From Lobosporangium transversale (Eukaryota), in assembly GCF_002105155.1 (NCBI RefSeq), contig NW_019029014.1, positions 124,001 to 188,000 of the forward strand: a stretch of DNA of 64,000 nucleotides, written 5' to 3'. A model generated the notes under the pieces. That model ran no database searches. It had not been told where the DNA came from and was given only the letters and a program-made list of their open reading frames with translations. Below are positions 1 to 64,000 of the stretch, one piece after another (the first letter of the stretch is position 1; every line of letters begins with the position of its first letter). A program made the position numbers and the translations under genes.

Positions 1-271
1 TATGAGTTGCAAGAACTACATAAACATATTTTGAGGATAAAAAACACATTTGATTTTGTCATATCTATATTGTCGCTGTTGTATTGTTGATATCATATTT
101 TCTGGTAAAAAAAAGCTTTGCCGCGATGAGCTTTGCTGAGACAAACATAAAAAAATATAATCTAGATTGGGGGCTGTTTTAGGAAAGAAATAGGTGCGAT
201 CCATGATGAGTAGCAGAGAAATATCCTGCTTGCTTTTTTTTTTTTTTTTTTTTTTTTACACTGTCTGGTTT

Positions 272-1847
<1,576 letters not shown>

Positions 1848-2069
1848 GATGGCGAGAACGAGAGTGAAAGATCAGGAAGAGATCAATTAAACTCCCGAAG
1901 CTCTCTTTTTCTTGTCGGATGAAGTGTTGACGTGGAACTGAACGTTCGATGCGGATTTAATTGGCCCAGTGTGCCTGACCAAGCCAGACATGTCCCTTCC
2001 TGTCCAATGAAAAAATATTTTACATGTGTTTATTGGGAAAATATCAATGGTGCGGCCTGTGATATCTCA

Positions 2070-4670
2070 TCAGTCACAATAACTAATACAGGTGATGTTA
2101 TTCGTGACCTCGATTGAATCCGCAAGCCAAGGCGCCGGATCTCTGCACTCTTTATTTATTACACGTACTCCACCCCTTGATCCTACCTCTCCACACAGCG
2201 TCGGGCTTGAACTTCTACCAAAATCCAATTCCTCGCCTGCTTCTGAAACGATTCCTGTTGTTGTGATAGTCTCGACGGGTGGACTCTTTGTTTCTGTTTT
2301 TATACGATCTGTGGATAATCGGCCAGCAAACAGACCTGAAGTCTGTTTACCAAACCCACCCCATATCCGTGACAATAGCGTAGTCGTCGACTTTGATCCG
2401 TCTGTCATGGAGGCTGACCTTGTTATAGATGACGTTGCAGCTGCCTGAGGGCTATTTGTAGTTGTAGCCATTGCTATTGCTAATTTAGAAGTACCTAACG
2501 TCATATTGTTTTTAGACGCCTTAAACTTCGCTCCCATGTCAGATGTGCTTATTGATGCTTTCTCTTTGCCTTTGTAAGTCATCATATCTCGACTCTTGCT
2601 CTTCCTCAGCCGACCTTTTCCTCTGATTTTGGAAGATATGCGGAACATAATGGGTGATGAGCGTGTTCCGCGTGAGCTGGAGACATGAGGCCGCGTACCC
2701 TCGTTTGCTTCCTTTTGAGCTGAAGGTTGAGATTCTTCATACTTGTGAACAGCTCCAGTCTCTTCTTTAAGTAGTGTTGATAGAGAAAGAGCACCGTCCG
2801 TCAGCGATTTCGAAACTTCAGGGGTATTTACTTGTTCCGAGTCATCCTCCGCAGGTGCCATAATGGTGGATATTGATGAATGGGAGCGATTTTCATCCAT
2901 CTCTCCATCTGATTCATCATGGTATGAACGGGATTCGTTGGCTTCTTCTGGTGCAGAAGGTTTAGATTCTCCTCGCTCAACGTCTGCGTGACTTGGATGG
3001 ATAGCGCTCTCAAACGATGCTATCAGTGTTGGCTTTGTACTTATTGTTGCAGAAGAGGCGCTTGCTTCAATATAGTTTTGATCCAATATGACTAATGGGG
3101 ATGTTGCTGGACTAGATCCAAGATACAGGCGACTAATAGGCCTCAAAGGGAGGTTGAGACATTCGTCGAATGGTTGAGGCTTCAATGGTAGCGTACTTCC
3201 ACCTTCAGCGTCAATAATGCACTGCTGTGCAGCATTGGAAAAAATAGACTTTGTTTCAACAGAAAACACTTCTGTCGGAAAATGTCCGCTGTCTCTCAAA
3301 ACTATTGCTTTTTCCTTTTCTCGTGTTGCGAAGGTAATAGTGTTGCTTTCTGCCTGATCGTTTTCTATTGTGCTATCCGCTCGAGTAGATAAGGAAGAGG
3401 AAGAGGAGCTACGCTCAGGGTCTTCGAAAAAGATAGATTTTGATGCCATAAATGGACTGGTATGTAGAGAAGTTGTCGACAGAGTTGGCTCCGCCGCCGC
3501 ATAACCCAGATGAAAACGCGGACGCCTCCTCAGCACTTGCTGAGGGGAGGTTGATGATATTTCTTCTAAATTCACAATCATGGCATTATTCGACTCAGTA
3601 AGGTCGGTAGCTGTATTGAATGACTCCGATATTGTTTGGGATGCTTGTAAAATGTGATCGAGACCCATTCCTTGAAAACGAAGATTGGAGACAGAAAGGA
3701 ATCTCGCATCATCATCGTCGCTGAATTCATCATCTTCAATGTTTTCATCCTCTACATCATCGGATTCAGAGTCACCAACAGATTCACTACCATTGCTATC
3801 GTCGTCTTGCAAGACTCTTCTTACTCCAAGTCGCTTTTCTTCCTGATTTGAAAAGTCATGTAGGGAACCCGTTGAACTTTCCAATGGTTGAAAGGCGTTG
3901 AGGGCCATTTCGAAGTTAAACTTTTGTTGTTCTGCAAGGACACTTTCCATGAACTTCGTTTTCAAGCAAACCTGCCGAAACTCTTCGTTCATGCACTCAA
4001 TCGTTTTCTCCTTTTGCGCCAAGATATGCTTCAGTGCCTGCACAGTTTGCCGACAGTGCTGGATATCCTTATTAAGTGAATTATTTTGATTTAAAAGAAA
4101 TGCGTTTTCAATTTCAAGACGGTTGAGAGTATGTGATTGAGAACGACTCGCGTCTCTATCCACTTGCTGTGTACAATATGATGCAGCCTTAGGAACAGCT
4201 AATCGACTAGGCCTTGAAAGTAGTTGTGAACTTCCACGATTTGGAGGTAGGAGTGGCTGCATATAATTAACTTCTTGTACTTGCTGTTGTTCCTGCCCTC
4301 CTTGTTGCCCTTGTTGGTGTGTACATTGTTGTAGGAGCGACGAGACAACTTCGAGTTCCGGATTTGTGTCATGCAGTGCAGGCGAAGGCTCCTGTAATGA
4401 TAAATCGCCAATATGTGTATCAAAATCTTGTTCTTCCTCTATTGCAATGTTATTAAATATCCCTTCCAAGAGACTGCAATGATCGGTCGCCTCTACAGAT
4501 TGGGTAAGATGTTGTTCCTGTTGGATGGTATCATTGTAGATGTATTCGATGCACTCAATAGACATGTACTGTTGGTCTGATACCTGCATACCCATTTCTG
4601 GATCACGTTCGGATGTGACTATCTCGGAAATGTGGACAGTCGGTATTATTGGTATTATTGATGCAGGCAT
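2070..4670 (-). CDS. Uncharacterised 866-aa low-complexity protein with a short coiled coil
   Basis: Long uninterrupted ORF; heptad-like segment LNRLEIENAFLLNQNNSLNKDIQHCRQTVQALK; otherwise S/E/Q-rich. No family recognised. Confidence 0.7.
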   Translation of the reverse strand: MPASIIPIIPTVHISEIVTSERDPEMGMQVSDQQYMSIECIEYIYNDTIQQEQHLTQSVEATDHCSLLEGIFNNIAIEEEQDFDTHIGDLSLQEPSPALHDTNPELEVVSSLLQQCTHQQGQQGGQEQQQVQEVNYMQPLLPPNRGSSQLLSRPSRLAVPKAASYCTQQVDRDASRSQSHTLNRLEIENAFLLNQNNSLNKDIQHCRQTVQALKHILAQKEKTIECMNEEFRQVCLKTKFMESVLAEQQKFNFEMALNAFQPLESSTGSLHDFSNQEEKRLGVRRVLQDDDSNGSESVGDSESDDVEDENIEDDEFSDDDDARFLSVSNLRFQGMGLDHILQASQTISESFNTATDLTESNNAMIVNLEEISSTSPQQVLRRRPRFHLGYAAAEPTLSTTSLHTSPFMASKSIFFEDPERSSSSSSLSTRADSTIENDQAESNTITFATREKEKAIVLRDSGHFPTEVFSVETKSIFSNAAQQCIIDAEGGSTLPLKPQPFDECLNLPLRPISRLYLGSSPATSPLVILDQNYIEASASSATISTKPTLIASFESAIHPSHADVERGESKPSAPEEANESRSYHDESDGEMDENRSHSSISTIMAPAEDDSEQVNTPEVSKSLTDGALSLSTLLKEETGAVHKYEESQPSAQKEANEGTRPHVSSSRGTRSSPIMFRISSKIRGKGRLRKSKSRDMMTYKGKEKASISTSDMGAKFKASKNNMTLGTSKLAIAMATTTNSPQAAATSSITRSASMTDGSKSTTTLLSRIWGGFGKQTSGLFAGRLSTDRIKTETKSPPVETITTTGIVSEAGEELDFGRSSSPTLCGEVGSRGGVRVINKECRDPAPWLADSIEVTNNITCISYCD

Positions 4671-6037
4671 ATTGTTAGCTATTGTGTTCTTGTTGCTGTA
4701 GTGGTTACTGATGTGATGTTATTATGAAGCGAACTGTAAAGAAAGAAATGTGAAAATCAATCGATCAGCTTTCCAAAAGATCAATTGTCTACTACCGTGA
4801 ATAGACTGGCACACCTCCTTCTTTCTTCCTCCAAAAATAATAATAAAAAAAAAACTGGTTCAACAGTTGGATGTGGCTACAGAAGTTTACATGGCCATGG
4901 TCCTACCAAAAAGATTTATGTGCGAGTGTTTTTCTGTGTGGTTTTTTTGTACGATGACGAACGAACAGGAGTTTTTTTCCTTTTCGGCAGATCCCTGTGT
5001 CTATCTGGAATGCTTTTGAAGAGTGAAGATATTCACGCGATAGAGGTCTTAATGCTGACACCAATAATAAATGCCCTTGATACCGATGCTGATGAAAATG
5101 CTATAGTTGGTGGAATTGGAAATGAGTGAATAAGAAAAGGAAAAAAAAAAGGGGCAGGGATAAGGATCAGGAGGAAGAGGAAGAGGAAGAGGAAGAAGAG
5201 AGAAAAAGGGGTAAATTGAAAGAACAAAAATACTAACCAGTGGTTGTTGGTGGTGCATGTACTTTTTTTAAACACAAAATGTGGAAAGTGTGTTTTGGGT
5301 CCAGAATGACTAACATGTATGAATATAGACAGTTGACTAACGGCAAAAGATGACTGAGGCTTTAATGACAGGTATCATTGGCCTTGGATTTGAACAGGGA
5401 CGGGGGAGCAATGGTCAATTCAGGGGCAAATTCACTTTTACGCAAATGTATCCTTTTATGGTCATTTTTATGGTCTTTATTTTTTCCCGCCAAAAAAAAT
5501 AAAAAATAAAAAAAAAAAAAAAAGTGATACATATAATCCTACTACAAACAATACCTGGAAGTAAATATTAGCACAGAAGTGAATGGGAAAAAAGTGACAA
5601 GATGACATATTTTATTTTATTTTTTCCCGCAACCTTCGAAGCTCGGAAGGAAGTCTTTCGATAAGGTTGTGTCCCGACAGGAAGAAGGCGAACAGACCGC
5701 TAAAATCTGTCGCATTATGACATATAACACATATGCCTCCATATTCCAATGCCTAGTTGTATTGGAAAACAAAAAGGCGAAAGGAGTTTATACCAATTTT
5801 TGATAAAATAAAATAAAATAAAAAAAAGGGCCATCCAGGGGATAGACGAAAATAAGGAGAAAAGGTGGTTCTGCCGATTGTCCAATTTTTTTCAACGATC
5901 GAAAGTTGAGCCATGGAACTTTTAGTTTAGCCAATAATGCCGGTAATGGTTGACTGATCGATGAAAAGAGACAATCCGTATCATGAAATGTCCCCGCCAT
6001 ATATATTTTTCTGTGTTGCACACAAGTTTTTGAGGCT

Positions 6038-8196
6038 TCAACTTGACGAAGCAGGACCTTCTGAAACACCGACATCTTTCCTTTGCCAGATATGCTTGTT
6101 AATCTCGAGACAACTTAGACTCATGTGGGTCGCAAAAGTCCTTCTCACTAGCTCTGAAACATCGTCGCTACCAACATCTACCCACGGGAGACCTAGTGTA
6201 ATGTTCTCTAGTGCACTTGAGCATATTTCAGATGTCACAGGATTCAATGCATTTGATAGATTCTATACCATCATAATGGGTTCCAACCAAACTAGCTTAT
6301 TAGCACTTCATTCATAAAGAAAAAAAACGCCATTGCTGTTGGACTGATTGAAAAACATATTACCTCCATGGAGCATTTAAACAAACGGACGTTCAAGACT
6401 CGCAAGGTTAAAAACCAGCACTCTAAGGCAGCTTTAAGTATAGGTAGGGATACCCAGTGCTCGATCAACACTAGTGTCTCCAACCAACGTATCCTCTTCG
6501 TGTTGTTCTCTCTGTGCATTAGTCCTGATACAAGTCGATCGCCTGTTGATATGACCATGCTCTGACCTATTTCTTGACAGCGAGAACAAGCTCTGCTAAG
6601 CCTAGATGACGGGTGCTTTTCCGCCTTGAGGTTGGTCCTTGTACGCCAACAGGATTTCCTGTCCACAACGAAAACCTTTAGTCTAGGCCCGCATAGATCC
6701 AGTAGACCCTCCACTGTCACCTGTGATCCATAGTACGAATCCAGAAGCTCAATCTCCACCAATCCTTCTCTCTTCTCGCTACCGTCCCAGCAAGGTTGAA
6801 AGTCGGCCAATGAGTCGTCCGAGAGCCAAGTAAGATGTTGCAACCGAAGGCGTGCTAAATGTGCACAGTGGTGGCTAAGCTCTTTGAGTGCTAAATCAGT
6901 CCTGGATTCAACATCTACTTGCACTGAGATGTTACTGCCCAGTGCAACCGTCGCCGAAGGAGTTATTACTGGTGCTTCTGGTACGCTAAGCTCGCTGACA
7001 TTGCTCTCTGCTGATCCTTCTGCTGTATCCACAGTACTGAGGCTGAAGCATTGTGAACAGATGTGACATGATCCCTCCATTTCCGCATTATCATAATTAT
7101 TACCGGCATTATTATTGCTATAATTCTGATTGCTACCATTATCCCAGTCCGCAGGACCATCGACAGGAAAGAGCGAGTGATTACCCATGGGCCTGATCGT
7201 GATAGGCTGGCGGATCTCCAGTGTCCTTAATGACGATCCACAAGATCGAGCAAGCTGTGTAAGAACAGTATTACCTGCTGCCTGACAGTGGTCGAGTGTT
7301 AAGGACCTAAGTTGCTTGGCCCGGCCAAGAATCTCAGCTACAGCCATAAACTCGTTATGCCTTGTAGGTGGACGCGAAAATGTCAGCTCTTGAAGATATG
7401 GCAGATTCATTTCAAGAAGCTCCAGGAGTGGAACTTTTAAAAGCCACTTGTAGTAGAGCCGTTGCAATTTCATCCCAGGGACTTCGCGAAGAATCTCATG
7501 AATTGGATCTGAAATGACTCTGGATACATCCAGTAGCATAACAACAGGCCCTGGTGGCGGTAATGACCTTTTCTTTCGCCGTTGTAGGACAGGCTTAGTA
7601 GAGGTTGGTGGATGTGTAGATGTAGTAATATTCAATGATTCAGAAGGAGTTGTAGAAGCTGTTATGTTAGATAAAGGCAAAATAGATGTTTTTGGACCAG
7701 TTGGGCTCAACAAAGCCGAAGCAGAGGAGGACGAAGAAAAGCCAATCCTTGAGAAAGCAGGCGCTGTCCAGAGAAGTGCCTGTAGATCCCAAAGTTGGAT
7801 CAAGTCCTCCTTGACAAAGTCGTCGGGGCCAATGATGCGGCAAGGTTTTTTAATAAGAGAGCGATAGTCAATGCCAAGGTTGTGACGCGCATGAGGAACA
7901 GGCGGTTGTGTATCCCAGAAGATTGTTTCGCCGTTGAGTCTATCTTGGAGTGAAAGGGTTGTAATGAAAGCATCGATTGAGCTACGAGACAAAACAGGCT
8001 GCTCATAGAGGAGTTCGAGAGCAAGGCGAGCCCAGGACTTGCAGAGAGTCAGGATGGGCCAAAGGACACTTGGATGGTCATGGTAAGGTAAGAAAGAGAG
8101 AATATGGAGGGTTATCTCGGGGGCTAATCTGGCTACTACTTGACGTGAGTGTGGTAACTTAGGCGCTGGGGCTTGTGGAGGGGGTAGCGGCGGCAT
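6038..8196 (-). CDS. F-box/LRR (RNI-like) protein
   Basis: F-box-like LAPEITLHILSFL...LTLCKSWARLALELLY, then LRR-like LRSLTLDHC and LARLRLQHLTWLSD. Intron 6363-6263 (GTAATA...TATAG) joins the 6038-6262 exon in frame. Confidence 0.75.
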
Positions 8197-8914
8197 AGTG
8201 TTGATGATCAAAATATCCTAAAAAGACACAAGTATGTCGCCAGGGAAAAAAAAGTAGGGAAACAGAAGAAAATGAGTAAGGAATGGAAAGAAGAAGAGAA
8301 CGATGGATAGATGGATGAGTGAATGTATGAGATGAAGAATGATCAAGAAATGATTGTGAATGACAGCATGTTATCTCAAACTGACGATTTGTGAAAAAGT
8401 GCATATACAAATGACTCACTTGGGTACAAATAAACTATCCCAGCAGTTGAGAAGCCATTGTCACATGAGGGTGCCATCTGGTCTGTGCGTACGGGCGACA
8501 TCATGATGGGTGTATATTATACATACACATATTTTGGGCCCGATAACACACTTTTCAAATTGATCGCGAAGACTAGATTAGGTGTTATTACAGCTGATTA
8601 TTAACTGCTTCATGACCCATAAGTAACTGTGTTGTTTGAACATGATTCAAGCTTCAAGGAAACATCAACCAAACTATATCTTTTGTAATAATGGAGTAAT
8701 GTCTACAAGCTGTGAAATAATTGCAAATGCAGCACAGCATGATAGTGAGAAACTGGATGTGTCAATGAGCATGCCGCAGTCTCCTCAAGTAAACAGGACT
8801 TTTAATAATAAATATTTTTATAAAATTCTAAAGTGGTTCATGTCAAAGAACAGCTCACGAGGGACGACCACCATGACCCCTAGCGATCTTGTCTATAGAT
8901 GTCTCTTTCCATGT

Positions 8915-10366
8915 TTAGAAGGCGGCGAGGACAGTGCCAGCAATAGCCACAATCGCCATCAAAACACCACTGTTCATCGTAAGAGCATTGGCACCACCAC
9001 CGGGGGGAAGGACAGAAGGACCAGAAGGTTTGCCGGTTCCACTAGGCGAACCATGTGTCTTGGTGGTGTTGGTAGGGAGGTTGACGCTGTTCTGGTAGGG
9101 ATTAGCATCACCGAGGCAGTCAGCAACAGAGGTAACCTTGAGCTTTGCCTGAGCACCCACAGGAACAATAGCCTGGGCAAATTTGATGGTGACTGGGTAA
9201 AGATCATGCTCAAGGGTGATGATACCTTTGGCACCAGGGTTTGCACCATAGGTCATGAGATTGTTGGTCATCCTACGAAGAGCTGCATCAAGGCCTGAGG
9301 GATTGGCATTCAAGGCAACGTCCCTAGAATCATAATCGTCGCTTGTCCTGTAAGAACAATAGACGTGGTATGTTAATGATAAGGAAGCCTGTCTTTGTTT
9401 TTCCGGACATTCTCTTACCATGGCATGAATGAGCCGACAGCTGGAGTAAAAGACGAAAAGACGCAAAACAAAACGAAAACACATACCAATCAACAACAAT
9501 GTAACCCAGCTTCTTGACAATAGCACGGACACGATTGTCAATATCGCCATATGGAGGACGCATGTACTTCATGCGCAGACCAGTGATATCAAAAACGGCT
9601 TTCTCAGTCCACTTCAACTCCGCGACGATTTGCTGGTTGGAGAGGGTGGTTAGAGCGTGATGGGACCAGGTATGAGAGGCAATATGGTGACCTTCAGCAA
9701 CCTCCCGCCTCAATACTTCTGCATTGCGGACGACGTTACTTCCCATGACAAAGAATGAGGCCTTGATATTGTTAGTCTTAAGGAAATCCAACAGAGGTGG
9801 TGTTTCAGGAGTTGGGCCTGTTAGTCGTTAATAAGAGAAGTTAAGTAATTAATATGAATCACCAAAACAGGATGCAGGGGGCATATGAATGTCAAACAAA
9901 GACGTTGGCCATCACTGTAACTGACATTCACAACTGCTGATGTACACCACACTGAGATGATGCTTATTCAAGCGTGCTCAAAGATATCATTAAGCAAGAG
10001 CGAGGACAGGAAAAAGAAAATACAAAGGCTCAATAATAACAACTGTACTGTCTTACCATCATCAAAAGTAAGACCCCATGTCCCAGGCGTGGGACAAGAT
10101 TCAATATCATCAGCGGGGCAAGTTTGACATGTCCACCAGCACTGGTCAGCAGGGATTTTATCGATTGTAGGGCATATAGGTGGATTTCCAGTGTGCGTAG
10201 GGAAGGTGGGGACATCAGCAAAGGAAATATCCTTGAGCCACTGCTTCATTTGAGGCGAGTCGATTGGGGGCACTTCATTGACAGGAGGGAAATCTGTAGG
10301 GTTGAATTGAGCTGTGGCGGCAGTAGCTAGGATGGCAAATGCCACAGTAGAGAAAACGGCCTTCAT
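8915..10366 (-). CDS. Chitin/polysaccharide deacetylase (CE4/NodB), secreted, probably GPI-anchored
   Basis: Signal peptide MKAVFSTVAFAILATAATA; CE4 motifs TFDDG|P, HTWSH, RPPYG and LEHD; S/G/T-rich tail with hydrophobic C-terminus. Confidence 0.9.
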
Positions 10367-11703
10367 GATGTTTAGAGCTACTTCGTAACTGAGCACAAGG
10401 TTAATGTGGATGTGATGAAATGGGATGAAAGGGTAGAATTATTATATCAGTGTGTGTTCAGACAGGAGACCCGCTGTTTGCGTTTTGTAGGATTGAGAGA
10501 GAAGGTAAAGGTGAAGAAGGAATAAACTGGCGGGTGAAGAAAAGAAAGAAAGAGAAAAAAAAAAAAAAAACTCAAACAAGCGCTTAAATCTTCAATCTTT
10601 TGAAAGGATCTTTGATGTTGAGCTGAGTTTGGTCGAACGGTCCCTTTTATTTTAATTGTTGCATTATCAAACAAAAAGTGGGGTGGCCAAGAGAGGCCTT
10701 TTACTGTCTGGAAAATAGCCCTAAGAATAGAAAAAATACATTCATGAATGAATATGCAAATGCACAATTCAACTGACTAACCGACTTATCAAACTGGGAA
10801 GAAAAATAATGAACACATCCATTGTTTGTGAAAGGCTTTTTTTTTTTTTTTTTAGTTGTGACCCACCCTCCCTGTTCCCCACACTGCCCCGGCTAGCGCC
10901 TGTTCACTCTCGCACCCCTCTTTAATCATTCTTCTTGAGAATCCTATGCCTTGCCTTGCCTTGCCTTGTCTTGTCTTGCCCTACCTTTTTTTTAACAGAG
11001 GTTAGCTAAGATAAACGTACACACACCAACATGGTCGTTGCCAAAAGAAAAAGAAATATTGTGGTATTGTGTGGTGTGTGGGTATATTTCATCAATTCCA
11101 ATAATGAGCATTGAGAGCATTTTTCATAACATAAGGTTTCTTCCTTTTCCTTTTTCTCTTTCCTCTATGACAATTACCCGGTAACAGCGATGGTGCGGCA
11201 AAAGTAGACTTCATTTATATCTGTGGAAGAATACATTACAAAATATATATTTGCGAATAAAGAGTGTTTTACACTAGCGCCATATCATCAATAGGTTAAA
11301 GGGAAAAGGAAGAATTCCTAGCCTTTAAACATTCAAGGGGTGCAGGTGCAACACTAAGAAAAAAATAGTAACTAAGACCTATTAGTAGAGACCATTAGCC
11401 CTTTGGTCCTGCGTATTTTCAAAGGTCTGTGTTTATCGTATTGTAATATTGTAAGCACGGAAACAACGACAACGACAACAATATCGGCACACGCAAACGC
11501 ACAGGCCGAAGGACAAAGGCTGAAGGACACAGCCATGAACGCTTGAACATTTCAAGAACCCAAATGCCAGCTTGCTTATGCTAAGTGGCTTATTTAGGCC
11601 ATATCCACGTGACTTGACCAAATTCAAGAATCAATGTGTGTGTATTTGAGTCTGCTGTAAGCCATTTGTGGTTTGCTCCTTCTCTAAATCATTCTCGGCT
11701 ACA

Positions 11704-13409
11704 ATGGTATAAAGATAAAAAAACGATTGGGACACATCCATCCATTCTTTATCTATCCATCCATCCATCCATCCATCCATCCATCCATTCACGGTTGGTT
11801 ATGTATTAGATGATGGATAGCATTCCAATACACTGCATTACATTACATTGGATTCACAGTTATATGTGCAATACCTATCATTGATGGTTTCTCATTCACA
11901 TTCAGTTCATGGAGCAATTTGGGACGGATCATGACATTTTCGCTTTACCACAATAATATCTGGATAGACCGACTAAATCAGAATGGAAAACTTCTTTTAA
12001 CGAGCAATGCATGGCCAGCAACCTTGTTACATTTGAGTATTGATCCTAGAGGCATGAACGTTAAGTCGATACATCCCACCAATCTGCTTGATATATTATT
12101 ATGGCCTTAGGGATCCTTTTCTATCAATCATTCGGACGCCAGCAATATCGAAACTGCATAGTATATTTCTATTGAAGCGCATTGGCTGACCTAAGACCTG
12201 GATGTTTTTTTTCTTTCTGTGTGTATATACGGCATTTCATATAATTAGTCTCACCGTAAGTTTGAGAGACCTCGTCACGGTTCCCTTGGATTCTTGCCTC
12301 GCAAGCGCGCCGCTCGCCACAGAGGAAAAGCCAAGTCCTTCCCTAAGGATGATCCTTCCAAGCCCGTGCACTTGACCGCCTTCATGGGTTACAAGGCCGG
12401 CATGACCCACGTTGTCCGTGACTTGGATCGTCCCGGCTCCAAGATGCACAAGAAGGAGATTGTCGAGGCCGTCACTATCATCGAAACCCCTCCTATGGTT
12501 GTTGTTGGTGTTGTCGGTTACGTCGAGACTCCTCGTGGTCTCCGCTCTTTGACCACCGTCTGGGCTGAGCACTTGTCTGAGGAGCTCAAGCGCCGCTTCT
12601 ACAAGAACTGGTATCGCTCCAAGAAAAAGGCCTTCACCAAGTACGCTAAGCAGCACGCCAACGGTGCCAAGCCCATTCTCCGTGAGCTCGAGCGTATCAA
12701 GAAATACTGCTCAGTCGTTCGTGTCATTGTCCACACTCAGGTCCGAAAGGTCAAGATTGGTCAGAAGAAGGCCCATGTCATGGAGGTTCAGTTGAACGGA
12801 GGCTCCGTCGCTGATAAGGTTAAGTTTGCCTACGAGCACTTTGAGAAGACCGTTGACGTTAGCTCTGTATTGGAGCAGGATGAGATGATTGATGTCATTG
12901 CTGTTACCAAGGGTCACGGTTTCGAGGGTGTTACTCACCGTTGGGGTACCAAGAAGCTTCCTCGCAAGACCCACAAAGGTCTTCGTAAGGTTGCTTGTAT
13001 CGGAGCTTGGCATCCTTCCCGTGTTATGTTCTCTGTTCCCCGTGCTGGTCAGAACGGTTACCATCACCGTACTGAGGTCAATAAGAAGATCTACCGCATT
13101 GGCAAGGGCGAGGACAAGTCCAATGCTAAGACTGACTACGATTTGACTGAGAAGGCCATCACTCCTCTCGGTGGCTTCCCTCACTACGGTATTGTCAACG
13201 AGGACTACGTCATGATCAAGGGATGCTGCGCTGGTACCAAGAAGCGCGTCGTTACTCTCCGCAAATCTCTTTTGGTCCACACAAAGCGCTCTGCTTTGGA
13301 GAACGTTCAGCTCAAGTTCATCGATACCTCCTCCAAGTTCGGTCACGGTCGCTTCCAGACCCGCGATGAGCGTCAGCAATTCCAAGGCACCTTGAAGAAG
13401 GATCTTTAA
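11704..13409 (+). CDS. RPL3: 60S ribosomal protein L3 (uL3); ATG-only first exon inferred at 11704-11706, main exon 12249-13409
   Basis: After acceptor ATTAG (12248) the frame reads [21 protein letters not shown]...[16 protein letters not shown]. Position of the ATG|GTATAA first exon is inferred. Confidence 0.97.
11756..11787. repeat. (ATCC)n microsatellite in RPL3 intron
   Basis: Tandem atcc units visible in sequence. Confidence 0.8.
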
Positions 13410-13617
13410 AGGAAAATATTTCTTTTTCGGTACCGTGGAGCTTTGCACGGACCGCGTGAGATGTTTGTAATAAAATGATTTCTGCGCCCATGCATGCAAT
13501 CTAAAACCCCGTGTTTTTGTTTCTTGTAGAAATGCGTATGAGTATTTATTAATTTTTAAAAGGATATGTAGAAATGATTAGTCATGATTATGGGTTTATG
13601 GGTTTATGGGTTTATGA

Positions 13618-14427
13618 TTACATGAAAGTGTCTTCCTGTTGACTTTTGTAAAGCCTAGCTGAAATCTTTTGCTTGTAAGCCTTGCTTGTAGCTCTGTCCT
13701 CAACAAATGGGAGGAAAGAAAGTTGTGGTCGGTTATTGTTAAATTTGTCATTAGCTGCGTTGAGACCCAAGGCAGCACTGAAGATTAGCTTGCGCATCAT
13801 GCCCGCAAGGAATCCTTGGCTGTGAAGAACTTTGTCCAAGTGGTTGGTGTCGTCGATAGACATCTTGACCACTGTGCTTCGCTTCATCTGATACTTTTTA
13901 AATGTTTTGTTGATCTCGTTCGGAGTGTTGTGTTCCATGTCATAGAGTAGGTTGACTAAACACACATTATCCAATAGACATTGGATCGCTCCTTGGCCTC
14001 CAAACACCAGTTGCTGATGGCACGCATCGCCTACAAGAACAATGCGACCATGATGCCAAGTCTTGTAAAGGCGTTCCTCTATATCGATTCGGGTGATATG
14101 CTTCCGTGGTGTATGACTCAAAAAATCACGTACGCTCCCCACGCCCATTGCACAGCGTGCGTTGAAGAGTTCTTGAAATTGCTCTTCAAAATCTGGCGCA
14201 GGAGCGAGCCAGTCATCGTAGATTTTAGGCTGTGGTGAAGGCGTATCATCGTTGTTGCCATAATTGGACGATCGTTGTTTAGATGATGGCAGCAATCCAT
14301 TGATACCCCAAGCGACACGGTCACCAGGCACTGGCGTGTACCAGAACTAGAAAGAGACAAATAATTATACATGTGTATAGAAATAAGGTATTAATATGAT
14401 TGTTGTTGAATGCATCGAAAGAAAGCG

Positions 14428-14463
<36 letters not shown>

Positions 14464-15341
14464 GCTAGAGCGTGCAGCTCATGTCCTTATCTCGCTTCAC
14501 CTACAGAGTAAGGTTGTTCCTTTGTATAGATCACTCTGAATTCTGAACATTCATCCGACACAGTGGGATAGTTACTCTGGCTAAGTGGATCTGAGAGGCC
14601 GGTGATGCAAATGTGTTCGTAGGTGGATGGTACCATATCAGCATCAGGCAATTTCCCTTGATCTGCTAATTGTTTAAACATGCATTGGCGAGTCAGACTT
14701 TGGGCGCCATCGGCGCCGACCACAATGTCACCATAATAGGTTGATCCATCTGAACACTTGCAAGAAACGCCATTAGGATTTTGAAGCGTTTCTACCACAA
14801 CCTTGCCTCGATGTAAATTTGTTGGAGGAACCCTTGACAGCAAAATCTTGTAAAACGCAGGTCGAGTCATGATCCGAAATGGATATCCATATCTCTCTTT
14901 CTCAGGACTTTCAATTCGACCTAGCTTTCGACACTCGCTATCGACAACACTCAAGCCTGAGATTGGCTTCGACGCCCTTTCAATTTGTTCTAGAAGGCCC
15001 ATTTGATCCAATAACCGCAGTACGGGCGGGCCCAGAGCAAGAGCTGCCCCTCTCCCAGCTTCGTCTTCGCTACAACGCTCCAAAATCTCATATTCAATAC
15101 CTGCTAAATCCATCATAATGGCGAGAGAGAGACCAGCGATACCACCACCCACAATCAAGGCTTTAATGGAATTGACATCTTTGCGGTGAGATATAGTTAG
15201 GATAGACATGTCAAATGGTGTAGCCTTGGACGGGTCCTCACACGCTTGCGGTGCGTGCGCTGGTGGAAGTGGCTTTAGCTTCGTACATTCATCGGATCCT
15301 AATGTGGAAGTTGATGCGTGTGCTTGAGATCGCTGACTCAT
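13618..15341 (-). CDS. FAD-dependent monooxygenase (FAD_binding_3 / UbiH-like), two exons
   Basis: GxGxxG motif IVGGGIAGL, VVGADGAQS, and GRIVLVGDACH...GGQGA; intron at about 14502-14348. Confidence 0.9.
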
Positions 15342-15880
15342 TTTGAGATGAGTGAAGATCTACTTGTCTTTAGAATAGTTTGGTCGAGACGTATAGGAAG
15401 AGTCGAACAAAAAATAATAATATGTTGCAATTGTTTTTTTGGATGAAGAATTCAATTAATGAGAATGGGTTACTTTGTTTGCTTGCTGAGCAAAAATAAA
15501 TATTCACAACCGAGCGCAACATATTTATTGTCATTGTTGAATGCAATGCTCTCATGCTCACTAACAGTACTACGTATGGTACTTTGCTCAAACAACATGC
15601 ATTTCTCAGATGATTCTTTATTTCTGCTTCTCTTGAGCTTTCATTTATACTTGCTATTTTTTTAATATTAATGTATTTTCCGTTTCACATCTGAACGGCA
15701 ACATGAAGGTGGTAGTGTAATCAAGATAGGTGTAACCATTGATGTGATACACCATGCAATTGAGGATTGTGCCATGCGATCAATTTTTTTTTAGCTATTA
15801 CTCTTACTTTTCATGGGAATGTTCCACACTGAGGGTTATTAGGTTTTACCACATCGTGATAGTCTGTGTATTTGTATTGT

Positions 15881-16028
15881 ATAGTCCGTCCCATTAAAAA
15901 ACGAGACATTCCATCTAGTGTTAAAAGAAGAAGTGTATTAGAACAAAGAAATAAAAAGTATTATCAAGCCAATACTTACAATTTTTTTAAGACGAAGGCC
16001 TTTCTGGACCTAGTCATGTTTGTAGTAG
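15881..16028 (-). ncRNA. Candidate Fanzor omegaRNA scaffold, copy 1
   Basis: Starts 8 nt after the stop codon of the RuvC gene. Homologous to 22659-22794 (+), with 65/73 ungapped identity over the 5' part. Predicted stems GAC-U-AGGUC/GGCCU-UC-GUC, UACAA/UUGUA, AAGUAUU/AAUACUU and GUCUCGUU/AAUGGGAC. Confidence 0.65.
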
Positions 16029-19000
16029 ATTGTGTCCTACTGTTGTTGCCGGCTTGTCTTTCCCCCTCCTCCTGGACCCAGCAAAGGTCCTTTCGGTGGT
16101 CTTGATCCCTCTACTCCTCCTCCTCCTTCATCTGAAAATTTCCTTTTTGTGGGTCTGCTACTACCACCACCACTGCCACCACTGCCACCACTGCCACCAC
16201 TACCTCCACCGCCGCCACTACCGCTAGAAGCTTGGCCTTGAGTTCCTCCGTCCGGCGGCATATATTTTGCAGGTCGTTTTTGCTCTCTTATCTGCGACTC
16301 ACAGACCCTTGCGATGTTCTCAGCACCAACAGCATCTCGATCAAAGTATGCTTTACAATTTCGACAGTACTTGGATCGAAAAGGAACATTCTCCAATATA
16401 CTGTCACAGTGAGGCCGTGGACACTTGGCAGATGTGTAGTATTCATGACAACCTGCAATGGGGTAGTCTAGAGATTTTGCCTGCTCGAGCCAGATTTAAT
16501 ACTCGTTAAAAAAGAGACTCAAAAATTAAATGTCATTGATCAAGGGATTTTTTTTTTTTTTTTACCTTTTCAACAAGCTTCTTCATCAATATCCCATGAT
16601 CCAAGCCCAATACAGATCACCGCATTCGTATTGGCATCTCTTCTTCTTCCATTGCTTCCGCCCGCAAGCTTCAGAATTGCCTTGATCACATAATCAACGC
16701 ATCTGTTCTGTGCTTTTCTAATATCCCAGCTATTCCGAACAAACCACCCGTCATTATAGAAATCGACAAGCGTCCTATATATAGTCTCCCTATTGTCGTC
16801 ACTGGTCCCAGATCTCTCTGCTCCACTACTACTACTGACCCTAACCCCACTACCAGAGAAACTACCTCCAGTACTTGATGGAGCTTGATTTGGCGGCAAG
16901 CTCATATAAGCGAAATACTGTGTTAAAGTAGGCCTTGAGAATGACGGAATATTGCTTTCAATCTCTGTAATTCCTCTTCTAAGCTTTCGCCTCTCTAGCT
17001 CGCCCTGAAACTTCTTGGATGGTTTGTAAAGGTACGCTCTAAAAATCCGGAGGATCTCACGTTCGTTAGGTTTCCTTGGATCCAACTTTGCAATTGTCAT
17101 CGAGTACCTCTCGCCTGGATCGATCCCAATACTTTCGGGGGGAGGGCATGCTGCCTGAGTGTCATATTTAACTTCTACATTCTCGAGGAGACGCGATCTC
17201 TGCTTCTAGTTGATCTCACGCTGGGGACTGGGACTCACCGGGGACAGTGGATTTGTGCTCGATGTACCTTCTTCAGCTGCTTCTTCTCCCTCGTTGCCAT
17301 CTAAGAATGGTTCATCGACTTCCAGCAAGTCAATATCGCTGATACCCAGCAAGATATCGTCATCTTCATTTCCGTCGTCGTCTCCATCATCACCACCATC
17401 GCCTGCACCATGGCCTGAAAACGAGGACCCCTGCTGAGCACTTGAAGAAGCCTGGACTGCTTGAGATCTTTGAGTATCCGAAGGTTGGGCAGCTTGCGAA
17501 CCTCTACCTCTTTTTTGCTTCGATGTGTCATAGGCAAGAAGTGTTAGGGTAAGGCCGTTTGTAAAGAACGATGTCCGTAGTTTCCTTCTAGGGCCATCAT
17601 CAGATTGCAGTCCAACGTCCTTGTATCCTTTCAAGGAAAACAGCTCCTGCAACAATATCCCCTTGTGGTTAAGGATCTTGTCCTCAGCAGCCCCCTTGGT
17701 ACTCATGTTTAGTTCCAACAATTGGACTATTTCCTCTCGAACTGTTGGGTTAGACGATAATATATCCAGGAGGCAGGCTTCCGTTAGGCAGAGAGACCAA
17801 GGTGAGAAAGCAGACGTAGGGAAATCCAGATATTTTTTGGCAGTTGCATTTTGCTCAAAAAAGAATTGGATGGAGCTTCTTCCATCGCCTGGAATATCTA
17901 TGTCAAATTAGACATTATATTGAAGAAATGATTAGGAACATTTCTATAAACATATTATAAGATAACCTCAAAATATTATAATATTATATTTTCCTGCGCA
18001 TTCCGATAGTGAGACCTTAGCGCTGCTTGAACAGGGACCATGACCATCCGATACGACTTGCTGATCACCAAATCGGGATAGATCTGGTTTAAAGGACCAA
18101 GCCCTGTCTTTGCATAGAAGTATTCGTATGCTTTGAGCTGGGACGGCTTGGCTACGTTCCCTTCGCCTTTTTTCTTCACTTCCCTGCTATACCTAGATAA
18201 TGGACTCATCACTCCGTGATACAACAACGCAGCAAGGCCGTAAATAAAGTCCCTGCTATCAAGAACTTCATCTAGGAGTTGTGGGAGATCAGCTGGATTG
18301 GATGGCCCAGTGGTAAGCAGGTTATCGATCCACAAGGCGCAGGCCCAGAAAGCTCGAATCCGTGCCTCATTCAACATTTTAATAAATGATTGAATGAGCC
18401 CTTGAATTGTTGCAGCAAGTTGCTCGGGATTGAGATTGGGATCGAAAGTAGAGTCCAGCTTGGCAACTACACATGTCTTTAACGTGCCCAGAGTTAATGC
18501 AACAGTGGGGTGGGCCCTCTTCAACCGTCGGTCCTCGGCAGTAGCCTCCTTCACTTTCCTGGTCTTATCAGTCTTTCTGTTATACTTGACCTTCCCTTTG
18601 TTCTTCTTTTTTTTCTTCTTTTCCTCCTTAACCTCCTCTTCTTTCTCATCCTCTTTTTTTTCCTTTTCCTTTTTTTTTGGGGGACTTTCTTTGACGGCTG
18701 GAGCTGACGGGACGGTCGTGTTGTTTGCAGTTGGTCAGGTCATTTTTCTTAGGGGAAAGTTCCTTTTTCTGGGTGCGATTCGGCTTTGCGCATTTAGGGA
18801 TATAGAATCTAATTAGGAACAACAATGTCAAGGGTTACAGGGGTTAGATGACTTTTTTTTTTTTTTTTTTTTTTTTTTGTATATGCTTTGGAAAATGTTC
18901 ATTTGAAGGAGCTTACCTGGGTTGAGGTTGATTATTTTTATTCTGGTACCTAGCAGCTATCGCAGTCCTCATTCTATCATGGTAATGAAGTAATCTTTCA

Positions 19001-19874
19001 GCGGTTGGTTGCTGCGAGGCCTGGGTTTGGATCCCACCAAAGAAAACATTAATTGAATGGTCAAACTGGCCTTCTGCAGGAGTTCGACGGCTACGGGCAT
19101 GGACCTCACGAACATATGATACCGTCAACTTTTCGGCATCAGTGTCAGTGAGCGCGGAGATAATCTCAGCATTTGTAGCAAGACCAAAGGTTGGGATATT
19201 TGGGGTGTAATCGTTATCGGATATAACGCCATAGACCAGGAGTTGACTGTCCCTTGAAAACCCAAGGGCTTGCAGGACCTCTTGTTTCTCATAGAGTGCA
19301 AACATGTGATGGCGACGAGGGATTGGACGAAGAACTCCTTTTATAGAAGGATAGATGAGAAGGTCAGAGTCCCCAGACACAGCGATACTGGTTGGTGTAC
19401 ATTTGGCGGCAATACACACATCAGCCTCATTTCTACAATGGCAAATCACAAAGTTATTGTATCGACCGAATGGCGCCGCGAGCTCCCTCTTCTCGTTATG
19501 ACTGAATGTGAAGAGCTGTCGAAGATTCTTTTTAATAGCAATCATATGGCTTCGAGATTCCCATTTGCCTTCATTGGACTTGGTTTCCATGTTGGCTATG
19601 AGCGTATCGAGTTTTGCATCCGCTGCTGTACGCTTAGCATCTCGGTCCCTATAGGCGCGCGTTTTTTCTTCGCAGCGAGGCCCATCAATGTGTATCGTCA
19701 CTGTGGCAAGAGGACCAAAGATTTTTCGAATGATACTAGCCATAGCATGGCCGCAGGCAGTGAAAGAACTCTGCCGGCTGAATCTCCTTAGGATGATATT
19801 ATGTATATCGCTGTGGAAAGTGCCAAGCAGATCCAGCTCAAAAGATGAATGGGGTTCAGCAGCAAGCTCATGTA

Positions 19875-21207
19875 CAGTCACCTAAAACAAAGATTGGACA
19901 AAAAAATAAAATATTGAAATAGTTACGTAGGGAAGCGTTTCCTTCAATCTCTTTCCTTCCTGTTTTTCACATACAAACAGCTTGAGTAAACCACCATGGC
20001 GAGACACTTAGACATTGAGAATAAAGGTATCATCGTTGGAATGCACCTCGCGGGCATGAAGGCTGCAGAAATCGCATTGCAACGCGGTGTACCCCGAACC
20101 TCTGTTATTAATATTATCAGGGTGTACCAAGAAAGAGGCACCACTGCTTGCACTCCGATCCCAGGACGGCCCAAAGTACTAAGTGAACGGGACCTCAGGA
20201 GCATCGTTCGCCATACTAAGCAGAATAGAAGGTGTACTCTTAATGATATCACTAACCAATTGCCGAACAAAGTTTGCGAGAGGACAGTTGCGAAGGCATT
20301 GCATTCACTGGGTATTTTCAGCCGGATTGCAGTAAAAAAACCATTCTTAAAAGAAGGACATATAAAAAGGAGGCTGCAGTTTGTCAAAAAATATATGAGT
20401 TGGTCCATGGAAGACTGGAATCGGGTAGTTTGGACTGACGAATCATTTGAAGTTGGTGAGCATTTTCGTCAAATAAGAGTTTGGCGTAAAGTAGAGGAAA
20501 AGTACGATCATGATTGCCTCGCACCCACTTTCAAAAGTGGTAGAACAACTCTGATGGTCTGGGGGGCGTTCACAGCAACCAGAAAGTCTCGGTTGGTTGT
20601 ATTTGAAAGAGGTCGTAAAGATGGACGGTGTTTCGTGGAAGATGTATATCAAGGCGAGCTAGCCAGATTTATGGCTGAGGTAGGGGATGGCATACTTATG
20701 GAGGATAATGCTCCAGTTCATACTTGTAAGATTGCAAAAGAATGGCGCGAAAAAAACAGCATCCCGAGGATTCCAGACTGGCCTTCATGCTCCCCAGATT
20801 TGAACCCTATTGAACATGTATGGTCACTTCTTGCGGATGCACTCGATAGGCGCGCTAAAGGGCCAAGAGATCTTCCCACTCTCACACGGGCTCTTATCGA
20901 AGAGTGGAATAATTTACCGCAAGAGAGGCTGGCCAGCCTTGTCGCTACCATGCCCGAAAGGCTGGAAGAAGTGAATGGGGTCGATGGTAGGAACACTCAC
21001 TATTGAACCTACATGGCACTTTTGCTACTCTAACAATGCCGTCTTCAAAACCCCAATAAATAACAGTATTGACCTCTTTAGTGAGCATGTAAAATTTCAT
21101 GTGTATTGATGAAGTCTTTATGTATGTTGCATATGAGCTGTTTGTCCAGGTTGTTCAAAAAAAAATCAAGAAAATCCATTTTGTCCAAACTTTATTTCAG
21201 GTGACTG
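19875..21207 (+). mobile_element. Tc1/mariner (IS630-Tc1) DNA transposon, 1,333 bp
   Basis: 29-bp TIRs at 19875-19903 (cagtcacctaaaacaaagattggacaaaa) and 21179-21207 (reverse complement cagtcacctgaaataaagtttggacaaaa; 3 mismatches). TA on both sides (19873-74, 21208-09). Internal transposase ORF. Confidence 0.95.
19996..21006 (+). CDS. Tc1-like transposase (HTH + DDE, D-D35-E spacing)
   Basis: HTH followed by GRPK; AVKKPFL; VWTDES; MVWGAF; MEDNAPVH; WPSCSPDLNPIEHVW. Intact 336-aa ORF. Confidence 0.95.
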   Translation: MARHLDIENKGIIVGMHLAGMKAAEIALQRGVPRTSVINIIRVYQERGTTACTPIPGRPKVLSERDLRSIVRHTKQNRRCTLNDITNQLPNKVCERTVAKALHSLGIFSRIAVKKPFLKEGHIKRRLQFVKKYMSWSMEDWNRVVWTDESFEVGEHFRQIRVWRKVEEKYDHDCLAPTFKSGRTTLMVWGAFTATRKSRLVVFERGRKDGRCFVEDVYQGELARFMAEVGDGILMEDNAPVHTCKIAKEWREKNSIPRIPDWPSCSPDLNPIEHVWSLLADALDRRAKGPRDLPTLTRALIEEWNNLPQERLASLVATMPERLEEVNGVDGRNTHY

Positions 21208-21273
21208 TACATCAATCTCCTTTGGTGGCAGGTCTCTCCTTGAAAGGTATGAATAGACTCCTTTAATACCCAT

Positions 21274-21497
21274 CTAGAGAAAGTATAGTGTAAAACAGTG
21301 CAAGCAATGTTGGTTTAAGCGGCTAAAGATTGAAGCTGAAGTTGTTAGAGTAGAGATAGTTTACCTTTAAGAAAGCAAAAAGTTATGATCTATGCGGGGA
21401 TGAGGGTGTAAGAGTACGGGTGAGAGCGCGAAAGCAATGTCGTTGTAAAATGAGAGAGAGAGAGAGGGAAAAGAGAGGGAGGCAGGACGTATTTATA
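21274..21497 (-). promoter_or_regulatory. Probable Pol II core promoter and 5'UTR intron of the PIN-Fanzor gene
   Basis: TATAAATA on the - strand (21497-21490), then a CT-rich tract; GTAAAC donor at 21364; tttctctAG acceptor directly before the ATG at 21273. Confidence 0.5.
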
Positions 21498-21699
21498 GGT
21501 GTATGAAAGAGAACGAAACAAAAGGCTGATGAATTTGGAACAACTCGAAACAACAAGATTCTCAGCGACAAGTTTTAACTTTTTGGATTTCGAGTATTGT
21601 TTACAGCTCTTCTCCAATCATCTACATTTACCAAATCAAGCCTTCGCCATGACAATCAACAAGAAATAAAAAAAATAAAAAAAAATAAAAAAAAAAAAC

Positions 21700-22300
21700 A
21701 GACTTCCTTACGTCCCCCCTCGGTATGTGTATCTGTCTGAACACGTCCTAACTGACATCCTCTCGACAACCCTTCCAAGGCTGCAGTGTTTGAATGTGTA
21801 CAGGGAACAAAAGAGGTCTAGATACAGGCTCTCTTTGTGACATTGAAGGAGATCGCATGTTTCATGGCTATCAAGACAAGGTACCCCTACAGGCACAAGA
21901 CAAAGGTATAACTCGGCTCAAACTCAAAGGAACGATTTTACCAATGGCCTTGTTATGAATCCACTTGCCTATGACACAGTCCAGACGAAGAGACAGCAGC
22001 AGTCTGACGTAGATGAAGAAGATCTCAGCCAGGAATTGAAACTTTCTCAAGGATTCCTTAACACGGCGTGTTTTAAAGGCAGCCGGTGAAGACCTGACAG
22101 ATGAAGACTACGCAAACATAAACTGGAAGAGGAGCCCCAAACTTCTTGAAAACGTTGGACTCATATTCCATGAGCTAGGGCGATGCTCATCTGCAAATAC
22201 CACAACTACCGTCTAATGCGATCCTGGTATTGTTAATGCCCTTACGTTTCTTCGCTAGATCGTCACAACCCTGACCTGCATCAAACGGTGAAGGTGAGAA
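21700..22300 (+). pseudogene. Second, highly decayed Fanzor-like paralog fragment
   Basis: Frameshifted peptides DFLTS..YLSEHVLTDILST, GYQDKVPLQ..RLKLKGT, FTNGLVMNPLAYDT and INWKRSPKLLENV..V*CDPGIVNALTF are colinear with the 17.9-17.1 kb exon of the - strand gene. Confidence 0.8.
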
Positions 22301-22658
22301 GTAGGCTCGTCAACAGCCTGTGTGCCTTATATGCGTTGCACCAATGCTCACTGACAGGTTGAGTCCAAACTCGAGATATCAAAATAGCCTTCGTTGAATC
22401 CATGGGGAGGAAAGACACCAAGCCGGCAACAACAATAGGATATGATCAGTTGCATATTTCACAGTACACGTGTTACATGAAAATTTATACAGACATACTA
22501 ACAGCTCTATGCCCCATGGTGTGGTGCCCGAGACAAACTTGCAGTTTTATTTTGATACAAATTTGGATAAATGCCCCATGGATGTGATGTGTGAACCCAC
22601 ATCCTATTCTCACTTCTGCTCCCTGGTTACTATTTGTCTGTCTAAAATTTTTCATGAG

Positions 22659-22794
22659 CTACTACAAACATGACTAGGTCGGGAAAGGCCTTCGTCTTGA
22701 AAAAGTTGTAAGTATTAGCTTGACAGTGCTTTCTTGACTAATCTCTTTATTTCTATGCTTGGTCTAGATGGTGTTTTTTTATGGGGAGGACTAT
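22659..22794 (+). ncRNA. Candidate Fanzor omegaRNA scaffold, copy 2
   Basis: Homologous to the reverse complement of 15881-16028. Lies 3' of the decayed paralog on the same strand. Substitutions fall in loops or create G-U pairs. Confidence 0.6.
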
Positions 22795-23419
22795 TTAGAC
22801 AACATATAGACCCCACATATCTTAATCATAATAAATTGGTTTGGTGGCATTGTTGTAAAAAATATCTTTGCTTAAGGGACAGAAAGATAGACACAATCAG
22901 GAAAAGGCAGGACAAAGAGTGTCAACAAGATTGACAAGAGAAAATAGAGTCAAATAACCTTGACTACAAACAGCGCCATAGAATGTCAAAAGAAAAGATG
23001 GGAGCTTTATAGGTGAGCTCACAAACTGAGTTACCGGAAGACAAATGCTTGTTGTGAAAAGGGGAAAAAGATAAATGGCAAGATGAACTGCGGGTGAAGA
23101 ATAAGACATGTGGGGAAAACTGAAGACTTTATTAAGAAGGAAGTTTCTTTGGCTTTTATACTCGGTAGTTTCTAGGTGAGGCGGACCCGCCTATGACTAC
23201 AAAGGGCTTTGCGCAAAGATTCCTTTAAGCTGGTTCGACAGATTAGTGGATACAAAATAAACTGAAGTTAATTTTAATGACCAGTCACACCACTTGCAAT
23301 AACAAGCGAGTCAATTGGCTGCCAATACATTTAAGAGTATTCAAAAAATATAAGGGATCGCGACGGGCTGTATATTTTTCCACTAACATGACAATATGTA
23401 GAATGAAGCTAAATTGAGA

Positions 23420-25218
23420 TCAGACCATACCAACACGTTTTTTTTGTCGTATACACATAGCAATGCTCAATATGGTGCTCAGTGTGCAGGCTAAAAATGA
23501 GATAAAAAGGGCCAGACGGAAACATCCGTGCCCTTTACATTCCTGTGGCTCTCCATCGACAACTGGTCGTGAAGCATCCATGACAATGCCAAACATAAGA
23601 TTGAACAATATACCACCCAATGCTGATCCCCAAGAGAGCCATCCCCTGTATTCACATGAAGCCGCAACCAACGAAGTATATGATAAACGAGTCAGTATCA
23701 TAGTTGTTCATTCGATTTCTGTAATATTTATACAGAGGCATGTAACTTACCAATTTTGCCCACAGACCTCAGTACCCCAGAGCTCTGCAACAATGGTGTT
23801 TGCGACTCCAAAGAACCCGCCATAGGCTAATCCTGCTAGGATTGAGCACAAATAAAACCAATTCAGCGATGCAAACATGCCTACGATTTGGGCTAGAGCC
23901 ATTACGACTGTTGCTGCAGGTATGAAGTAGATACGATGGGCACCATAACGACGGATGGCAATATCAGATCCAAATACTGAAATCATGCGTCCTATATAGC
24001 TTGATATGCTAATCAGCGCAACGTTAGCAGCCCTTATGGACGCGATAGGGCTCTTGTCGTCCGCGATACGGGTATGAGAAGTTGGTGAAGGGTATGAGAG
24101 CTCGGATCTCGCTACAGCATCAACCATGGCAGTAATAGAGTAAATAATCATCAACCCAACTCCCGAAAAGAACATCTTCGTCGCAAAGAATGCCTGTGCA
24201 TCTTTATCCAAGAAGAAATCCTTTCCACTGACAGCTATAACCTCATGTCGCCGAATATGGTTTGGTGAGCTATGAGCATTCGTGCTTATATCTTGAATTT
24301 GATCGTCCTGCAGCAATGGTGTCCGCTCATCCCTATTATGTCGGATCGGACCTGATTGCTGACTGTTATACGAGCTGCTCGTCTGTACGACTTCAACATC
24401 CTGGGTAAATTGCACATCTTGTCCTAAGTATATGGTCCGGGGTTCAGGCACAATTTTCAAACCGAAAGCTGCGAGGCCGTTAATAAGGCCTCCAGCAATA
24501 CCAAGGAAGAATAGAAACCGAGCCACATCCAACTCCAATGTCTCTTGCCAGATGCTCAGCTGCTCCTTGATTTTGATCATGAAGAATTGCTGAGAGATCA
24601 AAGTGAGTATTGCTGCAGACAGACCAAATAGACTGGAAACAATGCCTATCGAGCAGTTATTAGGGATGAGCGGATGAGAATGGATTGTGTGACAAAGTAA
24701 CATAAGTTCTTAGATTGCTAGAAGACATGTATGCGGATGGGCGTTGACAAACCAATGGCTATTCCGCGAATTTGCTTAGAATTCTTGGCTACAGCCGTAT
24801 ACGCTGCCATGTAGCTGGCGCTACAGCCTGCTCCTACCAAGCCAAGACATAGTGCCATGAGTAGGAAATGAGTGGGGGACTGACCCTGCTTGACTCTCTC
24901 GACACCAGTGGAGTAGCTTAGAGAGAGAAGACAGTATCCGAAAATAAATAGAAATCCGGCGATAAGAGAAGTCAAACGAGGACCAACTCGATCCGCCATG
25001 AAGCCACAGATAGGTCCCACACCATACATGCCAGCTTCACCAAGCGCAATGGTAGTGCTAATTTGGACTTGTGTATAGCCGAGGTGATGTGTGAAGTAGA
25101 ATGAATAGAGCCCAAATAGAAAAACTGAGCCGGCGGCCAACATGTTGAGGCATGCGCAGATGAAGGCCACTGCTTGGAGGAAGGGTATGCAGGCAGCAGA
25201 GAGATTTGGGATAGTCAT
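23420..25218 (-). CDS. MFS transporter (Nodulin-like / Mch1-like)
   Basis: Multiple hydrophobic helices; MFS motif GFMADRVGPR; GLAYGGFFGVANTIVAELWG; C-terminal CKGHGCFR. Three exons. Confidence 0.85.
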
Positions 25219-25593
25219 CCGGAAGGGAAATATGAGAATGTGGGGAAGAGGAAAAGGAAGGGAGAAATTGATTATTGCATATTGCTGCAATGGTCTATTT
25301 AAGGCTAGAGACCAAGATCAAGATAGAATCAACTCAGAAAACACATGGCGACAAGGATAAAAGGAGGGTGTGGCAAAGGAAGAAAGGAGGAGAATCAGAA
25401 ACGAATGAAGCCATGAAGAAGTAGCTCAGTTTTGAATGCTTTCACTATTAAACTATTGCATTATATGCAGTAATGATCTCTTAGATATTTTTGTACATGA
25501 TTATATATATATATTATATGCTATCTAGAACAAAAAAATAAATTGCAAGCGTAGGTATTATGGGTAGTAAAGAGATCACTACGATAGTAATGA

Positions 25594-28500
25594 TCATGTA
25601 GATGATGTGGTTGCCTTGGCTTTTTTCATCAGCTCGGAAGAGCCTTGAAATAGATAACGCAAATCCTCCAGTCGTCGCTTCATCACCTCTTGTTTCGATA
25701 GCTTCTCTGCAAATGTCATCTCTGAGAGCTCCGTCTTGCGTTTCTGTAGTTCTAAAATGTTCTCTTCAATGGATCCCTATACCACGTGTATTATTAATAT
25801 TAAATAGGGGAATAAATAAATATATAAAAAAAGGTAAGCAACTTGCTAATGCTCCGCTATGCTTGCATTGGTTTATTCACTTTACCTTGATAATAAATCG
25901 CACCACATCCACAGGCTTGGTCTGACCCAGTCGATGAATACGGTCGATAGCTTGACTTTCCACGGAAGGATTCCTAGTAGTGGCAGTACAAATCGTATCA
26001 AAACTCCACGTTAAAGAATGATTCAAACTGAAAGAGCCGTCTATATTATCCTGACCGATCATATTAAGTCAGCTTGCTTTCTTCCTTACCAATGAGGATC
26101 CATGAGGTATACACGTTGTGCTGATGTCAAATTCAGGCCAACCCCTCCTGCTTTAAGACTGATCAAAATTACGCTGACATCAGATCTTTCTTTGAAGCGC
26201 ATCATTGCTGTTGTACGATCACTCCGCTGCATTGTTCCATCCAGACGCGTAAACTTGATTTTATTCTCGCGAAGACCATCCTATAGCAACAATCAATAGA
26301 GTATAGATAAACAGCGAATGAGTCAAATCAGTTGGTAACTGATCATTGCCATAGTCATAAAAGCTCATGAAAGAATATCAAAGCCTAGTCTCTATACCTC
26401 AATCAAATCCAACATGCTTGTCCACTGAGAGAACACAACACTCTTGACCATAGGCTCACCCGTTCTTTTCGCAATTTCGCCTGCTTGCGTCAAGTCATCC
26501 ATTAAAGCCTTGACCTTAGTGCTGTGGATAAGCATGCCGTTCTCGTCTGTGCGCGTATGTGTTTGACGTCCTCCAATAGCTGTTGCAGCCACTTTGTCCT
26601 CGGTATCATCTTGGATCTGAATCAAGTCCACAGGCCGCAGTATAGTTGTGCACTGTGGACATGCGAATTCTGATTTGAGTTCTGAAGCCACGCTGACATT
26701 ACTATTTCCTTTCTGAATAAGCATAAAGGCAATTGGATTGAGACGCTTGATACACTCGGGGCAATATATATGTTCACAACGGGTGACAATCGGTGTTAAC
26801 GTCGATCCATTGAAGCATAGGTTACATTGGTCATTTCCAGAGTCTTGTAGCAATGTTAAAATAGCGGACGCTTTGGCTAGATTGAATTCCCCTGACATAT
26901 CGAGATCATCGCCCATATCCTTGACAAGTGCATAGTGTGCGCAGATCTGGCGAAGTTTCAAGATGGCCTGAAGGATATGGGCGTAATTTTTCATAATCTT
27001 ATTCTCCTGCACAATTTGGTCCACCGTTTGCTTAGCGTTGGACTCCATACGCTTGTACATTTGTTGTTCATTCAAGCTGAGCTCTAGTACACGCATATGA
27101 TCAGTTCTCGGCGGAAGCTGCAATAATGGCTTGCCATTCACCATTTGTGTCTTGGTACGACGAAGTGTAATGACTTTCATTAGAGTTTGTAGTCTCGTAA
27201 TGCCGATCGGATTCGCGGCTTTAATAGGTTTTGCGATATAGTGAGCCCAATGTATCTTCTCGTCAAAAGGCTGCATCCTGAGGAACTTGACAAGGGCATA
27301 CAGATCATCCAGCTATCGAGCACACCAATGCAGGAATGAGTTTTCCCAAAAAAAAAAAAAAAAAAAAAAAAAGTCTGAAGGGATTTCAAAGTAATATAAA
27401 TTCTTGGGAGGACTGTGCAGAAGCCCTACCTTATTTTGAATAGGAGTTCCACTCAAACACCAACGACGTTCGGCAGTGAGGGCACAGGCTGCTTTACTTT
27501 GGACCGTACTAACTTCCTTAATGATGTGAGCTTCATCTAAAACAACTCTGAACCAGTCAATATGTTGCAAGACGCTGGGAAATCTAGAAGGTCCAGCCTC
27601 AGTATCCCGCCCTTTGCATTCCTTCGAATACTCGGTGCCTAGTAGATTGTATGTTGTAATGACTACATCATGCTTTGCTAGATATCCAGGATCAGATACG
27701 CGCTGCCCTCCGTGATATACATATACTTGCAGCGAGCCATTACGGACGTGCGCCTCGAATTGTTCCTCCCAATTTTGGACCGTAGACAAGGGACAAATGA
27801 TAAGTGTAGCATGCGATTTCGTCCTGAAGTTTGTTAACCGCTTTTTTAATACTGGTTTTTTAGGAGCTGTTGGCAGAAGAGGCCGAATAGTGGGCGATGG
27901 AGGAGAATCATATTCTGTCACTTGATCTCCAGAGTTCAAAAAATCCGGTGCTGTAGTTGCTGATGGCGGTAAGGATGGTCCTTTGTTAATCCTCGATTGT
28001 GCATACATACTCCGATTAAGTGTCGATATGATGAGGGCTATAACCGTGATAGTTTTTCCTAATCCCATCTAAAGGATATATAGTAAGATTTTTGTTTACG
28101 GTAGGATCACAAATAGATGAGTGGCGGATGTTTAATAGCGTGAATACAACCTGCGTTAGAGCCCTTTACACCTTTACAACAAGCTATGCATTTTGCAATG
28201 ACTTACATCATCGGCCAAAATCCCTCCTCGCATACTAATCGGTTTCACGGTAGTCTCCTGACTTGTTACGACATTAAGGTATGTTGGATGACGATGGAGT
28301 TGTTGCCTGACACGCCAAAGAGATGTGAGCTTATTCTTCTCATTATCCGAGTAGTCTTCTTGTTTCTCACGTTCCAGAAGAAAGTAGAGGGCCTGTTTTT
28401 GATGACGATACATAGTCGTGGTCATTATCGAGGGTGACTCCACTTCTGGGAGATCAGTTGCGCTTCGAAGCCCTTTAAAGACGCCATCGATTTGATTTTT

Positions 28501-30082
28501 AATCTCTTCTGCAGTACGAACACCTGAACCATGGTACCCTGAATAGCCTGAATAACCTGAATAGCTGAATCCACTTGTAAATGTAGATGGCTTGGTGACC
28601 CCACGCCATTTATCGTATGGAGACAGAGTCTCTCCTGCGGCAGGTACCAGGGGATTGCAGTATCGTGTTCGATGATCAAAAGAAACTGGATCTTCTAAAC
28701 TGACTTTTCCATAGAGTATCTTTGCCACTGCCATTTGGAATTCAGATCGACCGTAAAGGATAATGTTGATTGGGGCACTAACATTCTATCCAAAATTAAT
28801 ACAGAAAGTTTTAGATAAGTATATCCGAAAAGATAAATGATCTGCCTTTTTTTTTTGAACTTAAAAAAGGATTGTTCGACATACATTTTGCTTCTTCTGT
28901 CTAGGGACATATGCCTCCCACCAGATCATATTGGCATCTACTAGAGGTACAAGTGTCTCTGCAAGCTCAGATACAATATAGCCATACTAGAGAGAGTACA
29001 GTTAAAATGATGAGTGTGTTAGTCGAAAGCGGAATAAGTTTCCTCTTATCTAAATAAATAAATAAAAAGCTTACAAGCCCTGCTTCATGCTCCACGGCTA
29101 AACTGGCTTTGTTATTTGTGATGGAGCGCTTGATAATGACCCTATCTGATTTTCCTTCAATGTATTCAAGATGACGAGGATATAGCGTAACCACAAGTGA
29201 TCGAATCATGCCAAAGCACATGTGCCTATTCTCCACGGCCGTAGTTCTGGACTCATCGATCATCACCTCATCATCTGAGATGACGGCTGGCTCCTCTTCA
29301 GTTAGATCGATCACCTTTTCAGCGACTTTTGGTGTAGATGAAGATGTTGAAATCATAAATGAGGTATTTGGGGCGATCGAACATGGTTGTTCAGGGATAT
29401 TATGGGACTGGAAAGGCTGAGATTGTGACAAATGTTGTCTCTGTTGCTGAAGATGATTATAAACAAGACTGGCTGTACTTGATCTGGGATCCATGACTGT
29501 AGATTGTTGCTGTTGCTGCTGTCGTTCCTGCGATAAGGCTTTAATCCCTGAGGTATTTGTGTTGAGGTTGAAATGAAGAAAGTCGCTTGGGGTCATGAGC
29601 GGCGGCTTTCTGTCCTGAGACGAAGATCCACCATGAGTTTCTTTTCTAGATGTAGAAATGTTGGAGTAGCCCGCTAGACCAGAATTTATAAGATTTGCAA
29701 CAGCTTCAAGTTTCGTTCGTTTAGTTTGATGGTCATCCTGATCAGTCTCCAGCAAATGAGCTTTTGGGTGTTTTTTTTTTCTTTCCAACACTGATTGTCC
29801 TTCTTTAACTGCTTCAAAGGGGCAAGTTGACATATTATGGTTTTTGCTGTCATTAGGATCCCGAGCATGATTAGTATCACTCACGTCGCCATTACTTTCC
29901 AAGTCACTGTCAGATTCTTCGTCATCGTCAAGCTGCGTGCTGCCAATCTTTTGGAAGAATCGTGAAGCAAATCCGAGGGCGTCTGTAAGCTGGGGTGAGT
30001 TCGCATTTCCGTTAGCCTCAGTCTTAGCTGAAGTGACGGATCCAAGAGCCCCATTGGTGCTGTTGCTTGTGTCCCTGGACAT
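25594..30082 (-). CDS. SNF2-family helicase with inserted RING finger (Rad5/HLTF-like)
   Basis: [46 protein letters not shown]-like CNLC...CEHIYCPEC...[36 protein letters not shown]. Confidence 0.92.
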
Positions 30083-31088
30083 TTTTGCTTTCTAGTCTTT
30101 CTTTATCTGGTTTTCTGAGCAGCGCCTCTGCCCAGGATGGAAAATAAAGCGACAAGTATAGAGAGTGAAAGATGGTGACAAGGAAGGAGATTGCGATTAA
30201 AGGAGAAAGTCTGAGTATCTTAATATCTCGGTCGTATTTGTCCTCTGTATCAAAAGTCAAGTGTGCATTTAACAGTTATTATTACTAATACATCAGAGAC
30301 ACAAGAAGAATGAGTAGTTGTCAAGAGCAGCGAACAGAAACAGCACCATCCACTATAATAAAGAGTATGTGCCAATGGATGATTTGTCATAAAAGACAAT
30401 AGGGAAACTTTGCCCTTTTCAGACAAAGCTGCGCGGTGGTGGCAGTGTCCAAAGCATCTTGCGTTTTACAGGCGTTTAATGGGTACATTGTTTTGCCACT
30501 AACATGTGGCTTTATATTTTAACTTATCAAAAGCCACACGAATAGCCCGCTTTCAATTGAGCATGGAATGGTGCTGTTTTACCTGTAATGATATGCAGTG
30601 TCATTGATATATTACTATTAATCAGAGACGCGACCATATTGTAGTTCGCTGTGACGAACACCTAATAAACTCCAGGTACTCTTCGTATGTAGAGAAGGAT
30701 GAGGATTGCCGACTCTCCAAGCTAACAACATTGCTTGTATCTGCCTTCAAGATTGTAACTAGGGATACATCGCGATAGCATCGGGCGAATAACAGCATTA
30801 AAAGATAAAAGACGCCTCCCATAGCTCTCCTGCCTGCAAGCACTAAGCCGCACGCTGCGCCCACAACAGTTTTTCGATAATGATCATTACAAGCTTTTGG
30901 TATTCGAATTTTCGGCCGTAGCCTACATTCCATGGCAAAAAAATAAAAAATAAAAAAATAAAATAAAAAAATCTACTTGACTGTATACTTTTTCTGTCTG
31001 CCTTTCTGTCTACTTATTGTGCTGCAGCAAGACCTGCTTCGCCGTTAGAAGTAGTACACAAAGCAATTATCAACGCCATATGGTAGTC

Positions 31089-31729
31089 CTACTTTTCGTC
31101 CTCGCCTTTTGATCCATCCTTACTCTGACCCATCGCTCCAACTGCACCAGAGCTCATCACTTCGTCTTCATCCTCACGCACTTCGCCTTCCTCCATCTCC
31201 GTGTCTTCGTCCTCGTTTATGCCACTAGATCCTGTCTCAGAAGCCTGTGCTGTTCCAGATGAGCCTGCTCGAACACCTGCGCCTGCTGATAATGTGGTTT
31301 CTGCAGCGTCTGTTACTAAATCTCCTGAATTCGATGTTGAAGCTGCAATCGACGGTGTAGTCGTCTCACCTGCCTCTGCTATCGTTCCCCCTACAGAGCT
31401 TTCATGCCCATTGCTAGATTTCCTCATTAAAACAGATGCATTTTCCAAGGATTCTGATGACGACGTTGCATCTACTCCTTGACATTCGTCATTGGTTGCA
31501 GATGGATCCGCAACCTGCGCTGCCTCGGATAACGCATTAAGTGCGCTAGTCGACTGTAGTTCGCTTTCATGATGTCCTGGTGAAGTTGCTCGTGCCTGGC
31601 TGCCCGATACAATAGGCGTCGGCTGAGACGGGCTGTTCGGGCGCATGGGTGTTTCTCCACCCTGACTCTCACTAAGAATCTCTCGATCCATGTGCTCTTG
31701 TACTGGCGGTTGTTGGTGCTGATGCCCCT

Positions 31730-31774
<45 letters not shown>

Positions 31775-34700
31775 TCGACAACGAAGTAGGGCGAGATGGC
31801 TGGTACTGTTCCCGTACATCCAACGATGATTGCTCTTCAAGGGACGATGGTGGACGTTGTGAATGTGGCGGATGTTGCGAATGCTGTGGGTGTTGCGAAT
31901 GTTGTAAATGTTGTGGGTGCTGTTGCTCACGACCATGCTTGAGCTCGTCTTCACCCTCAAGCATTGGTTCACGACGACCTTCAGAGGACACCGGCTCTAC
32001 CTCTTGCATATCATAATCTTCGTCTTGTGTGCGATGAGCACCATGACGATTTGGGCCTCCTTTACCACTGAGTGACACTAATGACGCGGCAATATCTTCC
32101 TGATCTTGATCCTCCACACGGTAACCGCCACCACTATTCTCCTGCGAATGCCAGTTTGACTGATTTCTGCCATCTTCTGGATAACTGCTAGTAGGTTCAT
32201 ATTCTCTGGGTCGAACTTGATGTTGATCCTCATAACCTCCGCCTTGCAACCTAGAATCTTTCATACCCGGATGCTCGGCGCCAGAACGGGGATAGGACGG
32301 GCTATGATGTTCACTTGCACGCTGATCTCTTCTATCTACGTCTGGACTATGAGGTTGAGGTTGGGGTTGCGACATATCATTCCGCCCTGGAAATGTTTCA
32401 GGACCAGCAGCATTTCGAGGAGCGCCTTGCCCACGGTCAGTCCCAGGTTGCAGACGGGACAAGTCTCGACCTTGATCGTCTGATGGGTGGCGTCCATGCG
32501 GACCAGGAGCCCAGCGCTCATCAGGACTGTGATGAGATGGCGGCATCTGTTGACTATAACCGGATCCTGTCATGGGTCCGCGGCGATCTTCTCGAGGGGG
32601 TGATGGGGCATGAGCATGAGGATCAGATGGATGATGACGTTGAGGATGTGGGACTCCATGACCTTCGTCCATGGGTCCAGGTCTTGAAAGGTCTCCCGAA
32701 CGCTGACGATGATGGTGGTACGGCTGAGGCTGCTCAGGTTTTCCCCTAGCACTTGGGTCTTGTCGTTCATACCCTTGTGGAGGAGGGGGGCCATTATGCA
32801 TCATGTTGTGGGTAGGTGGAGGTCCATGACTATAAGGGTATTGAGGCGCATAGTGAGGGTCATGGCCATGCCCGTTACCAGGATGGCTCATACCTGGAGA
32901 GCCGGATCGTGCATATCCTCCCGGACCTTCAGGTACAGGACTCTGAGGTAGTCCACGTGAAGGGCGAGTGTGTCCTGGACCAGAAGTGGGAGGTTGCTGA
33001 GGTAGTTCCTGCACGCGATCGCCGGATATCATTTGGGGCATAGCACCAACAGGTGTAGGCGGTCTTGGACCGCCATTGTTAATCCCTGGGATATGGGGTT
33101 GTCTGTCTTCACCCATATATCCTGGTGATCCCAAAGTTTGTCCGTTGCCATTACCTGGAAGAGGCAAGTCTCGTCCTGGATGTGAATGTTCCCCGTTCAT
33201 GGCGGCGCTCTACAACGATTAAACAAAAAAAGACACGTATTCAAATTCATAAGGTTAACAGAGCACTCATCATCCATTCAATAGGGCTAAGATATTGATC
33301 ACAGCCCTGGCTTCATACTAGAGGGGCTGGAGGTCCTTGATGGCGTCCTGTGTAACCTTGCATGCCGGTAGGCGGACCCTGAGGAGCCACCGTGGATCTC
33401 TGAATATGGTTTCATATTATCAGATCCATGCAAAACGAAAAAAAGGTGAAAGTCAGCTGCATAGCGCTTTATCTTTGTTTTGCTACGCCTGACAATACAG
33501 GTTATATAAAACGATCTGATAAGAATAGCAAAAGATTTGTGTAGTACATCGAGTAGCAAATGGAGGACAAGTCAAAAGGAAAGAAAACTAAATTAAAAAG
33601 TTACCTGACTAAACGAGTGCTGACCTCCAGGACCTCCCGAGGGAGGATAGGCGTTCGGATTCATCTCCTCGGGAAGAGGGGGAGGAGGTACGCCGCCTGG
33701 TGCACCATTGTTTTGACGCAAATATGCTAGACGCTGCTTAATGCGCTGGTTGTCTGGATCGAGATCAGAAGCGCGTTGATAAGCGTCGATCGCATCACTG
33801 ACTTGATTATTGCATGACTCATATAGGGTACCAAGATCGTACCAGACCTCACTGATGTTGGGATTGATGCGAATAGCCTTGCTATAGGCATCAAGTGCAT
33901 CTCTGTATTGGTTGATTTGGAAGTAAAGCAATCCAATGGAGCACCAAAATGTCGGATTTCGACTATCACGGTAAACAGCCTGCTGATAGGCCTCGTATGC
34001 CTTATTGTACTTTTGTTGAGCCATGTAACATCGGCCCATTAAATACCATGACTGAGCATCCGTGTTGTCACTCTCAATCGAGCGAGTTAAGAACCTGATA
34101 GCATGGTCCTGATTCATGAATGCCGCATTCGGTTGATGGTAAAGCCAGCCAAGCTGTTGCAGAACTTTAGCATGATTTGGATTCTCGGCTAAAACACGCT
34201 CATATGCCTCTTTGGCACTCGTATACTACAGTTATATTTGATGCAACACAATTTCATTTAATTCTGAAAACTGCAACAATCCGATATCCATCAAATCATT
34301 CCATGATTCTAGCCTGCCTACCTCCTTTTGTTGCTCGTGTACATGACCAATTTGGAACCAGATATCGGCCTCAGTCAAGGGACGCGGAGGCGTGCGTAAA
34401 ATATAGCGGAAGCACTAATCCACGACACAAAATTTTAAGACGAATTGGTATTGTTGATAAGCTTCTCACTAAAACGCTCACATAAATGAGCCTATAATGT
34501 ATTTGATCCATTACCTCTAAGCTTTGAGAATATTTCTGCTGACCCTTGTAGATGATGCCTAACCGGAAGTAGATCTCATTTGCCTTCTCATACTTGGGAT
34601 CCATTCGCATCACCGCTGAAAAAGCTTCCTCGGCATGCTCCACTGATCCGTAACGGTCATAGAGAATACCAATACCATACCAAAGCTTAGAAACCTATTG

Positions 34701-35421
34701 AATTAGCGCGAAAAGAGGTACAAGCGGTAGTGGCTCAGTTATCCATAAATTCTTATCGTCATATCTCACATCAATCCTGGGATCATTATCGTTGTTATTA
34801 TTGCTATTATTTTGCCAGTATTTCGTTTAGCGTCTTGAGATTGAGATAAGACGCACCTTTGGATTTGGCAGATGATGTAGAGCATTTTGATACGCGTTGT
34901 AAGCTTTCTGAAGCTCATCCATCATCAAGTAACAGTGTCCAAGTGAGCCCCAGACCTCGCCGCTTGCGTTATCAATTTCGAGGATTCTTTGAAAGTATTC
35001 AGCAGCCTAAATGAAAGGATAAAGTATAGGAAATTTGTATTTGAATATTAAAATGGGATGAGTCTAGGTGCATTCTAGATTTGCACACATCATAGTTGCT
35101 ACATCATGTTGTTACCTTCGGAAAATTCTCGCGCGAGCGGAACAGCTCAGCAATCAGATTAAGTGCATTGACCGATTGATAGTTATGTCGAAGGGCTGAT
35201 TCATATGCAGCCATCGCGCGATCGTACTCGCCCATCGACTCTGCAAGCGACCCGAGTTGAAGCCAGACTTGTTCATCAATAGCATCAAGACGTTGTGCAG
35301 GCGAGTTGACGATGGGTGTAGAGCCTGGAGCAGTAGGCACAAGGCCAGGGCCAGGACCGGGGCCAGGACCAGAACCCACATTGGATCCGGGTACCTGCCC
35401 TGGGGCGTTATTAACAGCCAT
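31089..35421 (-). CDS. SSN6: General transcriptional corepressor Ssn6/Cyc8 (TPR repeats + long P/Q/H-rich tail)
   Basis: TPRs EQVWLQLGSLAE...AYESALRHN, KANEIYFRLGIIYK, DAQSWYLMGRCYMAQQKYNKAYEAYQQAVYRDSRNPTFWCSIG and EVWYDLGTLYESCNNQ match Ssn6/Cyc8. Confidence 0.92.
31732..31773 (-). repeat. (CAGCAA)n poly-Gln coding repeat in Ssn6
   Basis: tgttgctgttgc... tandem repeat encoding a Q tract. Confidence 0.85.
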
Positions 35422-36703
35422 GTGAGAATAGGAGTATGGGTTGAGAAAAGTGAATTAGGGATGGCGAAGTGAGATGTAGCTCAATACGCCCTAAAACAGG
35501 ATCAAAGCAAGAGTCAGCTGCTTAGACAGACCAGTAATTGGGGTTAATATCGTAGAGATGGGAGATGATGGCGTGGATGTGTTTTTGGGAAGGAAAAGGC
35601 GATGATGACGAAAAGTCTTCATGAGGGCATTTGAGCCACACTCTTGATTGTCTGTTTGTCCTGTCCCTTGCACTTGCATGTCTGTGTTTGTTTGTGACCA
35701 TCAAATTTGAGTCCTTTTTATTTTTTACACTAAATGGATCCGTTGATCAAACATTAATCCTGTAGATCCCCATGAGTGATGTGCGCAATTTACGAAGTCT
35801 TCTGGCACATTAAGTCGTCACAGATTCAACCTATCTCCGCCACCGCAACGTGCGTTTGAGATTCCTTACAACGCAATTTACGCGATCTTATAAAAGCACT
35901 TTGTGCGAGATTCTTGACCCACCCAAGTGGCAACGGAATCCACGACCCTCAAAGCCGTAAAAGATCAGCCAGACCATCGTTAATAATATTATTTTCGAAC
36001 GGTCAGAGAATTGGGTGTCATGTCCGCGAGGACCATTGCCTTTGTGCAGGTCCGATGCAGTTCAGGACAATATTCTCTGGCACATGCCTTAAACAAATTT
36101 TGCTGAATTCACAAATGCATTAAAATCATGTATCTGTTTTTTTTTTCTTTTCAAATCCAAGCAGCAGTTACGGATATCTAATCTGTGTGTTTGCATTTAT
36201 TCAATGGCAATCTACGAGAATATATATATATAAATCAATGTGTACACAAAGCATATAAAATAAGTGGAGCGTGGCTTTCAAACTCAGATTGCCATCGCTT
36301 CCAGCCCTTCTTTGTAACCTGTAAACAAATCAGGAAAGAAAACAGTCGTGCACCCATCAAACTGATTTGCTCGTTTGCTTCATTATGCTTCTCTTTTCCT
36401 TTTCGTTCAAGCTGTTTCCTCACCTCTAACAGCTCACATCGTCCCAAACTCTGCTTCACGCTCAAGCGCAAATTTATTAATTGTAGCAGCCCTTCCTTAC
36501 AAGACTCATTCGATTTGTTATTCTGCGTGGATACCAATTGCACGCTGTTGCATTTCTCGTTTGCATATTCCCACGCTACGTTCAAAGCACGAATGTATCT
36601 CGACATCATTATCATAGCCACTATTTCCTTTTGTAATATTACGACACGCATACCTCCTACTCCCTCCACACTGCACTGACACCGTTGCGTCTGTTGATAG
36701 AAG

Positions 36704-37666
36704 ATGCTCTTAGCTATATTGATTATTGTGGCGTCTGTCACCCTCTTCTTGTTACTCTTCATCTATCTCTTTCGAGTTTACAAGAGCCTCAAGGTACGGC
36801 ATCAGAAACCAATCATATCTCCTGATGCTATCCCACCAGAGTTAGAACAGCATCATGAATTAGCCTTCGTCCTTGCTCATGGCGTTGAGGCCTACAACGA
36901 ACAAAGACGAGAGAGACAACAACAACAGAGACAACAGAGACAACAAACTAGACCTCAGTCGGGAACAACAGGGGAGCATGATGATGACACTGCAAGCGCT
37001 CAGAGTAGCCAGCCCTCCATCACTCCACTTCCACCATACTCACCTACTCCTACCAATGGTGATATTGGTTATGGCTGGATAGCCACCAATCCTGGTCTCT
37101 TTGACACGCCAGTCCTGATAAGCGATCCATCGGCAATATCTGGGCCCATGCATCCCTTGGAAAACTCTCTTCCACCCATGTATATTTATCCGGCACCTAA
37201 CACTCGGTCGTCTGCTCAGACTGCACTTCTGACCACAGATAACTCACCTTCCGTGACTGTAACAGCGCCATCTGCCTCCAGAAGCAACCCATATTGCCCC
37301 CAATCCAATCGACGAGAAACCCGGAGGCGGAGCGTCGCCAGTGGGATTCTTACTCGAAGAGGTAGAAGCCAGAGCAACCAAAGGTCCATGTCATTAACCT
37401 CGGTTGTGTCTGCACCCCTATCCGCAGCCAGCTTAACAATAGAAACACCTGACACAATGACAGCCACAGCTCTTTCGTTAGTGCCAACATCATCATCACC
37501 AATTCCCTCTCCCTCAGTTCAACATTCACCTAGAAACTCGGAAAATATTGCTTTATCTTTGTCTTACCGTGCACAGGCTGCACTAATAGCAGAAACATCA
37601 CTATCTAGTGCAGTGAATGACCCTTCAACTACGCTTTCCTTAGAGACACCATCCATAGATACTTAA
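36704..37666 (+). CDS. Uncharacterised protein with N-terminal transmembrane helix and disordered S/P/T tail
   Basis: Hydrophobic N-terminus MLLAILIIVASVTLFLLLFIYLF followed by basic residues; LPPY motif; 320-aa ORF. Confidence 0.65.
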   Translation: MLLAILIIVASVTLFLLLFIYLFRVYKSLKVRHQKPIISPDAIPPELEQHHELAFVLAHGVEAYNEQRRERQQQQRQQRQQTRPQSGTTGEHDDDTASAQSSQPSITPLPPYSPTPTNGDIGYGWIATNPGLFDTPVLISDPSAISGPMHPLENSLPPMYIYPAPNTRSSAQTALLTTDNSPSVTVTAPSASRSNPYCPQSNRRETRRRSVASGILTRRGRSQSNQRSMSLTSVVSAPLSAASLTIETPDTMTATALSLVPTSSSPIPSPSVQHSPRNSENIALSLSYRAQAALIAETSLSSAVNDPSTTLSLETPSIDT

Positions 37667-37822
37667 AGTTGTATATAAAGTGAGCAAAGTGACCAGCTAT
37701 TCTATCAATAAAGCACAGTTCGCTCAAGGGATCTGCGGATGAATGATTTTGACGAGAAATGATCAAAAATGTACTGTGTGATATATTATTATTATTACTA
37801 TTATTATTATTAAATATGGGTA

Positions 37823-39294
37823 TTAACGTAGGAGCTCAAAAAGCTTAAGCGCACAAGAGCCGGCTTCCGCTACTGTTTCATCCCTTTCGTTCCCGTCCTC
37901 GCTGTGCCGTGATTCCAGCAACTTAACAGCCTCAGCCATAGCCATCCCTGCAAGAACAGCCTTCATCTCTCCATGCGATACTTTTTTGCCTTTACGGGAC
38001 TTGTGCGCATGGTACTCTTTAACTGCCTCATATGCGGCTAGTTTAGTGAATATAACAAGAATGATGGTATGAATGATCAGTAATCTGTCGTTGTCTAGTG
38101 AGCATAATTGAAATGTTAAAAACAAGACAGAAAAAAGATTTTACTTTACCAGCAGCTGCAATAGCCTGCCGCCTCTTGGCTGCTGCCTTGCGATCATTTG
38201 GGTATCCACTTTTGCTGTGCATTATCAGAGCATCAGTGTCTAGCGACTTATGTTTCCACCATGTTTTCTGGTCATTTACATGAGCCGAAACTACACCGTC
38301 CTGCTTACATAGGCTTTGTATCTTTTCCTTCTTGTTCTTGGGTACATCAATAATTTCCCATTCACTATCCAGGTCCTCCTCAATTTGCTTCTCTGCTTTG
38401 GACCGCTTTGGGCACCAATCCCACCATAAACCGAAAAGTGTTCGACCCTCTGAATCACTGCTAATTTCACGGTGGTCTTCCTTAGTGTTATAGATAATCT
38501 GATGGGCTGCCTTCATCCCCTTTAGATCTACCTTTGGTACAAATTGTGTTTGATTTTGTTCTCTTTCTTGCTCTTGCCGTTGCCCTACATGGTATGGGAG
38601 GAAGTGAAGATGAAGAGCATGAAGATACTGCCTTAGTTGATGGCGATGGTGATGCTCACTGTGGTTTGGGTCATGGGAGGGCTGTGATCCATTGCTGTCT
38701 TCGTCCTCATTTTCATTGTCGCTTTGGGCTACAGAGATGGTGGATGCAGTAAAATCCATGATTCCACCTTTGAGCTGAGCATGTTTGCTAATGTTGCTGC
38801 CATCCTCCTCAAACTTTTCTTTACATCTGACAGCCATTCTCTTAAAATAGTTTTTTTTGTTTTGCAGTTCACTATCTTCTTCCTGGACGCCCAACCGCCT
38901 TAAAGCAGCTTCTGCAGGGACGTCGATCGAGACAATGTTTTGGTTAGCCTCTTCATTGGTGGTATGATTATGGGTCGCTGTAATACGCTGAATAATCTTG
39001 TCCCATATGGAATGGTCCACGTCTGTCTCTGTTTCTATTTCTGCTTGTAAAATCGCCAAATTGGCGGTTTTGACAACCCATCTTTCGTCTTTCGGAGGAA
39101 CTGGTTGTAGGATAGAATAATGACAGTACAATATTAGTACCGTGGAAACCAATAGAAAGGGCTGAGAGTTGACTAAAAGTGATTTGACCACTATCTAACA
39201 TTGAACTTCCGCTCTGCGCGATTAGGAATTAATGAATATACCTGGTGGTGGAGTTGTCCCACGTAAATGAATGGCTTCTTCGAATGAATGCCAT
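37823..39294 (-). CDS. Protein with C-terminal CipC-like (DUF3759-like) domain
   Basis: C-terminal AIAAA|AAYEAVKEY...VSHGEMKAVLAGMAMAEAVKLLE resembles CipC-like proteins. Short 5' exon from ATG 39294 with a GTATAT donor. Confidence 0.6.
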
Positions 39295-40361
39295 GCTTGG
39301 CAGAATATATTTTCCTGATAATGAGGGGCACGGGTATCATTTGGTTGAGGAGTAAGGACTGTTGAAAGCATGGTGATGTGGTACTTTGGTAATTGTAACT
39401 TTTTTTTTTTTTTTTTTTTCCAAGAGAATGAAAGCTATTAAATAAGGAAATGTCCTGCTGCGGCCATTACGGTGGCAGTGCATACCAAATCCAAAAATAA
39501 AAAATGACGTTGTATTCCGGTTCAAAAAGGAATAGTCGGCTTTTTTCTAGAAATACTCATGACCGCTGACATATTATACCTTTCTACGCCAGATTTAAAC
39601 ATAAAAACCACATTGTTGAAAATAATTACTCGACGAAGGCATTGTGAAGAGATGGCGGGAGGCCTTTTCCTTCAATTTGCTCCAAATCACTATTCTGCCC
39701 TTCATATCTTTCTCCTATACATTTGCCGCTCCGGGCACTGTCAGGAATCATCTTATGCTTAGAGCAATCTCGTTTATTTCCCGCAACGCCTTGAACCCCT
39801 TTTAAAAAAATGATTCAGCTCAATAGAACAATTATCTCGTACCTTGATGTGTTGTGCAAAACAAAGATTCATGCCTAATAGTGACAGTAAGCTGCTCCAA
39901 ATTAAGAGTGATCCAGTTTGCTTGCCGTATACTCTTCTGTAAAACGTCTTTTCTATCAATTCATTGGGGCTTGGTTTTTCAATAACTTGGTCGGTTGTGT
40001 CTTCAGCTACGTCCCGCACCAAAAGTCTTCCTTCTCACTCTTCGTAGTCTGTCTCATACTTCGCAATTTGAAGGCAGAATGCAGAGTGCTGCTTGTGATA
40101 TAGCTTTACCAGCCTTTGCTAGGTTATTCTTGGGCAAGGTAACGCTAGCTCTGACGATATAAGCTTTACTAAAGTCAGTGCCTAACGTTTTAATATTATC
40201 TGTTTTAGAACCCTAAATGTCTTTAGCACCTTGACTGGTCTTTATATCATGTTTCGCGCCATCAATTGTGGATGCAGTTTGCATTTTAGAGTGATATCTC
40301 ATACGAGCCGACGGAAAATAATTGACCTCCAAGTTTGCAGGAGACAAGGTGGAACTGAAAC

Positions 40362-40480
40362 CAGAGGGTCAAGCTTGTCACTCTTTTTGGTTAGCCCTTT
40401 TCAATTATAAGAATTTTGTTAAGTAAACCATTTATATTTGAAAGAGTCTAGCCAAAAAGAGCGACAAGCTTGACCCTCTG
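40362..40480. mobile_element. 119-bp MITE, hAT-like
   Basis: Arms cagagggtcaagcttgtcactctttttggttagcccttttcaa and ttgaaagagtctagccaaaaagagcgacaagcttgaccctctg are near-perfect reverse complements. Flanked by 8-bp direct repeats actgaaac (40354-61) and actggaac (40481-88). Confidence 0.8.
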
Positions 40481-43400
40481 ACTGGAACTCGTTTGTCTTA
40501 ATTGTGACATGTATATATCAGATATATGCTAACAGTGGTTAATATTGTGATAGGTGGTCATTTAAGAGACGATCGGCCCTGATTCACTTCACATGATCAC
40601 TAAGATCACCCTGACTTTGCATCCGTAACTCATTTAGGAGTATTAGAAGAAGAAGAACTGACTAGCTTGGGGGCCTCAAGCTAACATTATGGAGCCAATG
40701 AAATACACGTTCGCATGATGGAAGACATAATGTCGAACACGAATGCTAATCATCTGAGTGCATATCTATTTGTGTTGTCACAGCGACAACAGTAACAGGA
40801 GAACATTATGACAGAAAAGGCAAAGCCGATTATTTACTTGTTTGCTCCCTTTATTTTATATTGCATTGAATACCCTTCCTTTCCATGGACTATCACTTGC
40901 TCTTGTTCATGCATATTTGTTTATGTTGTCTGTCTTGTGAATAACAGGGTCGAGACTAGTGCAGACAAGATACCATATCTCATGTTACACAAAGAGCTCA
41001 ATACCATTTTGCGCCGTGGAACTCTTTTTCCTCTCTTCCAGTCTCTGTCCTTTGCAGGAGTGCTCTCACTACTTTTCTTGCCCATGTTGTATTCCTGACT
41101 GAGACGCTTTGCCTCATCTTTTTTTTTTTTATTACTTTCCTTTCTAATGCTTCGCCTTTTACCTGGTCCTTTTTTTTTTTTCCTCTCCGAATACGTATGC
41201 CAAAAAGCTTTTTAGATGTACCCATGCTATGTCATGGTAAGTTGATGTCATTATAGTGACCATCAATTGTTTGCCATTCATACACGCACACACCTGAATA
41301 CTTTTTGAACACGATAATATTTGTCCTAGTATGCATCAGAGTATAGTTGCTTCTTCTGCCTCCAGGTCATTATTCCTATACTCCTTCGTAAGGTCAACCA
41401 ATAGAACAATAACCACTGCTCATATTGTGTATCTCCATGACACATAACCTGAACTGCAAAACACCACAATGTCTTCTAATAGCCTGTCTTTGCATTTTCC
41501 CCTGTATTCTCCCCCCAACTAAAGCAACAAAAGTATTATATATAAACAACAGCAATACATAAATAAATAACAATGCTTAAGATGTAAAAAGATTTCATAT
41601 CTTAAAAAATGAAGGGACAGATTCTCTTGAAATGAATACGCCATGATCTCGGCCTATACTCAACAATTCTACACATAAACAAACAAACATGGCGCAACAT
41701 AAGCTCGGCCAACAGATGTCATTAAATATCAACCAGAGGCCCGAGATAACCTAGTCTAGACAGCTGTATCACGGACATCTTGTGAGAAGACGACTTACTA
41801 CGAACATTCAGCAAGTAGTAAGTGTATACACATGTCTTATATACTACACTAATGTTGGAAAAAAGTAGACTGATAAGCTGTTGGAGAACTTCCATGCAGC
41901 CGCTGCATGTATATTCTCCAAACAGAACTCTTTTTTATGTGTTTTGTAGCGCCCAACCAGTCTTTTTTGTATCTTTATAGCATGCATAGTCTATGTCTGT
42001 CTTTTTTTCTTCTGTTAAAACGATATCATATCATTATTCAATAATAGTAATGAGTGGTAACATTACTGACTGATAATGCACTTGAACCAATCATAGGCTA
42101 GCTAACCTGTTAGCTTCTCATTGTTTTTTTGTTTTGTTTTTTGCTTCACATTATATATATATATATATATATATACATATGAATATTGTATATTTATACA
42201 CTTTTTTTTTTTTTTTTTTTTTTTTCTTTCCTCTGTTTATTTAGAAGGGCTGACTCTCCATTGGTAAAAGATAAAAAGAAATTCAGGGTGATCGAGAGGT
42301 TGGCATGGATTATGCTTTATCTTGCTTTAGATACCCATGACTCTGGATGCAGGGCTTAATTAGTTTCATTAAATTAAACACAAGATATATGAATTGCAAT
42401 ACACGTAAAGGATTTCCAATAGTTCAGAGCAGAGCCAAGGTTGTATGGTTTAATTTATATATATATATAATATACTGTTTTTGTTATCGTTGCTGCTATT
42501 GTTGTTGTTGGTGGTGATGGTGGTGTTTTTATAGTTTTTTGCTTTCATTCCATACAACCCTTATTGAACTTTTCTGTGGTTGTTTAGATATGCGCCAAGA
42601 GTTAGAGTTAAAAAGGAGTCATTGTGGACCCAAGTCATGCCACTAAACAAACCTGCAAGGTTTATGCAAGGTACAAAATGAGGTTCAGAGCTTCTCAATT
42701 GCCTGTCGAGAGCAGCTGGGCGTGGAGCTGGACTGGTACAAATAAGAGCGATGATGGGTTATCTTTCGAGCCTCTTTAACCCTTGCCCATGGTTTGCTTT
42801 CCACCCCACAAAACTTTAACGGACACACAAAGAGCCTCGTTCTATTCCTCTCAAAGTTATCTCGAGTCAGACGATGACCTTGTGCAGCCTAAAGTTTTTT
42901 TGTGAGCCATTGAAGATGAACTAAAACGTGAAGATGACGAAAACAAGAAGGGATTTGACTTTTGCTGTGATATAAAGATTCTTTTTATTCTTTTAAAGAT
43001 TCAAACAAATATGAAATATGTCGAATTAAAGATAATTCATTTCATCTAAGACTTCGTTTCTTTTGTAATGCACATGTTTTACAAATATCAATACTACACA
43101 ATATATTATATTGATATTAATATATATTATAAATATATTTATTTACTATATATATATATATATTTCTACATGACCTCGTGGGTACCCGTCATCAAATTAA
43201 AAAAAAAAAAAAAAAAGTAAAAAAAAAAAAGCTATTATATATATATATATATATATATGATTCTATCTCTCGTAGAAATAGAGGAGAAACATGGTTTTAT
43301 CTACTACGCATACACATGGCGTAGTCTATGCAAGATATGGATAGATGAAACAGTTCCAGATAGTACTACGAGTCAAAGAGAATGTGTGTGCTAGATCTAG

Positions 43401-44017
43401 TGACGCCGTCTTCTTGGTGCAACCTGCCGTATGCATGCTCTATCTTTTTCTTCCTGGAGTATGCCTTTAGATCGTATACAGGGCAGGAATGTCTTTTTAA
43501 GCAAGAGTGAAGTGAGAAGTCCAGTTAATACAGTGTTGGTCCCAGACTGGTCTACGCAGATTGATTGTCTACTAATTTTACTTTGTGAGATTAAAATTAA
43601 TGCAAATTAAAACATGTCAATATTGAAATGTCGTCCCATTAGGCGGACACTCCCATGGACATTTCGAAGGATGATTGGTCAGAAATACGTTATCTTATCA
43701 CCCAAAAAGGGTTTGTGTGACGCAAGTAATAAAAAGCATATTCATTCATTTCATACATCACGTTTTATAAGAGAGCAACTTGTCTCAAACTGTAATAAAG
43801 TGACCATTGTTCATCTAAGAAAGCGTAGCGTATGCGGGCAACCTCTTATGACTTTAAGGATGGAGACAAGTACGTAGGCCCTCAAATTTACAAAAAAAAA
43901 AGAAAAGGAAAGGAGAACAAATGGTTGAGGGGGAGCAAGAGTATTATTTGCAAAGCATTCAGAAATGGTGCTAAACTGTGCTTTTACCACTGCTCCTTTT
44001 AAATAAATAAATTAATA

Positions 44018-44057
<40 letters not shown>

Positions 44058-45327
44058 AATAAAAAAGATCACTGCACCGTCTATAACTGAGGCTTCAGCA
44101 CCGAAGAATTATTCTTATGCTTTCAGATAGCCCAGGGCTTGGGACTGACAGTTCCTGAAGAGAGCTCGAGATATCTTGTATAATCCTAGTGGTGTTTAAT
44201 AAGCATGTGCTCTATCTAGTCCGTATTGAGTACGTTCCATCCAAAATTATAAGAGGCTGTCGATCGGAAACCGCGAAATCGCCGGCCAGATAGAGATTAA
44301 ACAGGTTCTTTGTGTGGGAAAAAAGTGTCTCAGAACGACTTTTTTCCTTAAGAAGTGTAACATATAATTTTGAAGAGTATTGAGACATTGTGATAAGCTT
44401 CGCTCGTAGAAACTGTTTTAGATATTAGAACCACGTTTTCTCTATTGTTTTTCCTTCTCGGAAGCTTAACGGATACAATATGTTTTATTAAATAAGATTA
44501 AGAACTTCGGTACCGAGATCCTGTTCCAAATGACCTTTTTTTGGGAGCCACTTGACTGGCTATGTGCGGCACATCAGACACTTTTGTACTCAGAAAAAGA
44601 ATAATAAGAAAAAAAAAGTTATGTCATGGCGAGTCCGTCTACCTGCCTGGATTAGAGACACTTATTTCTCTATCTCTAGAGCCAGCTAAGGCGTTGAGTC
44701 GGGGTGCGGGGCCAAAACAAGGTCCATTCACGGTAAGTCCGCAAGCGGATCAATGACATACCAAGGTCTTTTTGCTCCATGGATAGGATACCTTAAGGTT
44801 CATCCTGGCAGGCTGACAGATTTTTTTTTTTTTTTTTTTTTTTTTGTCAGCTTTTACAGGATGGATGTTTATTCTTTTTTTTTTTTTTTGCAGTTGTTGT
44901 TTGTGTAATTTTCAGAAATGTAAACTATGCAACAACACAACCCACACAAATAAACAAACAAACATGACAGAAGTGAACGGAAAGCATGCATGTAAATAAA
45001 AAGCGAGAGATTACAACAATCTTATTCAGTAGAATTCATTCATTGTGTTATATGAACTGAACCTTGTCCATAAACAAGCATTGCCATAATCTAACAATTG
45101 ATTCATTTCTTTCTTTCTTGCAACCCCTGAGCATATAAAACCCTCCCCTTTTCTCTCTTTCTTTTTGTTCATCTTTCTCTTCCTCCTTTTTTTTCTTTTT
45201 CTTTTTTATAGTCGTTAATAAACTATCCTTACTCCTGCTTCTACTCATTCATCTTCTTCCTCTTTCTCTTCCCTTTGCCTTACTTCTCTCTACTCCATAC
45301 TTTGCTTTCTTCACATCCATTTATTCA

Positions 45328-47170
45328 ATGGCCGATTTCTACGCAGGCATCCTCGAGATGCCATTTCTCTCTGACGACTACTGCTTCCCCTTCGACATCA
45401 CCACTACTTCATCCATCCCTTCCACAGCCGCAGTCTCATCCGCAGCAGTTGTCTCCTCACCCATCACTCCTACATCACCATCGGATTCACTTTTTAGCAT
45501 ATCTTCACCCCAGGACATTCTGATGACAATGCCAGAGATGTCCCAAGAACCCTTACTTGCATACGACGCGCCTGCCGCACTCCAGCAAAAATTCGTTCCT
45601 TCATCCCCTGTTACATCTATTCCTGAGATGTCTCTTGACGTTAACGTTAACTTTGGCAACAACGGCAATAAAATTATCAGTAGTGATGCTAACGTTAACA
45701 ATAACAACAATAGCTGTAGTAACAGCTGGATGACACCAGTGCGCCAGATTCCAATGCAAATGGCTCAAATGGCCTTTACACAATTCCAAGAATATCAGTT
45801 GGAACAAGATCCAGACGTCTTTGCTTTCGGTCCCTCGCCGACCTCATACCTGACGGCCGCCACACAAGCCCTGACTGGTGGTAACTATTTCAATCCTATG
45901 ATCCAAGCTAATGCCCAGCCTGTACAGCAGCAGCAACAGCAACAGCCAAGCCAGCACCAGCCCTTGTGCATCCAACCCAGGGCTCCACAAAGAGGAATGA
46001 TCTCTCCTCCAGAGACACCTTCCTCCACGCCTTCACCGGTTTGCCTCAAGCCCTTGGCGTCTCCTCCTCAGTATGCTCGCCAAATGTCTCCTCTTTCTCC
46101 GGTGACGCACTCGCCTATGGCTGAGATGTCCTTCCCTACTCACATCCAGACCGCGCTCGCGCCCGAGTCTCCTATGTGCATTATACCTTCTAGCCCTGTT
46201 GCAGCGACCCCTAACGGCTTGGTCATGTCTTCAGCTTCAAATGCTGTAACCTCGCCAGTGTCTTCTCCCACATTGATGCAAAACACCCCTACTACGACTG
46301 AGGTTAAGCCTATCAAGGTCACTAAGCCTCGCAAACCCTCTAAAGCTGCAATCAAGGCCGCGGCTGGTATGGGTGTACGTTGCCACAATTGTGGTGCAAC
46401 CGTAACGCCTCTTTGGCGTCGATCTGCTAACAATGAACCCCTTTGTAATGCTTGCGGACTTTACCACAAGCTTCATGCTTCGCATCGTCCAAAGCATCTG
46501 CAGCACTCTATGGGCCATGCTGGTGCTGGCGGAAAGGCTAAGTACGGACCTAAATCTTTGGGTCATTCGTCCGAGGAGCATGATGGTTCATCTGAAGGCA
46601 TGGGCGCGTCCGAATCTGGCGCGACTGGCTCTATGAACGTTTCTCCAGCTCCTCAGCCCATGTGTACCAATTGTAAGACGACATTGACACCTCTCTGGCG
46701 CAAGGATGATGCGGGTGAAATATTGTGCAATGCTTGTGGTCTTTACTACAAACTTCATCACATTCATCGACCCATCTCACTTAAGCGTAATGTGATCCGC
46801 CGCAGATCGCGTTATGAGAACGGCAAGGCGGCTTCGGCTGTGACGGGCTCGATGATGCATTCTGCTGTGAGCAAATCTCATGCAGCAGCGGGCCTTCAGG
46901 CACAATCAACCTTGATGCATGCACAAGCTCAAGCCCAAATCCAGACCCAGGCTCGTCTCCCCATTCAAATCCAAACCCATCCTCAGGCAAATGTCCATGT
47001 CCACGCCCACGCTCATGCGCAGGCGCAGGCGCAGGTGCAGGCACAGGTACAGGTACATGCCCAAATGCAGCAGGCTGCTTCCTCATCTTTTGGTGGTCCA
47101 CAGTCGATTCGTATGCATCCTTATCAAGCTCCTCTCCATATCGACTATGGTGCCCAGCAATTTTCGAGAT

Positions 47171-47172
<2 letters not shown>
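45328..47172 (+). CDS. GATA transcription factor with two CX2C-X17-CX2C zinc fingers
   Basis: [32 protein letters not shown] and [50 protein letters not shown]. Confidence 0.93.
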
Positions 47173-47202
<30 letters not shown>

Positions 47203-47507
47203 CTTCGGGAGAGTGCTATTTTCGTCCGCCTCTCTTTTTTCCTTTATTTGGTCCTATGTAACATCAATGTTTGCCCCTTCTTTGTTTGCAAGTGTTCAAG
47301 TAGCTTTTTTTCCTCTTCTTCGCCAATGTATCATATATCATATATCATCATCATCATTATTATTATTATTATTATTATTATTGCAGAATAAAAATAGCTA
47401 AAACAACGGTAACAAAACAATCAATTGGTTGTCCAAGTAGCTCATGTAGTATCATAGCAAAAACCTGTTTGGAGATGAAGGTTTTTTGTAGGGCAATTTC
47501 TACTGAA

Positions 47508-49001
47508 CTATTTCCTCCCAGATTTCCTGCCTTTGCTCTTATTCTTACTATTGGTGCTCGCGGATGCGGCGTCTGCAGAAGAGGCTGTTGGCTTGATGTA
47601 ACCACACTCATCCAGTAGTTGTCGAGCTGCATTGTTTATATGCTTGAATCGATCTGCACTCAAAGGAATGCCGCCATACCATCTATGCATAACAAAAGGA
47701 AAAGTAAACAAATATAAAAAAGCATGCAGAACCAATATAAGACAAGATACGGAGGAGACCTGTTTAGTATTCAGCATCCTGCAACAACGTCCCGTACGCT
47801 AATGTAATTGTGTTCACGTATTGCAGAGAAATGTTTACCTAGAGACAACGACAACGACATTTTTGACATCCAGGATCGACATGAGGTGAAGTAGCCGACT
47901 TCCAGCAGCAGTCTCACCGTCATCATCGTTGTCTATTAATGGAATGAAATGAGGGTTTAGCATTTAGCTTAAAAATATCTTTCTTTTTTTTCTGAGTTGT
48001 GGAGAGGAAAATAAAAAAAAATCGTGTAATCAGCAGGTCATACCTTGTGAAATGGCTCCATTTTCGTTTTCAACTCGAAAGGCCATGATGTTATGTGTGG
48101 CCTTGATAACTTTCTTGTTTTCCTGCTTCAGCTGCTGAATCATCCAGGGGACTTGACTAGGCTGCGTGATTGGTGCCAAATGAGCAACAAAGACGCTCTT
48201 GCGGTCGATAATCGGGGGACCTGATCGGATGTTAAACGTAGGGACAACAGCGCTACCAGCCGTCTTAATTGGCACTCGTGGACTGTGAGGATGGTCATGG
48301 ATAGATAAGGATGAGAGTGAGGATGAGGCTTCATCCATAGAAAAGTAGTCCGAGGCTGCTCTTAAACCCTCTGAAGTGTGGGAGTCATCAACATCATTTT
48401 CATCATTATCATCACCGCTGTCATCACCATCGATTCCATCAGCCTCCTCGTCACCACCATTCACTTGATCTTCGACTTCACCCAAAGCTCCGTCTTTGTC
48501 CTTTTCCTTTTCTTTTTCATTTCTTTCTCCACCATGCTCCATACAGATTTCGAGTCTCTCCAAATATGCTCGCAACCATTCAATCCATGAAAAAATCACA
48601 ACCTCTCCTTGGACGAAGCATTGCTCCAGTCCTTGATCAATTTCCTGGATCATAGCCTGTGTCAGACGCAAACTGCCATAATAGATACTCACAATCTCAT
48701 GGACAGGAGCCGTGGTGTTGGTATCTGGGTACCCTTCTGGAAAATAGATGCGAAGCTCAAGCTCTTTTTTGCTCTTGCTTACGATATTGACATGCGACAG
48801 GTTGTCCTGTTGTTTATTATTATTGTTATTGCTAATAGGATCGTAGTCAAAGTCGGGCTCCTCAAGCGAGACCTTGAGCGCATACACAGGTGGCGTGGCT
48901 GCAGTTGCCTGTTCGGATCCTGCAAGAGCGTAAAACGATGAAGGGCCGTAGATGGAAACAATCGCAAGGGCTTCCTCCTCTAGCGCTGATGAATTATCCA
49001 T
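47508..49001 (-). CDS. YIH1: IMPACT/Yih1 family protein (RWD + UPF0029)
   Basis: RWD LEEEALAIVSIY...FPEGYP; IIDRKSVFVAH; ATHNIMAFRV; DDDGETAAGSRLLHLM; WYGGIPLSADRFKHINNAARQLL, across three exons. Confidence 0.92.
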
Positions 49002-50419
49002 AAGGCGCTCTTGAATTGAATTACAAAAGCAGAGGATGTTGAATCAATTGTCCCTTGCTAGTTCACCATGTTGTTTAAAGTGACTTCACAATCTATGATA
49101 GGGGCACGTGTCACAGAACGACCACATTTGTGTTCAAGTTCTTATAGAAGTAGAGAAAGGATTTTTTTTTTTTCTTTTTTTCCTATTTATTCTATAGACC
49201 TAGTTAGTAATGTGGATTATATGGAGGGTCTATCCGCTGCTCATCCTGATGATCTATGCGCAGTCGCTGTGGATTCACATAGGATGTACCTGAGTTAGGT
49301 CCTTCCATCAGACCTGCTTTCGAAGATGCTGGTCTGAACTTTGCCCGAGACGCGCCCCTGGTAGCTGATTTAGATGCATCTTTCAAGCCAACTCGAGACA
49401 TTTCTCTGGGTTGATGTATATGGGGCCTTTGTCGATATCACGTGGGTTTTAATGCTTTTTAGAACTCTCCTGAGCAGCAGAAGAATCCTCATGACATATT
49501 GGTATCAGCTCAATTTTATAACCAATGTCTATCAGCTGCTTATCCATCCGTATACTCCTTGGTGGCGTTGTAGAGCATGTTCCATGATTAATACCTTTGT
49601 TATATCACCGCTGAGTTGATTTCTCTTCATATTCATACTTGCCAGAAAGAGTTGAGCGTTCCGATATAGAATCATTGTCACCACTCATCGATATCCTTCA
49701 TAATTAGTCGAGGACAATGCTGGTGTCATCGAGCATCGAGTTCGTTGATGCTTATATACATGGATACCTGTAATAGAGTTGTTGACAATATCAAGGGATG
49801 GTGCCTTCTGAACCGGAGTTCCCGACTGCTCAGATTACTCGACCGCTTATGCACATACTTTATGGGCCGATTTATTCTTCTCTTGGCGATACAAGAGTAC
49901 ACCTGCGGTACTCATGTCCAACCCAATGAGTCCCAAGTGCCCAAGGCAAAACTATTGTTTCCTCCTCCTTCCGGATAAGCCGCTGGTTTAGAGGCAGCAG
50001 CGTTGGGCATCCTACACGTCGTGCTCCACTGCATCGTCGTAACATTAAATACCATAATAAGAGATCCTTCAAGAGCCACCAGGAAGGGATCTGTGGCATC
50101 TGCAGTTAACATTATGTTGAAATGATATCAGGAGACTGAATTACATAAAGCCTAGAATTATGCGTTGCGAATGACTGCGAATGAAATAACCTAAAATCTA
50201 TGTATAAATGTGTGTGGATGACAAGGCTGCCGACACTCCCGCTTTTACAGTTCACAGGGATTGTAGAATGGCTCATAAAGGCAGTTCACTTTTTCAATTG
50301 TTTGTCCCGTCCAGCAATAACAGCAAAAAATCTTTTGTGGTCAGCCAATAGGAGGTGAGATCCAAGAGAGGGTGCAATTACATAATTAGATGGCCCTGTC
50401 AAAAACTGAGGGTCCTTGT

Positions 50420-50454
<35 letters not shown>

Positions 50455-51689
50455 TCTGTTAAACCTGGATATAGCGCGGAAGGATTCCCAGGAGGGCAGA
50501 AGCATATAGATTTTGAGGCTGTCGGAGCCAAGCGTTGGGCTGAATACACATGAATAGATCGTCGCTGCAATTACACTACCATTCTTGTTTTACTGCAGCT
50601 GTGTAACTTGATCTTTATTGCCAGCAACGATGAGAGAGGCCAATTTTTAGACACCCTACAGTCTAATTGAGTTTAATGATTAAGCTTCGCCCAAAAAAAA
50701 AAAGTGTGCACTGTTTTTAGTCTAGCCTAGTTTGAAGAAAGCACGCATCTGGAAGCAACAATCTCCGTCATAGTATTTTTAATATTCATATCCCTAGACG
50801 TTAGCTTCAGGGGTAAAAAGACCAACAACAAGGCAAATATTATAGAATTGTGCCACAATTGATTTTCTTTTGCAAGGACGAAGGCAAGATAAACCTAAAG
50901 AATGACGCGCAGACTACCTAAAAAAAAAAAAAAAAAAAAAAAAAAGGTGATATTATATATTATATATTATATTATATATATATATATACAATATCATTTT
51001 TTTCTGGGACTGAATGATATGACATCATTCCCGTAAAGTTTATTTGGTCCTGTGCCTGGATCATATTTTTTTCTCCTTTTTATATTTTTTTTATTGTTGG
51101 TTGACTGATACGTAAAAGAGGTTCAAAGTAACGTCGATAGTTGATTCAATCAGCTCATGCACAATGAAGAGCCTTCATGCTGAGTGAGATAGGGAGTCAT
51201 TGAGGGGCTGGACGCAAGAAAGACATTTTTTCGAGCGTCTCGACTTTACAAACAACATCACAAATAGTAAACAAAAAAGCGTGCCTTTAAATGCTCCTTT
51301 TCTTTCTTGTTTTCTTTCTTTCTTTGTTTGTTTCTTTGTTTGTTTCTTTGTTTGTTTCTTTGTTTCTTTCTTTCTTCTCTCTTTCTTTTCTTTTCTTTTA
51401 TTTCTTTTTTTTTTTTTTTTTTTTTTTTTTTTGCGACTGTCCAATTCTATAGATTACAGAAATATAGACAGATACTGAGGCTGTTTCTCGGTGGAGAACA
51501 TAGTAATCATTATGATGCGAGATGTCATTTTAATGAGGGAACAATAGAAAGACAGTAAATAAATGCAGAATGACACAAGGAAGCAAAAAAAAAACAAAAA
51601 CAGAAACAAAAACAAAAACAAAGACAAAGCAAAAATAATAGGGAACTAAAATAGATACATATTGAAGGATTGGAAGAGGAAAGGCCATG

Positions 51690-52253
51690 TCAAACACGGT
51701 ATTGTGAAGTTAAGGGAAAGGCAATCGCAAAAGTCGGCGGGTCTCCTCCGAGGTATACGCGTGCCCTCGTAGCATACACAAAGTCCTCGCCTAAAATGTT
51801 GATATGTGCAAAATGTGAATCGGCGGGCGATCTAAGCACATGAACTAAGTACCCATTGATCAGAAGTGGTATGCGCATCGACTTTGTCTCGTCCATAACC
51901 TCGCCCACAACAACAATATCCTCTACACCAATAGACCTTAAAGCTTCATCCGACATATATGTTTGAGGAGATACGGCTAAGTAAAGGAAGTGCACATTAA
52001 CTGGCATGGGAGTACCAGACATGGTTGTAATCGCATCTGAAATCTGAACGTGTAGTGAAATGATCGGCCGTAGACTAGCACCCATAGTTGTACCCCTGAC
52101 AAGCTTTTGGCTCCTTTTATCGGTTACTTGCTCAAGATATTGTTTGCCTAGTAACTTTGAGGCTGTTCCTTTGAGATCCGCGGCTGCAATATCTTCAAAA
52201 TCTGCACATAAAGTATCAAAAGTCGAGTTGTCTGCCATGGGGATGAGGCACAT
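51690..52253 (-). CDS. Retropepsin-fold-like hypothetical protein with degenerate catalytic motif
   Basis: VHFLYLAVSPQTYMS sits where FLxDTGS would be expected; downstream INILGEDF (ILG motif). Start uncertain (52253 or 52238). Confidence 0.5.
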   Translation of the reverse strand: MCLIPMADNSTFDTLCADFEDIAAADLKGTASKLLGKQYLEQVTDKRSQKLVRGTTMGASLRPIISLHVQISDAITTMSGTPMPVNVHFLYLAVSPQTYMSDEALRSIGVEDIVVVGEVMDETKSMRIPLLINGYLVHVLRSPADSHFAHINILGEDFVYATRARVYLGGDPPTFAIAFPLTSQYRV

Positions 52254-52566
52254 GGGAGTAATATGATTAAAATAGTATTGAAAAAGAGAGAAGGAGAAAG
52301 AACATGAGTTGTGAATGTGGTGAATGGAGAGAATGAATGAGACCAATAAGAAATGAGACAAGACAAAATTGGAAAAAGGAGGCGAAACGTTGCATTCGTG
52401 TGTACAAAAATATACTTTCCTGTATTTAAAAATGGTGGCGTTTCTTTTCAGTGTCACCACAAAAGAGAGCTTTGTAATAACAATCTATCTTTTACATTGA
52501 CAAACCCATCTACCCATCTATCATTAGCAAGATCAAGGGTGTTAATGGTACATTCACCAAATTAGA

Positions 52567-55500
52567 ATGTGGTTCATTGTAGGACAAGAACGTTTAGCAG
52601 GTAAAACCATTGCATGCTCCTAGTCACAATGACAATCGGAATGATTGGAAATGGAAGTTATTTTTTTTGAGAGGGCTCATGTAGAATACTTTTTTTTTTT
52701 TTTTTTTTTTTTTTTCTGTATTTTTCCATTAGGCCTTCGCCTCTGGCTCAAACCAGAGGTTACTATAACAGTAGGAAGACAGACAGCTGGCAAGTGTCCT
52801 TGATACGTCTGTTTACAATGGACGTCTTTAAAACCCCTCGAGTCTAATAGTCCTATGGATTTTTTATGAATGGAGTAGATGACATCTTGTGTCTTGGAAG
52901 TGGGGATATTTCAGTTGGGAGGAGGCATGCAACCATCACTGTAGGCAAGCCTACGATGCAAAGTGTGGTAGGTATTTGACCATTGATTATGCGTTTCATG
53001 TTCAATCATCCTGTCTGTGAAGTCTGGTCTATTGAGGTGCTTTCCTACCAATATTCAAATTAGCGCATGCGAGGCGAGCATACAAAATTGATCATCCGTG
53101 ACTTGAGCTCCAAACACGGTGTCTATGTAGACAAAGAACGAATTGAGCCTGCTCAAGATGTAGAGGTCATCATTAAAGAAGATCACTTATGGACGACGTT
53201 GGACAATAGACATATTGCTGGAAGAGGTTATGGCGGCTATGTGAATGTAAAGATTGGCGATATGACCTCATTTAGATTAGAAAGAGTAGACTGGAGTTTA
53301 TGTTCTCAGGCATTGACTGCTCAAGCAAAAGTTGGCATCGTTGGTTTAGCAGCTGAGATTGGTAGGAGATAAAGCTATCTTATTATGACAAGACCTGCAA
53401 ATAGGCTGATAATTCGAAACCCTAACCAGCCTGAATTGTCACTCTTTATTTCTTATTTTTTATTTTTTTATACCAATGTTTAGACTGCAAAGTCGAAGAA
53501 TCATGGGTGCCCGGGGCCTCAACCCATCTTATCGTCGGTAAAGCCAACCGAAGCGAAAAACTTTACCTGGCACTTGCAGAAGGAGGCTATTTAGTGAACA
53601 CAGATTGGCTAAAGGCTGTGGAAGCATCGTTCAAAGACTCATGGGACTCAAAGGGTTTGAAAGATGCACAGACTCTTGAAACTTCTTATCCTGCGCCAGT
53701 TCCAGCTATTTTTCAACACTCGAATGTCCGATGGACACCAACTCATACGCGGAGAAAATTGTTTCGGCATCATCGCTTCATATCCGTCACTAAAGCAAAG
53801 GTTAGCCTCAAACACTGGCGGATTTTCATGGATTGCTGTTAAAGATGAATATATTTTAATACCGTGCAATTACTCTACGAAATTGCTACCACTGAGCTCA
53901 TAGTTGCTGTCTTCATCATGTGTATAGTATCAGAATGTGGACCAGGTGATTAGATGCGCTGGCGGAGACCTCACAGCCACGGATGCTGCGTCTTCCTTGA
54001 AATTGATTAACGAATGCTTGACATCAACGATGATTCCAGTGTTCTTACAGCCACATAAGGAAGAAGAAATCATTCAGAGCTTTTCCAAGTTAGATAGTAT
54101 TTTGAATAGGTAAGCTTTCATTAACATTACTAGTACTGCTTGCTCTTATTGAAGAGTTACCTTCCTCATTAACTGACACGGTGTACATGAACGAACTACT
54201 GTACAGGATGGGATATCGCTGGGTACGTGAGGATGAAATCGGGATGGCTATCATAAGTGCGTCAACTGAAAGATATTGTAACCCCAAGTATTTGGAACCA
54301 TTGCAGGCGATGGAGGTGATGGCATCCTTACATAGTACTCAATTATCCTTAAATGATTACTCATCAACAGAGGAGCCTCCAGTGTCGACAGCCTCAACTC
54401 TAAGCAGGAGCGGCTCAACGGTTGGCTTTAACAAAGAAGCCCCTCGCGTCATCGATAGTGATAACGATAACGACCTGGAAGCGTCACTCAGCTTTTCGCA
54501 ATTGATGGCCCCTACTAAAAAATTCAATCGCACGGGAACAATAGCGGCTACCAAACCTCAGGAGACTACCAAATCTGAGTCTCCAAAGCCTCCATCTTCT
54601 CAAAAGCCAGCCAAGAAAAAGGTACAGAGCCATATAAACATTCACGTTAAATAAGACGTTCGGCGTAATATAACTCTTGAAGCACTGTTATATCTAACTT
54701 GCTGGGATCTGAATTAGACCAAAACTGATCGTATGGCAATGTTTTTTGATGGACTGGAAGATGATGAGAATGTTATTGGCGTGGATACATCATCGGCTAG
54801 CGCTAGTGTGGCGGATTCCCATGGCATGACATCGAACGCGTCATCATCGGTCCTGGTTGAGTCAACGGATAGTGGCTATCGTGGGTCTGAGCTAGGAGAG
54901 CAGATTGACACTGACGAATCTGTGAATATCATTCCCGCCATTGATGAGAAAAAACACTACGAAGAGTCACAAGCGATGAAAAATGATAAGGCAGAAGAAT
55001 TAATTCAAAAGGAAGATCTGGAGACCAAACCCATGAGCAGGATTACGGCCGCTTCAACTAAGGATGATACCGCCATTAAGGTTGAGCCTAAGTCTCAATC
55101 ATTGTCGCTCTCAACCAAAGCGAGTTCTAATCCGAGCTCAAGTTCGAGAAGGAAACCTAGTACTTTTGATGGAGTCAGAGAGGACATGATGGCATTAAAG
55201 TTAGATACAAAAGTAGGGCGACAAAAGGATTTTATTGATGAGAAAGAGCGACAGAAATTATTAGAAGTCCAAAGATTAGATGAAAAGGCAAAAGGGGATA
55301 GAAGTAAGCTTATGCAATCAGAGTGGAGTGAAAATCTTACTAAAAGCAAGCGCCGCAAACTTGGGAAGAAGAAAGAAGGAGATCCTCCAGATAGCCTCGA
55401 GGTGAGTCGAGGGACGAGTCGTGAAGACAGATCAGCCAGTATTCAAATTTTAAGTGAAGCTGACAAAAAAGATTGGTCTGAACGATGGAAGAGTATGCCA

Positions 55501-55932
55501 AACTTTAAAGCTTTCCGAAAGGTAACTGATAATTGCTATATTGCTCATATGTCGATTTAATCCACCAGTATCCTAATCTTCGTTAATTGCTCGTGTTCAA
55601 TGCGCCTTAGGCTACCGTAGCAGGGGTACGTGTCAAAAGTCGGGGGCCGACGCCTCTCATGCTAGATGGTGAGATCGTAGTCAAACACGAAGAAACCATC
55701 AAAAAGAGTAAGTTGGATTGGTGGATCGCCGAAATTGATTATCTATCTAGGTACCATCAGATAGCTGGATGTACTAATTAAAGTACCGTTTACACCTACC
55801 GATGACTTAGTTGGCCAATACCTGAAGCGAGAGCCAAAAGAGCCAACAATGCCTTCAGTAAAGCCTCTGCGAAAGAAAGGCGAAGCCCAAATGGCAAAAG
55901 ACGATATCAAAATATTACTAGCGAATGAATGA
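52567..55932 (+). CDS. NBS1: Nibrin/Nbs1-like MRN subunit (FHA-BRCT, Mre11-binding motif)
   Basis: Starts MWFI; FHA motifs TVGR..DISVGRRHATI..IRDLSSKHGVYV; BRCT-like STHLIV..LYLALAEGGYLVNTDWL; late PNFKAFRK Mre11-interaction motif; many GT/GC-AG introns. Confidence 0.85.
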
Positions 55933-56075
55933 ATTTTTTTTTTTTTTTTTTTTTTTTTTCACTGAAAGTGTATAGTTTCGTCAAAGCATGGCTAAAAAAA
56001 AAAAAAAAAAAAAAATGAAATGCAGAGTGAATGGATGGCTTTATTTTATTATTAATTGAAAGGCTAGAAAAACTT

Positions 56076-57257
56076 TTAGAAACGGTTTGTTATTGTTGAT
56101 GAAGAATGCCCATAGACCGCACTGCTGCTACTTGAATAAGACTGCTGCCCACCATAGGTACTACTGGGAGTGTTTTGGTACTCATGTTCATGCGCACTTT
56201 CATGCGCATGTCCGTAATTACTATTCCTGCTACTTGGACGTGATACGGAAAATTCTGGTCTAAGCTGATTTTTCTCAGGGTTGAAAGATGTATAGACTGG
56301 TCCTGCAGTTGTTGTTGAGGATGAAGATGGAGAGAGAAAAGGAGTACCTGGACGACTCGATGATCCCAAGGAGCCAGCGAACCCAGAGTATTGGGGTGTT
56401 TCAACAACAGCTGGCAATACTGTATCCTTCTTGTTCAGCATAGCGCCAAAAAGAGATTTGAGAATACCATTCTTCTTTTGCTTACTATCTTGCTGCGATT
56501 TGTCAAAGCTCGGCAGCGCGTTGTCATTGGCACTGAGAGAGATAAAATAGGCAAATGGGACCATCCACACACAGATTCCAAAGAAACTGGCAATGCTGGC
56601 AAAGGTGTGGTAATGGCGAGAGAAGTACTGGAACCACATGAAATGATCAACTAGAACAAGAACTGATCCCCAATAGGTTTATAATAGATAACTCAGTCTT
56701 TATAAATCTGTTCCTGTCAAAATAAAATAAAATAAAATAAAAAAAAAACTTACCACAGCTGAGAAGGAAAGGAACGCTTGTAAGGCTAATGAAAGGAAAA
56801 TTGGTAAGATTAAAGCTGTAGACGGCATGGCATCCAAGCGAGAATAAGATTTTTGTGAAGGGCAGACCATCCAGAAGCCATAATGAGATGTGAAGGACTA
56901 CAACCACCTATTGGAATATCAATAAAAATAAGTTAAGTGTTCGCTGTTCCTGCTCTTTTCTTTTTCTTTTTCTTTTTCTTGTTTATTTTTTATTTACCAT
57001 TGTAAGGCCTTTGATAATCTTTTTTGTCCAAACTGTGTATTCTTCAACAAGCTCCGCCATGTAGTAAAGCCCACATGCTATCCAGTTGATAGATCGGTCA
57101 ATAAGTATATCGCTTTTGGTGTTCTTTTTTCTTTCTCCAGTGTTTCCGCAAGTTATCTTTTTGTTGGGAGAAACTTACCAAGCGACAAAGTAGTGAACAA
57201 AAAGGCGAGTACTGCTCCTGCAAAGGAGATCAGTGTGAAGGTGAAGCCAGTTGGCAT
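56076..57257 (-). CDS. SVP26: Svp26/TEX261 (Erv26 domain) ER-Golgi cargo adaptor
   Basis: FLFTTLSL|ACGLYYMAELVEEYTVWTKKII...DHFMWFQYF...FFGICVWMVPFAYFISLSANDNALP. Confidence 0.92.
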
Positions 57258-57936
57258 AATTGATGTAACTAAGTATAGATGAAGTTTGCTAATGTCGATC
57301 CTAAATCTATCCTTGTGCGCGTTTCAATTGTTTAATCTCTTTCCTTGCAGAATTTACATCAGGCACTGGAAAAAAAAAAAGAAACAGCTTTTGCACTGAC
57401 AAAGTCGTTCACAATGCTTCAGCACTGATTCACGATTTTGTGACTGATTTTTAAATCCTTTGAATAGGGGCGAGCACTTGGTTTGTCAGGAACCAGGAAA
57501 AGATGCGACAAAATATTTTGCGTGAGTTGTTTTCTGCTATGACTATCGAAGCTTTGATTACCTTTAAGAACCGCAGTGATTGATACTCTGTCATCATTAA
57601 GCGCACTGGGGTTGACTATGAGGGAGGATGGCTGGAGTTTATGCTCGCTCAACAGTGACAGATAGTGTGTGTGTTGCATTGCAACATGATCAATGCCCAA
57701 AACTAGAAAATGAAGGACTTTTATAACAAAAAAAAAAAAAAAAAAAAAGATATGGACAGACGTAGTCATTTTTCTATAAACTGGATGTTGGCAATCTCTG
57801 AACAGATATGTGAATTGAACTTTTCATGCAAACGTTTGTCCTACCACAAGAGAAATAGAACGTATTGCACATGATCGATCCGTGCGTGTGCTGAATAAAA
57901 GCGTGTCATCTTCGATCGTGCCAGTAATAATCAAAC

Positions 57937-60375
57937 ATGGAAGACAATCATCAACGCGTCAGTAACGACGCTAACCGCGACAACAATGATAGCCCAAGCA
58001 GCCAGGCTAAGAATGGCAACCAAAGTGTCGCCAAAATCGATCCGCTTACCATTCCGGAGATCTTAATGGAAATCATGACATTCTTGGACAGGCCTTCGCT
58101 TTATGAATGTGCGGAGGTCTCACGTTTCTGGAGGCTCCATGCCATATCTATAATCAAACATACCTACAAAGCCCGTATTGAGGACCTTTGTACTCCTACA
58201 CCTCAATTTCGAGATGTCGATAGTTGCAATAACATCGACGACGACATCGAAGAGGATAAAGGAAATCACACCAACTCTGAAAAGCTACAAGAGTTTTCCC
58301 ACATCTGTCCCAACGTAGAAATTCTCGAGATAAATATGAGCTGTAATCCCCTGCTCGACCTTGATATGTGGAAAAGACACGAGAACCAGTTCATCTTTAA
58401 CCGTTTAGTCCGCCTCAACTTTTGTCTCTGTCTTGACCACCTACACGACGGATTTTTCAGTCTTTTGCCCTCGATTGTGTCCAAGGCTCGATGGCTCCGT
58501 GAATTGGAAATAATAGCAGAATTTTCTTGCAATGCTTATGACATGGACGACAATATTATGTCAACACTGAAGTCTACAATGGCCAGTGCAAGGTCTTGTT
58601 CTGGAACGGAATTACTTGGAGGGATGCGAAGGCCCTTGAAGCGATTTTTCACTTTTACGGATAAATTTCGTCACGACATATATCTTCCAATGATTTTTTG
58701 GGCGCTTTTAGAGACTACCGAGGATTCATTGTCGGATTCACTGTCGGATTCAGGCAGCAATCCCATGGATAGCAATGATAACACCTATAATATTGCCAAC
58801 ATAAATAACCACGGCGCTCTGGAGGAATTGAAAATTATCAGCACAAGAGTGCCTGAACCTTGCCGCTATCCAAAGCTGGATTTTAATCTTAGATACCACG
58901 GTCTTAGGAACACTAAATGTACTACAGTTGCATTGCGGTCACTCGTCATCATCAATTTTGAGAACCGTAACCTGTACAATCCCTATACAAACAACTTCTA
59001 CACCGTGAATTTTCCTCCTCCTGATAACGCAGCGCCAGAATCCAACTGCTCAATTCTCAGCATTCTAGGTCGATGTCCTTTACTAGAAAATCTATGCATA
59101 TCATTCGATCTTAGTCTTCTCAACAACAGAAGGCATAAGGCGTATGATATCCAAACGACTCTTCATGACCTTTTTTGTTTAAGTCACACTGAGAATTGGG
59201 TTTATACCTATGACAATTTTGTCGCAAAGATGCACGAGTACTGTCCTAGACTAAGATCGATTGATTTCGCACTCAAATACGATCTGACATCTGAACACTG
59301 GATCGAAATGATGGATCGATATGGACCTCAGCTGGAGTCACTTAATATCTTTGGTGTCCGCAAATTCACAGTTATGTCGCTCTTGACCTTGATTGGCCCT
59401 CCTATCAATCATCCTATCCGAACGTTGTCAACCGAAAACATGCACCGTCTGACATCGCTGAATGTCAATGGTAATAGCGAGCTGGAAAAGGGTGCCTTCA
59501 TGATCTTCAAGCATTTGAGGGCACTCAAGGCTCTGCATGCTCGAGAAATCTCCTTAGATGCATCCTTCCTAATTGGGTTTGACTGGGTATTCAAGGATAT
59601 AGAGACGCTTGAGATTCGTGTGGGTATTCCGGAACGACACAAGGAGCCTGACCACCCTTGTCAAAACTACACTTGGGATGATGATGAAGGCCACTGGTAT
59701 CAATGTGAGGATAGGTCGCATAGCTTTGTCGCAAATTTTCAAGAGAGATATGTACCAAGGTGGCGGTCTTGCAGCGGCATTTATGTGGATGATTTTATGA
59801 GGAGCCGTGTTCACGAGAAAGAAGAAGAAGAAAGTAACAAAGGATCCAATGACGACTTCGGCTTGAGCAAGCTGGGCCTAGAAGACTACCAAAGACATGT
59901 TCAGATCAAAATTTGTGAGCAACTCGGCCGCTTAACTAAGCTCAAGTGGTTGGCATTAGAAGGGTCAGTAAATAAGCGCTTCGGCTGTTTGGAACTGACA
60001 TTGGAGACTGGTTTGGATCGGTTGAAGCCTCTGCGACAGAACTTGGAAAGGCTCTATTTGTACCAACTTGACGAGAAGCTTTGCTTACGTAGAAAGGAGG
60101 TTGAGTGGATTGCACAGAATTGGATCCATTACAACAACAAAAGGTGGCTACGGGAACATGCTCCTGAATTACTTGCACTAGAAGATAGGTCTCCACCATA
60201 CAACGAGGGACGGGATTATTTCTTTCCATCTCCAAAATTGCAGTTACTTGCGGGTATCACGATAAAATGTCCTAATGATCCGTCCGGGGTTTCTAGGCTC
60301 TCGAATTTGGATTGGTTGTGTGCTGAATGCCCAGGACTCGAGATCATTACAGATACAGAAGACACAGACAGTTGA
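57937..60375 (+). CDS. F-box-like / RNI-like protein, single exon, 812 aa
   Basis: DPLTIPEILMEIMTFLDRPSLYECAEVSRFW (F-box-like); C-terminal QLGRLTKLKWL..LELTLETGLDRLKPL..KEVEWIAQNW typical of a lineage-expanded fungal F-box family. Confidence 0.8.
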   Translation: MEDNHQRVSNDANRDNNDSPSSQAKNGNQSVAKIDPLTIPEILMEIMTFLDRPSLYECAEVSRFWRLHAISIIKHTYKARIEDLCTPTPQFRDVDSCNNIDDDIEEDKGNHTNSEKLQEFSHICPNVEILEINMSCNPLLDLDMWKRHENQFIFNRLVRLNFCLCLDHLHDGFFSLLPSIVSKARWLRELEIIAEFSCNAYDMDDNIMSTLKSTMASARSCSGTELLGGMRRPLKRFFTFTDKFRHDIYLPMIFWALLETTEDSLSDSLSDSGSNPMDSNDNTYNIANINNHGALEELKIISTRVPEPCRYPKLDFNLRYHGLRNTKCTTVALRSLVIINFENRNLYNPYTNNFYTVNFPPPDNAAPESNCSILSILGRCPLLENLCISFDLSLLNNRRHKAYDIQTTLHDLFCLSHTENWVYTYDNFVAKMHEYCPRLRSIDFALKYDLTSEHWIEMMDRYGPQLESLNIFGVRKFTVMSLLTLIGPPINHPIRTLSTENMHRLTSLNVNGNSELEKGAFMIFKHLRALKALHAREISLDASFLIGFDWVFKDIETLEIRVGIPERHKEPDHPCQNYTWDDDEGHWYQCEDRSHSFVANFQERYVPRWRSCSGIYVDDFMRSRVHEKEEEESNKGSNDDFGLSKLGLEDYQRHVQIKICEQLGRLTKLKWLALEGSVNKRFGCLELTLETGLDRLKPLRQNLERLYLYQLDEKLCLRRKEVEWIAQNWIHYNNKRWLREHAPELLALEDRSPPYNEGRDYFFPSPKLQLLAGITIKCPNDPSGVSRLSNLDWLCAECPGLEIITDTEDTDS

Positions 60376-60504
60376 GGGAAGTTATTGGAAAAATAAAGTT
60401 ATAAAATGATCTATGTGGATGTGGCGAAAGCAATGTTCACCGCGAGGAAAGTAATCGTCTCCAATCTCTTTCTTTTCCGTTTTCCATTTATTAATGGGGA
60501 GGTT

Positions 60505-60545
<41 letters not shown>

Positions 60546-60598
60546 TATGCCCAAAACTCTGGACAGTACTCAAACCAAAGGTCCAGAATATTATTAGG

Positions 60599-60676
60599 GA
60601 GGCACCGACGCTCGATGTCCGACTCTAGGACGGTCCAAAGCACTAAATGAACGGGATGTCAGGAGAATAATGTGCT
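60599..60676 (+). mobile_element. Tc1 transposase remnant
   Basis: GTDARCPTLGRSKALNERDVRRIM aligns with GTTACTPIPGRPKVLSERDLRSIV of the 19996-21006 transposase; DNA similarity to about 20137-20210 is also visible. Confidence 0.65.
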
Positions 60677-61003
60677 AGACTTAACAAAGCAGCGGAGCTC
60701 AAGGATTTATACTTGAGCTACTATGGGCTTGAAGAGTGCGAACAAATGAAACGATTTTTGTCTCCGCAGCATAAAAGCGTATGTGATTCTGGTATGTCAT
60801 CCAAAAAGGGGTATATATGTTAGTAAAACAGATGATAAGCTAAGCGAATCAGCTAAGCATTTAGGGCGTATTGGCTCTTGAAGGCCCTTTTTAGTACTCT
60901 GGCAAATAAAGGATGCCCTTGATTCCGATGACAAAAAACAGTTCTTTAATTTTCATTTGAATTAAGGTGTAGATGCTAAACTTTTTTCTGGGTAAAATTG
61001 CAT

Positions 61004-61931
61004 TTAGTAAACGTACTCCTGCATCTTTTTCCAGTAATTGAGCATGATTTGATCATCAAAGGCCTCCAAGATGCCTTCCTTGAAATCGTTGGGGGAACAC
61101 GAGTTGAACCACATGAAGCTCGCTCCAAGCACGAAATCTGCCCATCCAGCTGAATAAAATAAATCGCATGAGCGAGTGGCATCTTTTTTTTTTTTTTTTT
61201 TTTTTTTTAATATCGTATATTAGCATTAGCAGCAATATAATGACTTACGTTGGGGTCCTAGGATCCAGTCACCGGACTGTAGTGCTGTGTGGACCAATCC
61301 AAGACTTTCTTTGAGTTCTCTCAAATTCTGGTTACGGTCTCCTGCAATCAAATGGTGAGGTTGGCCAGAACTCTTCTCGCGAGATGTTCTAAAGTAGTCT
61401 GCGTTCTTTTCGTCCTGCATGCTATACATGTCGTTATAGACCATTCGTCGGATCGGTGGATGGATTTTGGATTGAACATAGGATTCGAAGAACCGCTGCA
61501 GGTTCTTCTCCGAGATGTTCTTGCCAAAGAGCAGCGGTCGATCTGGATATTGCTCTTCTATATACTCTGCGATCGCGAAACTATCAGGCAGTCCATTTCC
61601 AGGCTCGAGCTGCAATGTAGGTACTGTGGGTGATATCACGTTTGGACTGAAAGAGACATCGTCAATAGATGTGCAGGATAGGAAAAAAAAAAAAATTGTT
61701 TTTTTTTAGGTTTTGGAGTCAGGTTAAGAATCGCTGAAGGAGACAACCCTAATGTTATCCTTACCATGCAGCTGTAATGACAGTTGGGATCTCGAGAAAA
61801 GTAAGAGGTACAGATTCATATGTAATCTTCTTGTAGTTGAGCGCAAACTTGGCACGCCATACCGCTGGTGAAAAGGAAACCTTGCGAGTCTTGCTGTCCA
61901 CCAGTTCGAACAACTTGAGATCAACGGTCAT
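61004..61931 (-). CDS. Glutathione S-transferase-like protein (GST_N_3 / LigE-like), three exons
   Basis: SFSPAVWRAKFALNYKKITYE, TVPTL, DSFAIAEYIEEQYPDRP, GWADFVLG. Confidence 0.85.
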
Positions 61932-61974
61932 GTTTTTTTCCTTTGGAGAGATCGTAAGATTTAAATGATGTTTG

Positions 61975-62008
<34 letters not shown>

Positions 62009-63650
62009 TTATTGAGCTTTTTTATATGAGTGTGTTGCCTGGAAGATGGAATGAAGAGAGGAAAAAAAGGAGGGCCCTTTTGAGGAGTAAGGAATAGGCA
62101 CACCGTTGAAGCTTTCCTCTCCCCCTTTATTGTTAAGGTACAGGGATGTCGATGAAGGGACAGATGAGGCTCGAACGGTGCTCTAGCCGAGGAGATCTTG
62201 TTAAAGTTGCATGAACGGGTATATGAATAAGGTATGTATGTATACATTTGTTTGCATGATAAATAATAAGGAATAAGGCCCCAAATCATTTCTTTGATAA
62301 GAAAAAAAAAAAAAAAAAAAAAGGTTATGCTGTAGATCCCTACCTTCAATACCGCCTTTCAATTTGCCCCCTTCGCCGCCAGACCAAAACCCAGAGTCAT
62401 ATGCAGGTCCAGAAACATTTGCTCCTGATGCGGCCCATGAAGGTATTGAAACTTGGAAGTACTGTTTAATATCAGAAATGTCCGGCAAATAACACATCTG
62501 TTGTTGAACCGACTCAGCCAAAATGAAGACTATGGCAGCTATATTAACCAAGCTGGACATGATATGCTTGTGCAGTAGCGTCAGCGTCCTTTCCTGCATC
62601 GGCTTTAGGGAATCTTTCACCACCTTTTATAGAAAAGGAGGAGAAAAGATGATACTGATATCGTAGAAACAAGCCCGTAACTGCCTGGGTTATCTTCGGG
62701 CGCTTATGTGGAGGAATGTGCCCAATGGCCTCTATATACATCCTTTTTACTTCAAGAAGGCCTTGGACTTGTGCAAAGCCCAACAATGGTAATGTTACTA
62801 AAGCCGCTCTAAAGCTTCTCACAAACCGGTCATAGTTTAAGAAACAGTTCATAACTCGAGTCGAGTAAGAACCAGCTTTTTTTTTATCCTCAAGATACTA
62901 AAGATGTTCGTAGAGGCACCAGATGGTTGGCTACATTGGCTTCAAGTACCAAATCTCCACGCGTTGACTATAGCTCCTATTAGAGTATAGAGAACAGCTC
63001 TGCTACCGCAGCCCGGGTGTATATTGATCGCAACATCTACATATCTCAAATCATGACCTAGACCTCAGAAATCAGCAAGGGCCCGCTAGGCTCAAGCCGC
63101 AAGCAGCTGTTTCTGATGGGTTGGCGGAAACTAGCACATTTACATTTTTAAGCGACTGATTTCGCTTTGCCGGTGCAAGTAAATTATATACGACCTACTT
63201 TTAATTAATAAAATCGTTTTCCATTCAATGATTTTATGTAGTATGAATGTTATTAGCAGTTATAATAAAAAATTACAACTCCACGTTGCAGAAAATATTT
63301 TTCAGTCGTGTTGCCTCTAGGGGTCACACGTGTGCAAGGAATTTTGGTTTGACGTGTCAAAATAAACTGCCAGCATTACATGCGTAGCATATAAAGCAGC
63401 ATTTAAAAAATATCGTCGTGCCCCATCGATGCTACCTCTCTTCCTCACATTTGCCTTTCTCCCTTTTTTCCCTTGTTCCTTCTCCTCCCCCTAGCCCTTT
63501 GGACTGCAAATCTATATTATCCACGGGGAACCGTTAGTCACCACTATCAAGAAAATCATATCCCTTACATAAGTGTTAATAATTGATTAGTAACTAATAA
63601 CGCCATCTCTCTATCAAAGAAGCATTTTAAAGCACCTTATCAGTTCCTAA

Positions 63651-64000
63651 ATGATGATGCTACAGTACCAGCGCTTCCGGCTTGGTGGGCGGGTCGAGGA
63701 GATTGAAGTCGAAACCAATCCAAAGACGGGACAACAATATGTTCTTTTACGCGATGTACAGGATGTGTTCCCGACTGCATGTCGCTTCGAGTTAGATGGA
63801 CGACCCGTTAAGTTCCAAAGCGATGAGCAAGGGCATAGGTGGGTCTCATTACAGCCTCCGACCTTACCATCGCTCTCATTGGTGGTTATTAAAATCAAAA
63901 AGTTGTTTTCATCTACTAACGCCTTATTCGCTTTGTATCCAATGTTGAATTTCAAATGCGGTTGAAAAAGGTTGGAGCCGTGGCGAATCGCATGCCATTT
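63651..64000 (+). CDS. 5' end of a gene with a lineage-typical N-terminal 'header' domain (runs off the window)
   Basis: YQRFRL..TNPKTGQQYVLLRDVQDVFP..FQSDEQGHR, then intron GTGGGT...AAAAG, then LEPWRIACH in frame. Confidence 0.6.

Follow-up and report, generated by a model that had tools for sequence, protein, structure and literature searches.

A Fanzor1-type element of Lobosporangium transversale with a candidate omegaRNA scaffold that is likely split by a GT-AG intron

What does a short repeat encode that lies twice, in inverted orientation, behind Fanzor coding sequences of Lobosporangium transversale? The original prediction, made for the 64,000-nt stretch analyzed here (the window), was that the repeat is a structured RNA of ~140 nt, supported by covariation, that serves as the omegaRNA scaffold of both Fanzor copies. 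Our recount of copy A (16028->15956, minus strand) against copy B (22659->22731, plus strand) gave the same ungapped match, 65 of 73 positions, and the motifs noted downstream of this block were found in both copies. By BLASTN, the two align at 66/74 (E 8e-21), the top non-self match within the 64-kb window. Their likeness reaches further 5' than had been stated, with 30 of 35 nt shared at the end of the ORF, and is broken there in B by an insert of ~200 nt. The AGGUC/GGCCU stem with its altered loop and the two A-to-G changes that turn AAGUAUU/AAUACUU into AAGUAUU/AGUGCUU were also observed, but covariation is not shown by a loop difference, or by changes to one partner of the pairs, between just two sequences. 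An Rfam scan of the repeat returned nothing relevant, with one chance match on an A-run. Taking together the evidence set out below, we consider it quite probable that a multicopy Fanzor1-type element has its right end here, and that this stretch carries an omegaRNA scaffold divided by a GT-AG intron, whose likely removal from the Fanzor transcript is predicted to yield a two-hairpin scaffold of ~82 nt followed by a guide from the flanking DNA.

The middle of the repeat (15915-15979; 22708-22767) is likely spliced out. Intron A (15915..15979, minus strand) is 65 nt long, with GT-AG ends, a GTAAGT donor, a CTAAT branch-like motif, and a TAG acceptor; intron B (22708..22767, plus strand) is a 60-nt GT-AG intron with GTAAGT, CTAAT, and TAG. 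Run X7, whose RNA nature is the tool's guess, contains a 519-nt contig (depth 241.5) that extends from the ORF as far as 15881 and exactly skips 15915-15979, with GT..AG on the sense strand; the evidence for splicing is this one contig from one run. The joint was found in none of the three DNA runs (X2, X4, and X5), all of which cover the single-copy flank, where X7 has no cover. The X7 contigs carry no information on strand, ends, or level, and they include intron-retaining forms of diverged copies (depths 8.85-54.1). Intron B is represented in X7 in the retained form only (depth 16.8), with no spliced B-type contig among the X7 pieces listed. For a further X7 contig of depth 102.8, we reached no interpretation. 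Because the middle of the repeat is a GT-AG intron of 60-65 nt, skipped in one probable RNA run, the ~140-nt model needs revising. The second hairpin that had been assigned to the scaffold begins inside the 5' splice site and hence falls within the intron.

We considered nine metagenome loci, six of which come from a single metagenome; L009 (a false match, E 3e-4) and L007 (in which no scaffold was seen) were left out before the scaffold count. The donor occupies the identical position in five of the nine, followed by a diverged interior of 78-106 nt. GTAAGT, CT[AG]A[CT], and TAG, the signals of a U2-type spliceosomal intron, are all present in A, B, L002, L003, L004, L006, and L008, and the intron varies from 60 to 106 nt across copies, its ends conserved and its interior diverged. 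When both strands of 198,992 nt were scanned with a motif of linker plus GTAAGT, all seven matches stood at the scaffold position; they are the same seven copies, from which the motif had been derived. The intron-less junction occurs once as DNA in the same 198,992 nt, at the scaffold position of L001. Since L001 has this junction and L005 has no donor following the linker, the intron is dispensable. No group I family was among the Rfam matches to E 1 for this intron of 60-106 nt with GT-AG ends.

Joining the exons gives a predicted scaffold of ~80-82 nt with two hairpins, not 140. Exon 1 of scaffold A (15980..16028, minus strand) comprises an A/C-rich leader, stem-loop 1 (15991-16015), and an A-rich linker; the core of the stem, 16011-16007 pairing with 16000-15996, is seen in the predicted fold. 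Exon 2 (15882..15914, minus strand) would form stem-loop 2, closed by ATGG...CTAT at the right end of the element, its last TA being likely a target-site duplication by analogy with SpuFz1 of Spizellomyces punctatus. The predicted guide (15862..15881, minus strand) is flanking DNA, with a length of 15-20 nt assumed from the same system, and a small RNA of about 95-105 nt including the guide is more likely than one of 150-170 nt. Scaffold B consists of exon 1 (22659..22707, plus strand), with stem-loop 1 and linker, and exon 2 (22768..22794, plus strand), with a shortened stem-loop 2 and ATGG...CTAT. The exon 1 parts of A and B are identical at 45 of 49 positions.

Spliced A folds into two hairpins with a z-score of -2.44 (3/300), as against -1.53 unspliced; the spliced forms of B (-0.21), L006 (-0.31), L008 (+0.19), and L004 (+0.14) give values near zero. 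Folds of the supposed ~140-nt structured RNA are weak, copy A having a z of -1.55 and copy B one of +0.73. The proposed closing stem appears in the predicted folds of A and L004 and is absent from those of B, L002, and L003, and L006 and L008 are predicted to form a different second hairpin. TAG|ATGG and CTAT are invariant in all five aligned sequences, so that the closing-stem columns carry no covariation. Stem-loop 1 fared better across eight distinct sequences: 77.5% of cells were paired (59.5 +/- 5.4 in shuffled alignments; 1/500), the covariation score was 0.52 (0.22 shuffled; 1/500), and the true register outscored all six slid registers, in a test that takes its structure from copy A and in which kinship inflates such scores. 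By two of the five pair measures, the alignment did no better than its shuffles (85/500 and 111/500), and RNAalifold kept only three pairs (-0.49 kcal/mol). The scaffold assignment is supported by the position of the repeat behind the stop and up to the right end of the element, by a hairpin 1 kept across loci, and by a terminal stem that resembles the one in SpuFz1; the ~140-nt length is not supported.

Each copy of the repeat does follow a Fanzor coding sequence, as had been claimed, but neither gene is intact. Gene A (16037..21273, minus strand) contains introns and combines a FEN1/XPG-type PIN nuclease (21273-21208 plus 19872-18916, minus strand) with a Fanzor1-type REC/WED/RuvC/TNB part. 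In it, the reading frame shifts near 18740, the donor near 17990 is not a GT, a stop stands at 17206-17208, and further damage comes from small deletions near RuvC-I and ahead of RuvC-II and from the insertion at codon 22 of a Tc1/mariner element (19875..21207, plus strand) with ~30-nt terminal inverted repeats, a TA duplication (19873-74, 21208-09), and a transposase ORF (19996-21006, plus strand) matching HTH_Tnp_Tc3_2 and DDE_3. A Cas12f1-like_TNB match (E 3e-6) was obtained for gene A, and its RuvC motifs are present, though on broken frames; Pfam detected no PIN domain in it directly. Remnant B (21718..22450, plus strand) is decayed and belongs to another subfamily, with 33-40% identity to Fanzor proteins over pieces of about 45 aa, WED-side motifs, a RuvC-I trace, and a 3' tail like the ORF end of A; no RuvC-II, zinc finger/TNB, or RuvC-III was detected in it. 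As both local genes are dead, their RNAs could serve only intact copies elsewhere in the genome. Between the ORF tail and scaffold B lies the ~200-nt insert (22450..22657, plus strand), which has imperfect inverted arms at about 22476-22496 and 22634-22656. As a special fold it was rejected, the whole insert being unremarkable (z -0.78).

The family to which gene A belongs is, on sequence profiles and structure prediction, an N-terminal FEN1/XPG-type nuclease fused to Fanzor, with nuclease activity predicted. Its assignment to Fanzor1 follows from profile and fold matches rather than from a tree: the A5 profile search matched SpuFz1 (E 4.3e-6), and the predicted structure of relative P0071 (mean pLDDT 75.7, pTM 0.53) matched FEN1/EXO1 (E 3e-9), SpuFz (1.7e-7), and PpFz (6.3e-7), with a high rmsd for the Fanzors. 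As a Fanzor1 feature, the available part of a review (PMC13565253) describes a RuvC D-E-D triad whose Glu directly precedes the zinc finger; all three motifs were found in 4 of 12 close gene models. The PIN-domain profile matched Rad2 (E 9e-15) and FEN1 (E 3e-12), and residues D63, E149, D151, D168, D170, and D221 of P0002 are invariant or nearly so across 36 sequences. XPG_I or XPG_I_2 was found in 7 of the 20 relatives scanned with Pfam, none of which also had TNB; the fusion is based on P0071, P0101, P0116, and P0159, which were found by the PIN query and carry TNB, and on locus L006. When P0004 and P0009 were compared with the PDB as single sequences, only linker-type matches came up, and profiles were needed. 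Neither viral contigs (31 pattern matches) nor prokaryote genomes (7 matches) yielded any relative or locus, respectively.

The right end of the element is best defined on the A side, where all three DNA runs show a depth of at least 20x up to about 15880 and single-copy depth past it, and the loose contig ends beyond this point differ from each other. Likewise, in the L002/L003 pair (94% identical), the match stops right after CTAT(A). A B-type contig of about 20-23x single-copy depth runs 139 nt beyond its aligned part and, if it is colinear with the window, ~68 nt past the end of B. Because of this continuation, the multicopy unit probably extends beyond exon 2 of B, and the flank of B seems fixed, unlike the variable sequence beyond A. 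No convincing left terminal repeat or inverted repeat matching the end of A was found in 21.2-26 kb, and neither the target motif nor the left end of the element was found.

These observations bear on three other explanations of the repeat. It is unlikely, in our judgment, that the unspliced form of ~148 nt is the working omegaRNA and that splicing is incidental or destructive, as in IStrons. The intron-retaining X7 contigs would fit such an RNA, as would the 150-nt omegaRNA with extra stems of GtFz1, the antagonism of splicing and guide formation in IStrons (both as given in sources available in part; PMC13565253 for the latter), and the first 25 nt of the intron, which are identical at 21 positions between A and B and could form a hairpin. 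As a conserved structure masking the donor, however, this hairpin was rejected: 17-62% of 47 control donors equal or exceed it, so that it does not differ from theirs. The unconserved interior, the loci that do without the intron, and the nonsignificant unspliced folds argue in the same direction.

Very unlikely is the explanation that a single 6.9-kb DNA transposon has A and B as its terminal inverted repeats, which would be conserved as DNA and not as RNA. The copies are inverted and face outwards, both end in GGAC-TA, and the depths of A-type and B-type contigs are nearly equal (191.1 and 192.7; 186.8 and 181.3); moreover, in Spu-1 elements, the omegaRNA overlaps the right inverted repeat, according to the part of PMC10432273 at hand. 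Against this, A and B each follow Fanzor coding sequence in sense orientation, unrelated loci show the same layout behind Fanzor stops, similarity is lower over the outermost 34 nt than over the inner exon, unlike in terminal repeats, B seems to continue into multicopy sequence, and the splice joint is left unexplained. We likewise hold it quite unlikely that an ordinary 3'-UTR intron adjoins a transposon end with no guide role, A and B being alike through recent duplication or gene conversion, or that a DNA copy lacking the intron gave rise to the X7 joint. In favor are the two dead genes, the intron-less L001 in the same family, the guessed status of X7, and the chimeric look of B, whose coding remnant is nearer another subfamily while its 3' end resembles A at 86-89%; part of the high A-B identity may indeed stem from chimerism or gene conversion and not from selection on RNA. 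However, even where the proteins are only 43-81% identical to the C-terminal part of A, the loci retain the hairpin, the linker, and the closing stem, and both partners of pairs have changed; X7 lacks the intergenic flank, and the layout is like that of characterized fungal Fz1 omegaRNAs, which the available parts of the literature describe as 75-90 nt long with two stems.

The split scaffold of a Fanzor1-type element thus remains our preferred reading, and it differs from known systems as far as the accessible parts of their descriptions go. The closing stem of SpuFz1, UGG/CUA, is the same in the predicted fold of spliced A (PMC11423790 Table S3), and its guide begins after ...CUA (PMC10432273, PMC11423790); the scaffold here is split by an intron, a word absent from the main text of PMC10432273, and the protein has the N-terminal nuclease, with about 1,050-1,360 aa in full-length relatives as against 638 aa. 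Spu-1 has an inverted repeat, whereas no left one was found here. PpFz1 of Parasitella parasitica, a fungal Fz1 whose omegaRNA was defined through yeast expression, shares the short two-stem scaffold, the A-rich linker, and the AUG that starts stem 2 (PMC11423790 Table S3), and its published RNA contains a donor-like motif; neither splicing nor a PIN domain is mentioned for it in the portion of PMC11423790 available. IStrons resemble the present case in that a single transcript serves splicing and guide-RNA formation (PMC13565253; 10.1101/2023.11.20.567912), but there the TnpB omegaRNA overlaps a group I intron and the two outcomes are mutually exclusive, whereas here removal of a short GT-AG intron inside the scaffold is predicted to build it. 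For CrFNuc of Chlamydomonas, the accessible text of PMC10530073 reports introns and intron density in Fanzor genes, describes none within a guide scaffold, and does not contain the word "spliced". With the FEN1/EXO1/XPG(Rad2) 5' nucleases, the N-terminal domain shares fold and acidic motifs, but it is fused to Fanzor within a mobile element and its activity is putative. Neither a spliced Fanzor omegaRNA nor a PIN-Fanzor fusion was found in the literature searched, a partial sample with few subscription journals; such elements may be listed in the supplements of PMC10432273 and PMC10530073 or in supplemental figures to PMC11423790.

In the mechanism we propose, RNA polymerase II would read the gene through the element end, and the spliceosome would take out the intron and so join stem-loop 2 to the A-rich linker. 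Both hairpins would be bound by the Fanzor protein, and the RNA would be trimmed to the scaffold plus a guide of 15-20 nt. The resulting RNP could then cut empty alleles beside an AT-rich motif, favoring re-copying of the element, and the fused FEN1/EXO1-like domain would perhaps resect the ends. In the available literature, omegaRNAs are described as uninterrupted copies of the right end of an element. Dependence of the scaffold on the spliceosome would, if true, tie a bacterial-derived RNA-guided nuclease to host mRNA processing and offer a handle on how eukaryotic omegaRNAs arise from Pol II transcripts. Such scaffolds would likely be missed or misdefined where an omegaRNA is delimited by expression of the 3' genomic region, be it in yeast, in E. 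coli, or in vitro, so that standard screens may show a large fungal Fanzor family as inactive. A second feature open to testing is the fusion of a FEN1-like domain to Fanzor.

A bolder reading, possible but in our view doubtful, is that Mortierellaceae Fanzors obtain their scaffold only after the spliceosome removes one or two introns at the 3' end of the mRNA, with an intron actively kept or regained there and the FEN1/EXO1-like domain trimming the RNA or resecting the cut DNA. The second candidate intron site that enters into this reading sits within the stem 2 loop of L001-L004, and in L002-L004-type elements it would use an unusual AAG acceptor. If the reading were true, host splicing would license a self-contained homing unit made up of the nuclease, the end-processing enzyme, and the spliced guide.

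The repeat found 3′ of two broken Fanzor genes, copy A (16028 to 15881, minus strand) and copy B (22659 to 22794, plus strand), agreed, as originally predicted, at 65 positions of an ungapped 73-nt alignment. By BLASTN, the copies aligned at 66/74 positions (E 8e-21), the top non-self match within the window, and a search of Rfam with the repeat returned no matching family. We conclude that this is a probable Fanzor1-type omegaRNA locus with two distinctive features: a scaffold likely split by an intron and a FEN1-fused nuclease. Among the papers listed by literature searches, none described an intron inside the guide scaffold of a Fanzor, Fanzors of Mortierellaceae or the fusion of a PIN domain to Fanzor. 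PMC10530073 describes Fanzor genes that contain introns, as well as an RNA derived from a 3′ UTR; a term search of PMC10711439 gave no match to XPG, FEN1 or PIN, and the available part of Table 1 in PMC3627910 lists Mucorales and not Mortierellaceae.

Evidence for the intron came from contigs of three DNA sequencing runs (X2, X4 and X5) and of a fourth run, X7, whose RNA status is a guess. A 519-nt X7 contig (depth 241.5) extended from the ORF to 15881 and omitted 15915-15979, which reads GT..AG on the sense strand; this skip was seen in 0/3 DNA runs. X7 was without intergenic flank, which fits an RNA origin. The skipped segment has GTAAGT as donor, CTAAT as a branch-like motif and TAG as acceptor, and would separate exon 1 (15980-16028) from exon 2 (15882-15914); the same signals surround 60 nt in B (22708-22767). 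Counting against a simple splicing picture, X7 also contains intron-retaining contigs of diverged copies, B among them, and another contig (depth 102.8) that departs from the alignment ahead of the donor.

In a metagenome scan, 78 pattern matches resolved into nine loci, six of them from one metagenome. The donor directly followed an A-rich linker in L002, L003, L004, L006 and L008, with introns of 106, 99, 95, 96 and 78 nt, respectively, whose ends were conserved and whose interiors were not. In L001 DNA, the linker runs straight into ATGG, the very junction present in X7, and L005 has the hairpin and linker with the donor absent. No scaffold was seen in L007, and L009 was a false match. The 198,992 nt searched contained seven occurrences of the linker-donor motif, which was derived from these same sequences, and none of the seven lay away from the scaffold position.

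A second candidate intron, with GTAAG as donor, CTAAC as branch motif and AAG as acceptor, lies in the loop of stem 2, the terminal hairpin in exon 2. L002 (547-642), L003 (1797-1885) and L004 (755-835) contain this further GTAAGT...CTAAC segment, where the nearest AG downstream of the branch motif belongs to the unusual AAG; in L001, the donor stands at the stem 2 loop (1359 onward) and the contig then ends. L001 carries this candidate alone, which suggests that some intron within the scaffold may be favored. The published PpFz1 omegaRNA has a donor-like CAG/GTAAGC at the place where the second candidate lies here, in the loop of a stem 2 that is unusually short; this may be chance, the RNA being functional as published (PMC11423790, Table S3).

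Unspliced, the RNAs showed no remarkable folding stability (z -1.55 for A, +0.73 for B). Spliced A, which was folded as an 84-nt sequence (16028 to 15882 gives 82 nt), formed two hairpins (z -2.44; 3/300 shuffles), and fungal Fz1 RNAs are described, in part of the literature, as having two stems and 75-90 nt. The other spliced forms did not reach significance (final forms, z -0.31 to +0.19); L002 with intron 1 alone removed gave z -2.1, and a proposed closing stem was missing from the predicted folds of spliced B, L002 and L003. For the 5-bp stem 1, in the first hairpin, an exon 1 alignment made from sequence alone (nine sequences, eight distinct) had pairing in 77.5% of cells and scored 0.52 for covariation; 1/500 shuffles reached the first value and 1/500 the second, and kinship among the sequences can inflate these numbers. 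The true register of stem 1 outscored every slid one. Two further measures did not exceed the shuffles (85/500 and 111/500), and RNAalifold kept three pairs. The stem 2 ends, TAG/ATGG and CTAT, did not vary among A, B, L002, L003 and L004, and on visual inspection the two pairs that follow change in concert between L004 and L002/L003. The second hairpin of the original prediction starts at intron position 3 and cannot serve as evidence, because pairing over the donor was as strong or stronger at 17-62% of the 47 control donor-like sites. The predicted guide likely starts at 15881, since in our reading of Table S3 of PMC11423790 SpuFz1 stem 2 closes UGG/CUA and its 75-nt scaffold ends at CUA. 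The RNA or its precursor may, judging by a motif kept around the A stop codon, start further 5′ than 16028.

Contigs of the flank (15560-15860) had depths of 133.9, 8.2 and 9.3 in the three DNA runs, and single contigs on the gene A end had 2765, 191.1 and 186.8, some 20-23 times the flank; as contig depth is not copy number, about 20 element copies is a rough figure. Summed depth rose at 15880, with differing loose ends. In another lineage, L002 and L003 shared 94% identity as far as the same CTAT(A) motif, past which their sequences were unrelated. Such a place at the element end is that reported for the Spu-1 omegaRNA, which runs 14-15 nt beyond a conserved 75-nt end (PMC10432273, in part). 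The last TA may be a target-site duplication, because a review places the 3′ duplication within the scaffold (PMC13565253, in part). Differences among copies at 15560-16150 were mostly C>T or G>A (4/5, 9/11 and 9/11 places in X2, X4 and X5), stemming mostly from single diverged contigs; the bias suggests methylation-driven or RIP-like decay.

Copies A and B lie 6.6 kb apart in inverted orientation. Upstream of B is a decayed coding remnant that is nearer to another subfamily; no RuvC-II, zinc finger or RuvC-III was detected in this remnant. The original prediction set a conserved RNA against diverged proteins: the 3′ end of B is indeed much closer to A than its coding remnant is, and because it is so far more A-like, the contrast may partly reflect chimerism. 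B-type contigs equaled A-type contigs in depth (192.7 vs 191.1; 181.3 vs 186.8), and one continued for 139 nt after the aligned part ended, which, if colinear, takes it about 68 nt past the B end; the 30 adjoining nt of this extension were confirmed. Because of this depth and continuation, B is probably a passenger in A's multicopy unit with a predicted fixed guide, not a terminal repeat. The sequence beyond its scaffold (22794-22862) is seemingly common to the ~20 copies, which would give every one of them an identical fixed guide. A MITE-like insert of ~200 nt with imperfect inverted arms (22450-22657) lies between the B ORF tail and scaffold.

The likeliest mechanism, which we consider fairly probable, is a read-through Fanzor mRNA from which the intron is spliced, giving a protein-bound two-hairpin scaffold with a flank-derived guide. 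The mRNA would read through the element end and lose its intron, Fanzor would bind and protect the scaffold and guide, and the RNP would cut empty alleles, favoring re-copying, much as proposed in part of the OMEGA literature; we infer discrete small RNA expression, binding and cleavage. The exon junction lies 57 nt past the stop in A, L002 and L003, 66 nt in L004 and 26 nt in L006. Exon junctions located more than ~50 nt downstream of a stop codon can provoke nonsense-mediated decay, which would be one possible route to RNA release. Ustilago telomerase RNA offers a fungal precedent, in that a spliced mRNA is cut in its 3′ UTR to yield the functional RNA (PMC9564094, in part).

Gene A (minus strand; start 21273, stop codon 16039-16037) has the copy A scaffold directly downstream. 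Its last exon encodes a Cas12f1-like TNB zinc finger, and its N-terminal part is a FEN1/XPG-type nuclease (PIN) domain with conserved acidic residues and profile matches to Rad2 and FEN1 (E 1e-14 to 1e-12). By its sequence, gene A is dead: it has a mariner insertion and, compared with other copies, a stop, frameshifts and deletions. Among named proteins, the nearest were gene models of Lobosporangium transversale, which shared 78-88% identity with the piece bearing RuvC-I, followed by those of Entomortierella and Benniella, so the window likely derives from L. transversale or a near relative; all three RuvC motifs are retained in 4/12 close gene models. Four long relatives retrieved with the PIN domain (Mortierella, Dissophora, Entomortierella and Actinomortierella) also have the TNB domain, L006 has PIN and Fanzor halves within one gene region, and the predicted structure of the relative P0071 matches FEN1/EXO1 plus both solved fungal Fanzors. 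The PIN domain may have a role in the system. An AAGCCG...TAGGA motif around the A stop codon occurs at 16029-16060 (minus) and 22406-22445 (plus), in a third family at loose contig ends and, non-coding, at L004:579-596.

The element is flanked by a FAD-dependent monooxygenase-like gene (FAD_binding_3; 13618-15341, minus) and by a gene resembling an MFS transporter (weak MFS_1 match; 23463-25218, minus), both ordinary host genes. A Tc1/mariner element (19875-21207) with an uninterrupted 336-aa transposase ORF and a TA duplication sits in codon 22 of gene A. A TA-targeting transposase of this kind could mobilize the Fanzor element in trans; comparison of the Tc1/mariner ends with the Fanzor element end showed no resemblance. 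A short piece related to the Tc1/mariner element lies near 60589-60688.
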